From a virus: 64,000 nucleotides of DNA. Made by a program: the position numbers and the translations under genes. How positions within the stretch are numbered: position 1 is the stretch's first letter; each line of letters starts with the position of its first letter. Below are positions 1-64,000 of this stretch, in pieces. The notes beneath the pieces were generated by a model. The model did no database searches, was not told where the DNA came from, and was given only the letters and a program-made list of their open reading frames with translations. The stretch covers positions 32,432 through 96,431 of the IMG/VR virus record IMGVR_UViG_3300044922_000290; one strand, 5' to 3'.

Positions 1-238
1 GCATTTTAGCTGAAATACCTTTCTTAACTAATAAAGCTCTGAATAACCAAACATATTGTTGTCTTATCTGTACTACCTCTCTCTTTCTTGTAGAAGATTT
101 CAGAGTATCTATAGAAACATTATTCTTGGCACAAACAAACCTTAATACAGTACTTGCATTAATGTGGCCTGTCTTTGCACCATAAGTAAAAGAACTTCTA
201 TATACATCATTTAACCCTACAAATATCTCATACTTCAT
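1..238 (-). CDS. DnaA domain IV (C-terminal DNA-binding)-like protein, 3' end outside the window
   Basis: Manual translation from ATG 238 (overlaps the upstream TGA): MKYEIF...VLRFVCAKNNVSIDTLKSSTRKREVVQIRQQYVWLFRALL. This resembles the DnaA domain IV signature (V-C-x-x-F-x-V/L...S-R-K-R-E-V-V-x-A-R-Q). Confidence 0.6.
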   Translation of the reverse strand, partial: MKYEIFVGLNDVYRSSFTYGAKTGHINASTVLRFVCAKNNVSIDTLKSSTRKREVVQIRQQYVWLFRALLVKKGISAKM

Positions 239-561
239 ATTTTGCTTAAAATTTCATTAACTTTTTCTTCATTGCACATATGCCAACAATTTATCATATT
301 TCTTTTTTGGCACTCCAAAGAATAACTATCCTCAATTTGATCCCCAACTCCACCATTAATTATTAAATTGTAGTTTCCAAAGTACCTGTCTTCTACAGGA
401 ATAGGTCTGGGATTTTTAGGGTGGGTTATAAAAGAATACATTCTTTTAAAAATAAATATAGAGTTACCATTTAACTCTACGCTAGTTATATAAAACAAAG
501 GCTCATCCTCTAATGGTATACAGCTAGTAAAAGGATAAAAAGTTAAATCTTTGACTGTCAT
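235..561 (-). CDS. hypothetical protein
   Basis: 108-aa ORF, translationally coupled to its neighbours. Confidence 0.6.
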   Translation of the reverse strand: MTVKDLTFYPFTSCIPLEDEPLFYITSVELNGNSIFIFKRMYSFITHPKNPRPIPVEDRYFGNYNLIINGGVGDQIEDSYSLECQKRNMINCWHMCNEEKVNEILSKI

Positions 562-758
562 AACCTGTTATAAATTAATCTTAAATCTTCTTCATCTTCT
601 TCTACTGTAGGCTCTAATACCTGTTGTAGTTCTTCTTTTGTAACTTCCTTATCAAATACTGTCCTGAAATACAAAACCAGAGACTCCACATTATTAGTAA
701 TCTCTGGTTTACGTAAACTTGCTAAACTATGTAATGCTAAGATTTCTTCTCTTTGCAT
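558..758 (-). CDS. hypothetical protein
   Basis: ORF track gives 558..782; the ATG of MQREE at 758 is the more plausible start. Confidence 0.5.
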   Translation of the reverse strand: MQREEILALHSLASLRKPEITNNVESLVLYFRTVFDKEVTKEELQQVLEPTVEEDEEDLRLIYNRL

Positions 759-1234
759 ATTTCTATTAATTTTACTAAACAAGCTAATTGAGCTTCTTCG
801 TAAGTTTTAAGAGTATCACTCTCTAAACAATCTAATTCTCCTTCCTTTTTTGGATTATTTAAATTATTAATAGAAAACCTATAATCACGATATACATTAG
901 CCCAATAAACTGAGTTTTCTAATTTATATTTTTTTCTAAAGAAATCAAACGCTTGTTGCCAAAGTGGTGCAGCAGTAAAAGGATTATCTAAAAAGAATTT
1001 CAACAACATAGGATTATGTGCAGCCTGAAAATTTGCAGGATTGTTCAAATCACTATTATAAATCCACTCTTTAGTATCTTCTATATAAGGAAGATTATCT
1101 GCATACTCGCTTTTAGGGTAGTCAAAAGGATTTCTTAGTCTTCCTTCATTATCATAGGTAGTAAAACAAGGTTCGTTAAAACCTAATTCTTTTAAAGCTA
1201 CTGCAATCTCATAAGGTACAAAATTATTTTCCAT
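737..1234 (-). CDS. conserved Bacteroidota-phage hypothetical protein
   Basis: Pattern FVPYEIAVALKELGFNEPC...APLWQQAFDFFRKKY...TYEEAQLACL is typical of this small-protein family. Confidence 0.7.
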   Translation of the reverse strand: MENNFVPYEIAVALKELGFNEPCFTTYDNEGRLRNPFDYPKSEYADNLPYIEDTKEWIYNSDLNNPANFQAAHNPMLLKFFLDNPFTAAPLWQQAFDFFRKKYKLENSVYWANVYRDYRFSINNLNNPKKEGELDCLESDTLKTYEEAQLACLVKLIEICKEKKS

Positions 1235-1349
1235 TAACTACAGGTTTAGGTGTACATACATGACCATCACTCCATTTAATACCTGGAGGAGGAGTTGTTT
1301 CTGGTGAAGTATATTTAGTACCACAACCACTACATATAAATTGATTCAT
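1224..1349 (-). CDS. small Zn-ribbon-like protein (41 aa)
   Basis: Manual translation MNQFICSGCGTKYTSPETTPPPGIKWSDGHVCTPKPVVNGK; contains CxxC and HxC; fills the gap between two ORFs. Confidence 0.55.
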   Translation of the reverse strand: MNQFICSGCGTKYTSPETTPPPGIKWSDGHVCTPKPVVNGK

Positions 1350-1360
1350 ATTATTAGTTT

Positions 1361-1603
1361 TTAAAATTCATATTCAGGTTTCCACGTATAAGAATGTAAC
1401 TTATAATCTCTACCAAACTTACTTGGCATATCCTTACTTATAAATACAGGCTCTTTCAATTCTTCAGGAGGATAAGTAGATACACCTTTCTCACCTACTA
1501 CATTAACTTGTAAAGTAGTATTGTTTTTAATAGCATCTTCTACATCATAACTACGAATATCTATACAACCTCTAAATATCTTTTTTACTGTTAATGTTTT
1601 CAT
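1361..1603 (-). CDS. hypothetical protein
   Basis: ORF track gives 1361..1612; likely start at MKTLTV. Confidence 0.6.
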   Translation of the reverse strand: MKTLTVKKIFRGCIDIRSYDVEDAIKNNTTLQVNVVGEKGVSTYPPEELKEPVFISKDMPSKFGRDYKLHSYTWKPEYEF

Positions 1604-1604
1604 A

Positions 1605-1901
1605 TTATTCACTTAACCATTTAAATAATTCTTTGTATGTATCAAATTCGTATACTTTAACTTCTGAGTTAACTAAAGAAGTTACTAATTCAGAAAGAGA
1701 TTCAGTAGTTTCTGCGTAGTAACCATTACCCGCTGTAACCCCATATGTACATAAAACTATATAATCTCCTGACTCATATTCACTTCTGGTTATAAACCCC
1801 CTATCTCCAGCATTATCAAGAACTCCATAATATTTATTTGGAGAAACTTTTGAAGCTTCTATTGTTTTTAGTTTAGTTTTTACTGTTATTACTTCTTTCA
1901 T
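1605..1901 (-). CDS. hypothetical protein
   Basis: 98-aa ORF within the operon. Confidence 0.6.
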   Translation of the reverse strand: MKEVITVKTKLKTIEASKVSPNKYYGVLDNAGDRGFITRSEYESGDYIVLCTYGVTAGNGYYAETTESLSELVTSLVNSEVKVYEFDTYKELFKWLSE

Positions 1902-1902
1902 T

Positions 1903-2931
1903 TTAGATATATTTTATACGTTTTGAATCTACCCCCTGAAGGGCGCTAGCTAACCAAACTTCATCTTGAGTATCTTTAGCTACTGTAATGTAAATCTGAG
2001 CTTTCTTATCTCCTTCAAGATTACAAGTCCTTAGTATTTTCTGTACTTGCAATTCTTCATTAGATTGTATTTGGTGTATTACAGCATGTTTTAGTCCTAC
2101 TCCTGTAAAACCCATACTCAACATGCCAATACAACTTAGTTTATTTACTTTCTTTTTTTGAAATAACTCTAAACTATCTTCTTTAGATTTACTATGATAA
2201 GAATGTTTACAGAGTTTATCAGCTACTTCAGTTAGTGTAGTAAATACTAATACTCTCTTTAAAGGCTTTATAAGGTTCTGTGCTGCTTTTAATTTACTTT
2301 CTAATCTATAGATATACTGAGCTCTTTTTAATGCAGCATTGTTCTTTACATGCACATATTTAGCATCAGAGAATGATAGCATTTTAAAGTATTCAAAAGT
2401 TTTAGTAAGTTTATTGTAAGCTGTTCTTTCTTCAGGAGTTAATGTAACTTCTTTTATGAATATTTCATAGTCACTTATAATGTTGTGGTCTATGGCTTGC
2501 TCTATACTATAATCATACTTAACAGTTAGCCCTAGTTCTTGCCTTATTTTCTGTTTATTCTTATTACCCAAAGTACCTGTTGCACCAACAATTCTCTTTG
2601 GTTTTCTACTTTTAATGACTTTATACTGATTATCTGAAATCTGATGGCACTCATCTATTATGAGTAAATCTAAATCCATTGGAAGCTCTTCTGAAGACCT
2701 TATATTAAGTAATGTAGGAGTAAATCCTAAATCCCATTTAAGTATTTCAGCTCTCCAGGAATCTAAGATAGAATTAAAAGGAGCTACAACAGCTATCTTT
2801 TTATCTTCTTTACCTCGTATAGAATCTATTAAAAGCTTTGTCTTTCCTACTCTACAAGCTACTACTATCAAACAATTATAATTATTATCTTTAATAGCCT
2901 GAACAGCTTCTGCTTGAATTTTATTCCTCAT
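1903..2931 (-). CDS. superfamily 2 (DExH) helicase
   Basis: Q-motif-like QAEAV, Walker A ACRVGKT, motif II DECH, motif III GATGT. Confidence 0.8.
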   Translation of the reverse strand: MRNKIQAEAVQAIKDNNYNCLIVVACRVGKTKLLIDSIRGKEDKKIAVVAPFNSILDSWRAEILKWDLGFTPTLLNIRSSEELPMDLDLLIIDECHQISDNQYKVIKSRKPKRIVGATGTLGNKNKQKIRQELGLTVKYDYSIEQAIDHNIISDYEIFIKEVTLTPEERTAYNKLTKTFEYFKMLSFSDAKYVHVKNNAALKRAQYIYRLESKLKAAQNLIKPLKRVLVFTTLTEVADKLCKHSYHSKSKEDSLELFQKKKVNKLSCIGMLSMGFTGVGLKHAVIHQIQSNEELQVQKILRTCNLEGDKKAQIYITVAKDTQDEVWLASALQGVDSKRIKYI

Positions 2932-2934
2932 TTC

Positions 2935-3114
2935 CTAAACTACAGTGTTTTGCTTTATTTTTTCTTTTTTATATTCATACCTACTACACTCAAGCCAATT
3001 ATCTGTTATATTTTCTTTTCCATTCAAGGTTTTATATAATCTAACAGTTGGGCAAGGATTAGGTTTTTCTTTGATTATTTCACAAAGAGGTTGATTGTCT
3101 TTTATTGTACTCAT
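2935..3114 (-). CDS. hypothetical protein (59 aa)
   Basis: Manual translation MSTIKDNQPLCEIIKEKPNPCPTV...; fills the gap between polymerase and helicase. Confidence 0.45.
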   Translation of the reverse strand: MSTIKDNQPLCEIIKEKPNPCPTVRLYKTLNGKENITDNWLECSRYEYKKEKIKQNTVV

Positions 3115-3120
3115 GTTTAG

Positions 3121-4956
3121 TTATTTTTCCCAGTAGTCCGAAATCTTGCAATCTACTTCAAAGGGTACATTTTTTACAATTGCTTCAGCAGCTTCAATCA
3201 TTAACTTATTAAGAACTTCTTTCCATTCTTCTGCTTTTTCTGCAATAACTTCTGTTTGTATCTCATCATAAACAGATAGCAATATATAAGCTGGGTAGTT
3301 GTTACTATCTATATATTCCTGTATTTTTATTAAAGCAAGTTTGATAGCATCCGCATTTGCACCTTGGATAGGTGTGTTCATTGATGCTCTTTCTATTTCA
3401 CCTTGCCTTGTAAAGTTATTTTTATCTTGCCAGCCTTCAAACCACCTTACTCTTCTAAATGGAGCAGGAGTTCTTATGTAACCTCTTGTTTTACCAAGAG
3501 TACCTAGCATTTTAAGAAATTTATCTACACCAGGAACAATCTTAAAAAACTTTTTAATAATCTTATCAGCTTGGTCTACAGATATTTGCATAGTATCTGC
3601 CAACTTAAATTTTGACATGCCATATGCTAATCCAAAGTTTACAGTCTTCTGCACATCTCTGTATGTAACACCAGGTTTAAAAGGAGTTTCTTTCTTTACA
3701 TCAGTAATAGGTATATCAAAAGTAGCTGCACAAAGAACACTATGTAAATCTTCTTTATTCTTAAAAGAGTTAACCCATAAAGGGTCTTCACTAAATTCAG
3801 CTATAATTCTTAATTCGGCTCCTGAGAAATCTCCACCAACTATTTTATACCCGTCTCTAGGTATAAAGCAACTTCTAATCTTTTTTGCTAATTCTCCTTT
3901 ACTTGGTATTTGATTAAGATTAGGCTCACTTACTGAAATTCTGCCAGTTGATAGAAGTTGCCATATGTTACAATGTATTCTACCTGTCTTTTTGTTTATA
4001 AACTTAAGAAAATCTCTACCAAAAGAAGAAGCCAGCTTATTGTTTTTGTTGTATTCAATAAGCTTTGCTATAATAGGATGATTACTTTTATTTGTTTGTA
4101 AAAACCTATCACCTGTTGTATCAGTAGCAAAGCCTAACTTTCTTACTATTTCTAGTTTCTGCTTTGCTGAAGCCCAATTTATATCAAGTGTCCTTTCTTC
4201 AAAGCCAAATAAGTTACCTTGAGTATATCTAGGTACATAAGATTTAAGTTTTGGTTCAGCCATAAGTAAAGTATCTAATTCTTCCTCACCTTGTTTAGTA
4301 AGAGCTTCAGTTACTTCACATACTTCCAGCCATTTCTTTTCATCTAACCTAATTCCGTTAAATTCTAACTTGGCAAACACTTTAGTAACTTCATTTTCTA
4401 GCCATACAAGATTGCCTAAATCCCATTTTTCTAGTTCTACAAGTTGTTTATCTCTAATATCTTGTAACAAGAGAACATCTTTAGCTGCATATTCTATTAC
4501 CCTATCACTAAGTTTCTCTGAATGTATTACACCTCGTATAGATTTATCTAATACAGTTGTAGTATATTTTAAAGCTAATGCAGCTAATCCTAATGCTCTA
4601 TCTTCTATACCTGTTGTAAGTATACATTCAGCCAGGAATGTATCGTAGAGTATTGTAGGATATATACCAACGCTATAAAAGAATTTTAAATCATACTTGG
4701 CATTTTGTAGAAGTAAGAACTTGTTTTCTAACAGGTCTTTAAACAACCTAATATCATTACAAGTACAATCTATGACATATTGATTATATCTATCACCCAA
4801 CTGTAAAGTAAGTACATAGCCATCTATAAATCCACCTACAGTTTCTGTGTCAACTTGTACTTCAAACTTATCCTCAAAATAATCCAATACATCTTGACAA
4901 GTAGCTAATTTATAGGTATCTGTATCAAACAATCTATTACTTACTAAGTATATCAT
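3121..4956 (-). CDS. polA: family A DNA polymerase (3'-5' exonuclease plus polymerase, no 5'-3' exonuclease)
   Basis: ExoI VDTET, ExoII QNAKYD, ExoIII YAAKD; TGRISVSEPNLNQIP; motif A DFSGAELR; motif B RDVQKTVNFGLAYG; motif C VYDEI. Start moved to ATG 4956, which overlaps the upstream stop as ATGA. Confidence 0.95.
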   Translation of the reverse strand: MIYLVSNRLFDTDTYKLATCQDVLDYFEDKFEVQVDTETVGGFIDGYVLTLQLGDRYNQYVIDCTCNDIRLFKDLLENKFLLLQNAKYDLKFFYSVGIYPTILYDTFLAECILTTGIEDRALGLAALALKYTTTVLDKSIRGVIHSEKLSDRVIEYAAKDVLLLQDIRDKQLVELEKWDLGNLVWLENEVTKVFAKLEFNGIRLDEKKWLEVCEVTEALTKQGEEELDTLLMAEPKLKSYVPRYTQGNLFGFEERTLDINWASAKQKLEIVRKLGFATDTTGDRFLQTNKSNHPIIAKLIEYNKNNKLASSFGRDFLKFINKKTGRIHCNIWQLLSTGRISVSEPNLNQIPSKGELAKKIRSCFIPRDGYKIVGGDFSGAELRIIAEFSEDPLWVNSFKNKEDLHSVLCAATFDIPITDVKKETPFKPGVTYRDVQKTVNFGLAYGMSKFKLADTMQISVDQADKIIKKFFKIVPGVDKFLKMLGTLGKTRGYIRTPAPFRRVRWFEGWQDKNNFTRQGEIERASMNTPIQGANADAIKLALIKIQEYIDSNNYPAYILLSVYDEIQTEVIAEKAEEWKEVLNKLMIEAAEAIVKNVPFEVDCKISDYWEK

Positions 4957-5165
4957 ACACTTCCATTTATTATATAAGGTATAGCAGCAGCAAGAAAAGT
5001 TCCTAAAATGACTACTATTATAGCTCCTGCTGACCAAGATAATATAGCATCATCAGTAGCAAACCAAGACCGCATTACAAACCTACCTATCCAATAAGGT
5101 ACAAATATAATAGCAGCTATACTGACTATTACAATTATCGTTCTTTCTATCATAACTTTAAACAT
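4953..5165 (-). CDS. small membrane protein (two TM helices)
   Basis: Two hydrophobic stretches. Confidence 0.55.
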   Translation of the reverse strand: MFKVMIERTIIVIVSIAAIIFVPYWIGRFVMRSWFATDDAILSWSAGAIIVVILGTFLAAAIPYIINGSV

Positions 5166-5419
5166 TTATTACAGTAATACTTTTCTCCTTCTTCTAATGG
5201 TTCCCCATTAAACCTTTTACTACACCATTCGCATTGTAAAGGCTTTAATTTGATTCCAAGATGTTCTTCAGTATTCTTATCCCAATGTTCCAATAAAGTC
5301 TTTCTAAGCTCTTGTATTTGCCTTACAATTAATAATTCAGAAGGAGTAAAGCTAGACATATTAAATGTTAATCCAGATACTCTAGCTTTAGACCAATTTC
5401 TTTCTCTTGCTTTACTCAT
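5150..5419 (-). CDS. hypothetical protein with C-terminal Zn finger
   Basis: CEWC...YYCNKC; likely start at MSKARE. Confidence 0.55.
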   Translation of the reverse strand: MSKARERNWSKARVSGLTFNMSSFTPSELLIVRQIQELRKTLLEHWDKNTEEHLGIKLKPLQCEWCSKRFNGEPLEEGEKYYCNKCLKL

Positions 5420-5576
5420 CTTTAAGCATTTCATCAAAACCTACTCCACCATTACCTTTCCACCAAGTTTCTTCTAATTTCTTTTTAACAAGAGTTCTTA
5501 GACTTTCCATAGTATGGTCATGTGCAATTAATTCCTTAACTGCATTAAGTATTTCTTCAGTTGTTTTTTCTATCAT
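5412..5576 (-). CDS. hypothetical protein
   Basis: Likely start at MIEKTT. Confidence 0.45.
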   Translation of the reverse strand: MIEKTTEEILNAVKELIAHDHTMESLRTLVKKKLEETWWKGNGGVGFDEMLKDE

Positions 5577-5658
5577 TTCTCTTCTTTTAAAATTATAAAT
5601 ATTGTAGGTAATACTACAAATATAAATATACAAGCACCTAGTAGTAGTATTTTCATTC

Positions 5659-5850
5659 TTAAACTTTATTTAACTGTGACTCTTTGTCCATTGTGCTATT
5701 GTAACTTTTAACAAGTTTTTCAGCAAATTGTAAATCTGTTGTTGTTAAAATTAAGTTTCTATTTTGCAAAATTTCTCCTCTGTGTATTTCATATTGTGTC
5801 GGATACTTACGTTTAAGTAAGATAAGAATATCTTTAGTGTGCGGTTGCAT
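5659..5850 (-). CDS. hypothetical protein
   Basis: 63-aa ORF. Confidence 0.5.
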   Translation of the reverse strand: MQPHTKDILILLKRKYPTQYEIHRGEILQNRNLILTTTDLQFAEKLVKSYNSTMDKESQLNKV

Positions 5851-5852
5851 TG

Positions 5853-6053
5853 TTATTCTAATGGTTTAAAATTAGCTTCTATTATAGCATACAATGTTCT
5901 GTATATTACAATAACAGGTAGGCAAATTAGGTATATAATTATAGGAAATATGTGTGTAGGTTTTATTTTTTCGCCCCTATTAGCTAATGGTCTTATACAC
6001 CATCCATAAATTATAAATACAATAGCAGTTAATATTATTTTTGTTAGTGTCAT
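5853..6053 (-). CDS. small membrane protein
   Basis: Two hydrophobic segments; A-rich leader. Confidence 0.55.
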   Translation of the reverse strand: MTLTKIILTAIVFIIYGWCIRPLANRGEKIKPTHIFPIIIYLICLPVIVIYRTLYAIIEANFKPLE

Positions 6054-6226
6054 ATTTTTATTTGTTAAAGTTGGTTAAAATTATATGTTTATTTCTAAAA
6101 ATGTAAGGTCTGCCCTAATGCTTGCATCGGTTTTATAGGGTAGTTTCCATCCGTCAAAGACTATACAGGTGTTCCACCAACTTATCGGTGCAAAACATAT
6201 AAATCTTATGTAAAATCTTGGTTTCA

Positions 6227-6508
6227 TTATTTGGTGTTAGAGTTGGTTTCGTAGTGTTTATATAATTCAGCACGCTTGTACTGCACTTGTGTATCTATGT
6301 GTGTAAAAAAATCATTACCATTGGAGTAAAAATTATCTTCTACCCATTTTATAGCATTTAAAACCTCTTGCTCTATCTGTTCACGCTCTTTGGGGAGTAA
6401 CTCTGTAAGCATTTCTATTACCTCATCATAGGTAACGTAATCTTTATTCTTATCATTTTCTTTTGCTGTTTTTGCATTTGCTATAGCTTCCTGTAACGCT
6501 GTTTCCAT
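6227..6508 (-). CDS. hypothetical protein
   Basis: 93-aa ORF; METAL...LLPKEREQI family pattern. Confidence 0.6.
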   Translation of the reverse strand: METALQEAIANAKTAKENDKNKDYVTYDEVIEMLTELLPKEREQIEQEVLNAIKWVEDNFYSNGNDFFTHIDTQVQYKRAELYKHYETNSNTK

Positions 6509-6509
6509 G

Positions 6510-6908
6510 TTAGTTAGATTTGGTAATTAGTTCTGTTCCTGTAAGGGTGAAGTATAGGTTTTGAAGTTGGTGTAAGTACTTATAGTTTAATGGTTTCCCA
6601 AAATCAACACTTAATAATCCATCATCAAAAGTTACAATTAACATTCCATTGCCTATTGAGTAAGACGACTGTTTAAATCCATCTTTTTTATCGGTAATTT
6701 TCTCAAACCCCGACCTTAGTAGTATATCTTCTGTAAGGGGGATAGGTTGATACCAAGCAACCGTATTTTTACCGTTTACTATCAGTTCGTGTTCAATGCT
6801 TTCTACCTTGCATATATCAAAATGCTCTTTTTCATCGGGCGTACCAGGTACTCTTGTGTAATAGTGATGGTAAATTAAATTACCAATTCTAAGTTCTTTC
6901 GCTGTCAT
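6510..6908 (-). CDS. YopX-like conserved Bacteroidota phage protein
   Basis: ELRIGNL...PIPLTEDILLRSGF...YLHQLQNLYFTLTGTEL. Confidence 0.65.
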   Translation of the reverse strand: MTAKELRIGNLIYHHYYTRVPGTPDEKEHFDICKVESIEHELIVNGKNTVAWYQPIPLTEDILLRSGFEKITDKKDGFKQSSYSIGNGMLIVTFDDGLLSVDFGKPLNYKYLHQLQNLYFTLTGTELITKSN

Positions 6909-6919
6909 TTCTTCTATCT

Positions 6920-7279
6920 TTAAAACTTGTTAATACTTAGGTATTGCTTGATGGCTTCGGCTGCTTTTTGGGCTTCATGTTCTGTTTTAAAGCAGTTACC
7001 AGCTAATATTCTTGGGTTGTCTAAATCGTGGTGAGTATAATTTGTTTTCCTAACCTTAAACCAATCATTTATATAGTAATAATCCTCAAGTAATTTTGGT
7101 TGCCACCTCTGCTCTGTTTCAATTGGTGCTTGCTCTGTTGTATCAATAGGCTGATAGGTTTCTTGTCCTTTAGAAAAGTATAAGTCCTCTAATCTTTTAA
7201 GCCTTTCATTCATATCGGATATTAGACATTCTACTTGCGTTAATAATTTAGCATTATCCTGTTCTATTAAGTCAGTCAT
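6920..7279 (-). CDS. hypothetical protein
   Basis: RWQPKL..YYYI...GNCFKTEHEA pattern. Confidence 0.6.
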   Translation of the reverse strand: MTDLIEQDNAKLLTQVECLISDMNERLKRLEDLYFSKGQETYQPIDTTEQAPIETEQRWQPKLLEDYYYINDWFKVRKTNYTHHDLDNPRILAGNCFKTEHEAQKAAEAIKQYLSINKF

Positions 7280-7550
7280 TTGATGTGGGTTTAAGGGTTT
7301 GTAGTTCGGTTAGAAGTTCTAAGTATAAATCATAGTTTACTAAAAAACTTGGCAATATTTCTATTCTTGCTGCTATATCCTCTATTGGTTTCATTTTACT
7401 TTTCAGCAATCGCTCTACTGCTTGCTTATAGGCTGTTGCGCCATCAATAAAACCGTGTGTATAGGTTATTTTATGTGGCGGGGTATATGTTGCTTCTTGA
7501 AACTCGCTTGACTTTTCAGCTTCTTGCTGCCATTCTTTCGGTAGTGTCAT
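7272..7550 (-). CDS. hypothetical protein
   Basis: 92-aa ORF containing GFIDGA. Confidence 0.55.
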   Translation of the reverse strand: MTLPKEWQQEAEKSSEFQEATYTPPHKITYTHGFIDGATAYKQAVERLLKSKMKPIEDIAARIEILPSFLVNYDLYLELLTELQTLKPTSND

Positions 7551-7560
7551 GGTGTTTGTT

Positions 7561-8001
7561 TTAAAGGGTTAGTTTTATCCAGTTATACTCAATCATTTTT
7601 TCTACTGATAAGCCCATAAATGGTAAGGCGTAACCTTTAGAGCGTAGGTAAGAGCTTACCCATTCACCTGTTCCTGCTCCAAAACCACAGTATCCGCCTT
7701 TTAAATATAAGCATGAAAGAGCACAATCTTTGCCTTGTTTTATTTCATCTTGTATTTTTAATTTATAATGATTATGATGACCTTCGTTGTATAAAACTTT
7801 TCTATATACAGCAATAGCATCCTTATGTGTTATTGATGAAAGGGGCTTTAATTCCAAATAATCAGTTTGTAACTTTTCTTTAGGGGTAAAATCATCAAAG
7901 CCAACATGTAGTTTAGGCTCGTTTGATTTTCTTATGCAAAGGACTTTCTGACCATAATACAGGGCAAAAAAACGGGCTTTGTTATCTAAGGTGTTCTCCA
8001 T
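7561..8001 (-). CDS. conserved Bacteroidota-phage hypothetical protein
   Basis: NKARFFALYYGQ...LELKPLSSIT...LRSKGYALPFMGLSVE. Confidence 0.65.
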   Translation of the reverse strand: MENTLDNKARFFALYYGQKVLCIRKSNEPKLHVGFDDFTPKEKLQTDYLELKPLSSITHKDAIAVYRKVLYNEGHHNHYKLKIQDEIKQGKDCALSCLYLKGGYCGFGAGTGEWVSSYLRSKGYALPFMGLSVEKMIEYNWIKLTL

Positions 8002-8004
8002 CTT

Positions 8005-8298
8005 TTAAAGGGTTATTCCGCAATCTTGCAGGGTTAAACGTATTCTAACCATAGCTGCTGGCGGTGGAGGATTTTTTGTTTCTTTAGTTTTATTGTATAT
8101 TTCTTTTAAAAGTTCAGCTAACCTCTCCTTATCGGAATTGGCTTTTGCTAACTGGGTTGTTAGGTCTGCTGTTTGTTGGGTAGCGTAGGTTACCATAGCC
8201 TTAATAGTTCCCTTATACACAAGACCTTGTTTGCTAATTATATTAGACACACCTTTGTGTTTAAAGTTTTCGTCTAATACTTCTTTTGCTGTTTTCAT
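8005..8298 (-). CDS. hypothetical protein
   Basis: 97-aa ORF. Confidence 0.55.
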   Translation of the reverse strand: MKTAKEVLDENFKHKGVSNIISKQGLVYKGTIKAMVTYATQQTADLTTQLAKANSDKERLAELLKEIYNKTKETKNPPPPAAMVRIRLTLQDCGITL

Positions 8299-8316
8299 TC
8301 TATTTGTTGTGTTTGG

Positions 8317-8613
8317 TTAAAGATTTTTTTCTATTGCTTTATCAATAATATCATTAAGTGTTTTTATCTGCTCTTTCAACTCCTCATTCTCCTTTTGATA
8401 CTTTTCAATAGTAAATATCTGGGCTTCGTTTACTTCTTTTAACAAGGTGTTTTCCTCTTTAAGGGCTTGGTAATTGTTGCAAGCGGTTACTATAAATTCA
8501 GCCGTTTCTGTTTCAAATGTTTCAATAATAAAATTATCATTAATATCACAAATGCTACATTCATTTTTTTCGCTTATTCTCAAAGGTAATTTTAGTGTGT
8601 GTTTATTCTCCAT
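8317..8613 (-). CDS. hypothetical coiled-coil protein
   Basis: AEFIVTACNNY followed by heptad repeats. Confidence 0.6.
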   Translation of the reverse strand: MENKHTLKLPLRISEKNECSICDINDNFIIETFETETAEFIVTACNNYQALKEENTLLKEVNEAQIFTIEKYQKENEELKEQIKTLNDIIDKAIEKNL

Positions 8614-8649
8614 TGTTAGTGTTGTTACTTGGTTTTAGATAGTTTGTGT

Positions 8650-8841
8650 TTAAAGTAATAAATATAATACTATTATTCCTAATAATATTACTAATATTAC
8701 TAATCTTTTAGCTTCTTTCTTATGTTTCAATAAGTATCTTTCAGCTTTATATCCTTGAGAATTTAAACTCATAGAATGAAACCATACTCCTCTTATTATA
8801 ATGTAACATATAATAGCTGTTATTATTAATAGTAATTTCAT
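8650..8841 (-). CDS. small membrane protein
   Basis: Likely start at MKLLLII; two TM segments. Confidence 0.5.
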   Translation of the reverse strand: MKLLLIITAIICYIIIRGVWFHSMSLNSQGYKAERYLLKHKKEAKRLVILVILLGIIVLYLLL

Positions 8842-9030
8842 AATTCTTTTATAAAAAACTTCTATAGTACATCTTATAGAAGTTATTGATAATTCCAGTT
8901 TCACATAAGGAATTATTAAACAGGTTAAAGAACTGTCAATATGCACCCTGTTTTAATGCTCAAAGATAAAACTGGGTTGGGTTAGTAAGAAATAAAATTC
9001 TTAGTGTTGCAGTTTTTCTTTGATTATTAG

Positions 9031-9104
9031 TCTCCCTGACAAGATTCTAACTTGTGACTTTCCCATTAGAAGTGGGATACTCTATACAGCTGAGTTACAG
9101 GGAG
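9031..9104 (-). tRNA. tRNA-Arg(TCT) with non-canonical U19/A56, CCA not encoded
   Basis: Minus strand CTCCCTG-TA-ACTC-AGCTGTATA-GAGT-A-TCCCA-CTTCTAA-TGGGA-AAGTC-ACAAG-TTAGAAT-CTTGT-CAGGGAG-A. All four stems pair perfectly; anticodon is TCT. Confidence 0.88.
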
Positions 9105-9118
9105 ATATATAATATTAC

Positions 9119-9682
9119 TTAAAGTATCTCTTTAATAAGAGAATCCAATTGTACTTCAATATCTTTTCCAAAGATAAGTGTTTTATTTGCTTTTATCAAA
9201 TCTAAATCGTATTCTGAAAGATTATTATCAGTTAAAGGATTAGTAATTTCTACTACTATTAATTCATCTTCACAATCATTATCTATACAATTAGCCAAAG
9301 CAAAATGTTCACTATCAAATCTTAAATCAGATACAATCACAAAAGAAGGTTTAGTTTCCCAAATATCTCCTGTACTTACTTGAAAATCATAATCTTTAAT
9401 TTTCTTTACAAGCTCTTCAGCAAAAACATTAGTACTAAATGCAGATTTTATAGCATCAGCAGTAGTTTCTAATAAATTTCTACCAACTTCTTTTTCATCT
9501 CTATTCTCCCAATTAAGAGGAGATTTTTTAGGAAAAAATGCTTTATCTACTATCTTCTTCAAAGGTTCAGCAAAAGATAATACTTTATTACTAATACCTT
9601 TTTCATCTAATTTCTTAGCCAACATAGCTGCTACTGTGGATTTACCTGAGCCATTTTTGCCTTTTAGTGCTATTATTTTCAT
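9119..9682 (-). CDS. deoxynucleoside monophosphate kinase (T4 gp1-like)
   Basis: P-loop GKNGSGKST, SFAEPLK, VSDLRFDSE. Confidence 0.8.
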   Translation of the reverse strand: MKIIALKGKNGSGKSTVAAMLAKKLDEKGISNKVLSFAEPLKKIVDKAFFPKKSPLNWENRDEKEVGRNLLETTADAIKSAFSTNVFAEELVKKIKDYDFQVSTGDIWETKPSFVIVSDLRFDSEHFALANCIDNDCEDELIVVEITNPLTDNNLSEYDLDLIKANKTLIFGKDIEVQLDSLIKEIL

Positions 9683-9873
9683 GCTTCTGTATCTAAATTA
9701 GTTACATATTTTACAGGAACTTTCTGTACTATGTTAATTACACCTTTAAGATATACATAATGCCCATATAATTCAGCTCTATGTTCATCAGTAATTACTT
9801 CTTTCAACTCTCTGTTTAATAGAACTTGTAACTTTTTATGTAATTGTCTTTTATACCTAGTAAGTTTGTCCAT
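9679..9873 (-). CDS. hypothetical protein
   Basis: 64-aa ORF coupled to the kinase. Confidence 0.5.
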   Translation of the reverse strand: MDKLTRYKRQLHKKLQVLLNRELKEVITDEHRAELYGHYVYLKGVINIVQKVPVKYVTNLDTEA

Positions 9874-9886
9874 AATAATAGTATAA

Positions 9887-9978
9887 AAAGCAAGCCAAGT
9901 ACCATCTAATCAGTTAAATACCTACAGTGTGCAGTAACTGTTTTTGTTAGTAAATAATTTCTCAGCTTGGCTTGCTTT
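9887..9978 (-). ncRNA. intergenic long hairpin element
   Basis: Perfect 13-bp inverted repeat AAAGCAAGCCAAG/CTTGGCTTGCTTT, plus inner stems CAGTTA/TAACTG and CTGCA/TGTAG. Confidence 0.5.
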
Positions 9979-9989
9979 ATAGTTTTTAA

Positions 9990-10373
9990 TTAAGCTTTCT
10001 TTTCAGCAGGAACTGAATAAATTGCTGCTTCGTCAGCCTTAAACTCTGCAATTTCTTCTTGCAAAGCTGCAATTTGGTTTTCATAACCCAAGATTACATT
10101 ACGTTTAGCACGTACTTGTTTTAGGTAAGTAACACAATAGCTTTCTGCACCTTCTGTAGTGTTTACACTATCAGGATTTACATTAAGGATTGTTTCGTTA
10201 AGATCTTCTTTGGCATCAACAATCTTTTCTTCAAGAGTTTCAATTTGATCCTCACGCATAGAAATTTGTTTAGCCAGATGTTTATCTAACTTACCTTCAA
10301 AACGAGTTAGTTTTGCTTCATCACCGCCTTTAAGAAAGGCTAATACACGGTCTTTTAAATTTGACTTTTTCAT
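9990..10373 (-). CDS. coiled-coil hypothetical protein
   Basis: 127 aa with heptads; codon pattern resembling highly expressed genes. Confidence 0.7.
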   Translation of the reverse strand: MKKSNLKDRVLAFLKGGDEAKLTRFEGKLDKHLAKQISMREDQIETLEEKIVDAKEDLNETILNVNPDSVNTTEGAESYCVTYLKQVRAKRNVILGYENQIAALQEEIAEFKADEAAIYSVPAEKKA

Positions 10374-10383
10374 TGTTTGTTGT

Positions 10384-12312
10384 TTATAAATTGATTATTG
10401 ATTTCTTTTTGTACTTTTTAACTATTGGTAAATCTAATTGTTGATTAATTGGTTTAGCTAAATACTCTACTTCACTAAACTGATACTTTTGCTTTTTAGG
10501 CTCTACAAAAGTAAAACAATCTTCTGGAACTAAAGGATATTTATCTACAAATTCTTGTTTAGGAGAACTTATAATTTCTGCATACTTTCCATTTGCATAA
10601 AGAAATCCTGGAGTTTGCCCAGTTCCTACTTCTTGGTTAGAATACTTCTGTATTTCTCCTTGTAAAGTACATTCTCCATAAGTAGCTTCTCCATGATGAC
10701 TTAAAGGTATTACAGTATCTCCTTCTTTGTAACGAAGCCTACAATAATGTAATATTCTATCTATACTTGCAGTAGAACTAGGTTCACTTGGTTGTAAATG
10801 TTTATCTGGTAAAGGTACATTATAACCTTGAACTTTAGCTATTTCTTCTGGAGTTGCTTTACGCAGGTCTTTTATTTCTATCCAACCATTTCCATCGTAT
10901 TTAAGCTCTCTATTAAACATACGAACTGCTATACTACCATCAAGAGTTTCAATCTGATAAGCTTCACCAATATTTCTATCATGGCTAGTATTATCATTTA
11001 ATGGTACAACCCAATCTCCTACTTTAAATTCTTCTGAAGTATTAGTTTTAGGTTCTGATACTATTTCTGCCCATTTACTCAACTTTTTATCATAAAGTAC
11101 TCTTTCATAGTTAGTATTTCCATATTTACTATTAGTTGAGTGGGATTGTTGCTTATCTGTATAAGCAATTATATCTCCATCTTTATCAGCTTTAATGTAA
11201 AAGTGATTTGTAACTACACAATACATGTCATCATCCAACTTTATTTGTACATGAGCAGGAATAAACTTAGTACCTATTGGATAACGTTGTTTAGCTTGAG
11301 AAATTAAATCTTCTTCAATAGACTCTTCTTTAACTTCTTGTTTATAACCTATTAAAGTACATAATTCTGATAAAGATAGTTGTTTTTCAGCACCCTGTTT
11401 ATTATTATCTACACCAAAAGATTGTTCTAGCCCTTTAGTACCATCTTCAATGAAAAAATACTGGTTACTTTCAAAACTTTGATAAGTATTATCTGTAATA
11501 GTTCTCCATGTGCGAGGTAAAGATATATTCTTATTACACCATTCTTTTAGTTTATTAAATATATCCTCTGTAAAATCAGGTTCATATTTAACATAAAAAG
11601 AATGTTTTTCTTTAACTTCATTAGGATTAAATCCAACAGGCATTACTTCAAACTTAGGTAAATGAACTACTTCAATACCAAATCCCGTATGATTATCTCT
11701 AACTCTAGTTACATCGTATGTATTACCCTGATGATTATACTTAGTTATAAGTAAATATTCTCCTATATCCATACCTATACATACAGGATTATTAACTAAA
11801 GCTTTCAAGTACCTACCAACTAAAGTTTCTTTAGGATTTTGTTGAGCATCAAATGAAGTTTTATCAGAGATTTTATAATCAGTACATAAACTTCCTGAAT
11901 TTCCATCAAATGTAATAGAAGCAATAGAACCTTGAAAACCTTTTAATTTAAGTCTTTCTGTTTTAGGATTATAGCTTTCTACTTCATATATTTTACCTAC
12001 AACATTAAAATCATTAACAGATAAATCAGTATTAGAACCTTTAATACATTCTACATATTCTGGAATAACTTCATATACATTTAAATCAAATTTGCCATCA
12101 TCTCCTATTCTATAATAATTAGTACTAATATAGGCACCATCTGCTTTTATCCAATTTACTTGCACCCAAAGATATTTAGGTGTAGTAGGAAAATGAGTTT
12201 CATTATCAACAATTACACCATACTCAGCACCTATTCCCTGACCTGCAAATTGAGAATCTTTATCTAATAATACTTTTAAGCCTACTACGGCATTTTCTTT
12301 TGTTACTTTCAT
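10384..12312 (-). CDS. large multi-module hypothetical protein (tandem SH3/KOW-like small domains)
   Basis: Recurring module starts VGLKV, VGKIYEV, VGRYLKAL, RYPIGTKF, FKVGDWV, RYKEGDTV. Confidence 0.7.
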   Translation of the reverse strand: MKVTKENAVVGLKVLLDKDSQFAGQGIGAEYGVIVDNETHFPTTPKYLWVQVNWIKADGAYISTNYYRIGDDGKFDLNVYEVIPEYVECIKGSNTDLSVNDFNVVGKIYEVESYNPKTERLKLKGFQGSIASITFDGNSGSLCTDYKISDKTSFDAQQNPKETLVGRYLKALVNNPVCIGMDIGEYLLITKYNHQGNTYDVTRVRDNHTGFGIEVVHLPKFEVMPVGFNPNEVKEKHSFYVKYEPDFTEDIFNKLKEWCNKNISLPRTWRTITDNTYQSFESNQYFFIEDGTKGLEQSFGVDNNKQGAEKQLSLSELCTLIGYKQEVKEESIEEDLISQAKQRYPIGTKFIPAHVQIKLDDDMYCVVTNHFYIKADKDGDIIAYTDKQQSHSTNSKYGNTNYERVLYDKKLSKWAEIVSEPKTNTSEEFKVGDWVVPLNDNTSHDRNIGEAYQIETLDGSIAVRMFNRELKYDGNGWIEIKDLRKATPEEIAKVQGYNVPLPDKHLQPSEPSSTASIDRILHYCRLRYKEGDTVIPLSHHGEATYGECTLQGEIQKYSNQEVGTGQTPGFLYANGKYAEIISSPKQEFVDKYPLVPEDCFTFVEPKKQKYQFSEVEYLAKPINQQLDLPIVKKYKKKSIINL

Positions 12313-12329
12313 AGTCTTGTTATAAAAAT

Positions 12330-12379
12330 AAACCTCTCTAAAAATTCTTCATCCGCATAAAGAACCAAACTTGAGGTTT
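12330..12379 (-). terminator. hairpin with U-tail (terminator or processing site)
   Basis: Outer stem AAACCTC/GAGGTTT, inner stem TTCTTTAT/ATGAAGAA, followed by ATTTTT on the minus strand. Confidence 0.45.
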
Positions 12380-12397
12380 GTATAGTTTAAATTATAA

Positions 12398-12946
12398 TTA
12401 CGCTTCTTGCAAGCCTAATGCTTCTACTGATGTAGATTCAGCACGTAGGAATGTATGAGAAGGTTTACCAAATACAAGAGAAGTATGACGGTAAACTTCT
12501 TTACCATTAGCCATTACTACTTCACCTGTAGAAGGATTAATCTTTGGGTCAATAGTAAGAGGTTCACCTGCTGCATTACGAGCAATAATAGAACCATTCA
12601 TACGGTAAGGAGAGTTATTCTCTGTACACTGAATGTTTACTTCAACAGGAGCACCTGCTAGTTTAGCATACAAATCTTCAGCAAACAAAACTTCGTCTTT
12701 CTCAATGTAATCTTGTACTTTAACACCTGCTGAATAAGCTACACCTGATTTAGCAGATATAACTACAGTTAGTTTTTGGGTGTTTTTAATACCTTGCAAT
12801 AACAGAGATGGATTTACCGCCTCAGAGTTATTTTGGATTTGTTGTACTAATTGGATACCAAGTTGATTCTTTGTAGAACCTTCATTTACCCATACTTTAC
12901 GAATTAATGCTTTGCCTGTTGCTAAAGCTGTTTCAAAATTTGTCAT
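12398..12946 (-). CDS. crAss-like early hypothetical protein (possibly ssDNA-binding)
   Basis: 182 aa; C-terminal PKINPSTGEVVMANGKEVYRHT. Confidence 0.7.
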   Translation of the reverse strand: MTNFETALATGKALIRKVWVNEGSTKNQLGIQLVQQIQNNSEAVNPSLLLQGIKNTQKLTVVISAKSGVAYSAGVKVQDYIEKDEVLFAEDLYAKLAGAPVEVNIQCTENNSPYRMNGSIIARNAAGEPLTIDPKINPSTGEVVMANGKEVYRHTSLVFGKPSHTFLRAESTSVEALGLQEA

Positions 12947-13054
12947 AAAAATAAAAATTAAAATATAAAAAATTGTTCAACTGCTATTCAATATCCAGCA
13001 GTCCATATACTTGAGTTATTACGTTACACAAGTTTTAACGTACTTTAGCTTTAC

Positions 13055-13414
13055 TTAATCCTCTGCTACAATAGCTTTTTTCTGAGATAGGATAAGTTTT
13101 TCAGCTAATTTTGTTGTTTCCTTAACTGTAAAGTCAGGATTAATAAGAAATAATATATCTTTCTTTTCAGCAAGACTATTATCTTTAAAGAGTAAAGAAA
13201 AGAACAATCTGTCTATGGATTGATTCCTAAAGGCTTTTTCATTCTCCAGGATAGAACGCCATTCAGAACCTAATAAACTTCCATAGTACTTGTCATCAAC
13301 TAAAAATCTTGTTAGTAATCGTTCTATTTCCGAATTTAGTAAGAATCTTACAGGCACAAACTTTCCATTAGCATCTAGCCAACAGAGTTTTCTATCATTA
13401 GAGTGGTTTCTCAT
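13055..13414 (-). CDS. hypothetical protein
   Basis: 119-aa ORF. Confidence 0.6.
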   Translation of the reverse strand: MRNHSNDRKLCWLDANGKFVPVRFLLNSEIERLLTRFLVDDKYYGSLLGSEWRSILENEKAFRNQSIDRLFFSLLFKDNSLAEKKDILFLINPDFTVKETTKLAEKLILSQKKAIVAED

Positions 13415-14175
13415 AGTAGTTGTTTAAATGTTGTTTCTAAAGCACCAGGTTCTTGTGTTGCAAATACAAATGAATCTTTAATCTTCAATAGCTTTGCCAA
13501 GAACTTAGTGTGGTCATATTTACTACCAACTTTAGATAAGAAATTAAGATACTCTGAACAAGCATATTTATTTTCTGACCTGTTCATGCGAGGTAAGATT
13601 TTAAATACATCAGTAAGATAATCTAATTTCTTCTTGGCTCCCGCTTCATCGTAAATAGTAAAAGTACCATCTTTAATGTATTTTGAGATAGAAGAGCCAC
13701 CTGCACTAACATTAATAGTCCTATCAGATAGTATAGAAGCTATAATAGATAATTCAAAATCGTAGATTTCAAAATACCTATTAAGTTTCTTGTAATCATC
13801 TTTTATTGAAGCCCAAGAAGTAATAAAATCTAATAGACACCAAGATTTACTACTTGCATTTAGCGAAGCAATCTTTTCTATTAATTCTTGTTGGTTTTTT
13901 ATTGCAATAAAAGTACAAGGAATGTCTATACCAAGACGTAAACAAGCAGTATAAAGATGTTGTCCATCAATAATGTAAAGCTTTTCTATACCATCAATAA
14001 ATGATATTTTAGCTACTACAACAGGACGTATAATTTTACCTATTCTCATAATAGCATTAGCTATTTTAGTAACATGGCCAGGGCCTACAGCTCTGTTTAT
14101 ACCTGCTAAAAAATGTAGTCCCTTTTTACTTGTTGGTTTAAGAATCAGGTCTACGGTTAAAGGTAGTATGTTCAT
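13411..14175 (-). CDS. ParB N-terminal/DGQH-domain protein
   Basis: INRAV..GHVTKIANAI...RPVVV...LYIIDGQHLYTAC..LG...IASLN is the ParB/Srx-fold pattern. Confidence 0.75.
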   Translation of the reverse strand: MNILPLTVDLILKPTSKKGLHFLAGINRAVGPGHVTKIANAIMRIGKIIRPVVVAKISFIDGIEKLYIIDGQHLYTACLRLGIDIPCTFIAIKNQQELIEKIASLNASSKSWCLLDFITSWASIKDDYKKLNRYFEIYDFELSIIASILSDRTINVSAGGSSISKYIKDGTFTIYDEAGAKKKLDYLTDVFKILPRMNRSENKYACSEYLNFLSKVGSKYDHTKFLAKLLKIKDSFVFATQEPGALETTFKQLL

Positions 14176-14429
14176 TATAATGTAGTTATAAAAACATTAA
14201 ACCTTGGTTTTGATTTAGCCAAATCAGCTAACAGCTGTAATTGGTTAGATTTGTAGTTAGCATTTAACTTTGCTAGCTTATGGTGCAGTTTCTCTAACTT
14301 TAACTCTGCTTTTTCAGCAGTAGTCTTAGTAAAGTCTACAGATGTAACAGGTGGATGCCATAGTTCGTGCTCTATCATCCATTGAGCTGACCAACTCTTG
14401 ATTGGTTCTACTTTGTTTTTATGGTTCAT
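14175..14429 (-). CDS. hypothetical protein
   Basis: 84-aa ORF, coupled. Confidence 0.55.
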   Translation of the reverse strand: MNHKNKVEPIKSWSAQWMIEHELWHPPVTSVDFTKTTAEKAELKLEKLHHKLAKLNANYKSNQLQLLADLAKSKPRFNVFITTL

Positions 14430-14713
14430 TTTGTTTTGTTTATTAAGTGTTTAATAAATTTTATTCTTGGAGCTTTAACATCCATTGGCCACCAATATCC
14501 TCTTTTATACCTATATTTATTTTTAAATATAAATAATGTATTTTTAAATAATTTGGGCCTTTCTGAATTAAAATGGTTTAATAAAGCATAGTATTCTTCC
14601 ATTGTTATTTTACTAAACCATTTTAAATCTATTATAGCGCAACAAATACCAGAATGATCATTTGTTTCAAATTCTATTAAAAGTAATTTGTACAATTCGT
14701 TTAAAGTTTTCAT
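14426..14713 (-). CDS. hypothetical protein
   Basis: GICC...YWWP...RIKFI pattern. Confidence 0.6.
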   Translation of the reverse strand: MKTLNELYKLLLIEFETNDHSGICCAIIDLKWFSKITMEEYYALLNHFNSERPKLFKNTLFIFKNKYRYKRGYWWPMDVKAPRIKFIKHLINKTK

Positions 14714-14924
14714 ATTGTTTAAATAAAAATGGGTACTTGGCTACACTCTAAACAAACATAGCCTTTCCCCATAATGTTAATAAGTAAAAGTGACAATGTA
14801 TTTATCACCTTCATATCGTAGTTTGTTGATTACAGCACCATATAGCTTTTGTAATCTGTCCATAAATGGTTTAAGTGTAGACCATTTGTCAAAATAGAGT
14901 GTTCTTTTTTTCATTGTTGTTTAT

Positions 14925-15113
14925 TTAGTAATAATTAGTTACACGATAAGCTACAGTTCTGTTTAACTTAGCTTTAGCTTTAATTCTACTAAGTATATTC
15001 ATCTGTTCTGTAACAGTAATATACTTTCTGGCTTCTAATACTCTTTCAAGTAGTTTTTTATTAACCCCCTGATGTATTATATCCATTCCTGTATTATCAT
15101 TTAGTTTTAACAT
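14925..15113 (-). CDS. hypothetical protein
   Basis: 62-aa ORF. Confidence 0.45.
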   Translation of the reverse strand: MLKLNDNTGMDIIHQGVNKKLLERVLEARKYITVTEQMNILSRIKAKAKLNRTVAYRVTNYY

Positions 15114-15318
15114 AAACTGTATCTATTTTTTGTTCAAATTTAGTGTACTTAATAAGTTCTCTAAGAATAGTTGGGTAATTTAATCCTGTTACTACCAAAG
15201 ATGGGCTAATAACAACTATTACAAAGAGAATTATTTTAAATGTCCAAACATATTATCTTCATTACTTTCAGGGTGTTTATAATTACCTGAACCTTCTATT
15301 TTTATCATAATTAATAAG

Positions 15319-15573
15319 TTAACCTATTATTCTTCTAATAGGTATAAAGTATGAAGAAGATTCTCCTAATATAGCCTCTTCTTGAAACCACTCCTCTTCC
15401 ATATAAGTTTGAGATTCAGGCCATTCTACTAAAGAATAACCATTTTGAGCAGTTTCTATAAATAAATTAACATTATCTAAAGTTTCTTTATCTTCAGGGT
15501 TATTTTTATCTAATCCTAATTCATCTATTCCTTGTCCTATTACTTCTATTGTATCTTCTAATTTTGTTTGCAT
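15319..15573 (-). CDS. hypothetical protein
   Basis: YSLVEWPESQTYMEEEWF...SSYFIP pattern. Confidence 0.6.
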   Translation of the reverse strand: MQTKLEDTIEVIGQGIDELGLDKNNPEDKETLDNVNLFIETAQNGYSLVEWPESQTYMEEEWFQEEAILGESSSYFIPIRRIIG

Positions 15574-15751
15574 GTTGTCGTTATTTAATAAGTATAATTA
15601 GGTGGTAAAGTAAACTCTGCTGGATTAGTATAATAAGCATATATATCTCCATCACTTTTTGGTTTAGGAAAATTAGCTCTACCAGTATTTGTTAAAATAT
15701 TATACCACCAATCTAATGCTTTTTTCATAGTTGTATTATTTAATAAGTTAA

Positions 15752-15839
15752 AAACTATACTGAACAGTTTGTGGGTTTTCTGCGTATTTCCATACTAACC
15801 ATCCATTAACTGTTTTGCGGTTATCTATCAGTATAGTTT
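15752..15839 (-). ncRNA. intergenic structured element
   Basis: Perfect 12-bp inverted repeat AAACTATACTGA/TCAGTATAGTTT, with inner AACAGTT/AACTGTT stem and GTAT-GGAA-ATAC hairpin. Confidence 0.5.
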
Positions 15840-15942
15840 ATTGTTTAGGTCGAGGCCAACAATATTTAAAGTATTTTAACAGCAATATATAGTAATACTA
15901 TAATTACTCCTATTATTTTCATTGAAATATTTGTTTTCATAG

Positions 15943-16161
15943 TTATATTAAATTTAATACTGGTGTAATACTATCACATACTTTTTTACCTAAAGGAGTT
16001 ATGTAATAATATATATTTTCAGAATCAGTTCTATCAATAAATTCTTTTTCTTTTAAATATACTATTATATTTGAATCAAATTTATCTCTTATTTGAACTG
16101 TATTGTATTTATGTCCTTTATTTTTTATAAATAATAAGGCTAAAAATTGTTCTTCATTCAT
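15943..16161 (-). CDS. small winged-helix-like protein
   Basis: LKEKEFI...YYITPLGK resembles a wHTH wing. Confidence 0.5.
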   Translation of the reverse strand: MNEEQFLALLFIKNKGHKYNTVQIRDKFDSNIIVYLKEKEFIDRTDSENIYYYITPLGKKVCDSITPVLNLI

Positions 16162-16199
16162 AGTTAATAAGTTTATTTAAATCTTAAAAGCCATTTTAA

Positions 16200-16424
16200 C
16201 TAAAAATATGAATTTACTACTAAAAATCCTATAAATTCATAATTATCTCCAGTAGTCTCTGCTTCAACAGTATAATTATTAGTAACTGATAAAGTTTGAT
16301 AATGTTGATAAATCCATTTTTTAATAGAATCTTCAGTAAATTCTATATTAATTGTAAGCTCTTCAGTAAAATTAAATTTACCTCTAGGCTTATAGAATGT
16401 TATTTTTAGTTTAAATTCCTTCAT
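16200..16424 (-). CDS. hypothetical protein
   Basis: 74-aa ORF. Confidence 0.55.
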   Translation of the reverse strand: MKEFKLKITFYKPRGKFNFTEELTINIEFTEDSIKKWIYQHYQTLSVTNNYTVEAETTGDNYEFIGFLVVNSYF

Positions 16425-16449
16425 AATAATAGTCTTTGAGGTTTGAATG

Positions 16450-16653
16450 TTATTTGTCTATTACTTGTTCATAATAATCAGCTGCTACTATTCCTGATGT
16501 CCACCAACCTATTAATACAGTATAAGCGTAGAACCAATTAGGGTCAGTAATAACTGATTGATAGTTAAACCATAACATACCAAATAATGATAGTATGAAG
16601 AATAAAGCTGCAAATACAGCTATAAAGATAATGAATAAGATGAAGTATTTCAC
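16450..16653 (-). CDS. small membrane protein
   Basis: GTG start at 16653 after an A-rich leader; two TM segments. Confidence 0.55.
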   Translation of the reverse strand: MKYFILFIIFIAVFAALFFILSLFGMLWFNYQSVITDPNWFYAYTVLIGWWTSGIVAADYYEQVIDK

Positions 16654-16679
16654 GTTGTTTGTTTTTAGAGTTAATAAAA

Positions 16680-16846
16680 ATAAAGTATCTGTGCTATTAT
16701 TCATAGTATGAACCTATACACCAAGTTTCCTGATACTTTATGCATTAATGTTCGCCATTTATGCTTAACGGTCTGTAACCTTTAGATTCTCCAAAGGTAG
16801 TGTTTCTAATGTATGTTATATAACAGACTTTCCATATACATTAGCT
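16680..16846 (-). ncRNA. multi-hairpin structured intergenic RNA candidate
   Basis: Stems CTAATGTAT/ATACATTAG, ACCTTTGGA/TCTAAAGGT and ATAAAGTATC/GATACTTTAT; possible GTCTGT/ACAGAC pseudoknot. Confidence 0.45.
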
Positions 16847-16849
16847 AGA

Positions 16850-17155
16850 TTATTGCTCTGTTGATTGATTCTCAAAAGCATTAAGGTCAGATTCATCTAA
16901 ATAAAGAGAATAAAAATGAGCTTCTACAATCATTGAGGCTTCATCATAAGCCCATTGAAGTATATGGCTAGCATTATTATAATCCTTCATCTTTTTTAAG
17001 ATAGATAAATAAGGCGCAAAGTCTTTTTGTTCAAATTTATGAGCATTAAATGCCATATTTTGTACAAGAACACTTGCTGTAATAACCATATTCCATTTAT
17101 AAAGGTCGCCTAAATCTCTAAGCAACTCTTCTAATTTTGTTAATTCTTGTTTCAC
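16850..17155 (-). CDS. hypothetical protein
   Basis: 101 aa, GTG start. Confidence 0.6.
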   Translation of the reverse strand: MKQELTKLEELLRDLGDLYKWNMVITASVLVQNMAFNAHKFEQKDFAPYLSILKKMKDYNNASHILQWAYDEASMIVEAHFYSLYLDESDLNAFENQSTEQ

Positions 17156-17187
17156 GTTTCTGTTTGTTTGAGTTAGTAATAAAATAA

Positions 17188-17426
17188 ACTATAGTACTAT
17201 CAACAGTCTTCAAGTTACTTTATGAAGCTCTAAGTTTAAGCTGAAGAATATACCAATGGTTATACTCTTGTCATACTATAGTAGTAATTGTAATTCTATC
17301 GTACTCTAAATGGAACTTCAATCCACGTCTCTGAGCATACAATAGTTTTCATAGGTTATTTAAGCCTACTATTACAAGTAAGAAAGTTCACCCAAAACTG
17401 ACATTACATCAATCTCAGGTGAACTC
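17188..17426 (-). ncRNA. three tandem structured RNA elements
   Basis: Closing stems at 17188-17282 and 17288-17377, and a 19-bp hairpin at 17384-17426 with six G-U pairs on the minus strand. Confidence 0.55.
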
Positions 17427-17432
17427 AAAGAG

Positions 17433-17783
17433 TTAATTTTCTAAGTGAGATATATGCTCTTTATACATCATTTGATCATATACATCTGTTGAAGTACGAG
17501 TTTTTAAATAAATCAAGGCTTTATTTTTTAAGTTCTCTTTTTCATTAGATATATCTAAGTTCAAATGCTCTTTTAACTGTTTACTTGTTAGTAATCCCTG
17601 ATATTTACCATTTCGGTAGATTTCAGCAGCTAGAAAAGGTTTTGATATAAAAGCAAATTGTTCTTCTCCACTTAACCAGTCTTTCCAAATATGTTCTTGG
17701 TACGTATGAACTGGTAATAATAGACTTAAAACTATTTTAAGGTCTATATCATTTTTTGGTTGGATTGTTTCTGTAAAAGTCAT
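17433..17783 (-). CDS. hypothetical protein
   Basis: Likely start at MTFTET. Confidence 0.6.
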   Translation of the reverse strand: MTFTETIQPKNDIDLKIVLSLLLPVHTYQEHIWKDWLSGEEQFAFISKPFLAAEIYRNGKYQGLLTSKQLKEHLNLDISNEKENLKNKALIYLKTRTSTDVYDQMMYKEHISHLEN

Positions 17784-17883
17784 TGTTATGTTTTTTGAGT
17801 TTGAGCTACCATGCACTCCTTGTATTTATCATTGTTTATACTCTATGAAAGGAACATAAAAGAGTTAATAATCCCTCTGCACT

Positions 17884-17941
17884 CAGTTGTAATACACGAG
17901 ACTATCCGACCTGTCTCTCACGGTTTGATGTATTACAACTG
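17884..17941. ncRNA. hairpin element
   Basis: Perfect 13-bp inverted repeat CAGTTGTAATACA/TGTATTACAACTG with inner GAGAC/GTCTC stem. Confidence 0.45.
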
Positions 17942-18143
17942 CTCACCCTTGGGAAGTGAGTTATGGTGCATTAATTATGAAGGTTATCTGAACACCTACA
18001 AACGCCAGTAGCTTACTGGATAGACACGAGGTTAAAGGAATCGTGACAATACTTTATTGCTATAATATTATAAGATAAACAGGGTAAAATACTACAGTTT
18101 TCAGGATGTTGGAAAGGATAGTTGGTAATCCATTATAACAAAT

Positions 18144-18159
18144 TGTTCCACGTGAAACA
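18144..18159. promoter_or_regulatory. parS: parS site (ParB-binding centromere-like sequence)
   Basis: TGTTCCACGTGAAACA is an exact match to the bacterial consensus TGTTNCACGTGAAACA and lies in non-coding DNA. Confidence 0.75.
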
Positions 18160-18197
18160 TTACATAATGTATTGACTATCAACACTTTCAGAAGAAA

Positions 18198-18303
18198 ATT
18201 AATAAACTATAGCATTAGTAGTGGCCTTGATTATATCTAACATCATTTCACCGTTAAATATAAATGTACCCTCCTAAAACACCTAATACTATAGTCTATT
18301 AAT
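18198..18303 (-). ncRNA. long hairpin element
   Basis: 21-bp outer stem and 12-bp inner stem; all mismatches are G-U on the minus strand. Confidence 0.55.
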
Positions 18304-18325
18304 AGTGTAGCACATAGTGCTTAGA

Positions 18326-18351
18326 GAAGAATAAACTCCCCGTAGGGAGTT
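18326..18351 (-). terminator. intrinsic terminator with cUACGg tetraloop
   Basis: AACTCCC-TACG-GGGAGTT-TATTCTT directly after the first early ORF. Confidence 0.65.
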
Positions 18352-18374
18352 ATATCTCAAGATGATTAAAGGGA

Positions 18375-18653
18375 CTATTCGTCCCTTTTCATCATCAATG
18401 TGTTGCAGGTAACCTCTTTTACCTCACCATTATCATCTGTAATCTCTACCTGTCTTGGGATTACAGTGAAATGTGCTACATTAATGTCCATTGTAGCACC
18501 CTTATTTTCCTGATTATCCAATGAAATGTAGAAGGTTAGTTTACGTGAGATACTGTTATTCTCACCTACTTTCTGAGTAGTGTTAGTAACAATCTTGGTG
18601 AAAAACTTACCTGAAAGGTCTGACTTGCGTGAAAATTCTACTGTAAATAGCAT
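18375..18653 (-). CDS. first gene of the early arm, hypothetical protein
   Basis: 92-aa beta-rich ORF. Confidence 0.65.
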   Translation of the reverse strand: MLFTVEFSRKSDLSGKFFTKIVTNTTQKVGENNSISRKLTFYISLDNQENKGATMDINVAHFTVIPRQVEITDDNGEVKEVTCNTLMMKRDE

Positions 18654-18793
18654 AAGCTGCGGATTTATTAAGTTTGTTTATAGAACACGGTGGATGAGTT
18701 TCCCCGCTGAACTTATGAGGGGGTGTTGTTTGGGGCTGGAACTTAATTCACTACACATACACCATTTCAAAAAATATTTCCAAAAATTTTTAG

Positions 18794-18832
18794 TGGGGGG
18801 TATCAAATATCCTATATAAACATGGGGGGTAT
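18794..18832 (+). repeat. direct repeat TGGGGGGTAT x2 in the divergent intergenic region
   Basis: Copies at 18794-18803 and 18823-18832; further G-runs at 18719-18723 and 18732-18735. Confidence 0.7.
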
Positions 18833-18868
18833 GTTTTTTATTTTAGTAACTTTTTTGTACCTTGCAAG

Positions 18869-18881
18869 TATAATTGCTATA
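18869..18881 (+). promoter_or_regulatory. candidate late-gene motif TATAATTGCTATA
   Basis: Identical 13-mer at 28696-28708; both copies lie upstream of late operons. Confidence 0.45.
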
Positions 18882-18894
18882 AAATAATAAGCGA

Positions 18895-19239
18895 ATGCAC
18901 AAATTACATATACCTATATACGAAATACCTTTATTTGTGTATATAGGATACCCACCTGAAGGTATTAGAAAGAAGTATAATATAGATCCAGGGTTAGATG
19001 CAGTAGCTGCTGTACATGAAATAGAAGGTGCACTTTTAGTATGGTTTCACCCAACAGAATTTATACCATCTTTAGTAGCACATGAAGTAATACATCTTAA
19101 GAACTTGATATTCACACATATATCTTTTAAACAAGATCCTACAAATGATGAAGCAGAAGCTTATCTTGTAGAATACTTAGTAAAAGAAATAGAGAAAGTT
19201 TTCAAAAAATACAACCTTTCTCAGAAAAAAGTAGTATAA
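18895..19239 (+). CDS. zincin-like (HExxH) metallopeptidase-fold protein
   Basis: LVAHEVIH...NDEAEAYL. Confidence 0.65.
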   Translation: MHKLHIPIYEIPLFVYIGYPPEGIRKKYNIDPGLDAVAAVHEIEGALLVWFHPTEFIPSLVAHEVIHLKNLIFTHISFKQDPTNDEAEAYLVEYLVKEIEKVFKKYNLSQKKVV

Positions 19240-19441
19240 TTGCACCAATATAACTTCAATCCCCTATTAAAAGTCGGAAGATTGTTGGATCAGGTAAATT
19301 GATAATCAGTTACTTAATAACTTTAGAAGTTTAGTTTTGACTTCTCCATTTAAGGTTTTGACCCCTTCCCTTAAATTGGTTCTTTTTAAAGGGGTTTTTC
19401 TTAACAATCTGTTTTTTCTGCGAAAAAACTTATAAATTCCC

Positions 19442-19471
19442 TTGTTTATCTAAAAATAATACCTATATTTG
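19442..19471 (+). promoter_or_regulatory. Bacteroidota sigma70-type promoter for groEL
   Basis: TTG (19442-19444), 19-nt spacer, TATATTTG (19464-19471); matches the -33/-7 TAnnTTTG consensus. Confidence 0.6.
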
Positions 19472-19488
19472 CTCAAAACAATTCAAAA

Positions 19489-21054
19489 ATGAGCAAAATA
19501 ATAGAATTTCACACAAGATCCCTCCAGAAAGGTGCTAACATTTTAGCAAATGCAGTAAAAGGTACTCTTGGCCCACAAGGAAGGAATGTAATTCTTTCAC
19601 GTCAATTCAATGCACCACACATTACTAAAGATGGTGTTAGTGTAGCTTCTTCAATAAAGCTTGAAGATCCAAATGAAAATCTTGGAGCACAACTTTTACA
19701 GGAGATAGCTAACAAAACACTAGAAGTCTCAGGAGATGGTACTACTACAAGTATTGTTTTAGCACAAACCATTCTTAATGAAGGACTAAGACTAATAGCT
19801 GAAGGCACAAATCCTGTAAAACTAAAGAAAGGTATAGAGCTAGCAACAGTAGAAGCTATACAATCTATTAAATCACAATCACTACTATTACAATCAGATT
19901 CTATTCTTAATGTAGCTACTATATCAGCTAATAATGACTTTACTATAGGTAAACTAATAGCTGATGCTGTAAATCTAGTAGGAGAAGAAGGTTTAATTAC
20001 AGTTGAAGAATCAAGGTCTACTGAAACATACATAGAAGTTACAGAAGGACTAAAGATAGATAAAGGGTACATTTCACCTTACTTTGTTACTGATCCTAAT
20101 AAGATGGTAGTAGAATACCAGAATGCACTTATCCTGATTACAGATGAGAAGATAACAGCTACTACTCAAATACTTAAGTACTTAGAAGCTTGTGTAAAAG
20201 AACAAAGAGCTCTTATTATTATCTGTGAAGACTTATTAGATGAAGCTCTTTCTACTCTTGTAGTAAACAGAATGAAAGGTATCAAAGTAGCAGCTATCAA
20301 AGCTCCTGCACATGGTGACCACAAGAAAGAACTATTACAGGATATAGCTACAATAACTGGTGGTCTATATATTACTCAAGATAAAGGATTATCACTAGAA
20401 TCTTCTCAACTATCTTCTTTAGGACAATCAGATGTTAAAATCTTTAAAGACTCTACCACTCTTATTAATGGTAAAGGCAAGAAAGAAGACATACTTATCA
20501 GAGTATCTCAAATTAAAGAACAAGCTAAACACGCTGAATTACAGTTTGACCAAGATAGGCTAACCAAGAGAGCACAGAAACTTTCAGGAGGAGCAGCTGT
20601 ATTATATGTAGGAGCAACAACTGAAACAGAGTTAAAAGAAAAAGCTGATAGAATAGATGATGCACTTTGTGCTACAAAAGCTGCAATAGCTGAAGGTATA
20701 GTACCAGGAGGAGGAACAGCATTTATAAAAGCAATAGCTTCTATCTCTTCTTCAAAAGATAAAGACATTCAGTCAGGTATTGACTTAATAAAGAAAGCAT
20801 TAGAAGCACCTCTTCGTCAAATACTTCAAAATGCAGGACTAGAAGAAGATACTATTATTTCTAAAGTAAAGAAAGGCAAACAGTTTAATGCCAAGTCAGA
20901 ACAATATGAAGATCTATTAGTTTCAGGAGTAATAGACCCAACAAAAGTAGTAAGAGTAGCCTTGGAAAACGCATCATCAGTATGTGCACTATTCCTAACT
21001 ACTTCTTGTGTAGTAGCAGAAAAATATATAGAAACCCCAATGAACTTTAATTAA
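19489..21054 (+). CDS. groEL: phage-encoded group I chaperonin GroEL (Cpn60)
   Basis: TLGPQGRNV, ITKDGVSVA, GDGTTT, KGYISPYF, RIDDAL, GIVPGGG, GVIDPTKVVRVALENA; no GGM tail. Confidence 0.97.
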   Translation: MSKIIEFHTRSLQKGANILANAVKGTLGPQGRNVILSRQFNAPHITKDGVSVASSIKLEDPNENLGAQLLQEIANKTLEVSGDGTTTSIVLAQTILNEGLRLIAEGTNPVKLKKGIELATVEAIQSIKSQSLLLQSDSILNVATISANNDFTIGKLIADAVNLVGEEGLITVEESRSTETYIEVTEGLKIDKGYISPYFVTDPNKMVVEYQNALILITDEKITATTQILKYLEACVKEQRALIIICEDLLDEALSTLVVNRMKGIKVAAIKAPAHGDHKKELLQDIATITGGLYITQDKGLSLESSQLSSLGQSDVKIFKDSTTLINGKGKKEDILIRVSQIKEQAKHAELQFDQDRLTKRAQKLSGGAAVLYVGATTETELKEKADRIDDALCATKAAIAEGIVPGGGTAFIKAIASISSSKDKDIQSGIDLIKKALEAPLRQILQNAGLEEDTIISKVKKGKQFNAKSEQYEDLLVSGVIDPTKVVRVALENASSVCALFLTTSCVVAEKYIETPMNFN

Positions 21055-21059
21055 TTAAT

Positions 21060-21335
21060 ATGAAAACATCAAATGTAACACCAGTACCTCTTGGAGAAAG
21101 AGTTATAGTAGAACCAATAGTAGAAAAACAAGAATCAGAGTTATTCTTAGCTGAAACTAAACTACCGCCTGCAACACAAGGTATAATAAAAGCTGTATCA
21201 GAACAAGTAACTACTTTAAAAGTAGGAGATGTAGTACAGTTTAGTCCTAATACAGGAGTACCTTTACTTATGGTAGATAATGCCTACCTATTAATGAGAG
21301 TAGGAGATATAATTTGTAAATTTGTTGAACTTTAA
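21060..21335 (+). CDS. groES: co-chaperonin GroES (Cpn10)
   Basis: PLGERVIVEP...GIIKAV...LKVGDVVQF...YLLMRVGDII. Confidence 0.88.
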   Translation: MKTSNVTPVPLGERVIVEPIVEKQESELFLAETKLPPATQGIIKAVSEQVTTLKVGDVVQFSPNTGVPLLMVDNAYLLMRVGDIICKFVEL

Positions 21336-21345
21336 AAATATAACT

Positions 21346-21702
21346 ATGAAAGAGATAACCCCAAAAGAATACATGGAATCTTTTCTACATTTTGATAACT
21401 ATAAAATAGAATATACAGATTCTTATGAATCTGACTTCTATAGGTTTAACATTAAAGTAGTGAAAAAAGATGAAACATCTTTCGATGTACCTCATTATGC
21501 AACTAACGCATATTTAATTAGGAATACATCTTTAGAAACAATTTTAAAAGATTGTCCTTACATTTTAGCAGATGTAATAAGTTTTACAGTAAATGCCATA
21601 ATAAAAGATACTGTGGAAAACCCAACATATCAAAAAGACTGTGAAACACCAAAAGTTACGTTGGAAGATACAGATTTTGATAAACTAACCTTTGAATTGT
21701 AA
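21346..21702 (+). CDS. hypothetical protein
   Basis: Likely start at MKEITP. Confidence 0.6.
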   Translation: MKEITPKEYMESFLHFDNYKIEYTDSYESDFYRFNIKVVKKDETSFDVPHYATNAYLIRNTSLETILKDCPYILADVISFTVNAIIKDTVENPTYQKDCETPKVTLEDTDFDKLTFEL

Positions 21703-21711
21703 TTAAGAAAG

Positions 21712-21734
21712 GAGCTACGAAAGTAGCTCTTTTT
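21712..21734 (+). terminator. intrinsic terminator
   Basis: GAGCTAC-GAAA-GTAGCTC-TTTTT. Confidence 0.8.
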
Positions 21735-21775
21735 GCTTTTGCAACTAATTAAAAACTATTTCGTATATTTACCCT

Positions 21776-21958
21776 ATGACAATGCCAAGAGTTTTTTCTA
21801 TAGAATGTGAATCAGTAACAGGACTTATCAAAGCTACGCTTAATGTAGAGAAGATATTTCAAACCTGTATGCTTGAAGGTGAGCATTACCTTACAGAAAC
21901 TTTTAGCTTAGAGGATAAACACTTTTTAGTTGTTACAGTATGGAACTCAGAGGAATAA
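21776..21958 (+). CDS. hypothetical protein
   Basis: 60-aa ORF. Confidence 0.5.
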   Translation: MTMPRVFSIECESVTGLIKATLNVEKIFQTCMLEGEHYLTETFSLEDKHFLVVTVWNSEE

Positions 21959-22236
21959 CAGACCTATATAATACAAAGCTAACAGAAGAAGGGCCAAAAG
22001 AGTTTCTTGTAAAAAGAAATGCATCTTTTAAAATCTACTGTGAACCTTTTCATTTGGGAGCACATGCTGAAGTACTTAACATACGCACAGGTAAAGTGTT
22101 TAAAGACAGGTGTCAGGTACATATAGAAAATATGGGAGTAGTTGTAGTTAAAATAGCTGCTACCAAACTAAATGAACTGAAAAAGCAACATTCACAAAAT
22201 AAGACAGTAGGATTTCATGCGCACAAAGGTAATTAG
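21940..22236 (+). CDS. hypothetical protein
   Basis: 98-aa ORF. Confidence 0.6.
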   Translation: MELRGITDLYNTKLTEEGPKEFLVKRNASFKIYCEPFHLGAHAEVLNIRTGKVFKDRCQVHIENMGVVVVKIAATKLNELKKQHSQNKTVGFHAHKGN

Positions 22237-22639
22237 GAACTACTTTGAAGACTACAATAGCCTGGAAAAGTTTAAAGTAGAATTTCTACAAGAGCTGGAT
22301 AATTGGAAAGATGAAATGATGTTGCATGATTTACATTACGTAGTATTAGAAGAAATCTACTTACAGGAAACAGAACCTTCTTATACTTTGCAATACGAGT
22401 TTTATTTGCAGGGAAGATATAAATACCACCTATCTTTCTCACAAATAAAAGAACACTCTTTACAAGAAAAGAAGAATATACCTGTAAAGGTATTTGTCAC
22501 AATGGCAGAGTTTAAAGATTTATTGCTTGCATATATGACAGAATATCCTGATATTTGTCCAGACAAGAATAAATTAGTAGTAAACGGAGTTACATTTAAA
22601 CTCTACTTAGAAGAAATAAACAATGGTAAAACCATTTAA
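22217..22639 (+). CDS. hypothetical protein
   Basis: 140-aa ORF. Confidence 0.6.
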   Translation: MRTKVIRNYFEDYNSLEKFKVEFLQELDNWKDEMMLHDLHYVVLEEIYLQETEPSYTLQYEFYLQGRYKYHLSFSQIKEHSLQEKKNIPVKVFVTMAEFKDLLLAYMTEYPDICPDKNKLVVNGVTFKLYLEEINNGKTI

Positions 22640-23111
22640 TATAAAAGTAAAGAATAAACAAGAATTGTTTTTAGCTTACCTTAAAGCAATAAATTGGACT
22701 TTGCCTGAACAGTTAACTGATTCAGAGTTAGAAGTCCTGTCGTATCTTGTGTATTATAATAACTTCTATGCAGCTGAAATAAAGTCAGATGAAATAAGGT
22801 ATGATTTACTATTCTCTTCTTCAACAAAAAAGAAGATAAGGGAAGAGTTTGATATAGATGCACAAAAGTTTGAGACTTACTTAAATAAACTACGTAAAAA
22901 AGGTATTATCACAAATAATACTTTATCTAAACAAGTAGTAATAACAATGGAAGATAAATTAGAAATACGTTTTACAATGGCTGTAAAAGAAGAACCAAAA
23001 CCAACAGAAAATGAAAGACCTTCTTTTGATGCCTTTGTAGATGAAGCAATAGAAGTACCTGAATTAAAAGCAGTAACTTTTATAGATGATGATGACTTAG
23101 ATATATTATAA
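22623..23111 (+). CDS. winged-helix DNA-binding protein
   Basis: LTDSELEVLSYL...KKKIREEF...YLNKLRKKGII; acidic tail. Confidence 0.6.
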   Translation: MVKPFNIKVKNKQELFLAYLKAINWTLPEQLTDSELEVLSYLVYYNNFYAAEIKSDEIRYDLLFSSSTKKKIREEFDIDAQKFETYLNKLRKKGIITNNTLSKQVVITMEDKLEIRFTMAVKEEPKPTENERPSFDAFVDEAIEVPELKAVTFIDDDDLDIL

Positions 23112-23359
23112 TGAAACTGGATTATAGATTAGAAAGATTAGTAGAGAAACATGCCAAAAGGTGCGGTATAACTAAAGCAGAAGCTTTGGAAGTAGTATCT
23201 GCTTATTTTACTAACATAAAAGATAAGATTACAGGCTCCTCTTATGAAGAAGGGTTTGTGGAAATATACATGCCTAAGTTAGGAGAGTTTTGTCCTAACT
23301 ATCAAAAAATAGAAAAAGTACATGAAGTTATTGAAGCTAGAAAACAACAACCTTTGTAG
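23111..23359 (+). CDS. HU/IHF-like DNA-binding protein
   Basis: LVEKHAKRCGITKAEALEVV...EIYMPKLGEF. Confidence 0.6.
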   Translation: MKLDYRLERLVEKHAKRCGITKAEALEVVSAYFTNIKDKITGSSYEEGFVEIYMPKLGEFCPNYQKIEKVHEVIEARKQQPL

Positions 23360-23867
23360 CATTACTCCTGAAGCATTAGGATTAAAAGCTTTTAGGGATA
23401 TATGGGAAAGGGATAAAACCAAAAATAAAGACAGGGCTAAACTAGATTTAGCCTTTGTATATTTTTACGCTGACTGGACTTCTGTATTCAAACTATTTGA
23501 GAAGCAGCTAAAGATAGAAAAGTTAGAAGAAGAAATATACGACAAAAAGTATAAGTGTGATGAACTTGTATTAGCTGCATGCGAATTGTACGAAGTAATA
23601 CAAAATGAATCTTCTTTCTCCTTAAAATTCTTAAACTCAATAAAAGAGTCTGCTGTAAATATATCTAACTATCTAAAGACCATAAGATTAGAAGAAAGAA
23701 CTAAGCTAGGTGGACAGGTTTATAATGTAGCACAAATACAAAAAGCCATTTCAGATTTTCCTGAAACAATAAAAAAGATTACTGAAATGGAGAAAGTAGT
23801 AGAAGCAGAACTAACTCAAAAAGATAACTTAAGAGGCGGGGCTGAAAAATCAACATTTGAGGATTAA
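23322..23867 (+). CDS. conserved crAss-like protein upstream of TerL (possible small terminase subunit)
   Basis: FRDIWERDKTKNKDRAKLDLAFVYFYAD...LRGGAEK; position immediately before terL. Confidence 0.6.
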   Translation: MKLLKLENNNLCSITPEALGLKAFRDIWERDKTKNKDRAKLDLAFVYFYADWTSVFKLFEKQLKIEKLEEEIYDKKYKCDELVLAACELYEVIQNESSFSLKFLNSIKESAVNISNYLKTIRLEERTKLGGQVYNVAQIQKAISDFPETIKKITEMEKVVEAELTQKDNLRGGAEKSTFED

Positions 23868-25876
23868 TGCTTACGAAAGAAGACATACATAATTTTACTG
23901 AAGTAAGAAGACACTTTGAAGAATATAACTCTTATTGCCCCTTTCCCGAATCTCGTACACCTAACTCACGTTGGATGCAATTCTGGAATAGAGAGCAAGA
24001 AAGAATATTAAAGGGTTACTACTACACAGAAGATAAATTTATTACAGGAGAACTATACTATTATTTCAATTATAGTATAATGGATAAGACTGTAGAAGAA
24101 GGTGGAATGACTTTTTCCATTAATGGATTTCCAGTAACTTGGGATGGTACTATTGAAGTAGATGGGTATTATCAAGAGGCACATAGAAATAAAAAAGATT
24201 GCTTCATACTCAAAGGTCGTAGGAAAGGTTTATCTTACTATGCAGCAGCATTAGCTTCTAGAATATACCATTTTAAAAGAAACAGTAATGTATTTATTGT
24301 AGCAGCAACAAAACAATATATTTTAGGTGCTGACTCTACAATGACTAAGGTACTTCAGAATGTTGACCACATGTCTTTACATACACCTTTTGGTAAACTA
24401 CGTCAAAAGATTAATAAAGCTGACCACATACGTGCAAGTTATCTAGAGAATGTAAAAGGGCAGATAATAGAAAAAGGTTACAAATCTAATATAGCTGCAA
24501 TAGTTTTAGATGACCCACAAAAGTTACGTGGTAAAAGCGCAGATTTAATTATAGTAGAAGAAGCTGGTTCATTCCCTAATTTACTAGATGCAATACCTAT
24601 TATAAGAAAATCAGTACAGGAAGGTATATTAAAGAAAGGTACAATATTAGCATTTGGTACAGGTGGTGATGAAGGGCCAGGTTTTGCAGCAATGGAAACT
24701 GTATTCTACAAACCTGATGCATACGGATTTCAAGATGTAAAGAATATATGGGAAGAAGCTAAAGTTACCCAACCTTGTTGTTTCTTCTTCCCTGCTTACA
24801 AAAACTACTTGGGTTTTATAGATGAGAATGGTAACTCTTTAGAGAAAGAAGCAAAAGATTATATACTACAGCAAAGGCTAGATAAAAAGAAATTAGGTGT
24901 GGATAATAAGACGCTGTTAAAAATGGCAGCGGAAGATCCAATTACACCTGAAGAAGCAATGCTTCGTACAAAGGGTACTTACTTTCCGATAACTGAAGCA
25001 AAGAAAAGATTATCAGAACTATACACAGACAAAGAGTTATCAAAGCACAATGTTGGTAGATTAGAGTATAATGAAGATAAAGTAATTAAATGGGTTGATG
25101 TACAGGATGCACAACCTCAAAGAGAATGGCCTATATTAGACCCAACCATAAATTACATAGAAGTATTTGAACTGCCTCAACAAGATAAAAACACACTTGT
25201 AGTACCTCGTAACAGATACATAGGAGGTATTGACCCGTACAATCAAGACCAGACAACAAACTCTGAATCAGTTGGTTGTATGTTTATAATGGACTTATGG
25301 ACTGACAGGATTGTATGTGAGTATACAGCTCGTCCTGAAAGAGCAGAAGATTTCTATGAAACTTGTAGACGTATTTTAGTTTGGTACAATGCAACAGCAA
25401 TGTATGAAGCTTCTGTAACCCTGATGTATAAATTCTTTGAGAGAAAACAACAATTGTATTTATTGGCAGATACTCCTTCTTACTTAAGAGATAGAAATAC
25501 TTGGAGAGAAGGGTTAGATACTTCAAAAGGTATAAAGCCAACTGAAGATGTAAACAAAAGAGGAAGAGAATCACAAAAAACCTGGATGCTATCCGACTTA
25601 GATGTAACTACAGGTTCCAAAAAAATAGATACCATAAGATCTGTAGGTTACTTAAAAGAAGTTATAAACTGGAATAAGGATGGTAACTTTGATAGAGTAT
25701 CTGCAATGAACATGCTATTCTTGTATAGAGAAGACCTTACAGATGATGTTGCAGAAGAAAGGAAAAAACCTAAGTCAAATAAATTCGGTAACTTTTTTAC
25801 CAAATTTAAAGTACAAAGGAAGTTAACAGACATTTTCGATAAAGAAGATTTTGAAACATTTGAGAAATACAGATAA
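23867..25876 (+). CDS. terL: terminase large subunit
   Basis: Walker A LKGRRKGLSY, Walker B IIVEEAG, coupling motif FGTGG, nuclease motifs GGIDPY and NFDRVSA. Confidence 0.93.
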   Translation: MLTKEDIHNFTEVRRHFEEYNSYCPFPESRTPNSRWMQFWNREQERILKGYYYTEDKFITGELYYYFNYSIMDKTVEEGGMTFSINGFPVTWDGTIEVDGYYQEAHRNKKDCFILKGRRKGLSYYAAALASRIYHFKRNSNVFIVAATKQYILGADSTMTKVLQNVDHMSLHTPFGKLRQKINKADHIRASYLENVKGQIIEKGYKSNIAAIVLDDPQKLRGKSADLIIVEEAGSFPNLLDAIPIIRKSVQEGILKKGTILAFGTGGDEGPGFAAMETVFYKPDAYGFQDVKNIWEEAKVTQPCCFFFPAYKNYLGFIDENGNSLEKEAKDYILQQRLDKKKLGVDNKTLLKMAAEDPITPEEAMLRTKGTYFPITEAKKRLSELYTDKELSKHNVGRLEYNEDKVIKWVDVQDAQPQREWPILDPTINYIEVFELPQQDKNTLVVPRNRYIGGIDPYNQDQTTNSESVGCMFIMDLWTDRIVCEYTARPERAEDFYETCRRILVWYNATAMYEASVTLMYKFFERKQQLYLLADTPSYLRDRNTWREGLDTSKGIKPTEDVNKRGRESQKTWMLSDLDVTTGSKKIDTIRSVGYLKEVINWNKDGNFDRVSAMNMLFLYREDLTDDVAEERKKPKSNKFGNFFTKFKVQRKLTDIFDKEDFETFEKYR

Positions 25877-28327
25877 ATGTTAGGACAAGTAAAATTACTC
25901 CCAGACCAAATGGTGTCTGATGAAAAGAAAGCTACCAAAGAATGGCAGAAGAATAATTTAGATGCTTTTGAAAACATTATTATGTTTGAGAATCGTCAAT
26001 TACGACCTACCTTATATAATAAGTTTAACAACTATAATCTAAAGAGAGGGGTAATAAACCAAGCAGATTTTGAGAAAATACTAGACCCACAGGGACTAGG
26101 ATTAAATTCTTTCCCTGCAAGATTAGAACATATGGGTTTTGGTAATGCCAAAATAGACCTACTTGTAGGGGAACATATGAACCGTAGGTTTGATTGGAGA
26201 GTAACACTTTCTAATAATGATGCTGAAGGTATTTCAGGAAAAGAACAAAGAATGATGGGTAGGGTAAAGCAAGAACTTGTAGATATGTTACAAGGGAACC
26301 TACCTGAAGAAGAAGCACAAGCAAGACTACAAAGGCTTTCTGATTACATGAACTATGAATGGCAAGATGTAGCAGAATCAGGAGCTCAAAAGATATTAAA
26401 GTATTATTACAAACAACAGGATTTAGATACAATATTTAACAGGGCATTTGAAGATGCTCTGATTGCAGGTGAACAAATAGTATTTACAGAAGCACTAGGT
26501 AAAGAACTCTTTATAAGAAAAGGAGACCCAACAAAAATCTTTACCATTATGTCTGCTGAATCAATAGATGAATCAGGACTTGAGGCACTAGTAGAGGTAA
26601 GCTACCAAACAGTATCAAATGTACTAGACAATTTCCATCCTTACTTAGATACAGAAGCCATAGCTAAACTACAAGCCTTTAAAGGTATCTCACCTTTTGG
26701 TGGTACATCTGGTTGGACTTACCCTACTTATGGGCCTGTAGGTGAACTTGCAGTACCTGATAATTCTATTACAGCTTCAGGTATATTTCCTGTATCTGAA
26801 TTAGAAAGAACACTATTTGCAACAAACATAGATGTGAATGGTAATATGCGTGTTGTGCATTGCTTGTGGAAATCAAAAAGAAAAGTAAAACTACTTAAGT
26901 CTTTCAACGAAGAAACAGGACTGGAAGAAGAAAAATATGTACATCAAAAGTACAAAGCTAACAAACTTTTGGGAGAAGAAGTAGTAAAAGAAATGTGGGT
27001 AAATGAATGGTGGAGAGGTTTTAAGATTGGGTATGATATATACGTAAAGATAGAACCTGTACCATTCCTTTCTACATCACTAGACAATATCTCACGTCAA
27101 GAACCACCTGTTACTATACAGATATATAATACAAATACTTCAAAGGCACAATCCTTAATGGATATTTGTAAACCCTTTGATTATATGTTAGATGTACTTT
27201 ACTTTAAAAAGAAACATTTAACATCACTTATGTTACCTGACGTGTTGGTATTTCCTACTTCAATGATGCCTGATAACATGAATCTTGAAGAGTTCATCAA
27301 TTATATACAGACTACTGCAATCATGCCTTTAGATCCTACTGCTGAAATAGACAATGGAGCATTGGCAGGTAAAGCAGCAGGACAAATAAACAATACAGTA
27401 GGAGCACAAATAGTATCAGCAGCTCAAAATGGCCCACTATCAGTAATAGGTTCACTTATAGATACTACTTTACAAAGTATGGATCAGGTAACTGGCATTA
27501 CACAACAAAGACAAGGCGCTATACAAAATAGAGAATTAGTAGGTAACGTAGAAAGGTCTGTAACACAATCTTCTCATATAACAGAGAAATGGTTTAGGCT
27601 GAATGATAAATTTAAACTAAGGACGTTACGTAAAGTAATGAATATTTCTATTCAGCAATTCAAGGAGAACCCAAAGAAATTCCAATACATATTAGACGAC
27701 CTTACAACATTAGTCTTATCAGATGAAGAACTTACAGCAATACAAGCTTCTGAATTTGACTTGCATGTAACCAACTCTACTAATGATGCACTAATAATGC
27801 AGAAGATAGAAGGCTTATTCCAAGTTGCAATGCAAAATGGTACAGCTACTCTTTCTGATGTACTTGAAATCTACCAAAATGAATCTATTGCTAATGCAAC
27901 TGCCAAACTTAAACTACGTGAAAAACAAAGACAAGAGAAAGCAGCTGAAGCAGAGAAACAACAAATAGAAATCAAAAAACAACTTGATTTAGCTGCACAA
28001 GAAATAGAAGATAGAAAAGTAAGGTTAGAAGCTGCACGTCTAGAACTAGAAAGATATAAGATAGATACAGACAGAGAAACTAAACTGGAAGTAGCTCAAC
28101 TACAAGCTCAATCATTTGACCCTGAAAAGGATTATAATAATAACAATGAGCCTGACTATTTAGAAATGAGAAAACTAGATTTAGAACAACAGAAGATAGA
28201 ATTACAACGTCAATCTGAATCTATAAGAGTTTCACTAGAACAACTAAAAGAGAAGAATAAGAAAGAGATAGCTCAACAAAAGCTAGAAGTAGATAAAATA
28301 AAAGCAAGAAAAGGTGGAAGTAAGTAA
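25877..28327 (+). CDS. portal protein
   Basis: 816 aa directly after terL; KIDLLVGE, VVHCLWKS, VNEWWRG, GITQQRQG...ELVGNVERS typical of crAss-like portals. Confidence 0.88.
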   Translation: MLGQVKLLPDQMVSDEKKATKEWQKNNLDAFENIIMFENRQLRPTLYNKFNNYNLKRGVINQADFEKILDPQGLGLNSFPARLEHMGFGNAKIDLLVGEHMNRRFDWRVTLSNNDAEGISGKEQRMMGRVKQELVDMLQGNLPEEEAQARLQRLSDYMNYEWQDVAESGAQKILKYYYKQQDLDTIFNRAFEDALIAGEQIVFTEALGKELFIRKGDPTKIFTIMSAESIDESGLEALVEVSYQTVSNVLDNFHPYLDTEAIAKLQAFKGISPFGGTSGWTYPTYGPVGELAVPDNSITASGIFPVSELERTLFATNIDVNGNMRVVHCLWKSKRKVKLLKSFNEETGLEEEKYVHQKYKANKLLGEEVVKEMWVNEWWRGFKIGYDIYVKIEPVPFLSTSLDNISRQEPPVTIQIYNTNTSKAQSLMDICKPFDYMLDVLYFKKKHLTSLMLPDVLVFPTSMMPDNMNLEEFINYIQTTAIMPLDPTAEIDNGALAGKAAGQINNTVGAQIVSAAQNGPLSVIGSLIDTTLQSMDQVTGITQQRQGAIQNRELVGNVERSVTQSSHITEKWFRLNDKFKLRTLRKVMNISIQQFKENPKKFQYILDDLTTLVLSDEELTAIQASEFDLHVTNSTNDALIMQKIEGLFQVAMQNGTATLSDVLEIYQNESIANATAKLKLREKQRQEKAAEAEKQQIEIKKQLDLAAQEIEDRKVRLEAARLELERYKIDTDRETKLEVAQLQAQSFDPEKDYNNNNEPDYLEMRKLDLEQQKIELQRQSESIRVSLEQLKEKNKKEIAQQKLEVDKIKARKGGSK

Positions 28328-28676
28328 ATTTATTGGAAGATTATTCCATGCACGTGATACAGCACATCTATATCATTTATCATTAGAAGGCCCAGGAGCA
28401 TATGCAGCACATGTAGCAGCAGAAGCCTTTTATGATAAACTATTAGATTTTACTGATACTCTAATAGAATCACATCAAGGTAAGTACGGGCTATTATCTT
28501 TAACTATACAAGCTTCCTATACAGAAGTAAGTAAAGATTTTATCTCTTATCTTAAAGCACTATTGACTTATATTGAAACAGAATGTCCCTTTACAGACTC
28601 TGATGAACTCAATATTATAGACGAAATAAAGACTCTTACTAAACAAACCTTATATAAATTAACGTACTTGAAGTAG
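28314..28676 (+). CDS. Dps/ferritin-like four-helix protein (DUF5856-like)
   Basis: AHLYHL...YAAHVA..AFYD.L....DTLIESHQGKYG...LNIIDEI..L..QTLYKL. Confidence 0.75.
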   Translation: MEVSKFIGRLFHARDTAHLYHLSLEGPGAYAAHVAAEAFYDKLLDFTDTLIESHQGKYGLLSLTIQASYTEVSKDFISYLKALLTYIETECPFTDSDELNIIDEIKTLTKQTLYKLTYLK

Positions 28677-28695
28677 GTTTTATATACAAGTTATA

Positions 28696-28708
28696 TATAA
28701 TTGCTATA
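28696..28708 (+). promoter_or_regulatory. candidate late-gene motif TATAATTGCTATA
   Basis: Second exact copy, upstream of the scaffold and capsid genes. Confidence 0.45.
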
Positions 28709-28778
28709 TATGCCTATAATTTTAATTTTAATTAATGCAACAAATAGTTAATATTTGTGCGTTTAAAACACATATTTT

Positions 28779-29924
28779 ATGGAAATAGAAAATTTAGAAG
28801 TTATTCCTTTTGACCAGATTGGTAAAGAACCAGAAGTAAAAAAGGAAAAAACAGCAGCAGAAGAAGAACCAAAGAAAACTGAAGTAACATCAGACGATGG
28901 TCTTATTGCTTTTGATGACTTAATGAAGCCATCAGATGAACCTGTGGAAGGTAAAGAAGCTCCAAAGAAAGTAGAAGAAAATACTAATGTACTTTCTAAA
29001 ACCCTTAAAGCTCTTTACGAGAAAGAAGGACTAGAGTTTAATGAAGAAGAGTTTGATGGTACTATAGAAAGTTATCTTTCTCTGCAAGAAGATTTATCTG
29101 ACAGAAAAGCACAAGTAAAACTAGACTCTCATATACAGAACAACCTTAACCCTCTTAATAAGAAGTTCATTGAGTTAGTTGATAGTGGTGTACCAGTTGA
29201 AGATGCAGCAGATTTAATGAAATCTCTAAAGACTATCTCACAAATTAACAAAGATGATATTGCTTCAGATTTAGAGTTAGCTGAAAAGATACAAAAAGAA
29301 TACTTGCGTAATACAACTAACTTTTCTCCTGATAAAATAGACAGGGAAATTAAGAAGTCTAAAGAGGCAGGTGTATTAATGGAAGAAGCTGAATCTAACT
29401 ATGATGAGTTAGTTGAAGTAGTAAATAATTACGAAGCACAGCTAAAACAAGAAGTAGCTAAACAAAGCCAATACCAACAAGCTCAAGCACAAAGGCAACT
29501 ACAAGACTTACAAGACTTTATTGAAAGTACTGAAGAAATTGGTGGAATAAAGTTATCTAAGAAACTTAAAGAATCTTGGACTAAGGAATACCAAACAGTT
29601 GAAGCTAATGGTCAGAAAGTAAATCCAATATTTGCTACCCGCCAAAAAGATGAAGCTAAGTTTGATGCTCTTTTACGTTTCTATCATACCATTGGTTTAT
29701 TTAAATATGACACTCGCAAAAAGGATTTTATTCCTGATTTAAGTGTTCTTAAAAATGTAGGTAAAGCTGATGTAATAAAAGAACTAGAAGCAGCTATAAC
29801 TAATAACAACCAGAAAAGCATAAACAAATCATTTGGTACTACCTCTACAGATACTATGGAACAGGTAATAAATGATGGTTATGCCAAACTAGCAGAAGCA
29901 GTAAAAAACAAAAAAATAAAATAA
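28779..29924 (+). CDS. putative scaffolding protein
   Basis: Acidic low-complexity N-terminus, coiled-coil, located directly before the capsid gene. Confidence 0.65.
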   Translation: MEIENLEVIPFDQIGKEPEVKKEKTAAEEEPKKTEVTSDDGLIAFDDLMKPSDEPVEGKEAPKKVEENTNVLSKTLKALYEKEGLEFNEEEFDGTIESYLSLQEDLSDRKAQVKLDSHIQNNLNPLNKKFIELVDSGVPVEDAADLMKSLKTISQINKDDIASDLELAEKIQKEYLRNTTNFSPDKIDREIKKSKEAGVLMEEAESNYDELVEVVNNYEAQLKQEVAKQSQYQQAQAQRQLQDLQDFIESTEEIGGIKLSKKLKESWTKEYQTVEANGQKVNPIFATRQKDEAKFDALLRFYHTIGLFKYDTRKKDFIPDLSVLKNVGKADVIKELEAAITNNNQKSINKSFGTTSTDTMEQVINDGYAKLAEAVKNKKIK

Positions 29925-29948
29925 CAACTAAAAAACAAATAATTTAAA

Positions 29949-31472
29949 ATGATTGAAAATTTTGGAACCCTCTCAAAACTAGGCCCTAAAAGTTACATTG
30001 GGCCTTTGAAAGTACCTCACTTGGGTGAACTAGGTGAGAAATTTGGCTACGATGTAGAAAAAATGGTCTATCGCAGATTGTTTCAATATCTACCTGCTGA
30101 TGATTATATCGCATTTATGCGTGAATTTCCAGTACATGCCTTAGACACTAGCAATGATTATTTCTTCTGGCGTCTTGGCGGTACTAATCAAAAGGTAGTA
30201 ACTCTACTTGACTGGTCTGACTTAGCAGGTGCTAAACCTTCTAAAGTAGGTCAAAATAACGCTCAATGGTATATGTACTTTGCTGAGCCTCTATTTAAGG
30301 TTGGTGATGTAGTTCTTGGTGATACACCTCTTGACTACAATATCATGGTTAAAGATTTTACAGAGGTTTCTAAAGACAAATATGAGTACCGTGTAGAACT
30401 TATTAATCAAGGTTCTCCTCTAATGTCTGTACCTGATTCAGAATTAACTGTAGGTTCAAACTGGTCTAAAGGCTGGCAATTGTCTCCTAACGAGCGTTCT
30501 TACCAAGGTACTGATTTTTATATGAATACCTTTGTTGAGCTTAAAGCCCCTACTTCATTGCACCGTATGCAATACAAAGTAGATGGTAACATGATTGAGC
30601 AAAACAAACCAATGCCTTTTGGTATGGTATTTAAAGATGATGCAGGTGCTAAAATCTCTGTAGGTGCTTATGTAAACTACTTTGATGCTCTTGCTATCCA
30701 TCAGTTTGAAATGCAAGCTGCCCGTGCTTTCATTCTTTCTCAAAAGAACTATGATAGCTCTGATATGGTTTATAACATTGACGAGAAAAACAAATGTGTT
30801 ATTAAATCATTCCCAGGTTTCTTCAAACAAATTGCTGCAACAAACACTATTCCTCAAAACTCTATTAACTTAGACCAAATAGTTGACATTGCACAAGACT
30901 TGAACTTGGCTTACAAATATGATGAGCAACTTTACCTAGTAATTGAAACAGGTTACTATGGTTACCAAGAAGCTTCTAAATGGCTAGAAAACCGTTCAAC
31001 TACTTACACTCCTAACTGGACTTTACATCGCATTCAAGAGAATGGTGATATGGGTGGTCAAGGTTTAACTTACCAAGGTGTATTCACTCGTTTCCGTTCT
31101 TACAATGGTGTAAACATTGAAATACGTTTCCGTAAGTTCTTTGATGATCCTGAATTGTGGAAACAAAAAGATCCTTCAGGCTTAGGTCTAGTATCTTCTC
31201 GCCACATGTTAATCCGTTCAGGTGTTAAAGCTGATGGTCAATTCCTAGGTGATAGTGGTATTAAACGTCTATCTGTGAAAGCTTACGAAGATGGTATCTT
31301 CCGTTACATTCCAGGTATGCGTAACCCATTCTCTCCAGGTGGTACAGGTTGGGCAGGTAAATCTTCTACAGTATCTCCTGAAGATGCTTATGAAGTACAT
31401 GGTATGATGTATAATGGTTGCGTTATCGAAGACCCAACTAAAATACTATTCTTGCCACGTAACGTAGCTTAA
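29949..31472 (+). CDS. major capsid protein
   Basis: 507 aa; position after the scaffold; strong codon bias (CGT, GGT); crAss-type C-terminus YIPGMRNPF...SPEDAYEVH...IEDPTK. Confidence 0.85.
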   Translation: MIENFGTLSKLGPKSYIGPLKVPHLGELGEKFGYDVEKMVYRRLFQYLPADDYIAFMREFPVHALDTSNDYFFWRLGGTNQKVVTLLDWSDLAGAKPSKVGQNNAQWYMYFAEPLFKVGDVVLGDTPLDYNIMVKDFTEVSKDKYEYRVELINQGSPLMSVPDSELTVGSNWSKGWQLSPNERSYQGTDFYMNTFVELKAPTSLHRMQYKVDGNMIEQNKPMPFGMVFKDDAGAKISVGAYVNYFDALAIHQFEMQAARAFILSQKNYDSSDMVYNIDEKNKCVIKSFPGFFKQIAATNTIPQNSINLDQIVDIAQDLNLAYKYDEQLYLVIETGYYGYQEASKWLENRSTTYTPNWTLHRIQENGDMGGQGLTYQGVFTRFRSYNGVNIEIRFRKFFDDPELWKQKDPSGLGLVSSRHMLIRSGVKADGQFLGDSGIKRLSVKAYEDGIFRYIPGMRNPFSPGGTGWAGKSSTVSPEDAYEVHGMMYNGCVIEDPTKILFLPRNVA

Positions 31473-31484
31473 ATTTAATTAAAC

Positions 31485-31530
31485 ATTTTGGGGCTAGTAT
31501 AAATTTCGTATATTAGCCCCAAAATTATTT
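31485..31530 (+). terminator. hairpin after the capsid gene (terminator or attenuator)
   Basis: ATTTTGGGGCTAGTATA/TATATTAGCCCCAAAAT followed by a T-rich stretch. Confidence 0.65.
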
Positions 31531-31532
31531 TT

Positions 31533-32510
31533 ATGGAAAAAGAAACAAAAACAAAATCAGCTCCTGCTGATAAAACAGAAGGCATGTCATTTGAACAGAT
31601 TGTTGCAAATGGTCTTCACCCGTATCTTAAGCCTAAGAAGCTTAAAATTAAAGCTATCAATTCCTTGAAGTTTGAAGGTCAGACTATTTCTGAACTACCT
31701 CAAGGTTTTATGATGGACAATCAAACGTATAAACTTGATTTACCTATTGATGGTAAAACAGGTCAATTAGTAAAAGTATTTGATACTACTACTAAGCAAT
31801 TTGTACCTGAATACAATCAGGAAATGACTGAACTAGAGTTCTTTTCAAAAGAAAAGAATATGGATTTAGCTACAAATGCAAAGAACAATAACTTTTGGAA
31901 AGCTTATACAGACCCTGTTACTCGTGATTCACAAAGGGCTTTTACTCTAGACATTCCTAAGAATGGTATAGAACTAGACCTAACACGTGTAGAAGATTGT
32001 CTTAAAGCTAAGATTGCTTATGCAAACAGAAAGTATATTGCACCAAATTGGGAAGACAGGTTTGATCGTCCTACTTATAAGTTTGCCATAGTTGATGAAA
32101 ATCGTCAATTTGACAACAAGAAAGAATTGCTTGATAAACGTACTAAAGCAATACAGTTATACGCAACAGAATATGTAGGTCAAGAAAATAAACTACGTAA
32201 TTTTATTGTTGTACATAACCCGCTTAAGAAACTTAACAAAGCAACCTCTTTAGCTACACTAGAAACTTATGTAGGAGAACTGGCAACAGAAAAACCTGAT
32301 GAGTTCTTTAATGTACATAAAGATCCTTTCTTCTTACTAAAGACTAAGATTTATAAAGCTATTGAAGTTGGTTACATTCTTTATGCAACTAAAACTACCT
32401 ACAAAACAGTTAATGATGAACCACTAGGTACTATCATGGACATTATAGGTAAATGCAAAGAAGATGTAAACTTCCTTAATAGAATTGAAAAAGAAATACA
32501 AGATAAGTAG
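31533..32510 (+). CDS. crAss-like conserved structural or assembly protein (gene 75-like)
   Basis: NNFWK...LDLT..ED...IAP...YKFAIVDE; synteny. Confidence 0.65.
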   Translation: MEKETKTKSAPADKTEGMSFEQIVANGLHPYLKPKKLKIKAINSLKFEGQTISELPQGFMMDNQTYKLDLPIDGKTGQLVKVFDTTTKQFVPEYNQEMTELEFFSKEKNMDLATNAKNNNFWKAYTDPVTRDSQRAFTLDIPKNGIELDLTRVEDCLKAKIAYANRKYIAPNWEDRFDRPTYKFAIVDENRQFDNKKELLDKRTKAIQLYATEYVGQENKLRNFIVVHNPLKKLNKATSLATLETYVGELATEKPDEFFNVHKDPFFLLKTKIYKAIEVGYILYATKTTYKTVNDEPLGTIMDIIGKCKEDVNFLNRIEKEIQDK

Positions 32511-32513
32511 AGC

Positions 32514-33347
32514 ATGACAGCAAACGAGTGGAGAGATATTTTTGTAGTTGAATACGAAAAGATAACATCTAATGGAGCACCAGACATTGAGGATGCACAG
32601 TTATCCATTCTCTTCACCAACGCTCAGTTGCACTTTGTTCAAACTCGTATAAGCACACTCAATCTAAAGAAAGAAGGCTTAGAGGAAACAGAGGTAAGAA
32701 TGCAGGGGTTATCAGGGTTAATAACTGATTCTGATGACCCCTTTAATTCTATAGGCACTACAACAGTATCTTCAGAACAACAAGGTGTATTTTCTAATTA
32801 CAATCTGCAAGGAACATTCTGGGATTTACCTCAGAACTTTATGTATGCCATATATGAAGATGTAACTATTGATAAAATAGATTGCTCAACAAATGACTAT
32901 GGAATACTTACAGTAGATGTAGTAAGGCATGATGAGATAAAAAGAAACTCTGTAAATCCTTTTAAAAGACCTTATTGGAATGGTAATGAAGGTACAGCAT
33001 GGAGAGTAGCCTATCAAAGGAATAACTCTGCATATGGAGCTTCTACTACTACCAACCCAACTTACAATCCATTAGTAACAGATGGTTATTCATTCCTTGT
33101 AGGACAAACTCCAAAGAGGCATGAACTAATAACTAATGGACAATTTACTATTACTGATTACAAACTTAGGTTTCTTAAGATACCTAAACAAATAGTTGTA
33201 GATATTACCAATCCTACACTACAAAGAAATTGTGAGCTAGATTACTCTACTCACTTGGCAATAATTGGTATTGCAGTTGATATGGCTAAAGAAGCCTTGA
33301 ATCAACCAAATACACAAATTATTCCAAATATGCAACAAGTTGAATAA
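32514..33347 (+). CDS. tail ring/adaptor protein (gene 74-like)
   Basis: MTANE...EYEK...LSILFTNAQ...NPFKRP...YKLRFLK.P...CEL..STH..I...AV..A. Confidence 0.7.
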   Translation: MTANEWRDIFVVEYEKITSNGAPDIEDAQLSILFTNAQLHFVQTRISTLNLKKEGLEETEVRMQGLSGLITDSDDPFNSIGTTTVSSEQQGVFSNYNLQGTFWDLPQNFMYAIYEDVTIDKIDCSTNDYGILTVDVVRHDEIKRNSVNPFKRPYWNGNEGTAWRVAYQRNNSAYGASTTTNPTYNPLVTDGYSFLVGQTPKRHELITNGQFTITDYKLRFLKIPKQIVVDITNPTLQRNCELDYSTHLAIIGIAVDMAKEALNQPNTQIIPNMQQVE

Positions 33348-33379
33348 TTTTAAGTATAAAGGCTAAAACAAAACAAACA

Positions 33380-33934
33380 ATGAGCGTAACAATTACAGCC
33401 CAAGAAATAACAAGAGCAAATAACCCACAACCACTAGGTCAAACAGAATCTGGTATTGTGCGTGCAAATGTTTACAATGATGTAGTAACAGATTTAGGTA
33501 ATCTAGCTACAGCAGTAAATGATATATCAACCACAACAGGAACTGTAAAAGCTGATATAGTATCAGAATACACAGCAGGTTCAGGAGTAACTGTAGATTC
33601 AGTATTACTTAAAGATGGTTATGTATCTCCAACTAAAGCAGCTTACACACAAGGAACTAGCAAAACTACAGCAGTGCCTATTACTACACGTACAGGTACA
33701 ATAACTACATTTGCTCTTACAGATGCAGCTAATGCTTCTTTCTCTTTTGATGTAACTCTAACAGGGCTAGCAGCTACTAACGTACCTTTACTTACTGTAG
33801 ACCAAAATTCTTCTACAGGTTTTGCAGTAGCTTCAGCTAAAGCAGATACAAACAAAATTACTGTTACAGTAAAGAACGTAGATGCAAGTGCAGCTTTAAA
33901 CGCAGCAATTAAAATTCATTATACAATACTATAA
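33380..33934 (+). CDS. virion structural protein (head fibre or decoration-like)
   Basis: Thr/Ala-rich, beta-rich; TQGTSKTTAV. Confidence 0.6.
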   Translation: MSVTITAQEITRANNPQPLGQTESGIVRANVYNDVVTDLGNLATAVNDISTTTGTVKADIVSEYTAGSGVTVDSVLLKDGYVSPTKAAYTQGTSKTTAVPITTRTGTITTFALTDAANASFSFDVTLTGLAATNVPLLTVDQNSSTGFAVASAKADTNKITVTVKNVDASAALNAAIKIHYTIL

Positions 33935-33953
33935 CAATCTAAAAAAATAAAAA

Positions 33954-34364
33954 ATGAAAACTTTTTCAAGAACAATTGAATTAACAGAAGCCCAGATAGA
34001 AGGGCTAAACACAGGTTCTCCTGTACCTTTGACTTTACTAAGTGCTCCTGCAACAGGTAAAGCATTTGTAGTAACAGGCGCTCAACTTTGGAAAACAGCA
34101 GGTAATGCTGCAACAGTAGGTACAGGTGAAATTATCATATCTTATGGTAGTGACACTAATGGTGTACTGCAATTCTCTAACGTAGATGCTTCTACAGGTG
34201 CTCTAGGTAACAATGCTCAAGACCGTATTCAAATAGCTTCTCATTTAAGTAATGCTGTAGCTGCAAATGGTGCAACAGTATCTATTTCAGCTAATGCAGC
34301 TATTGCTTGTGCAACAGGTACTACAGCTAAAATTAAACTAGACTGCCAACTAATTGACTTATAA
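33954..34364 (+). CDS. virion structural protein
   Basis: 136 aa, beta-rich. Confidence 0.6.
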   Translation: MKTFSRTIELTEAQIEGLNTGSPVPLTLLSAPATGKAFVVTGAQLWKTAGNAATVGTGEIIISYGSDTNGVLQFSNVDASTGALGNNAQDRIQIASHLSNAVAANGATVSISANAAIACATGTTAKIKLDCQLIDL

Positions 34365-34388
34365 TTAAAAATATAAAAATATAAAAAA

Positions 34389-35696
34389 ATGAAATCACAA
34401 AGTGTAATTAAAGACCAATTCAGGCTAATTGTAGCAAAAGACATTGCTCGTACAGCAACAGTTGGTGCATTAGCCTCTCCAACATCAGTAGCTGATGGTG
34501 AAGTAGTAGTAACAGATGCAGGTAATGTAATCTTAAGTTCTGGTACAGTAGTAGGTGTTGATCGTATTAAAATTGTACAAGGTCGTGGAGCCTCTAAACC
34601 TCTATTTGAAACAGCTACATTTGCTTTTGCAGATGTTTATCAGTACAAAGGCCAAGCTTTTGAAGATGCTCAACAACAAGTAACCTATCTAGGTTATGAT
34701 GCTGTAGCTAACGCAGGTTCAGTAGAAGTATTGAACAACAATGCTTATGCAATGACTATTACTTTCCAAGAAATTACTGTTCCTGGTTTGCAAGGTTCTT
34801 ATGTTCCTGTATCAGTATGGTATCAATCAGATGCTACAGCTACTCAAGCTAAAGTAGTAAATGGTTTGTACAACAACCTTGTTAGGCAACTAGCTAACTT
34901 TAACCTTCCTGTAATTCTTGCAGAACGTGTTTCTAGTGTTAACCCAGCTACAACAGTAACCCCAACTGCAACTGTATCTCAAGGTTCTAAAACAGTAACT
35001 ATGGTAGGCGGTACTACTGCTTTTGTAGCAGGAGATTACATTCGTTTTGGTGCGACTACAGCTGTTGCTTCCCCTGTATACAAAATAGTTTCTGAAACAG
35101 GCACTGGTGTTAATCTTGTACTAGACCAACCTTACCAAGCAGCTGATGCAACAGGTGTAACTGTATCTCAAATATCAGCAGCACAAATTGCAGCAGGTGA
35201 TATGGGTATCAAACTAACAGGTATTGAACAACCATTTGTACTTGACTCACGTCCTGTAGATAAAGTTCAATTCAATGTAGGTATCTCTAACTCACAAGGT
35301 GCAGCTAGCTCTACTACTGTAAGTACTACAGCTATTGCAACTTATGGTCATGGTACTTATGCTCTTATTACTACTCAACAAGCTGATAGCTCTCGTAATG
35401 CAGGTGATTTCTATGGTTATGCAATATACCCATACGACAAGCCTCTTACTACTACAGTAACAGGACAAGATTACTCTACTTTAAACATTGGCACTCGTGT
35501 AGGTCGTGGTTTAAATGGTGAACTTACTCCTAACAACTTTGTAGCTAACATTGAGATTGCTTGTGCTTTGGATGGTAACGTAGCTAATACTTTTGATACT
35601 AACATAGAAGGTCCTTCAGGTGTTGCTGATGTACTTGATGCTTTTATTGCTGGCCCAACTAACTCACCATTTACCCCTCAAATAGGTAACCTATAA
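34389..35696 (+). CDS. auxiliary capsid or structural protein
   Basis: 435 aa with capsid-like codon bias; QQQVTYLGY, GIKLTG, GHGTY. Confidence 0.6.
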   Translation: MKSQSVIKDQFRLIVAKDIARTATVGALASPTSVADGEVVVTDAGNVILSSGTVVGVDRIKIVQGRGASKPLFETATFAFADVYQYKGQAFEDAQQQVTYLGYDAVANAGSVEVLNNNAYAMTITFQEITVPGLQGSYVPVSVWYQSDATATQAKVVNGLYNNLVRQLANFNLPVILAERVSSVNPATTVTPTATVSQGSKTVTMVGGTTAFVAGDYIRFGATTAVASPVYKIVSETGTGVNLVLDQPYQAADATGVTVSQISAAQIAAGDMGIKLTGIEQPFVLDSRPVDKVQFNVGISNSQGAASSTTVSTTAIATYGHGTYALITTQQADSSRNAGDFYGYAIYPYDKPLTTTVTGQDYSTLNIGTRVGRGLNGELTPNNFVANIEIACALDGNVANTFDTNIEGPSGVADVLDAFIAGPTNSPFTPQIGNL

Positions 35697-35697
35697 T

Positions 35698-36285
35698 ATG
35701 GCATATACTCCAAGCCTGAGTATATGTGAAAAGAATCACTGCTCAGACATACTTCTGACTGATTCAAGAGGTTTGTATGATTCTACCCTCAATCCAGATG
35801 GATGGAATGGGGGTAGTAATCCTACCAACTCAACTATTACTTCTGCTACAGTAAGTGTATTATTACCTAATACAACTACTGCTGTAGATTTAGATGTAAC
35901 TGCTTCAGTTACTTCTGCAACTATATTAAACTATCAAAGTATATTTAATTTAGGCACATACAGTGCTACTGACTTAGGTACTACAGGTAAACTACCTGAT
36001 GGTATTTATACTTTTACTTATACTATAGTAGATGGTAGTGATACATACACTTCATCTTATAAAACGTATTTATTTTGTCAAACACGTTGTTGTGTAGACA
36101 AATTGTTAGCAGAAATTCCTAATAGAATGACTGACCTAACATTTATTAATAATGTAGAAATGGCTAATGCCTTTTTACTATCTGCTTCTAAATCTGCCTT
36201 CTCTTGTGGAAAGTTTACAGAAACTCAAAAACTTGTGGAACAAGCTAAAAAGATTTGTAATTTTTATAATAAAACTTGTTGTTAA
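35698..36285 (+). CDS. tail ring/hub-type structural protein
   Basis: LPDGIYTFTYTI and Cys-rich C-terminus. Confidence 0.55.
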   Translation: MAYTPSLSICEKNHCSDILLTDSRGLYDSTLNPDGWNGGSNPTNSTITSATVSVLLPNTTTAVDLDVTASVTSATILNYQSIFNLGTYSATDLGTTGKLPDGIYTFTYTIVDGSDTYTSSYKTYLFCQTRCCVDKLLAEIPNRMTDLTFINNVEMANAFLLSASKSAFSCGKFTETQKLVEQAKKICNFYNKTCC

Positions 36286-36286
36286 T

Positions 36287-37120
36287 ATGTGTTCAGGAAA
36301 TTGCAATTGTTCGTGTGACCAAGTAACTATACCTTCCATAGCAGGTGCTAATGGTGTAAATGGATTAAATGCCTTTACTGAAACTACAGCACAGTTTACA
36401 ATGCCTAATGTGGGCTCTAATGTAACTATTACTGTTAGCAATGTTTCTCCATTAACAGGCTTATGGGCAGTTCCTGGGCAAATAATTTTTGTTAAAAATG
36501 CAGGATACTTTGAAGTAGTATCAAATACAGCTACTACTATAACTATAACTAATCTTGGTTATACAGGTAATACAGCCCCAGGAACTCTTCTTATTACAGG
36601 ATTACCAGTATCTCCAGCAGGATTAGCTTCACAAGGAGGAATGCTGCAATTTAACTACTTTAATGCTACAGCAGGAACAGGCTCTTTTCAATTATTTAAT
36701 GGTAGCTCTCAGAATATAGCATATACAGATTATGTTTTATCCCAAAATGGAGATACAATAGAAATAGATGCTTTTATTTTTACCAATGCAGGAGGAAAAA
36801 GTAGTAACACTTCTTTTAGGTTTAGACTTGATGGTGTAGCTTTACTTACTACTCCAATAAGTATTATTTACCCAGAACTTACTAGAGAAACATTTAAAAT
36901 AAGAATAACAAGAGTTAGTAGTACAACTTTAATCTTTGAAGCAAAGCAATATCACGCACCTACTCCAACTACTACAGTATACGATTGGTCTTCAATAGGT
37001 ACAATATCTGTAGCAGATTTAGATAGCCCAGGTAACTATCCTTTAACAGTAGATTTTCAAGTAAATGCAGATTTAGCACATACGTTAGGTTGGCAATCAA
37101 TAACTTCAATTAAGAAATAA
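36287..37120 (+). CDS. structural (fibre-associated) protein
   Basis: Start at MCSGNCNCSC (ATG 36287); short GANGVNG collagen-like stretch. Confidence 0.6.
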   Translation: MCSGNCNCSCDQVTIPSIAGANGVNGLNAFTETTAQFTMPNVGSNVTITVSNVSPLTGLWAVPGQIIFVKNAGYFEVVSNTATTITITNLGYTGNTAPGTLLITGLPVSPAGLASQGGMLQFNYFNATAGTGSFQLFNGSSQNIAYTDYVLSQNGDTIEIDAFIFTNAGGKSSNTSFRFRLDGVALLTTPISIIYPELTRETFKIRITRVSSTTLIFEAKQYHAPTPTTTVYDWSSIGTISVADLDSPGNYPLTVDFQVNADLAHTLGWQSITSIKK

Positions 37121-38865
37121 TGGCAGAGACACTAAACGCTCAATATATACAAATAAGTTTATCTGGAACAACAGAGTCTTTAGACCCTACTGATTTGTAC
37201 AACTATTATATATTGTATAATACTGGTACATTATCAGGGAATTATATACTACAAGCCACAAGTACTCCAACTAGTGACGTAAGGTTTTCTATTTCTAAAT
37301 TAGGAAGCATAGACTTAAATGGTTTTACTTTTACAGTATTTGGTAATACATTAACGCAAGCTCAAGCTAGCTCAGATTTACTTATTGAAGTTATATATGA
37401 TACTCAAAGTAATACTTGGCAAACTAACTTACAAGTTAATAATTTAGGTGTTCCTTCAATATATGAAGGGGTAGAAAGTACAGCTGTACCTACATCAGGT
37501 AGTACAGTTTTGTCTCCTGACATAAATAAGAAATGGCAAGAATTTACAGGTTCTCAAACACTTGTAGGTAATTATACTATTACAGGTACAGGTATTTCAA
37601 ATGGAGATGAGTTTTGGATTATATGGAACTCTACATTAGATCTTAATGGTAATACCTTATCTATATTTGGGCTTACTATACCTGAAGGAGATGCTATAGG
37701 TGGAAACTTTATAGTAGTAGCTAAATATGATGGCTCTGCTTGGGTTGCTAAGTTTATAGATGGGCATTATGCTATATGGGAAGAAGGCGCAGGAACTAAC
37801 TCTGTAAAAAGAATTGGTTCTAGTTCTACAGCAGCAGGAAATAATTCTTTAAACCTAAGCTCTCAATCAGGTTCTACTACAGCAGGAGATGGTGCTATAA
37901 ATATTGGTCACCAAGGTACTGCAAGCGGTATTAATGCTTTGACACAAGGTTTTGATACATCAGCTTCAGGAAGCCATTCAAGTGCTTTTGGTAATTTATC
38001 AGACGCAAGTGGTGTATGTTCTGTAGCTAGAGGGTATAATACAGTAGCTCAGGGTGATTACTCTGAAGCAAGTAACCACCAGTCTACTTCTGTAGAAGAC
38101 TACTCTATAGCAAAAGGGTTTATGTCAAAAGCTAAATGGTTAGGTTCAGAAACTATGTCAGCAGGTAATAATGCTAATAACATAAATAAACCTAATCAAA
38201 AAGTACATGCTTTTTTAAGAAAAATTACTACTAATGCAACTTTAACAGAATTATTTATTGATGGTAGTGCTTTACAAGTAGGACTTACTGCAAATTCTGT
38301 AATGCATGTTACAGGTAAAGTTACAGGTATTCAAACAGCAGGTTCAGCAGGTTCTGTAGGAGATACAAAATCTTGGGAATTTAGCTGTATACTAACAAAC
38401 ATTTCTGGGTTTACTGGTTTAAAAGCACTTGATGGAGAAGGTTCAGGAGTTATATATAAAGGAGCTTTAAGAAACATTCCAAACGTACATTTATCAGGTA
38501 CAGCAACTGCTGGAGCAGGTTCTACTATAACTTTAGATGGTGCAGCTCCTGCTGTTGATGGTTGGTTTAATAACGCTTATATAATTATAGTAAGTGGTAC
38601 AGGAGCAGGGCAAAGAGCTTTAATAAAAGGATTTGTAGGTTCTACATTAGTAGCTACTATAGATGGAACTTGGTCTGTAAATCCAGATGCTACTTCAGGT
38701 TATATAATTGAATCAGGATTAGGAGTAACTACAAATACTGATAATTGGGTAGTTTTTCCAGATGCAGATAGTGGAAACAATGCGTTTAAACTAGAAGTAC
38801 AAGGAGAAGCCAATAAAACAATATCTTGGCATGCAGTTTTAGAAATAAATGAAATCTGTTATTAA
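37120..38865 (+). CDS. tail fibre or adhesin-like protein
   Basis: YadA-head-like 14-aa repeats (ASGINALTQGFDTS, ASGSHSSAFGNLSD, ASGVCSVARGYNTV); SGTGAGQRA module. Confidence 0.65.
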   Translation: MAETLNAQYIQISLSGTTESLDPTDLYNYYILYNTGTLSGNYILQATSTPTSDVRFSISKLGSIDLNGFTFTVFGNTLTQAQASSDLLIEVIYDTQSNTWQTNLQVNNLGVPSIYEGVESTAVPTSGSTVLSPDINKKWQEFTGSQTLVGNYTITGTGISNGDEFWIIWNSTLDLNGNTLSIFGLTIPEGDAIGGNFIVVAKYDGSAWVAKFIDGHYAIWEEGAGTNSVKRIGSSSTAAGNNSLNLSSQSGSTTAGDGAINIGHQGTASGINALTQGFDTSASGSHSSAFGNLSDASGVCSVARGYNTVAQGDYSEASNHQSTSVEDYSIAKGFMSKAKWLGSETMSAGNNANNINKPNQKVHAFLRKITTNATLTELFIDGSALQVGLTANSVMHVTGKVTGIQTAGSAGSVGDTKSWEFSCILTNISGFTGLKALDGEGSGVIYKGALRNIPNVHLSGTATAGAGSTITLDGAAPAVDGWFNNAYIIIVSGTGAGQRALIKGFVGSTLVATIDGTWSVNPDATSGYIIESGLGVTTNTDNWVVFPDADSGNNAFKLEVQGEANKTISWHAVLEINEICY

Positions 38866-39434
38866 TGACCACTACTTGTAAAAATATACATATCAATGAC
38901 ATACAGTGTAAGTTTGCTGATTTAGCATACAAACAATCACAGGCATTGTCTATTGGTAGAACATGTTTAGAGAGGGTTACAGCAATGAGAATAGTTGCTA
39001 GTTATCTTCCTTTACTTTATTGTTACAAGACATTTAACGCTACAGTTACATACGCATATAACTTTATTTTTACAAAGAACAATGATGATGCAGTAACTAT
39101 AGATATTACTATAGGTACAGAAACATTTTCATATAGTGGTACAGGTCAAAGATTTGAAATAACAAATTACTTTTTACAAGATATACTAGCAAATACTACT
39201 TATGCGTTTGAAGGATTTACCCATCAAGGAGCATTGTATATTTATAGTTACGATACTTCTCTTGGTTTTGGTACTACTACAACTGTAACAGAATCTGAAG
39301 ATATTACTGTAACTACAAATATGGAAGATTCGTATGAACATATATTAGATATATGGAATTGCATAACGCAAGAACAAGTATGTGCAATTATTAATCACGC
39401 TAAAAAACTAACAGGAGAATGCAATTGCAGCTAG
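38865..39434 (+). CDS. structural protein (ring-type)
   Basis: NCIT.EQV..II...ECNC terminus. Confidence 0.5.
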   Translation: MTTTCKNIHINDIQCKFADLAYKQSQALSIGRTCLERVTAMRIVASYLPLLYCYKTFNATVTYAYNFIFTKNNDDAVTIDITIGTETFSYSGTGQRFEITNYFLQDILANTTYAFEGFTHQGALYIYSYDTSLGFGTTTTVTESEDITVTTNMEDSYEHILDIWNCITQEQVCAIINHAKKLTGECNCS

Positions 39435-39757
39435 GAGGTAACTCACAAGGATTAGTATCACTAATCACATTACTAGGTAAACAACTAGTACCAACATTAT
39501 ATAAATCTTTAGCAGTAACAGGAACAGCAAAAAGCTTACCTGATATACCTGAAGGAGCTGTAGCAGCTCATATTACTGTAGAAACAGGTGTAACTCTTAG
39601 ATACACTTTAGATGGAACTACAGCAACTACAACTGTAGGACATTTATTAGCTAATGCCCAAATACTAGAAATAGTAGGTTCAGTAGCAATCTCTAAGTTT
39701 TCAATAATTGAAGTTACAGGTGGTACAAGTTCAATCAAAATAACTTATTACGTATAA
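39419..39757 (+). CDS. structural protein
   Basis: LRYTLDGTTAT..VGHLL. Confidence 0.55.
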   Translation: MQLQLGGNSQGLVSLITLLGKQLVPTLYKSLAVTGTAKSLPDIPEGAVAAHITVETGVTLRYTLDGTTATTTVGHLLANAQILEIVGSVAISKFSIIEVTGGTSSIKITYYV

Positions 39758-40560
39758 TGGGAGCAAAGTCAGGCATTAAATGGAATGGGGTAACCCAAGC
39801 ACAAACCCAAAATACTATAGAAACTATAGGGTCAGATGTACAGATAATTCTAAGAGATCCAAGAACTGAACAAGAATGGGTTACTAGTTCTACAGATTAT
39901 ATTAATGCTCTTGTATCTTTAGGTGTAATACCTTCAAGTGCTGGTTCTTGGCTAACAAAAGGCAATAAGGGTACTGACTATACTAATGACTTTATTGGTA
40001 CAGAAGATGATGAGCCTCTTACCTTTAGAACTAATAATGTTGCAAGATTAGGGTTTGATGAAAATGGTGGGGCTTTAAGTACAACTGATGTTTTAAATCC
40101 ATCAGGAAGTTATAGCATTCTTCAATGGAGTACAGATGCTATAAATCAAAAAATATATGTATCTGATGTACTTGTAACAAGTGTTAAAGTAACTACAGGA
40201 GATGTAACTATATTAACAGAAGATGTAGGAGCAGGTGTTTATAATGAAACAATAGTAAGTTTAGCTGAAATACTATTATCAGCATCAGGAACAGGAATAT
40301 CAGATATTCATGTTTATCCAAATGGAGAAATAGGTATAGCTTCTACGGCAAATACAACAATCAATGCAATAACAGCTACTGGAGGTGTAAGTGGTAATGT
40401 AGGTATAGGTACAACTACACCAGCTTCATTATTAACAGTAGATGATGGAGATATTGAAGTAGCAAACAAAAATAATGGCTTAATATTATATAGTCAAGAT
40501 GGTACTAAATACAGAATTACAGCAGCTGATGGAGGTACACTAACAGTAACAGCAATCTAA
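39757..40560 (+). CDS. fibre-like protein
   Basis: W.TKGN.GT...FIGT.D..PL.FRTNN and GNVGIGTTTP, which are Bacteroidota fibre modules. Confidence 0.6.
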   Translation: MGAKSGIKWNGVTQAQTQNTIETIGSDVQIILRDPRTEQEWVTSSTDYINALVSLGVIPSSAGSWLTKGNKGTDYTNDFIGTEDDEPLTFRTNNVARLGFDENGGALSTTDVLNPSGSYSILQWSTDAINQKIYVSDVLVTSVKVTTGDVTILTEDVGAGVYNETIVSLAEILLSASGTGISDIHVYPNGEIGIASTANTTINAITATGGVSGNVGIGTTTPASLLTVDDGDIEVANKNNGLILYSQDGTKYRITAADGGTLTVTAI

Positions 40561-40578
40561 CCAAAAATAATTGATGTA

Positions 40579-40845
40579 ATGAAACATTTGTTTGACGAAA
40601 TAAGTATATATATTCACGAAAACTTTGAAAGACTCTGTGGTGCTACAGTAGGAATAGGTGCAGGAGTTAAACATGTTGTTACCCAAGAACAAGAAATTAA
40701 CCTAGAAACAATTTTACAGAAAGTGCTACTTGTCGCTCTATATGCTATTGTTGGTGGAATATTCGGTGGAATAGGTAAATGGGCTATTGATGAGTTTAAA
40801 GCTTATATTAAAAAATACAAAAATGAGCAGAAAAGAAAAAGCTAG
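40579..40845 (+). CDS. putative holin
   Basis: TM segment with a basic C-terminus, adjacent to the endolysin. Confidence 0.45.
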   Translation: MKHLFDEISIYIHENFERLCGATVGIGAGVKHVVTQEQEINLETILQKVLLVALYAIVGGIFGGIGKWAIDEFKAYIKKYKNEQKRKS

Positions 40846-41212
40846 TTGGTGGTTAGTAGAACAAGTAATGAAAGCCAAAGAAATTGTAAGACAGTTTCCT
40901 GAAATATTTGGATTACCTTTAGTTTTAGTAAGTTTTTATTACAGCCCTCATTTACTGTATATGGTAGATCCAACAGCAGCTAGTTGGGATTGGGGAGTAG
41001 TACAAACAGTAGTACTTGTAGCAATTATAGGATTAACATTAAACTGTTTAGCGTATATTGGTTTTAAATTAAACCACCCTAATTTATATAAAACATTTTT
41101 AGAATTAGATTATACTAAATTACCTGTATGGCAAATTACCTTATTATCCTTCTTTGTGGTCTCCAAATACATTCTAATGTTCTTGCTAATAACCTTAGCT
41201 CTTTTAACTTAG
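40823..41212 (+). CDS. membrane protein (three TM), lysis-associated
   Basis: Start at MSRKEK; three hydrophobic segments. Confidence 0.5.
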   Translation: MSRKEKASWWLVEQVMKAKEIVRQFPEIFGLPLVLVSFYYSPHLLYMVDPTAASWDWGVVQTVVLVAIIGLTLNCLAYIGFKLNHPNLYKTFLELDYTKLPVWQITLLSFFVVSKYILMFLLITLALLT

Positions 41213-41742
41213 ATTCTAATAAAGTTGTAATACCTAAAGTAGAACCTATAGTTGTTAAAAAGAATGTTTATGAAGTATTAGATAGTTTATTTACTACTCA
41301 ATTAAACATCAGGGAATTAACTGGAAAAAATGATGGGCCTCAAGTTGAGGCTTTTCTTCGTTCTGTAAACAGAGTAAAAGGAGATGCTTGGTGTGCTGCT
41401 TATACTTCTTATAACCTACAATACTTAGCTAAAAGAGGTTATAAAGTAGATTACATAGTATCAGGTTGGTCACCTTCTTGGGCTAATAATAAGTTTGTAA
41501 TATGGAAAAAAGGAAAACCTTTGGTTCCTTTTACTATGGGAGATGTATTTAGTATATACTTTGCAAACCAAAAAAGAGCTGCACACGTAGGTTTTATATA
41601 TGAAGATAAAGGCAATACTGTAATTACACAAGAAGGTAATACTTCTGATGATAATTATGGGCAAGCAACAAGAGAAGGTAATAAAGTAGCAAGAAAAAGA
41701 AGGCTTAAATCACAGTTATATACTGTAGCTAGATTCATGTAA
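41128..41742 (+). CDS. CHAP-family peptidoglycan hydrolase (endolysin) with N-terminal signal-like segment
   Basis: IRELTGKNDG..VE.FL, AWCAAY, HVGFI, TQEGNT. Confidence 0.8.
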   Translation: MANYLIILLCGLQIHSNVLANNLSSFNLDSNKVVIPKVEPIVVKKNVYEVLDSLFTTQLNIRELTGKNDGPQVEAFLRSVNRVKGDAWCAAYTSYNLQYLAKRGYKVDYIVSGWSPSWANNKFVIWKKGKPLVPFTMGDVFSIYFANQKRAAHVGFIYEDKGNTVITQEGNTSDDNYGQATREGNKVARKRRLKSQLYTVARFM

Positions 41743-42617
41743 TGGAAACCCAATTTGACAATTATAGCTTTTTAATAGTACAAGCACCTGCAAGTTTATA
41801 TAAAGATAAGCTTGTATTTATTGTCAATGGATCTACAAAAGGTCAGGGAAGAACTTACCCTTTTAAACCAGCAGGATTTTATTACTCAGATGGTTCTACT
41901 TGGACTTTTAAAGGAGCTACTAGTACAGGAGGAACAGGAACAGTTACATCAGTAGATATAACTACTAATGCTCCCGCAATAACTATTACAGGTAACCCTA
42001 TAACTACAGCAGGAACTATAGATTTAGGCTTTAATGGGGCTATTACAGATTATATAGATGGTACAGGAGATTTACAAGTATTTCCAACCATTCCAAGCGG
42101 AACGGTAACAAACGTAGCAGCTTTAACTTTAGGCACAACGGGTACAGATTTAAGTTCTACGGTAGCCAATCCAACCACAACGCCTGTAATAACCCTAAAT
42201 GTACCAAATGCAAGTGCAACAAATAGGGGTGTATTAACCTCTACTCAATACAGCGCACTATCTACCAAATCTTTTGGTATAGTAATTGACGGGGGTGGTA
42301 CACCAATTACCACAGGTATTGCAGGTGATGTAGTTATACCCTTTGCTATGACTATTACTTCTTGGACTTTAATAGCTGACCAGGTAGGTAGTATAGTAAT
42401 TGATTTATGGAAAGATACCTACGCTAACTACCCACCAACAGTAGCTGATACAATTACAGGCAGCGAAAAACCAACATTATCGTCTGTTATTAAAAACCAA
42501 GATCTAACCCTTACAACGTGGACTACAGCTGTTGCTGCGGGTGATATTATCAGGTTTAATGTTGACAGCGCAAGTACGGTAACAAGGATAACACTTTCAA
42601 TAGCGGGAGCGGTATGA
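41742..42617 (+). CDS. fibre or structural protein
   Basis: GTVTSV/GTVTNV modules; C-terminal IDGGG..ITTG...DLWKDTYANYPPT domain. Confidence 0.65.
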   Translation: METQFDNYSFLIVQAPASLYKDKLVFIVNGSTKGQGRTYPFKPAGFYYSDGSTWTFKGATSTGGTGTVTSVDITTNAPAITITGNPITTAGTIDLGFNGAITDYIDGTGDLQVFPTIPSGTVTNVAALTLGTTGTDLSSTVANPTTTPVITLNVPNASATNRGVLTSTQYSALSTKSFGIVIDGGGTPITTGIAGDVVIPFAMTITSWTLIADQVGSIVIDLWKDTYANYPPTVADTITGSEKPTLSSVIKNQDLTLTTWTTAVAAGDIIRFNVDSASTVTRITLSIAGAV

Positions 42618-42832
42618 TAGTACGCCTTATAAACCCGTTATTCCAAAACGAAACTAAGCAATGGGACTACCTGATAACAAACAATCAGGGGGAAACAAGG
42701 GAACGCTTTCCATTTACCATTAATGATGGTGATGATGCTACAATAGAGGCTACTAATACCTTCAATGCGGTAAAAAACATAGATTGGACTTTAGACGAAT
42801 TATTTATAGACGTACCAGATGGCAGTATATAA
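42614..42832 (+). CDS. hypothetical protein
   Basis: 72 aa, overlaps both neighbours. Confidence 0.5.
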   Translation: MIVRLINPLFQNETKQWDYLITNNQGETRERFPFTINDGDDATIEATNTFNAVKNIDWTLDELFIDVPDGSI

Positions 42833-45341
42833 AAACATAGGTACAGGTAATTTTACAGCAGCTAATTGGGAAGTTGTGCAGGGGTATGAGAATACCGAAA
42901 CATCTGTACAGCTTCTTACCACTACGGCAGTAGCAGCTCCAAACTACACAGCAGGGGTAGAAACAGTAGATGGCGTATTGGTTAAGTTTGGTCTTATTCA
43001 AGGCACAGCAGGACAGATAGCTGCAACTACTGTAACAGCTCAATTATTTAACGTAACTACCGCAACAGTAGTAGCAAGTACCACAATAAATGTATCTGAT
43101 TTAGATACTGCACTAATAAACTTTCCCTCTCCTTTTGCGGGAGGCTCTTGGCACTATTTAAAGTTTTCTGCACCTATTTTATTGGTTGTGGGACAGAACT
43201 ATGCTGTAAGGCTTTTGGTTAATTCAGGAGGCGCTTCAGTTTGGGCTTGGAGGGCTGCGGCTAATGCTTGGAATAGAGGCATAGTAACAACTACAACAGG
43301 AACACCCGCAGCTACGGATACCTTAATAGTTACTGGGGAATATACAGGGGCGGGAACAAGCAATTCATTTACTGTAACCAATAATAATACAGCCACCACA
43401 ACCTTTGCTAACTTTTTTGTAGGGGCTAAGGGTACTTTTGCTTGGGGAACAACAGCCGCCACAAACTACTACCTTAAACTTGCAGGTAATTTAAATATAG
43501 GGGTGGCAGGATTAATGAGTATGGGTACATCAGGAACACCTATGCCTTCTACATCAAGTGCAATTTTGGAGTTTGTATGCGCCTCATCAGGGCAGTTTGG
43601 AATGATTGTCTATGGTACTTTACAAACCTACGGGGCTACCAAAACAGTATCAGCTAAACTAAATGCTAATGCTGCTGCTTTAGCAACCTCTCTGACAACA
43701 AACATTTCTACGAATTGGAAGAACGGGGATATTTTAGGGCTTGCAGGGACTACACAAACCAATACTCAAGCAGAGAAAATAACCTGTACGGCAGATGCAG
43801 TAACAACCACATTGACAGTAAGTGCTTTGGTTAATGCTCACGGAGGGGTAGCTCCTGTGGTAGCTGATATAGTAAACCTTCGTAGGAACGTAAGGATAAT
43901 AGGAACTTCTACAACTAACGTAGCCTACATTAACTTTCCAAGCGGGATAAATACCACGTCTTATTTATACTACACAGAGATATATTTTTGTGGTAACACA
44001 ACTATTGGAAAATCAGCCATAGGTATAGGGACAAGCGGCAGTATAGATGTAAGCTACTGCTCAATATATGATAACCCTAACGGGTATGGTTTTTTGCATA
44101 ACGGAGCTACTATAGGGACAATTAATTTTGCAAATAACGTAACGTACAACAATTCAATAGGGATATGGCTTTCTTCAGCAGCTACAGGAACGTGGACTGT
44201 TAGCAACAACATTAGCATAAGGAGTTCTATAACATTAAATGATGTTGGTGGCACGTTTACCAATAATATAGTTACCAACGCAACATCAACAGGCATTACA
44301 ATAAGTGAGCAGTTTGGGGAGATTGTTTCCTTTAGCGGATTGACTTATTATGGGGGAGGAAGTACGGGTATAAACGTAAACTGTGCAGGAACAATATCTA
44401 ATCTTACTGTTTGGCGAACAGCATCAATAGGGCTAACAACCCCTGCTATTTTACAGTCGGGGCAAATGTTAATGTTTGATACCTTTACCCTATTTGGAAA
44501 TGCTACAGTAAACCTATTACCAGCTGCATCTACTGGCCTTATCTTATTTAAAACAGGAACGGTTTTTGGTGGTACTACCCAAGTGGCACAATACGGTATA
44601 TGGGCTGCTAATACCAACGACCATATCATTGTTCAAAGCACAGCCTTTTCAGGACATTCCATTGCTGATATTTATGGTGTTTCACAGGGCAGAGGGAATA
44701 ATTTTATGTTCTTAAACAGCACATTTACTTCGGCTGTGGAGATTATCTCACAATCATCTTTAGACTTTTCTTTTGAGGGGTATGGGGTAACATCTGTAAA
44801 CCACCAAAACGTAGCGGGAGTAAACAAGGCTTATACTAAAAACGGAACAGTACAAACTGATACGGTAATATTTAATACAGCAAGTCCATCAGTACGATTA
44901 ACACCAACCTCTACCTCTTTTAAACTGTATGCCAAGCCCTTTAAAGTGGCAGTATCAAGTGGTCAAACTTGTACTGTATCAGTAGAAGTAAGAAAATCTA
45001 CCTTAGCTGATGGTACGGCTTACAATGGTAACCAACCAAGACTAATGGTTAGGATTAACCCTATTGCGGGCATAGCCTCTAATACAGTCTTAGATACTAT
45101 GGTTGTGGCTGCGGGTACTTGGGAAACACTAACAGGAACAACAGTAGCCGTAGCACAGGATTGTATATTGGAGTTTTATGTAGACTGTGATGGTACTTTT
45201 GGTTGGATAAATTTTGATGACTTCTCAACAACAACTAATGTAAATACAAAGGGTATGGGCTATTGGGATTTTGGACAGCCTTATACAACAGGAATTTTTA
45301 GTGCAATTTCTGGGCAAAAAAGTTATACATTTGTAGGGTAA
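42819..45341 (+). CDS. receptor-binding or tailspike-like protein with a beta-helix region
   Basis: 840 aa, T/G/N/S-rich; VNLRRNVRI followed by parallel beta-helix-like repeats; possible C-terminal carbohydrate-binding domain. Confidence 0.65.
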   Translation: MAVYKNIGTGNFTAANWEVVQGYENTETSVQLLTTTAVAAPNYTAGVETVDGVLVKFGLIQGTAGQIAATTVTAQLFNVTTATVVASTTINVSDLDTALINFPSPFAGGSWHYLKFSAPILLVVGQNYAVRLLVNSGGASVWAWRAAANAWNRGIVTTTTGTPAATDTLIVTGEYTGAGTSNSFTVTNNNTATTTFANFFVGAKGTFAWGTTAATNYYLKLAGNLNIGVAGLMSMGTSGTPMPSTSSAILEFVCASSGQFGMIVYGTLQTYGATKTVSAKLNANAAALATSLTTNISTNWKNGDILGLAGTTQTNTQAEKITCTADAVTTTLTVSALVNAHGGVAPVVADIVNLRRNVRIIGTSTTNVAYINFPSGINTTSYLYYTEIYFCGNTTIGKSAIGIGTSGSIDVSYCSIYDNPNGYGFLHNGATIGTINFANNVTYNNSIGIWLSSAATGTWTVSNNISIRSSITLNDVGGTFTNNIVTNATSTGITISEQFGEIVSFSGLTYYGGGSTGINVNCAGTISNLTVWRTASIGLTTPAILQSGQMLMFDTFTLFGNATVNLLPAASTGLILFKTGTVFGGTTQVAQYGIWAANTNDHIIVQSTAFSGHSIADIYGVSQGRGNNFMFLNSTFTSAVEIISQSSLDFSFEGYGVTSVNHQNVAGVNKAYTKNGTVQTDTVIFNTASPSVRLTPTSTSFKLYAKPFKVAVSSGQTCTVSVEVRKSTLADGTAYNGNQPRLMVRINPIAGIASNTVLDTMVVAAGTWETLTGTTVAVAQDCILEFYVDCDGTFGWINFDDFSTTTNVNTKGMGYWDFGQPYTTGIFSAISGQKSYTFVG

Positions 45342-45356
45342 AAAGCTTACTAAAAT

Positions 45357-45548
45357 ATGAAAGCAACAAAACAACAAGTAATCAATGCTCAGGTAGAGCC
45401 ATTCTTAAAATTAAAAGACCCTAATTGGGGAGATATTTACAATGCTATAAACCAATTTATACATATAACAAATGAGCTTGAAAAACAAGGTAATATCACG
45501 TTTGGAGAAGTTGTGGAACAACCTAAAGACTTGGAGCGTAAAGAATAA
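45357..45548 (+). CDS. hypothetical protein
   Basis: 63-aa ORF. Confidence 0.45.
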   Translation: MKATKQQVINAQVEPFLKLKDPNWGDIYNAINQFIHITNELEKQGNITFGEVVEQPKDLERKE

Positions 45549-46107
45549 AGTAATTGCAGTACTTTCAATAATAATAGTATTTTTACTACTAAGATTAGAG
45601 TATTGTAATAAACCTAAGATACAATACTTAGATAGGACTGTAGTAGACTCTATAATAAGAAAGTCTACAGTAGATACTGTATATGTAACAAACAGAGTTA
45701 TTAAATATGTATCTGTACCTTACCCTGACCTAATTAAAGAATATAAAGATACTTGTTTGGATTTACAAGTAAACAGATATACTGTTCCTGTAGAAGATAC
45801 CCTTATTACAGGTAAAATAATAGCAAGAGTAACAGGTACTTTAGACTCTCTTAAACTAGATTATACTTATAAGTATCCTGTAATAACTAAGACAGACTCT
45901 ATAACTATATACAAAACAAGAACTGTATATAAACAACCCCTGTCTTTAACTGTGGGAGGAGCTATTGGTGGTAATAAGAATACTTTTGTAGCAGGAATAA
46001 ATGCAGGTATAATTACTCCAAAAGGTATGGTGTATGAAGCACAATATGATTTTTCAGGAAAAAGTATTACCTTTGGTGTGAAAAAAGCATTTAAACTTCA
46101 AAAATAA
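45472..46107 (+). CDS. membrane-anchored protein (spanin-like candidate)
   Basis: N-terminal TM followed by Cys, VDTVYV pattern, C-terminal amphipathic beta strands. Confidence 0.5.
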   Translation: MSLKNKVISRLEKLWNNLKTWSVKNKVIAVLSIIIVFLLLRLEYCNKPKIQYLDRTVVDSIIRKSTVDTVYVTNRVIKYVSVPYPDLIKEYKDTCLDLQVNRYTVPVEDTLITGKIIARVTGTLDSLKLDYTYKYPVITKTDSITIYKTRTVYKQPLSLTVGGAIGGNKNTFVAGINAGIITPKGMVYEAQYDFSGKSITFGVKKAFKLQK

Positions 46108-46111
46108 CCAA

Positions 46112-47269
46112 ATGACTGTAGAACAAATTAAACAGGCTTTACTTGAAGATTCTTCTTTAAGAAAGCTTAATACAGAAAGACTTGCCAAAAAACTAGGAGC
46201 TACAATAGAAAATGTAATCCTAGCCAGGTCTAAGAAAACTCCTCTTCAAGAGAAGCTTGATTATTTAGAATTACCTATTAGTGCTGTAGACAAAGTAAAG
46301 TTTTGGGATCAGGGTGAAAACCAAAGATTCACTATATCAACTAAAAGAAGTTGGCATGAAACATTGGGTCTAACATCAATAGATGATGCACTAGAAAGCA
46401 TTAAAACAGCATTTAAAGATAAGATTTCTCCAGTAAGAATAAAGGTAGAAGAAAAAGATAATAGAAAAGCTCTTTTCATTTATTTAGCTGATTTACACAT
46501 AGGAGCCAAAACTTCTAATAACAGCTTGTTTCCTAACCATTATGATGCTAATGTATTTAAAGAAAGGTTACAACATACCTTAGTTACTATAAAACAGAAT
46601 AAAGAGTTCTTTGGTGTATTTGATGCATTATACATAGTAAACTTAGGAGATGCTCTTGATGGTTATAATAAACAAACAACAAGAGGTGGACATGAATTAC
46701 CTCAGAACTTAGATAACAATGAACAGCTAGATACATTCTTTGAAGCACATAAAGATTTATTTGATACTATAGTATCTATGAATGCAGCTAAAAGAATAGA
46801 ATATGTTGCTTGTACTAACTGTAACCATAGTGGTTCATTTGGTTATGCAGCTAACAGATTATTAGACATCTACTTATCTCTTAAATACCCTGATATAAAG
46901 AGGACTATTGTAACTAGGTTTATAGACCACTTACAATATGGTCAACATACTTTTATGTTTACTCACGGTAAAGATGATAAGGATATGAAGTTTGGATTGC
47001 CTGCAATACTAAATGAAAAAACAGAAAATTATATTAATGCTTACATACACTACCATAAAATACAAACTCCTGCAATACATTTAGTAAAAGGAGATTTACA
47101 CTTATCTGCTAAACAACCTGCAAAGATATTCCGTTACAAGAATGTTTTATCTTTATATGGTAGTAGCAAGTGGGTACAAACTAACTTTATGGTAAATAAG
47201 TGTGGTTATAACTACGAGATAGTAGATAAGTATAGTACAAGCATTTATGAGAACGAACATATATTTTAA
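46112..47269 (+). CDS. calcineurin-like metallophosphoesterase
   Basis: ADLHIG, LGDALDG, CNH, FTHG, KGDLH. Confidence 0.8.
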   Translation: MTVEQIKQALLEDSSLRKLNTERLAKKLGATIENVILARSKKTPLQEKLDYLELPISAVDKVKFWDQGENQRFTISTKRSWHETLGLTSIDDALESIKTAFKDKISPVRIKVEEKDNRKALFIYLADLHIGAKTSNNSLFPNHYDANVFKERLQHTLVTIKQNKEFFGVFDALYIVNLGDALDGYNKQTTRGGHELPQNLDNNEQLDTFFEAHKDLFDTIVSMNAAKRIEYVACTNCNHSGSFGYAANRLLDIYLSLKYPDIKRTIVTRFIDHLQYGQHTFMFTHGKDDKDMKFGLPAILNEKTENYINAYIHYHKIQTPAIHLVKGDLHLSAKQPAKIFRYKNVLSLYGSSKWVQTNFMVNKCGYNYEIVDKYSTSIYENEHIF

Positions 47270-47272
47270 ATC

Positions 47273-47986
47273 ATGCTAACATTAGAGAAGCTCCGTTTTG
47301 GGCTATTAGAATCCATAAATCAATACTCAGATGACTCTACCCTGACTTATAGGTTATTAGATCAGTATATAGAAGAATACAGAGTAAAATGGTTTGAACT
47401 TGAATTTAATAAATTCAATAAAGTAGTACCTAATGTGTACTATCAGACACTATCTTGTTTAGATATAGAAACAGTAGATATTGCAGAATGTTGTTCTACC
47501 ATTGTAGGTTGTGATATACTTCGTACAAAAGAAGAAATTCCAGGAATAATTTCTTTAGCTGATGGAGAACTAATAGCTAAAGTAAGTCCTGTAGGTATAT
47601 ACAACATTCCTTTTCAACTTATAAAATACGAGAACCTTGAATATTTTGGTGAAGGTAGATATGAGAAAAATAGAATAGGGGCTTTCTACTATAATAACAG
47701 AATTTACTTATGGTGTAAAGACAAGTTTAATTACAGCTTAATAGAGAAGATTTCTATGAGAGCTGTATTTAGGTATCCTTCTGAAGCAGGTAAATTTAGT
47801 GATTGTTCTAATAAACCTTGTTGGGGCCCAGATACTGCATATCCTTTGGATGAAAGAATTTGGAACTATATGAAGAATGATATTTTAGCAAATGAGTTTA
47901 AAATTAAACTATCTTCACCACAAGACCTTAGCTTAAGTAATGCCAAAGTAGGCTCACCAATAACCCCAAATGAGAATACTCAATAA
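47273..47986 (+). CDS. tail ring protein (gene 73-like)
   Basis: SDDS..T...YQTLSCLD.E.VD...ILRTK..IP...AVF..P...YPL. Confidence 0.65.
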   Translation: MLTLEKLRFGLLESINQYSDDSTLTYRLLDQYIEEYRVKWFELEFNKFNKVVPNVYYQTLSCLDIETVDIAECCSTIVGCDILRTKEEIPGIISLADGELIAKVSPVGIYNIPFQLIKYENLEYFGEGRYEKNRIGAFYYNNRIYLWCKDKFNYSLIEKISMRAVFRYPSEAGKFSDCSNKPCWGPDTAYPLDERIWNYMKNDILANEFKIKLSSPQDLSLSNAKVGSPITPNENTQ

Positions 47987-48470
47987 AGACCACTATAGTT
48001 ATTACAAGCAAAAATCTAAATCTCCACTATCGTATGAAGAGTATAACAACTTTTTGTATGGTAATGGAGATTCTATGTATGATTGGAGAACTAAAGAAGT
48101 ATGTAAAGAGTTTGGCTTAATGCAGGACATAATACATACCATAGTTCACTCTGCAAGTATGTTTCCTATGCCTTATGGGTTAGGTAATATATATGTAACA
48201 AAGAAGAAAAACAGAGTAATGGAATTTCCTAGTGGTAAAATCTTCAAGAAGAGAAGTGTAAACTGGAAAGAAACAAAACAGAAAGGTTCTTTAGTGTTTC
48301 ATGACAATGTACATACAGATGAGTATATTTACAAGATAAAATGGGATACCTCTTACCATCATTACAGGAATAAAACTTTATATAAATTCAAACCTTCCAG
48401 AGGATTTCAACGTTACATAGCATTTATGAAAGAGAAAAATCCACAATTAGACTATTTAGAAGATGTATAA
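47970..48470 (+). CDS. IHF-like protein of crAss-like phages
   Basis: FPMPYGLGNIYVTK...VNWKETK...NVHTDEY.YKIKW...YKFKPSR. Confidence 0.7.
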   Translation: MRILNKDHYSYYKQKSKSPLSYEEYNNFLYGNGDSMYDWRTKEVCKEFGLMQDIIHTIVHSASMFPMPYGLGNIYVTKKKNRVMEFPSGKIFKKRSVNWKETKQKGSLVFHDNVHTDEYIYKIKWDTSYHHYRNKTLYKFKPSRGFQRYIAFMKEKNPQLDYLEDV

Positions 48471-49434
48471 TGGTAAATATGTAAGCTCATCATATATAAT
48501 GAATGAGCTTTTCCGTGATTTTAAATCTTATGACTACCAACTACAAGTAGCTGATGTGGTACAATGGATTGGTGATGGCTTACGCAGGTTAAAACAACCA
48601 AGGTATTATGTAGATAAACTAACAGATGGTAACCTAGCTTTAGGACATTTACCTCTGATAGATATAGTTGATGGTAGAGGAGAATTACCTTATGACCTTA
48701 TTTCTATAACTCAAACAGCAAGAGCTGAAGAAAGAAGAAGTCCTTTTAATCCTCCTTACGTTTTATCAGGTATAGCTTACTATGATATAGAAACAGGTAC
48801 TGAATGTACTTTGGGAGATGGTTCAGACTTATGTAATCAGTTTACAAATTGTAACTGTCATATAGGTTCAGACCAAAGATGTCAAGGTTGTTGTAAAGAT
48901 TCACCTTGTACTACACTAACCTTACATCCAATGCGTTGGGCTACACATACATTCTTTAAAGGTTACCATAATTGTGACTTAGATGTACGGGCTAATTCTG
49001 ACCTTACTTATACAGTAAACAACAACTACATATTTACTTCTTTCAAAGAAGGTAAAGTATGTATGGCATACAGAGCTGTACCTTTAGATGAGAATGGATT
49101 ACCTTTAGTACCTGATACACAATCAGTAATAGAATACCTTAAATGGTTCTGTGCTGAAAAGATTGCTTTTAACTTATTTCTAACTGATAAATACACAGAA
49201 ACTAAATTAAGTTATTTCCAAGCTAACCATCAGTTATGGTTTAGAAAAGCACGTGCTGAAGCCAAAATACCTCAATCAATGGATGAATGGGAATCTTTAA
49301 AGAACTCTCGTGTTAAACTACTTCCAAGATTCTTTGAGCATAATTCATTCTTTGGTCACCTACAAACTCCTCAACAGATTTGGAACCAACCAAGAAGTGT
49401 TGCATTAAATAACCCTGTAAGTAGATTATTATAA
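48463..49434 (+). CDS. tail tubular/ring protein (P22 gp4-like position)
   Basis: ELPYDL...YTVNNNYIFTSFKEGKV.MAY.A.PLDENGLPLVPD. Confidence 0.75.
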   Translation: MYNGKYVSSSYIMNELFRDFKSYDYQLQVADVVQWIGDGLRRLKQPRYYVDKLTDGNLALGHLPLIDIVDGRGELPYDLISITQTARAEERRSPFNPPYVLSGIAYYDIETGTECTLGDGSDLCNQFTNCNCHIGSDQRCQGCCKDSPCTTLTLHPMRWATHTFFKGYHNCDLDVRANSDLTYTVNNNYIFTSFKEGKVCMAYRAVPLDENGLPLVPDTQSVIEYLKWFCAEKIAFNLFLTDKYTETKLSYFQANHQLWFRKARAEAKIPQSMDEWESLKNSRVKLLPRFFEHNSFFGHLQTPQQIWNQPRSVALNNPVSRLL

Positions 49435-52400
49435 TGGGAGAATACGTTAGAAATACATTTGACAAAGGATTAAATAAAGACTTAAGTAAGGGTAAAACAG
49501 CAAACAATACATTACTAGAAAACTTAGGTTTTAACATAGTAACTGAACTTGGGTTATCTACCTTAGCTTTAGAAACTCCAAAAGGAAACAAGTATTCTTT
49601 TGAGATACCTGATACATTTGCTATTTATAAGATTACCATACGTAGATTGCCTACAGAAGCATCAGGATATAATTTAGATATTAACCAACAAGGTGTAGGA
49701 ATAACTTTATCTACCGCAACTACAATAGATGAGTTATTCTCACAGATGCAATCTTTTGTACAAAATAGCTTTAAAATACAACTAGGCTTAGATTTTATCT
49801 ATGTAATAGGAACTACACAAAATCCTATTATATCTTCTACTATGTTTAATAGTGGAGGCCCACTTACACTAGCTTTACATATATCAGCTCAAACTGATTT
49901 AGCTATTGTAGGTTGGAAACAAATAAGAGATTCAATAGGTATATTAACTACAAAGAAAACTAATGTAGCTCCTTTTACAGATAGTGATGGTAACATATCA
50001 CAAATATGGAAACTAGACTATAATGAAGTTACAGATACAGTAGTTTCTCCTAATGGTACAGCACTAAATTGTGTAGACCATTTATACTATAATGACAGAT
50101 TAAATTTATCTTTACAACATGAAATATATAGGGAAATTGAGGGAAGGTATGAAAATACACAAGCTCAAAGATTCTATTGGACGGACAATTATAATTACCC
50201 AAGGGCATTTAATTTTGCATTGGAGAACAGCTTTACAACTCCTCCTGGGTTACTAGATTGGAAAGCAGATGTAGCATTATCTGTACCTATATTAGATAGT
50301 ATTATACCAAATACAGGTAATATTCCTGTAGGTAAAATAGGGTACTTTTACCAACTGCAATCTACTGATGGGGCATTATCCCCATATTCTGATATAAGTA
50401 ACCTTATAATGCTTACAGACAGTACATATGCAGAAAGTTCACAACAATATAAAGGAGCTATATCAGGTACTAACAGTACTAAGTCAGTAAGGTTTTATAT
50501 AAACAATATTGACCAAAGATACTCTATAATAAAAGTATGTTATGTAATATATCAAAATAACAACATACCAGAGTTTTATAAATTTAATGAGTTTAATATT
50601 ACTTCAAAGAAGATGTTCTTTGTACATTCAGGTAATGAATCAGATACAGCACTATCTTTAGAAGAAGTAATAAATCCTAACATACAGTTTGATACTTGTA
50701 AATCAATAACTTACAAATACAACAGGCTGTATGCTGCAAACACTACTACAAAAAACTATGCATTAGATTTTGATGCGAGAGTTTACAGATACTCAGGTAA
50801 GGCTCCATACAATTTTACAGATGTAGCTCCTCAAGTAGCTAAAGTATGGTCACAAGATGGTAGGTATAAACTTATAAATACCAGCTATAAGATATACAAT
50901 GTTAATGGTACAAACATTACACCTCAAGATATTTCTGATTCAGAAGACTTAGTAAATGCTTATAATGATGAATCAGGTACTGTATATGGACTATTCCCAA
51001 CAGGTGATGTATCTGTTTGGGATAATATCTATCAGTTTAAGTTTCAAGCAGATGGATTAACTTTAGGAGGCTCAGGGCCAAATGTAAGTTATAAGTTTGT
51101 AAAAGAAGATATGTCTTGTGATTGGGTAGTAACAGGAAGTTTAGACCACACCGAAGGTACAAATGGTTCAGGCCCTGTATATTTACCACGTGGTACAGAC
51201 TTTATTAATGTACCAGCAGGTAATAATACAAGTTCTGTAAACTTAGGTATAACAGGGCAAGATTATTTACAACAAGGTTTTGCTAACTTAAAATCAAGCT
51301 CACGTGAATCTATATACCTTACTTTACAAAGAGGTGAAACATATAGAGTTGGTATAAGGACTTTAAATAAGAAAGGAGAAACTTCTTTTGTAAATTGGAT
51401 GGGAGATATACGTACTCCTGAAGCTGTAGAATATAATACAGTAGACCCAAGTGCTAATCCTTTTAACTATAATCTGGCTTTAAATAATCTTACAGACAAT
51501 GTAAACTATTTACAGGTTCGTAGTATAGGGTTAGAATTTACAATAAGAACTGAGAATTTACCTGATGATATTACTGCATTTCAGATAGTTTATGTAGAGA
51601 GAACTGACGAGAATAAAACTAGGTTTGGTACAGGCTTACATTTACCTGTACTACAAATGAATGGCAGTGATGTCAACAGGCTAAAAGTTAATGGGGAGTT
51701 TACTGATGTTTATGTTACTGGAGTATATAAAAGTACAAGTAGTGCTGAAAACTGGACAGCTTATGACATACGAGAAGATTCTACTACAAAAGGTGGTGGT
51801 GGAGTATCTTTTATAAGAAGTAACTTTTGGCCTTTACAATTAGGGGCAAATCAACCCAACAGAATAGGATTAATTAAATCTCCTATGGCTGATGCACAAT
51901 TACCTCTTACAAGTGCTACATACATAAAACTACATGAAGGGTTTAGAGCCTATGAATCTCAATACTTTGCACAAAATCCAAGTAGTGGGGGGTTAGCTAT
52001 GTGCTATGGCTATTGGTTAAAATATAATGATTCTGCTTTAGGTATACCAACTACACAAATACGTAACTCAATAGACGCACGTCAGAATGTAGGTATAGAT
52101 TCTATTGTATTAAGAACTGTTGCTCCTACTGTAATGCAGTATGACTTTCATAATGTAGCATTAAGGAATGGTGATGGTACAGAAGGAAAACGTGGTTTAA
52201 TAGCAGGATTAGGACAAACATCAGAATTTATTGTTACAGGACAAATAACTAATACAGTACAATACAATACTACTTTTAATGGTAGTAATGTTACAGATGT
52301 AGATGCATTACCTTTTACAGCTTTTAATGATTCTGCGTTTGAACCAGGAACTGATGATGCTGATGATAACAGAGGTATACCAAAATCTAACTACAGGTTA

Positions 52401-53996
52401 GTACAATACTGTACTTTTAATATAGGACAGTATGGAGGCCCTTGGAGAGCTTCAAGATATAATAATGAGTATATAGCCTTTGGTAATTTTATACCTATCA
52501 GTGCTTCAAATCCTGCAAATCAAACATTTAGACAGTTTGGAGATACTTGGATAGGAATGTACTCAAGTGTATATTTTGCTTTTCCTTGGATGGAAGATCA
52601 TGGTATAGCTAGTAGAGGTGGAGTAGGTTCAGGGTTAGGTAATATATATGAAGAATCTAACAACTACAAACAAGCTTCAGTTATTTACCCTTGTGAAGCT
52701 CCTATTAATGGAGATATGAGGTATGGTAAATACTGGGCATCAGACCAAGTTAGACAACAGAATAACTTAGATGATTTTGCACCATTTCAGTTTGATGAGA
52801 ATTTATTTAACTTATCTTACGACCAAAAGAATAATGCAAAAAAGTTTGTGCCAGAACCTTTTAATACAAGTTTTGATGAAGAGCAACCTCATAGAGTATG
52901 GGTTTCACAAAACAAGTTAGATAGTGAAGTAATAGACTCTTGGAGAATATTCAGGGTAAATGATTATAAAGACTTAGAAGGTACATACGGACAGATAAAT
53001 AAGATAGTAAACTTTAAAGATAAACTTTTAGCTTATCAAGATAGAGCTGTAGGTTGGGTACAATCAGAAGAAAATTCTGCACTAAGAACTACTGACACAT
53101 TGGCAGCTCAAATAGGTACAGGTGACATACTGACAAGGTATCAATACATATCTATTGAATCAGGTTCTATACATCAACATTCTGTAGTTGTAGCTCCTGA
53201 TAGTGTACATTCATTTGATGCAAGGTTAAGAAAGTATATGATACTACGAGAAAACTTAGCTCCTGCTTCAGATGTAGAAGGATTATCAGCTTTCTTCAGA
53301 GAAAATGTATATGGGCCTATACTACAAACAGACCAAGTACTATTAGGTATAGGTATACATGGAGTATATGATACTAAATACAATAGATGTTTTATGACCT
53401 TCTTAAATAAGGTAGATGATGGTGCAGGTAAAATAGACAAGAAGTTTACAACAGTATATAATGATTTACTACAAGCATTTGAGAAACATGAACCTTTTAC
53501 ACCTAACTTATATTTAAATACAGGTAAAAGATTACTTTCAACTAACAATGCTTTAGATAAAGTATATGTACATTCACAAGGTAACTTCCTTGAGTATTAT
53601 GGTAGTTATTATCCAGCTTCTGTTACATTCATTTGTAAATTCCCTGATGAAACTAACTTACTTACAGCAAGGGTAGATACATTAGAGTTTTGGTCAGAAG
53701 TATTTAATAATGCTGGAGTAAACTTACCACTAGAATCAGTTACTTCAATAAAAATGGAGAATGATTATCAATCTACCTTTAATTCTTTGAACCCTTTAAC
53801 AGATTCTACGTTAAAGCGAAGAGAAAGAACTTGGAGAGTATCTCATATAAAAGATTACACTCCTCCTTATAACAATGTAAAGATAAAACCATATCTACGT
53901 GATAAGTATGTTAAAGTAACACTTACATTTAACAATCCTCAACATAGATTAGTTTTACATGATATTAATACACAAATTACTAAATCTTACCATTAA
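49434..53996 (+). CDS. tail stabilisation / muzzle protein (P22 gp10-like)
   Basis: NTFDKGLNKD, FYWTDNYNYPR, LQRGETYRVGI, DSWRIFRVNDYKDLEGTYGQINK...; 1520 aa. Confidence 0.8.
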   Translation: MGEYVRNTFDKGLNKDLSKGKTANNTLLENLGFNIVTELGLSTLALETPKGNKYSFEIPDTFAIYKITIRRLPTEASGYNLDINQQGVGITLSTATTIDELFSQMQSFVQNSFKIQLGLDFIYVIGTTQNPIISSTMFNSGGPLTLALHISAQTDLAIVGWKQIRDSIGILTTKKTNVAPFTDSDGNISQIWKLDYNEVTDTVVSPNGTALNCVDHLYYNDRLNLSLQHEIYREIEGRYENTQAQRFYWTDNYNYPRAFNFALENSFTTPPGLLDWKADVALSVPILDSIIPNTGNIPVGKIGYFYQLQSTDGALSPYSDISNLIMLTDSTYAESSQQYKGAISGTNSTKSVRFYINNIDQRYSIIKVCYVIYQNNNIPEFYKFNEFNITSKKMFFVHSGNESDTALSLEEVINPNIQFDTCKSITYKYNRLYAANTTTKNYALDFDARVYRYSGKAPYNFTDVAPQVAKVWSQDGRYKLINTSYKIYNVNGTNITPQDISDSEDLVNAYNDESGTVYGLFPTGDVSVWDNIYQFKFQADGLTLGGSGPNVSYKFVKEDMSCDWVVTGSLDHTEGTNGSGPVYLPRGTDFINVPAGNNTSSVNLGITGQDYLQQGFANLKSSSRESIYLTLQRGETYRVGIRTLNKKGETSFVNWMGDIRTPEAVEYNTVDPSANPFNYNLALNNLTDNVNYLQVRSIGLEFTIRTENLPDDITAFQIVYVERTDENKTRFGTGLHLPVLQMNGSDVNRLKVNGEFTDVYVTGVYKSTSSAENWTAYDIREDSTTKGGGGVSFIRSNFWPLQLGANQPNRIGLIKSPMADAQLPLTSATYIKLHEGFRAYESQYFAQNPSSGGLAMCYGYWLKYNDSALGIPTTQIRNSIDARQNVGIDSIVLRTVAPTVMQYDFHNVALRNGDGTEGKRGLIAGLGQTSEFIVTGQITNTVQYNTTFNGSNVTDVDALPFTAFNDSAFEPGTDDADDNRGIPKSNYRLVQYCTFNIGQYGGPWRASRYNNEYIAFGNFIPISASNPANQTFRQFGDTWIGMYSSVYFAFPWMEDHGIASRGGVGSGLGNIYEESNNYKQASVIYPCEAPINGDMRYGKYWASDQVRQQNNLDDFAPFQFDENLFNLSYDQKNNAKKFVPEPFNTSFDEEQPHRVWVSQNKLDSEVIDSWRIFRVNDYKDLEGTYGQINKIVNFKDKLLAYQDRAVGWVQSEENSALRTTDTLAAQIGTGDILTRYQYISIESGSIHQHSVVVAPDSVHSFDARLRKYMILRENLAPASDVEGLSAFFRENVYGPILQTDQVLLGIGIHGVYDTKYNRCFMTFLNKVDDGAGKIDKKFTTVYNDLLQAFEKHEPFTPNLYLNTGKRLLSTNNALDKVYVHSQGNFLEYYGSYYPASVTFICKFPDETNLLTARVDTLEFWSEVFNNAGVNLPLESVTSIKMENDYQSTFNSLNPLTDSTLKRRERTWRVSHIKDYTPPYNNVKIKPYLRDKYVKVTLTFNNPQHRLVLHDINTQITKSYH

Positions 53997-56900
53997 TGGG
54001 AAAGTATACTAAAATAAAAGCTGATGGTGGGCCAATAAAAGGTAAGAAGAAACCTGCTATTAAAGTTAGTGATCCTTTTGATCTTAATTTACATGCTTAT
54101 TTAGATAGCTCAAATTTACATAATGCTTACTTAGAGCAACTAAAATATAACCCGCCAGTAGCTCCAAAAGATTTAACTGCCCTTGATATTGATTATAAAA
54201 ATAGATTTAAAAATAAAACAAAAAATGAACAATTAATTTCGTTTAGTCCAAAAAAGGGTATGGTTAGCCCGTATAAATCTAAAAGCGAGTATTTAAAAGC
54301 AAATCCTGCGGAAGCTCCTTTAATAGATGCTTATGAAAATTTAAACTTTAAAGGAAAAACTCAAACAGGCTATTGGACAACTCCTGATTTATCTCACGAA
54401 AGTATAGCACCAATTGATGTTTATACAGGAGAAGTCTTAGTAAAAGGAAAACCAAGGCATGGGGGAAATCCCGTATATGCAGAACCTACTCAACCTTATG
54501 AGTATACTGGAGATATTAATGACGTATTAAAATATAGAAGTAGCCCCACTGTATATGGAATAAGTGCCTCCCCACACCAAGAAAAATTAAATATAAATTC
54601 TATACAATATAATCCTAAAGATACTAATCCTTACAATAAATATGTTGTAAATAGATACTTACCTACACCACAATCTCCAGTTAATCCTTTACCATACGAT
54701 GATATTCAGTTATATTCTGGACACCAAAACAGAGATAATCAAGGTCTATCTGTAGGTTATGTAATGGAAGATGGTAAGAGGAGAGATATAATGGCAGATG
54801 AATATAATGCAATTATGGGTAGCTCTGTACAAGGAGGTACTAAACTAGAAAATACTGATTATGCAATGGGTGGAATGATTAAACGTAAAGATGGCTCATA
54901 TTCTAAACGAGGATTGTGGGACAATATAAGGGCTAACAAAGGTTCAGGTAAAGCTCCTACTAAAGAGATGCTTAAACAAGAACGTAAAATTAAAGCTAAG
55001 TATGCAGATGGTGGCCCATTAGATAGAAATAAATTAAAAGAATACATTGACCTGTATGGATTTGGTTCAGGAGAAGATAGTGCTGGAGATGGTTATGATT
55101 TTATTTATAATAATCTAATAACCAAACATGGACTAGACCCAGATAATGCTGCTAAATATACTACAGCTATTTTATCTCCTTTAGAAATACAACCAAATAG
55201 TTTTACTCAAAGTACAGAAAATAATAATGCTGTTTATACAGCAGAAGATATGGATTTATATACAGGTGATACTGATATGGCAGAAATTAATAAATATAGA
55301 CCAACAAAACAATTAACTGCTAAAAAACCTTTTGGGTATAAAGAGAATTTTTCTAATGGTGAACAAGAATATGGTAAAGGCGGGCCAATTAATCCTTTAG
55401 AAGGAGATTTAATTTCTAAAGTTATTATGAACAGAAATAGAGATAAAGATTTTGTTCAAAGAGCTTATGCTGTAGGAGATTATCCTAATTCTAATATGTT
55501 TACTTCACCTGATCCTGATAACTTTGGTTCTAGAATGAGCCATAAAATGGAATATGGAGAAGATGATAAAGGACAAACATATATGTATCCTTCTGTAATG
55601 AATCCTAAAAATGAAGATATAAAAATTCCTAAACAGTATGCAGACTATATATCTTCTGTAGGTTATAAAAAAGCTACAGGAATGCCTTATGCAATGGGTG
55701 GTAGAATGAACCAAGCTCAACAGCTTAATCAAGGTAAAATGAGAGTTGGTAGTGGTGAAGGTAATGGGTTAAGAGAATATGCATCAGATTATGGTAATTT
55801 CCTATTAGATGGAATTACAGGTGTGGCGGAAGGAATTACAGGAGCTGAAATATATAACCCTAATTACAATACAAAGCTAGGTAAAATAGCAGGAGCTGTT
55901 AACAATCAATCAGGTAAAATGATTGGTAAATTTGCACCTATGGCTTTAAATGCTGTAGCACCTGGAGTAGGAACTGCTGTAGGAGTAGCAGGTAAAGCTA
56001 TTGGAACAGGGTTAAACGCTTCAAAAAATGAACAATCTAATGAACAATTAAATTTAGGTAATAATTCAATGCTACCTAACGTATTAGGTAATAATACGGA
56101 AGGTATAGCAGCAATGGAACAAATGGGAGCAAGTATGAAAATGGCACAAGGTGGCTTAATGCACATCAATGAAGGTGGTACACACGAACAAAATGCTTTA
56201 GGTGGTGTACCTATAGGCCCTAATGCTTTAGTAGAGCAGGGTGAAACTATAAATAATGACTTTGTATTTTCTGATAGGTTAAAACCTAAAGGAAGTAAAA
56301 AGACTTATGCACAACTATCTAAATCTGTAGATACTAAATACAGATTACGTCCTGATGATAAACTTTCTAAAGAAGCTAAACAGATGGATTTAGATAGGTT
56401 AGCTATGCAACAAGAAGCTCAGAAAGATGAAATGTCTACTAAGTATATGCAGAAAGCAATGGCTTGTGGTGGGAAGATAAAAGGCTTTGGTGGTTCATTT
56501 CAAGGGCCTATATCTCAATCTATGAATGTTACTAATGGTCAGAATACTTTGTTAGCTATGGGTGGAAATCTTCCTAACTATGATTATGGAGATGATGGAA
56601 ACATAAGAAGAAGTCCTTATAATAATATGGTTAATGCTGTAGATAATGGCATTAACAATGTTAATTACCGACCTAGCAATGATGTAATATTTAATGAACG
56701 TATGAAAAGAGAGGGTTTTAACCCTACTTTAGAAGATTATAATAAAGTTGTATTAAGGCAACAACAAGCAGCTTATGGTGGTAGCTTGATGAGTAACTTT
56801 ATGGAACAACCTCCTGTATATCAAAATCCTGCTAATCAATATGCTACGGGTGGTAATATGTATGGTAATGGTGGTGGGCCAATTGGGCCTTTAACACAGG

Positions 56901-58102
56901 ATGGACAATTTTTATCTACTTCTTTTTCAGGGCCTGATATGGATGAAACTTATCTTGATGAAAATTATTTAGATGATTTAAGAGCACAGCATTTTAAAAG
57001 TAATCCAAACATGGATCAAACTGTGTACTCAAATGACGATTTTCCTGTTAAAGATTATTCTTATTTAAGTAACCCTCAATATAATGATCCTAATTACAGT
57101 ATAGATGGTTATTTTAAGGATACAAATCGGAACCAATATTATAATACAAAAGTTTCACCAAGTTATAGCAGTGCTTTAAATAGACTAGAAACTAACCCAG
57201 CAGGGCAAAACTATTTAAAACAAATAGGAACTGTTAGCGGGTACACTAGAGATACTATATTTAATAACTTAGACCCCGATGTAATATTTAATAGAATAAT
57301 AGATAATGGCGTTGATTCAAATACTCCTATTAATATAGAATCTAAACCTTATTATACTCCTAATACTCAAGTTAAAGGTAGAGATGTACAGCCCTATAAT
57401 TCAGAAGAAAACAATTTGGCTAAACAAATGCAAGGTACAAGTAATCCTGCACAAAATGAATACCCAGAAGTTGGTAATACAGGATATTTAACTAACTTAG
57501 CAGGAAATTTAGTTAAAGCAGGTATGGTAGCTACAAGTAAACCTCCTATATATAACCCTTCAGTTAAGTTTGGCAGAATGAATGCTAACCCTGCTGAAAG
57601 ATTGGCTATGCAAGAAGGACGTAGAGAGATACAAGGTACTAAAGACATTATAAGGAACAATGCTACATCTTCAGGGCAATACCTTACTAATGCTTCACTT
57701 ATGGGTAGTAATGCAGCTAACAAGCTAGCAGGTACTATAGGTGGTATTAGACAACAATACGATACACAAAATGTAGGTATAGGTAATCAAGAAGCTCAAG
57801 TAAACCAACAAATAACTGCTGCTAATAACTTAGCTAAAGAAACCTTTAGAGATAACAGATTAAACCAATACAATAAGATATTAGATAGTGTTATAGGTGC
57901 TAACCAACAAAGGTTTGCAACTGATGTACATGCTAATAACTATCAGAATCAAGCTATTAGTATGTTAAAAACTAAAGACTTCCATGTAGGCAGAAAAGAT
58001 AAAAATGGAATGTTTGAAGTATTAGATATAAATGGTAATATTGTAGGAACACTAGACAACAATGGTGTTGCAAAAGACTTACAAGGTAATCTAATAAAAT
58101 AA
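53996..58102 (+). CDS. internal virion cargo protein with repeated [AG]-x-GG motifs (putative polyprotein)
   Basis: Follows the muzzle gene; conserved core GGTHEQNALGGVPIG..ALVEQGE....FVFSDRL; 12 GG motifs. Confidence 0.75.
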   Translation: MGKYTKIKADGGPIKGKKKPAIKVSDPFDLNLHAYLDSSNLHNAYLEQLKYNPPVAPKDLTALDIDYKNRFKNKTKNEQLISFSPKKGMVSPYKSKSEYLKANPAEAPLIDAYENLNFKGKTQTGYWTTPDLSHESIAPIDVYTGEVLVKGKPRHGGNPVYAEPTQPYEYTGDINDVLKYRSSPTVYGISASPHQEKLNINSIQYNPKDTNPYNKYVVNRYLPTPQSPVNPLPYDDIQLYSGHQNRDNQGLSVGYVMEDGKRRDIMADEYNAIMGSSVQGGTKLENTDYAMGGMIKRKDGSYSKRGLWDNIRANKGSGKAPTKEMLKQERKIKAKYADGGPLDRNKLKEYIDLYGFGSGEDSAGDGYDFIYNNLITKHGLDPDNAAKYTTAILSPLEIQPNSFTQSTENNNAVYTAEDMDLYTGDTDMAEINKYRPTKQLTAKKPFGYKENFSNGEQEYGKGGPINPLEGDLISKVIMNRNRDKDFVQRAYAVGDYPNSNMFTSPDPDNFGSRMSHKMEYGEDDKGQTYMYPSVMNPKNEDIKIPKQYADYISSVGYKKATGMPYAMGGRMNQAQQLNQGKMRVGSGEGNGLREYASDYGNFLLDGITGVAEGITGAEIYNPNYNTKLGKIAGAVNNQSGKMIGKFAPMALNAVAPGVGTAVGVAGKAIGTGLNASKNEQSNEQLNLGNNSMLPNVLGNNTEGIAAMEQMGASMKMAQGGLMHINEGGTHEQNALGGVPIGPNALVEQGETINNDFVFSDRLKPKGSKKTYAQLSKSVDTKYRLRPDDKLSKEAKQMDLDRLAMQQEAQKDEMSTKYMQKAMACGGKIKGFGGSFQGPISQSMNVTNGQNTLLAMGGNLPNYDYGDDGNIRRSPYNNMVNAVDNGINNVNYRPSNDVIFNERMKREGFNPTLEDYNKVVLRQQQAAYGGSLMSNFMEQPPVYQNPANQYATGGNMYGNGGGPIGPLTQDGQFLSTSFSGPDMDETYLDENYLDDLRAQHFKSNPNMDQTVYSNDDFPVKDYSYLSNPQYNDPNYSIDGYFKDTNRNQYYNTKVSPSYSSALNRLETNPAGQNYLKQIGTVSGYTRDTIFNNLDPDVIFNRIIDNGVDSNTPINIESKPYYTPNTQVKGRDVQPYNSEENNLAKQMQGTSNPAQNEYPEVGNTGYLTNLAGNLVKAGMVATSKPPIYNPSVKFGRMNANPAERLAMQEGRREIQGTKDIIRNNATSSGQYLTNASLMGSNAANKLAGTIGGIRQQYDTQNVGIGNQEAQVNQQITAANNLAKETFRDNRLNQYNKILDSVIGANQQRFATDVHANNYQNQAISMLKTKDFHVGRKDKNGMFEVLDINGNIVGTLDNNGVAKDLQGNLIK

Positions 58103-58104
58103 TT

Positions 58105-60450
58105 ATGGGCAGATTTATAGATATTACAGGTGCTCCTATAGCATCAGATTTTCAGGAAATGCCTTTGGATTTTATGTCAAAGGCATTAGACATTCAACAA
58201 AAGTCTAAGGATACTTTTGATACTGCACGAGAGAGTATGTTACCTAGTGAAGGGGGGTTAGCAAGTACTATGTTAAAAATGCCTGATGGTAAATTAATTT
58301 CTCTATCCCAATATGAAAAAGATAAATATGATAAATCTCTTGAAGATATAGCTAAAGTAGCAATTAATAATCCAATGGAGGCTAACAGAAGATTTGGAAT
58401 ATTTAAAAAACAAAGAGACAGTGATCCAGTTTTAAAATGGGCTAAAGAAGATTTTGCTTTAAAACCTACAGTAATTAATAATGAAAAAGCAGAAGATAAA
58501 GCAGGAACAGCTGTAAGATCTTACAGAGATAAAGAAGGTAAGGTAATACCCATTAATGTGGATGATATTATTTCAGGCAAAGTTTCAACTCCTCTTGAGT
58601 ATTATAATAGTATAGGTTATAGTGATTTTACAACTCCTACAAGAACTTTTATAAAGGACATTAAAGGTATTGAAGGTATGACTTCAAGTACCATAAAGCC
58701 CTACTTAGATGAGATAGCTGGTATAGGCTCAATGATAGCACAGGGTAAATCTGCTACTAAATTTGATAGGCAAACAATGGATAATCTACAAAAAGGTATA
58801 AATACCGCAGTAGATTACTTATTAAATAGTAAAAGTGCTGCCAGCCGATCTTTTAAAGCCATATATGGAATTATTGATGGTAATGGTAATCCACTGGTTG
58901 ATGAAGCAACTGCAAAACAACTTGCTACAAAATTTGTGTTAGAGCAAGCAGATGACTTTACTTATGATAACAAAAGTACTACTACTGATATGTCTTGGAG
59001 CCTTCCTTCAAAAGGAGATAGTGGAGATGGAAATAAAAATGGTAATGATGAAGAATCTGTAGAAATACCTGCTGGTTCAATCTATACTAAACAAGGAGAA
59101 AATCTTGTATTAAAAGCCATAGCAGGAAAAACTAGAGAAGACCTAGCTAAAGATGCTACTATGGCAGCATCTAAACTACTCGTTATTAAAAATCTTGATG
59201 CTACTAATCCAGATTTAGCAAGATTAGGTAAATCATTAGTAAATCCTAAAACAGGATTAATAGATTTTAATAAACTAACTCCTGCAATATTAGATGATAT
59301 AATAATAGCAGCTAATAAAAATAAAGACCCAAATATTACAACTGCTATTAATAGCTTAGCAGTAGCTAAACGTGGGTTTGATTTACTTCAAGACGCTGAT
59401 GTAGAATCAGATGTTATAGCTAGGCAACGTAGCGGGTTTACAGAAAAGAAAGCAAAAGAATATGAAGGTATTCGTAAAGATATAGAAGAAGAATTATTAA
59501 AGTATGCTACTGCCCCAAGTACTAGATTAATAATAACTGACAACGGTACTATTAAAGCTTTGATTAGTGGGGGAGCAGAAACAATGACAAAAAGTATAAT
59601 AAGAGTAGTTCCAGAAAATATACCTCTTTTTACAAAATATATAAAAGATATACAAGATAGTAATAGCGAGTTTTCTCAATATCGTAAAATTAAACAAGAG
59701 GAATACAACAAACGTACTAATCCTAATTATGAATACGCTCAAAACTGGACAGCTATAAAATGGGCAGCTTCTTCTGATGGGGAACATGAAAAGAAACAAT
59801 TAAATAATGCAGTGCATTCAAATATCACTAATTTAATTAGAGGAACAGGAGATAAAGAAAGTATAATAGTAAATGATGCGGGAGAAGCTGTAGATTTAAA
59901 AGAATACTACCCAGACCCAGAAGATGTAAATGTTATAGCACACGTAGATAACCCCGATGGTACAACTTCTGTTAAATTTAAACTTAAGAAATCTGCTCCT
60001 ACTCCAGAAGGAAAAATTAAAGTATCTGGGGAAGATGTATTTATATTAAAAACAGCTTCACCAATTGTTACTGAAGTATTGAAAAAATATAATAACCCAG
60101 TATATACTTTTGAGGGCAGAGCTAAAAGTACAGTGGCTGATTGGGAAAGAAATGTTTTACCTCAAACTAAGCGAGATGGAACTCCTTACATTAAAACAGT
60201 ATATCACGATAAAAACCCTATAAAAATACAGAATGTAGATGGAATTAATAATTACACTTTTGTCCCTAACAAAGAAGGTGCAAATGATTTTGTAGACTTT
60301 TATAATAAATACGTTGTATTTTTCCCTAATATAGAGAAAATATCTATAGATGCAAACTATGGTAAAGAGGATATAGGGGTAATTATAAGTACCTACGAAA
60401 TGTTAAAAGACCAACAAACTAAATTAGATAAACTTATTTTAGATAAATAA
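58105..60450 (+). CDS. internal virion (cargo/ejection) protein
   Basis: 781 aa; N-terminal MGRF...FQEMPLDFM..A...QQ; position between the cargo gene and the giant gene. Confidence 0.65.
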   Translation: MGRFIDITGAPIASDFQEMPLDFMSKALDIQQKSKDTFDTARESMLPSEGGLASTMLKMPDGKLISLSQYEKDKYDKSLEDIAKVAINNPMEANRRFGIFKKQRDSDPVLKWAKEDFALKPTVINNEKAEDKAGTAVRSYRDKEGKVIPINVDDIISGKVSTPLEYYNSIGYSDFTTPTRTFIKDIKGIEGMTSSTIKPYLDEIAGIGSMIAQGKSATKFDRQTMDNLQKGINTAVDYLLNSKSAASRSFKAIYGIIDGNGNPLVDEATAKQLATKFVLEQADDFTYDNKSTTTDMSWSLPSKGDSGDGNKNGNDEESVEIPAGSIYTKQGENLVLKAIAGKTREDLAKDATMAASKLLVIKNLDATNPDLARLGKSLVNPKTGLIDFNKLTPAILDDIIIAANKNKDPNITTAINSLAVAKRGFDLLQDADVESDVIARQRSGFTEKKAKEYEGIRKDIEEELLKYATAPSTRLIITDNGTIKALISGGAETMTKSIIRVVPENIPLFTKYIKDIQDSNSEFSQYRKIKQEEYNKRTNPNYEYAQNWTAIKWAASSDGEHEKKQLNNAVHSNITNLIRGTGDKESIIVNDAGEAVDLKEYYPDPEDVNVIAHVDNPDGTTSVKFKLKKSAPTPEGKIKVSGEDVFILKTASPIVTEVLKKYNNPVYTFEGRAKSTVADWERNVLPQTKRDGTPYIKTVYHDKNPIKIQNVDGINNYTFVPNKEGANDFVDFYNKYVVFFPNIEKISIDANYGKEDIGVIISTYEMLKDQQTKLDKLILDK

Positions 60451-63400
60451 TGGCAAAACAACCTAAAGAAGAACCAAATCCAATATTACAACATTTATTT
60501 AATACTCCAATAAAATACGGATTAGAAAACCCAGGATTTGATATTCCCACTTATAGAGATGTTTCAGATGATTTTGATACGTTTGAAGGAAGTAGAGTAG
60601 ACCCATTGGGGGGAGTAAATTTTGAAGCAGAAGATGATTGGCTAGCTAAAAGAGATGCTGAACAATCTTTGTATGATGCTTGGGGCAATGGCTTAATAAA
60701 AGCTGTAGGTAAGGCAGGTACTACTGCTGTAGAAGGTATAGGAGCATTAGCTACACTACCTTTTGGGCTTATAAAAGGAGTTTCTAGTGGTGATTGGAGT
60801 GGATTCTATGATAATGCTTTAGGCAATGCAATGGATGATATTAATGATTCATTGGCAGAAGCTTTTCCTAATTATAGTTCAAGAAGAGATTCTACATTTG
60901 ATGCTGACTTTTGGGCAGACCAATTCTTAGGTGGAGCAGGATATATGGCAGGTGCTATATTAGGTGGAGAAGGTATAGGGCTTATTGGTAAAGCAGTAGG
61001 AGGAGGATTAAAAGCAACTAGCCTATTACAATTAGGTAAGGGATCTAAAATAAAAGATATTGTTGGTTCAGGTTCTAAACTAGCTCAATTTGGAGCTAAG
61101 TTAAAAGACCCCACAAAACAATTAGCATATAGTTTAGCTACAGCTACTAGTGAAGCAGCAGTAGAAGCTAGAGATGTTAAGAATGTATTGTATGATGATT
61201 TATTTGCCAGAAGAGATGCAGGTGATCTTGCTTTACAAGGTAAGACTGATGCAGAACTTATGGATATGTCTAGAGCTGCTGGTAATGCAGCATTTGCATT
61301 TAACTTGCCTGTTATTGCTGCATCTAACTTTTTAACCTTTGGTAAAGCCTTAACATCAAAGTATGGAGCAGCAAGAAAAACTTTTGGTAATGTAGTAGGA
61401 GATATAGGAGAAACAGCTGTAAAAAAAGAATCAGCTTTACTTAGTGGATTAGGTAGACTTGGAGAAGGTGCTATATCTGAAGGTAGCCAAGAGTTAGCTC
61501 AGTTAGGTATTTCAGAAGGTTCTAAGAAGTACTATTTAGGACAATACAGTTCAAGTGCGCAGCACTTTAACAGTCTGTGGGGAAGTGTAATTGATGAAAC
61601 AGTAAGAAACTTAGGTACTAAAGAAGGTTTTGAGTCTATGTTTCTTGGTGCAATATTAGGTGGGCCAACTTCTCTATTAGTAGGACAAAAGCAAAGAGCA
61701 CAAGAAAAAAAGAATACTGCTGCTTACTCCGAGTTATTAAATAACCCAATGCTTCAAAGTCTAGTTTCTAACTTAAGTAGAAGAGGTGATAATATTACAC
61801 AAGTTGCAAATGCAAGTGCTCAACAAGATGGTGCAATAGTTGCTGGAGATAAATTTGGTTTTAAGAACTCAGAATATGATGTTCTAAAAGGACTAACAAA
61901 ACAAGCAGTAGAATTAGGCGGTGCAGATACTTTTATAGATAAACTAGAAGCACTTAAAGAATCAGACCTTGGAGAATTTAATAAAAAGTTTAGTAACCCT
62001 GAAGGTGAATTTGCAACTGTTGAAGAGCGTAATAAATCAATAGATGATGCAATACAAACAGTTAAAAGTGTAGCTGATGCTTATGATAATATTATAGTTA
62101 GTAGGCCAGAATTAAACCCTCTAGTAGCTGAAAAAACACCTGAACTTACTCAAGCTAAGAGACATATATTTGATGCAGTATTTGATGCTGTAACTAACTT
62201 TGAAGATATAGATAAAAGAGAAAATGATATAACTTCACAAATATTAGGACTTACAGCAGGTCAAAAAATTACTAATATAGGTATTATACCAAGTGAAGTA
62301 GGGCCTATTTTAAATCAGTATATAGAAAATACTCCAGGAGTAGATTTTGATACCTTTCGTAAATCAGATGCTTATAAAGAAAACTTTCAATCAAAGATTG
62401 ATGACTTTAAAAAAGTAAATCCTGCTAAAGCTTCTGAAGTTCAAACTCTTGTAGATGATTTAATTAAACTTTCTCTTCGCAGAGAAGAAATGATTAAACA
62501 GTATAATGAAGCTATAGAACAGCCTGAAAAAATACAGAAAGAAGCTGAAGCTGCTGCTCAAAAACTTCAAGAAAAAAGAGATAGATTAAAAGCAGAAGCT
62601 GATGCACAAGCTGCGGAAGCCTTAAAAACTGCAACTGAAGCTACTCCACAACCTACTGTAAATACTCCTCAGCCTGCACAAACTCCTGAACAAATGTTAG
62701 GAGGTACAACAGAAGATGGCTTACAAATGAGTGCTTCTGAAAATGAAAGTGAATTAGAAAAAGTAGCAATTGAAATAGCAACTTTACAAGAAGACCTTAA
62801 ATCTTATGAACCTGGTTCAGACATGTACAGTCTATATGAAGCAGCTTTACAAGAGGCAGAGGCAAAACAAAAAGCTTTAATTTCTAAAAAGAAAGAAACT
62901 GAAGAAGCTAATAAAAAGAAAGAAGGTACAGCAGAAAAACAAGCTGTAGCAACTAAAACTATATCTAGCGAAGATAAAGAACCTGTTGATGGAAATACTT
63001 TTACTAAATTAATATCTCCTAAAACAGAAGCTGCACAAAAGATAATTCAAACTACTCCTGTACAAGAATTAATAAAAGGCATCAAAGTTATTATAAAAGA
63101 ATATTCAAACTACAGAATAACAAGTAAGTATTTATTAGAGGGATCTCCCATAGTTATAAATGGAAGAAGGGTAGATTCTTATACAGTAGATAAAAATATA
63201 GATGGGTCTATAGGCGGAATAGATGTAAAATTTGCAGACACTTCTACTCTTGATTATACAACAGCTGAAGCCCAAAAAGATTTAAATAAAACTTATATTG
63301 TAAGTAAAGAAGGAGGTATTTATGAAGTAGGTACTGAAACTCCTGTATTAGTACAAAAAGCAACTCAAAAAGAAAATGTTAGTTATGTAGGAAGACCTAT

Positions 63401-64000
63401 AAGTATTACATTTACTTATAATGGTGTAGAATTAGGCTACTTACCTAATGCTGATAAATTTAGAACTAAAGATGGTAGAGGTTGGAATGATTTAAATACT
63501 GACGAAAAATTAAATTTATTTAAAGCAAGAAAGGGTACTCTTACTTTACAGGATATTCAAGCCTTAAATATACAGCAACAAGAGCTTGCTAAAATACAAC
63601 AACAACTAGAAAAACAGCCTTTTGGAGAGTACTCTTTACAAGACTTTCCATTCCTATCTATTACTCCAAGTATGGGGGAATTTGATATAGCTTCTAAAGA
63701 TACAGAGCCTTTATTAGCTACTAAAATGCCTATAGCTAGGTCAGGAGGTAACCCCCTTATATATGACCAAAATAAAGGTACATTTGTATATTCAAATGAT
63801 ACTCCCACAGCTTTAGATGCTGTTAAAACTATACCAGAAGGTATACAACAAAAACCAGGTGAGAAAAATAAAGTTGGTAATAGATACTTAGTATTACTTG
63901 AAAATGGTAATTGGGCTGTACTTGAACATAAAGAATTAACTTTAGCTGAATTTGAAACCGTATTTAAAGAACTTCTTGACCTACAAAAAAGAATTAAAGA
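60450..64000 (+). CDS. giant virion protein (crAss-like virion RNA polymerase-associated locus), runs off the window end
   Basis: ATG overlaps the upstream TAA; translation MAKQPKEEP...KRDAEQ...WGNGLIKAVGKAGTT..., Gly-rich hydrophobic helices; no stop seen in the parts read, and the ORF track omits it, consistent with an ORF that has no stop before the window end. Confidence 0.75.
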   Translation, partial: MAKQPKEEPNPILQHLFNTPIKYGLENPGFDIPTYRDVSDDFDTFEGSRVDPLGGVNFEAEDDWLAKRDAEQSLYDAWGNGLIKAVGKAGTTAVEGIGALATLPFGLIKGVSSGDWSGFYDNALGNAMDDINDSLAEAFPNYSSRRDSTFDADFWADQFLGGAGYMAGAILGGEGIGLIGKAVGGGLKATSLLQLGKGSKIKDIVGSGSKLAQFGAKLKDPTKQLAYSLATATSEAAVEARDVKNVLYDDLFARRDAGDLALQGKTDAELMDMSRAAGNAAFAFNLPVIAASNFLTFGKALTSKYGAARKTFGNVVGDIGETAVKKESALLSGLGRLGEGAISEGSQELAQLGISEGSKKYYLGQYSSSAQHFNSLWGSVIDETVRNLGTKEGFESMFLGAILGGPTSLLVGQKQRAQEKKNTAAYSELLNNPMLQSLVSNLSRRGDNITQVANASAQQDGAIVAGDKFGFKNSEYDVLKGLTKQAVELGGADTFIDKLEALKESDLGEFNKKFSNPEGEFATVEERNKSIDDAIQTVKSVADAYDNIIVSRPELNPLVAEKTPELTQAKRHIFDAVFDAVTNFEDIDKRENDITSQILGLTAGQKITNIGIIPSEVGPILNQYIENTPGVDFDTFRKSDAYKENFQSKIDDFKKVNPAKASEVQTLVDDLIKLSLRREEMIKQYNEAIEQPEKIQKEAEAAAQKLQEKRDRLKAEADAQAAEALKTATEATPQPTVNTPQPAQTPEQMLGGTTEDGLQMSASENESELEKVAIEIATLQEDLKSYEPGSDMYSLYEAALQEAEAKQKALISKKKETEEANKKKEGTAEKQAVATKTISSEDKEPVDGNTFTKLISPKTEAAQKIIQTTPVQELIKGIKVIIKEYSNYRITSKYLLEGSPIVINGRRVDSYTVDKNIDGSIGGIDVKFADTSTLDYTTAEAQKDLNKTYIVSKEGGIYEVGTETPVLVQKATQKENVSYVGRPISITFTYNGVELGYLPNADKFRTKDGRGWNDLNTDEKLNLFKARKGTLTLQDIQALNIQQQELAKIQQQLEKQPFGEYSLQDFPFLSITPSMGEFDIASKDTEPLLATKMPIARSGGNPLIYDQNKGTFVYSNDTPTALDAVKTIPEGIQQKPGEKNKVGNRYLVLLENGNWAVLEHKELTLAEFETVFKELLDLQKRIK

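Follow-up and report, generated by a model that had tools for sequence, protein, structure and literature searches.

A mosaic cargo protein of a crAss-like phage with a conserved Gly-Gly peptide at its module borders

The cargo protein gene and its surroundings

Crassvirales are among the most abundant human gut phages and are also common in the environment. The stretch of viral DNA analysed here (the window; 64,000 nucleotides of IMG/VR record IMGVR_UViG_3300044922_000290) belongs to a 95%-complete genome of 96,431 bp. The features of interest, numbered by position in the window, are listed below, where C1 stands for cargo protein 1 and "seam" for the recurrent Gly-Gly peptide described in the next section.

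49434..53996, + strand: muzzle protein gene (PF25731 crAss_MUZ, E 4.8e-104), the upstream neighbour that fixes the identity of the locus
53996..58102, + strand: C1 gene, 1368 aa (PF25725, E 2.7e-21)
54017..54031, + strand: seam 1 (aa 8-12), closing a basic 12-aa leader at the N-terminus, which orthologues conserve
54032..54874, + strand: module aa 13-293, ending in seam 2 (aa 289-293, nt 54860-54874)
54875..55015, + strand: basic 47-aa module (aa 294-340, charge +9), ending in seam 3 (nt 55001-55015)
55016..55384, + strand: 123-aa module (aa 341-463), ending in seam 4 (nt 55370-55384); the near-identical phage L002 lacks it
55385..55702, + strand: 106-aa module (aa 464-569), ending in seam 5 (nt 55688-55702)
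55703..56155, + strand: Gly/Ala/Asn-rich module (aa 570-720), ending in seam 6 (nt 56141-56155)
56156..56473, + strand: CARG1 portal-binding domain (aa 721-826), ending at seam 7 (nt 56459-56473)
56474..56875, + strand: low-confidence linker region (aa 827-960) with five seams
56480-56494, 56552-56566, 56768-56782, 56840-56854 and 56861-56875, + strand: the seams of the linker region
56876..58099, + strand: C-terminal 408-aa region, without seams and collinear in orthologues
58105..60450, + strand: next ORF, 781 aa, at the cargo protein 2 position and without the motif

The 1,368-residue ORF is the crassvirus C1 of a distant, uncultured crAss-like phage. A profile search matched PF25725 to aa 718-816 with 76.5 bits (curated cut-off 27), and the gene lies directly downstream of the muzzle gene, its start codon sharing 1 nt with the muzzle stop, which is the gp44-gp45 order of phicrAss001. 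For the 781-aa ORF that follows, no similarity to gp46 was detectable. An AlphaFold model of aa 700-880 (pLDDT 74) resembled the gp45 chain 7QOG_M, with a Foldseek E of 4e-6 and a VIA Z of 12.9 (rmsd 2.4 Å, 104 aligned residues). The suggestion in an earlier note, made from the letters of the DNA, that this is a packaged cargo protein was thus borne out by homology to phicrAss001 gp45, the only protein of the kind for which virion presence, portal binding and ejection are known (PMC10172136).

All of the parts of C1 that had been described (the basic peptide, the 106-aa unit, the Gly/Ala stretch and a conserved core, aa 721-826) were present. The segments between motifs were 7 to 281 aa long, and self-BLAST revealed no internal repeats in C1, so that the segments are mutually unrelated. 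Module aa 13-293 has a sub-boundary at the GG of aa 156-157, and the homology of several orthologues begins at aa 161; the Gly/Ala-rich stretch, at aa 646-671, is weakly hydrophobic (maximum hydropathy 1.35). Copies of the basic 47-aa module, 80-90% identical and at varied positions, occur in dozens of other large phage proteins. The 106-aa module is 65-99% identical in 14 viral loci, non-crAss phages included, and was never found as a stand-alone gene among them. The proposal that the modules are effectors, such as anti-defence proteins, gained no support: CARG1 was the sole Pfam or PHROG match in C1, and comparison of the modules with both collections gave no recognised effector domain (ART, nucleases, methylases or others). 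A few relatives do carry ART, YkuD (L,D-transpeptidase) or SET domains, with matches to ART-PolyVal at E 2e-14 and to ADPrib_exo_Tox at E 4.5e-7.

The motif brackets the portal-binding domain and marks module breakpoints

Twelve copies of the motif were confirmed, at residues 8, 289, 336, 459, 565, 716, 822, 829, 853, 925, 949 and 956. A 13th [AG]xGG, at residue 733, lies within the conserved CARG1 core and is a feature of that domain, not a joint. Composition-preserving shuffles of C1 (5000 in all) gave an expectation of 2.11 +/- 1.44 [AG]xGG, and the observed 13 was reached in 0/5000. Enrichment was also seen for [AG]xGG preceded by [YMKLA] (12 observed, 0.62 expected) and for [YM]AxGG (6 observed, 0.08 expected), but was mild for plain GG (18 against 13), and therefore the context of the motif is what is special. 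The seam is one conserved peptide with the consensus [Tyr/Met/Phe]-Ala-x-Gly-Gly-x-[Ile/Met/Leu], and no paper describing it was found. When every ORF of 100 aa or more in the entire 96,431-bp genome was counted, C1 had the loose motif twelve times and each other ORF at most once, and the strict form [YMF]AxGG occurred six times in C1 and nowhere else. The muzzle protein had one loose copy, and the ORF at the next cargo position and the giant polymerase-associated ORFs had 0 or 1, a genome-wide count that bears out the earlier remark that neighbouring large proteins have no such series.

The CARG1 family numbers 1561 cluster representatives. Across 98 diverse relatives, drawn from clusters at <=50% identity, motif copies bracket the portal-binding domain on both sides. 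In 77% of the 98 a motif lay no more than 20 aa upstream of the CARG1 core, and none of the 98 (0/98) had one within the domain. The distance from motif to the domain's first strand ranges from 5 to 17 residues. Downstream of the core, each protein had about one motif between +80 and +140, and past +320 there were none. In the model of C1, order begins right after seam 6, with the first strand, and the long helix stops at seam 7.

C1 is an evolutionary mosaic with its module breakpoints at the seams. The earlier note had proposed asking whether orthologues gain or lose modules exactly at the motif boundaries, and they do, with breakpoints at the "GG|" junction: some orthologues fuse the residue-289 seam straight to the residue-569 continuation, and others retain the basic module alone or carry different modules behind the residue-289 seam. 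When 112 relatives were compared with one another by all-against-all BLAST, a motif lay within 3 aa of 15% of internal HSP ends, compared with 3.6% for random positions; HSP ends peaked at the second Gly and HSP starts 3 residues ahead of the first Gly. The exchange could also be followed in the DNA. In L002, sequence equivalent to window positions 54962-55018 is joined to 55385 onward, and L002 therefore lacks precisely one 369-bp cassette, between two GGNGGNCCA sites; the indel is flanked by this microhomology and the surrounding DNA is otherwise identical. Two YAMGG seams share a 15-nt identical repeat and flank a block that is missing from P0010 and P0006. L002 also has a GIY-YIG endonuclease gene that divides its C1 gene, so that C1 is encoded there as two polypeptides. 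Of the description of C1 as a "modular, processed injection polyprotein", the modular part therefore stands, as modules are swapped at the seams, whereas the processed part is not supported: one site has been seen uncut, and no GG-specific or maturation protease family was found in the genome.

Possible roles of the seam

We give about an even chance to the seam being an uncut joint that doubles as a recombination joint in a string of cassettes. By homology, twelve copies of C1 would be held at the inner face of the portal through CARG1 (aa 721-826), with the N-terminal 720 residues facing the tail lumen, and C1 would leave the virion N-terminus first, before the DNA. Cassettes of 7 to about 280 residues are linked by the one conserved seam peptide, which would stay uncut in the virion, its Gly-Gly terminating the preceding helix or beginning the next strand. 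Each cassette would be its own folding unit on a flexible string, able to be packed and to be threaded through the portal and tail channel, and the GGNGGN codons of the seam would offer in-frame microhomology for insertion, deletion and exchange of cassettes between phages. That the seam acts as a hinge is inferred, as is its staying uncut everywhere but at the one site seen in phicrAss001. The shortness of the GGNGG microhomology (6-9 nt) and the weakness of the codon bias at the first Gly count against the recombination-joint part. A pure hinge, moreover, does not explain the conserved aromatic residue or Met before the Ala and the hydrophobic residue two positions after the GG, nor the 40% of relatives with a motif 10-25 residues from an end, beside a short basic leader or tail, a layout that resembles removable targeting peptides; and it has no need of tandem seams 3-5 residues apart.

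It is possible, if doubtful, that the seam is instead a protease recognition site. A putative phage or host endopeptidase would then cut the string at the Gly-Gly into separate modules, either as the virion matures or, with greater likelihood, once the protein has been ejected into the host, and the basic leaders and tails at the ends would come off in the same manner. This would suit a short linear motif with fixed positions on either side of the GG, as in morphogenetic protease sites, the presence of tandem sites, and the placing of motifs 10-14 residues from the N-terminus in 47/254 relatives and of the last GG just 5-9 residues before the C-terminus in 45/254, the end peptides being basic. 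C1 tolerates the GIY-YIG split in L002, and therefore its covalent continuity is not essential; the enzymes of relatives (ART-PolyVal, YkuD, ADPrib_exo_Tox) suit different compartments; and lambda gpH, with the same motif, is cleaved nearby, in its Gly-rich region (PMC12617516). A candidate HExxH is present at residue 752 of a giant polymerase-associated ORF of this genome, but in a region without Pfam support. Cleavage at the motif, which the earlier note had put forward, is not supported by the structure of gp45, where, in mature phicrAss001 virions, A425-F-G-G is ordered and runs on into the domain without a break. The portal-bound segment (425-552) is resolved from residue 425, beginning with the motif itself, and therefore at least that one site, in one phage, is uncut. 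The authors model a single chain of 179 residues to bridge the tail-bound and portal-bound segments of gp45 (PMC10172136); 5 motifs fall in this stretch, and the phicrAss001 papers contain no report of cleavage. Searches of the 95%-complete genome gave no adenain C5, Ulp C48 or C39 protease at E <= 1 and no match to MPTase-PolyVal (PF18818), S78, ClpP or S77. The seams also depart from the site consensus of GG proteases such as adenain, which has Met, Leu or Ile at P4: P4 is Ala in 76% and Gly in 23% of all motif instances, and Pro occupies P1' after the GG at 3 of the 12 sites in C1 and in 9% of all instances. That the seam is a processing code, with a putative Gly-Gly endopeptidase of phage or host cutting the portal-anchored string after ejection, we judge unlikely. 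If true, crAss-like and some other Bacteroidota phages would load arbitrary cassettes into the virion in this form, cutting would set free enzymes, inhibitors and basic peptides in both periplasm and cytoplasm, and tailed phages would have a virion polyprotein system akin to the processing of adenovirus core proteins.

Two further readings were weighed. The seam might serve as a handle for docking or loading. As a short linear motif present in several copies, it would bind a host factor or a virion surface (portal wing, tail barrel or muzzle) and so load the cassettes or ratchet the chain out. The ordered gp45 segments 425-552 and 214-245 begin, respectively, with a motif and 4 residues after one (207-210), most relatives (the 77% above) keep a motif directly ahead of the portal-binding domain, the motif is restricted to C1-type proteins, and the 106-aa module, never being a stand-alone gene, is therefore dependent on a carrier. 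The variable spacing between motif and first strand, however, disfavours a fixed contact, and the basic module occurs without the motif at natural N-termini. The other cargo ORFs of this phage also lack the motif, which is therefore no general loading signal, and the capsid-loading role suggested in the earlier note is not supported; we regard a docking role as rather improbable. Less probable still, and in our view very unlikely, is that the motif is a recombination scar without function in the protein, homogenised by in-frame crossovers at shared GGNGG DNA that survive only in tolerant linkers. The exact 369-bp indel between GGNGGNCCA repeats in otherwise identical DNA, the 15-nt repeat of the two YAMGG seams around the block absent from P0010 and P0006, and a weak bias at the first Gly (GGT in 12/13, compared with 47% elsewhere) would all fit such a scar. 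Against it, the codons for x, Ala and Tyr vary freely while the residues are kept, hydrophobic residues are conserved on both sides, and the motif is retained at equivalent domain edges in relatives of <50% identity and in phicrAss001.

C1 is shown to carry cassettes linked by a fixed joint: phages exchange at these joints, and the anchor that stays constant is the portal-binding domain. By this simple rule, thousands of uncharacterised cargo proteins can be parsed into units for separate expression and testing. Were the seams uncut, they would represent a rule of natural design for proteins that have to pass a channel of 3-4 nm; were they cut, a new polyprotein system in tailed phages.

Comparison with known systems

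Internal proteins that are targeted to the capsid and processed by a protease include the T4 internal proteins, with gp21, and the phiKZ inner-body proteins, and the GG-specific proteases of adenovirus and ASFV, adenain and pS273R, have Gly-Gly at P2-P1. As in C1, the cargo is marked by a short recurring motif in which short terminal peptides end. In the T4, phiKZ, adenovirus and ASFV systems the virion protease is identified and the cut sites are proven, whereas for C1 no protease family was found in the genome, P4 differs and one gp45 site is uncut.

The [FY]AxGG reported by the earlier note near the C-terminus of lambda gpH is real (FATGG at 732-736 and YATGG at 777-781, with GG at 735 and 780). 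Like C1, gpH has in order a Gly/Ala-rich hydrophobic stretch, FATGG, GG, V-x-x-G-E ... F-V-F and YATGG, and it sits in the tail lumen and is the first to leave. Its cleavage falls within the Gly-rich region, with neither the exact site nor the cutting agent identified (PMC12617516). gpH has two motifs and no series, with no known mosaic at them, and no homology of C1 to gpH residues 670-853 was found (BLAST E 0.5; an 8-residue motif by hhalign, probability 0.2); the likeness is a resemblance only.

Polyvalent proteins of phages and conjugative elements are, like C1, large and packaged or transferred, with many unrelated domains and architectures that vary among relatives (PMC5512222), and ART-PolyVal and other ART domains are also found in relatives of C1. 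Processing into parts was proposed for them by Iyer, Burroughs, Anand, de Souza and Aravind in 2017, with zincin MPTase domains named as the agents and no junction motif described (PMC5512222). In contrast, the zincin MPTase (PF18818) was not found in this genome and C1 has no recognised enzymatic domain.

The comparison with phicrAss001 gp45 draws on its structures (PDB 7QOG, 7QOI, 7QOJ, 7QOL and 8CKB; Bayfield et al. 2023, PMC10172136), in a paper that mentions neither the motif nor a mosaic structure. Only the ~100-aa domain can be aligned (34% identity); C1 is 526 residues longer, with about 300 of the extra residues ahead of the domain, and the basic 47-aa, 123-aa and 106-aa units are present in C1 only. 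What the two proteins share is the CARG1 domain, by HMM and fold, a gene that follows that of the muzzle, a hydrophobic stretch rich in Gly and Ala ahead of the domain, and the seam motif, which gp45 has at about seven places.

Identity of the C1 protein and its Gly-Gly motifs

The window forms the right-hand 64 kb of a 96,431-bp viral record (95% complete); G+C content is about 32%, and the large terminase is only ~35% identical to terminases of known crAss-like phages. The ORF directly upstream of the one studied here encodes the muzzle protein of crassviruses (PF25731, E 5e-104), and a match to the cargo protein 1 domain (CARG1; PF25725, E 3e-21) covers residues 718-816 of the studied ORF. 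The parts of this protein, C1, are as follows.

53996..58102 (+), C1 ORF, 1368 aa, crassvirus cargo protein 1
aa 294-340, basic 47-residue unit
aa 341-463, 123-residue unit
aa 464-569, 106-residue unit
aa 721-826, CARG1, the portal-binding domain

An AlphaFold model of residues 700-880, built with 100 diverse relatives, had a mean pLDDT of 74, with values above 90 throughout the domain, and superposed on chain M of 7QOG, the phicrAss001 C1 protein gp45 (Foldseek E 4e-6; VIA-align Z 12.9; rmsd 2.4 A over 104 residues); gp45 was also the sole match when the PDB was searched with the C1 sequence. In phicrAss001, which is culturable on Bacteroides intestinalis, twelve copies of this domain of the 90.8-kDa gp45 (residues 425-552) are seated on the portal wing and a helix (residues 214-245) lines the tail barrel, and the authors proposed that gp45 is ejected in the N-to-C direction (PMC10172136). 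The earlier suggestion that C1 is a packaged, ejected cargo protein thus rests on good homology to gp45, and the C1 ORF adds a new and highly mosaic member to the known C1 family.

The cargo block is tightly packed: from the muzzle gene through C1 and the next ORF to a giant polymerase-associated ORF, neighbours overlap by 1 nt or are separated by 2 nt (53996, 58102-58105, 60450), an arrangement suggesting that their translation may be coupled. The next ORF showed no similarity to phicrAss001 gp46. The giant ORF (60450-64000) is cut off by the window end and resumes at the record start (genome 3-9317, L020), ~30 kb ahead of the window, which shows the record to be a permuted circle.

All twelve [AG]xGG motifs listed in the earlier note were confirmed at their residues, and a thirteenth was found at residue 733, within the conserved domain core. 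The 13 observed compare with 2.1 expected from composition-preserving shuffles (0/5000 reached 13), and the 12 that are preceded by Tyr/Met/Lys/Leu/Ala with an expectation of 0.62, whereas plain Gly-Gly was barely enriched (18 vs 13); it is therefore the context of the motif, and not Gly-Gly, that is unusual. The strict form [YMF]AxGG occurred six times in the C1 ORF and nowhere else in the whole genome. Two further statements of the earlier note also held: the neighbours lack such a motif series, with 0 or 1 loose match in each of the muzzle protein, the next ORF and the giant polymerase-associated ORFs, and the segments between motifs are mutually unrelated, self-comparison of C1 yielding no internal repeats.

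Module exchange at the seam

Among 112 relatives obtained by a word-indexed search, [AG]xGG occurred 695 times against 223 expected from composition, and the consensus was [Tyr/Met/Phe]-Ala-x-Gly-Gly-x-[Ile/Met/Leu], which we refer to as the seam. An exhaustive HMMER search with residues 690-1000 gave 1561 cluster representatives at E <= 0.001, and in the best 145 of these the motif was present 494 times (190 expected); phicrAss001 gp45 also has it, with Gly-Gly ending at residues 210, 264, 333, 374, 392, 428 and 563. Motif positions were then mapped relative to the conserved CARG1 core in 98 proteins. A motif was found in the 20 residues upstream of the core in 77% of them, inside the domain in none (0/98) and beyond +320 of the core in none, and there was about one motif per protein in the 60 residues right after the long helix. 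The AlphaFold model agreed with this placement, in that confidence climbed and the first strand began directly after Gly-Gly 719-720, and the long helix ended at the motif at 822-826, beyond which the motif-rich stretch was of low confidence. Thus, the motif marks domain edges.

When compared with its relatives by BLAST, C1 was a patchwork. The basic 47-residue unit was found again in dozens of large proteins (80-90% identity), in N-terminal, internal or C-terminal position, and the 106-residue unit recurred with 65-99% identity, among others in proteins whose genes lie between portal and capsid genes of phages outside the crAss-like group. In two orthologues (P0010 and P0006) the seam at residue 293 was joined directly to the sequence after residue 569, with three modules missing; one orthologue retained a five-residue remnant between two seams, another had the 106-residue unit immediately after the basic unit, and others had different modules behind the same seam. 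A DNA comparison with the closest relative, L002, gave the cleanest case: identity to window 54962-55018 is followed at once by identity from 55385 on, so that a 369-bp cassette is precisely absent from L002, between two copies of GGNGGNCCA. The test proposed in the earlier note, whether modules are gained or lost exactly at motif boundaries, was positive, both for the orthologue junctions and for the 369-bp indel. In an all-against-all comparison, alignment ends peaked sharply on the second Gly, and 15% of internal ends lay within 3 residues of a motif compared with 3.6% for random positions, figures that are descriptive as the ends are not independent events. The conserved seam, together with cassette exchange at it, is the new element here, and a literature search found no paper describing this.

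Several other arrangements of the same units were observed. A 15-nt identical direct repeat codes for two YAMGG seams (54859-54882 and 55687-55710), and the block between the repeats (aa 294-568) is exactly what P0010 and P0006 lack. In another protein, P0122, the 106-residue unit is fused via one seam straight to CARG1, so that the same cassettes appear in another order. The unit is also present, 70-75% identical, in a 579-894-aa protein at five loci (L006, L007, L008, L009:9806-11545 and L010:9548-12232), each with the order 664-aa ORF, 856-aa ORF, protein with the unit and a run of smaller ORFs. This unannotated block we take to be the head-gene block of phages without a muzzle gene, and it points to movement of the cassette among virion-internal proteins of different kinds. 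With regard to seam codons, the first Gly was GGT in 12/13 cases against 47% elsewhere (72% vs 55% in related loci), a weak signal that avoidance of GGAGG or G-runs explains equally easily.

In two related phages an inserted gene divides the C1 gene into two ORFs (L002:8186-12574; L003:8645-13236). The first insert, a GIY-YIG homing endonuclease (PF01541, E 8.5e-8), landed within the basic 47-residue unit, and the second, a Cys-rich ORF of 214 aa, matched no Pfam family. At the new coding ends the upstream half has a short acidic tail and the downstream half a basic leader ending in the Gly-Gly motif. An acidic tail, Gln-Gly-Tyr-x-Ile/Val-Glu-Tyr/Phe-Ile, recurs in many cargo proteins, and the ORF following an acidic-tailed cargo protein opens with a basic Met-Lys/Ala-Val/Ile-Lys/Arg-Ile strand (L011:14981-19925, L014:12413-16972, L003:11318-12300). 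Further recurring ends, GG-Trp-Leu-Asp-Lys-Tyr and GG-Thr-Ile-Lys-Lys-Arg-Ser-Leu-Lys-Lys, are mirrored by N-termini starting Met-Lys-Arg-Ser-Leu-Lys-Lys-Tyr. The end caps might pair the halves non-covalently; for the split C1 genes, a complex prediction that set the upstream half's acidic C-terminal cap against the downstream half's basic N-terminal leader scored 0.13 (mark, 0.32), a result that counts neither for nor against such pairing.

Is the seam cut?

C1 had also been proposed as a candidate processed polyprotein, which was not supported: no computed result shows cutting, and the gp45 virion structure speaks against it. The ordered segment 425-552 of gp45 opens with the motif Ala-Phe-Gly-Gly, followed by Trp-Leu, and is continuous into the domain in mature virions. 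The authors treat the tail-bound and portal-bound segments as linked by one bridging chain of 179 residues (PMC10172136), and five motifs fall within this stretch. None of the protease families sought in the genome was detected (adenain (C5), Ulp (C48), C39, MPTase-PolyVal, S78, ClpP and S77). The giant ORF has an HExxH motif, at residue 752 when its portion at the record start is numbered, with no family support as a peptidase; this region and the proposed ART region had zero Pfam matches even at E <= 10. Furthermore, the P4 residue of the seam is Ala, unlike adenain sites, in which P4 is Met/Leu/Ile, and Pro directly follows Gly-Gly at 3/12 sites in C1.

Nevertheless, several features of the seam are more readily explained by a processing or targeting signal than by a passive hinge: conserved hydrophobic residues flank Gly-Gly on both sides, seams occur in tandem, and in many relatives the motif lies close to an end (10-14 residues from the N-terminus or 5-9 from the C-terminus), beside short basic end peptides. 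On balance, we give an even chance to the seam remaining uncut and doubling as a recombination joint. That it is a cleavage site, most likely used after ejection, we consider doubtful, and a role as a docking or loading handle seems improbable. A scar without protein-level function we consider very unlikely.

Module function and known systems

Searches with each inter-motif segment (Pfam, E <= 1; PHROGs, E <= 0.1) returned nothing except CARG1. In the ESM Atlas the 106-residue unit reached 0.80 to unnamed viral clusters and the basic unit 0.82 to DUF6321, both below a meaningful level, and an AlphaFold model of the 106-residue unit (11 sequences, pLDDT 45) was unusable. A search for stand-alone forms of this unit yielded only 3 short proteins, from contigs <1.8 kb and probably fragments. 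It is almost never its own gene, which fits dependence on a carrier. Four domain types were seen in the relatives.

ART-PolyVal, in relatives, E 2e-14
ADPrib_exo_Tox, in relatives, E 4.5e-7
YkuD, in relatives, borderline
SET domain, in relatives, partial

An effector or anti-defence role is plausible for the C1 family and unsupported for this C1 protein.

Homology between C1 and lambda gpH was rejected, as the similarity was not significant. In the lambda protein the same short motif lies next to a Gly/Ala-rich stretch, a region in which gpH is cleaved. In its behaviour, the C1 ORF resembles the polyvalent proteins of Iyer et al. (PMC5512222).
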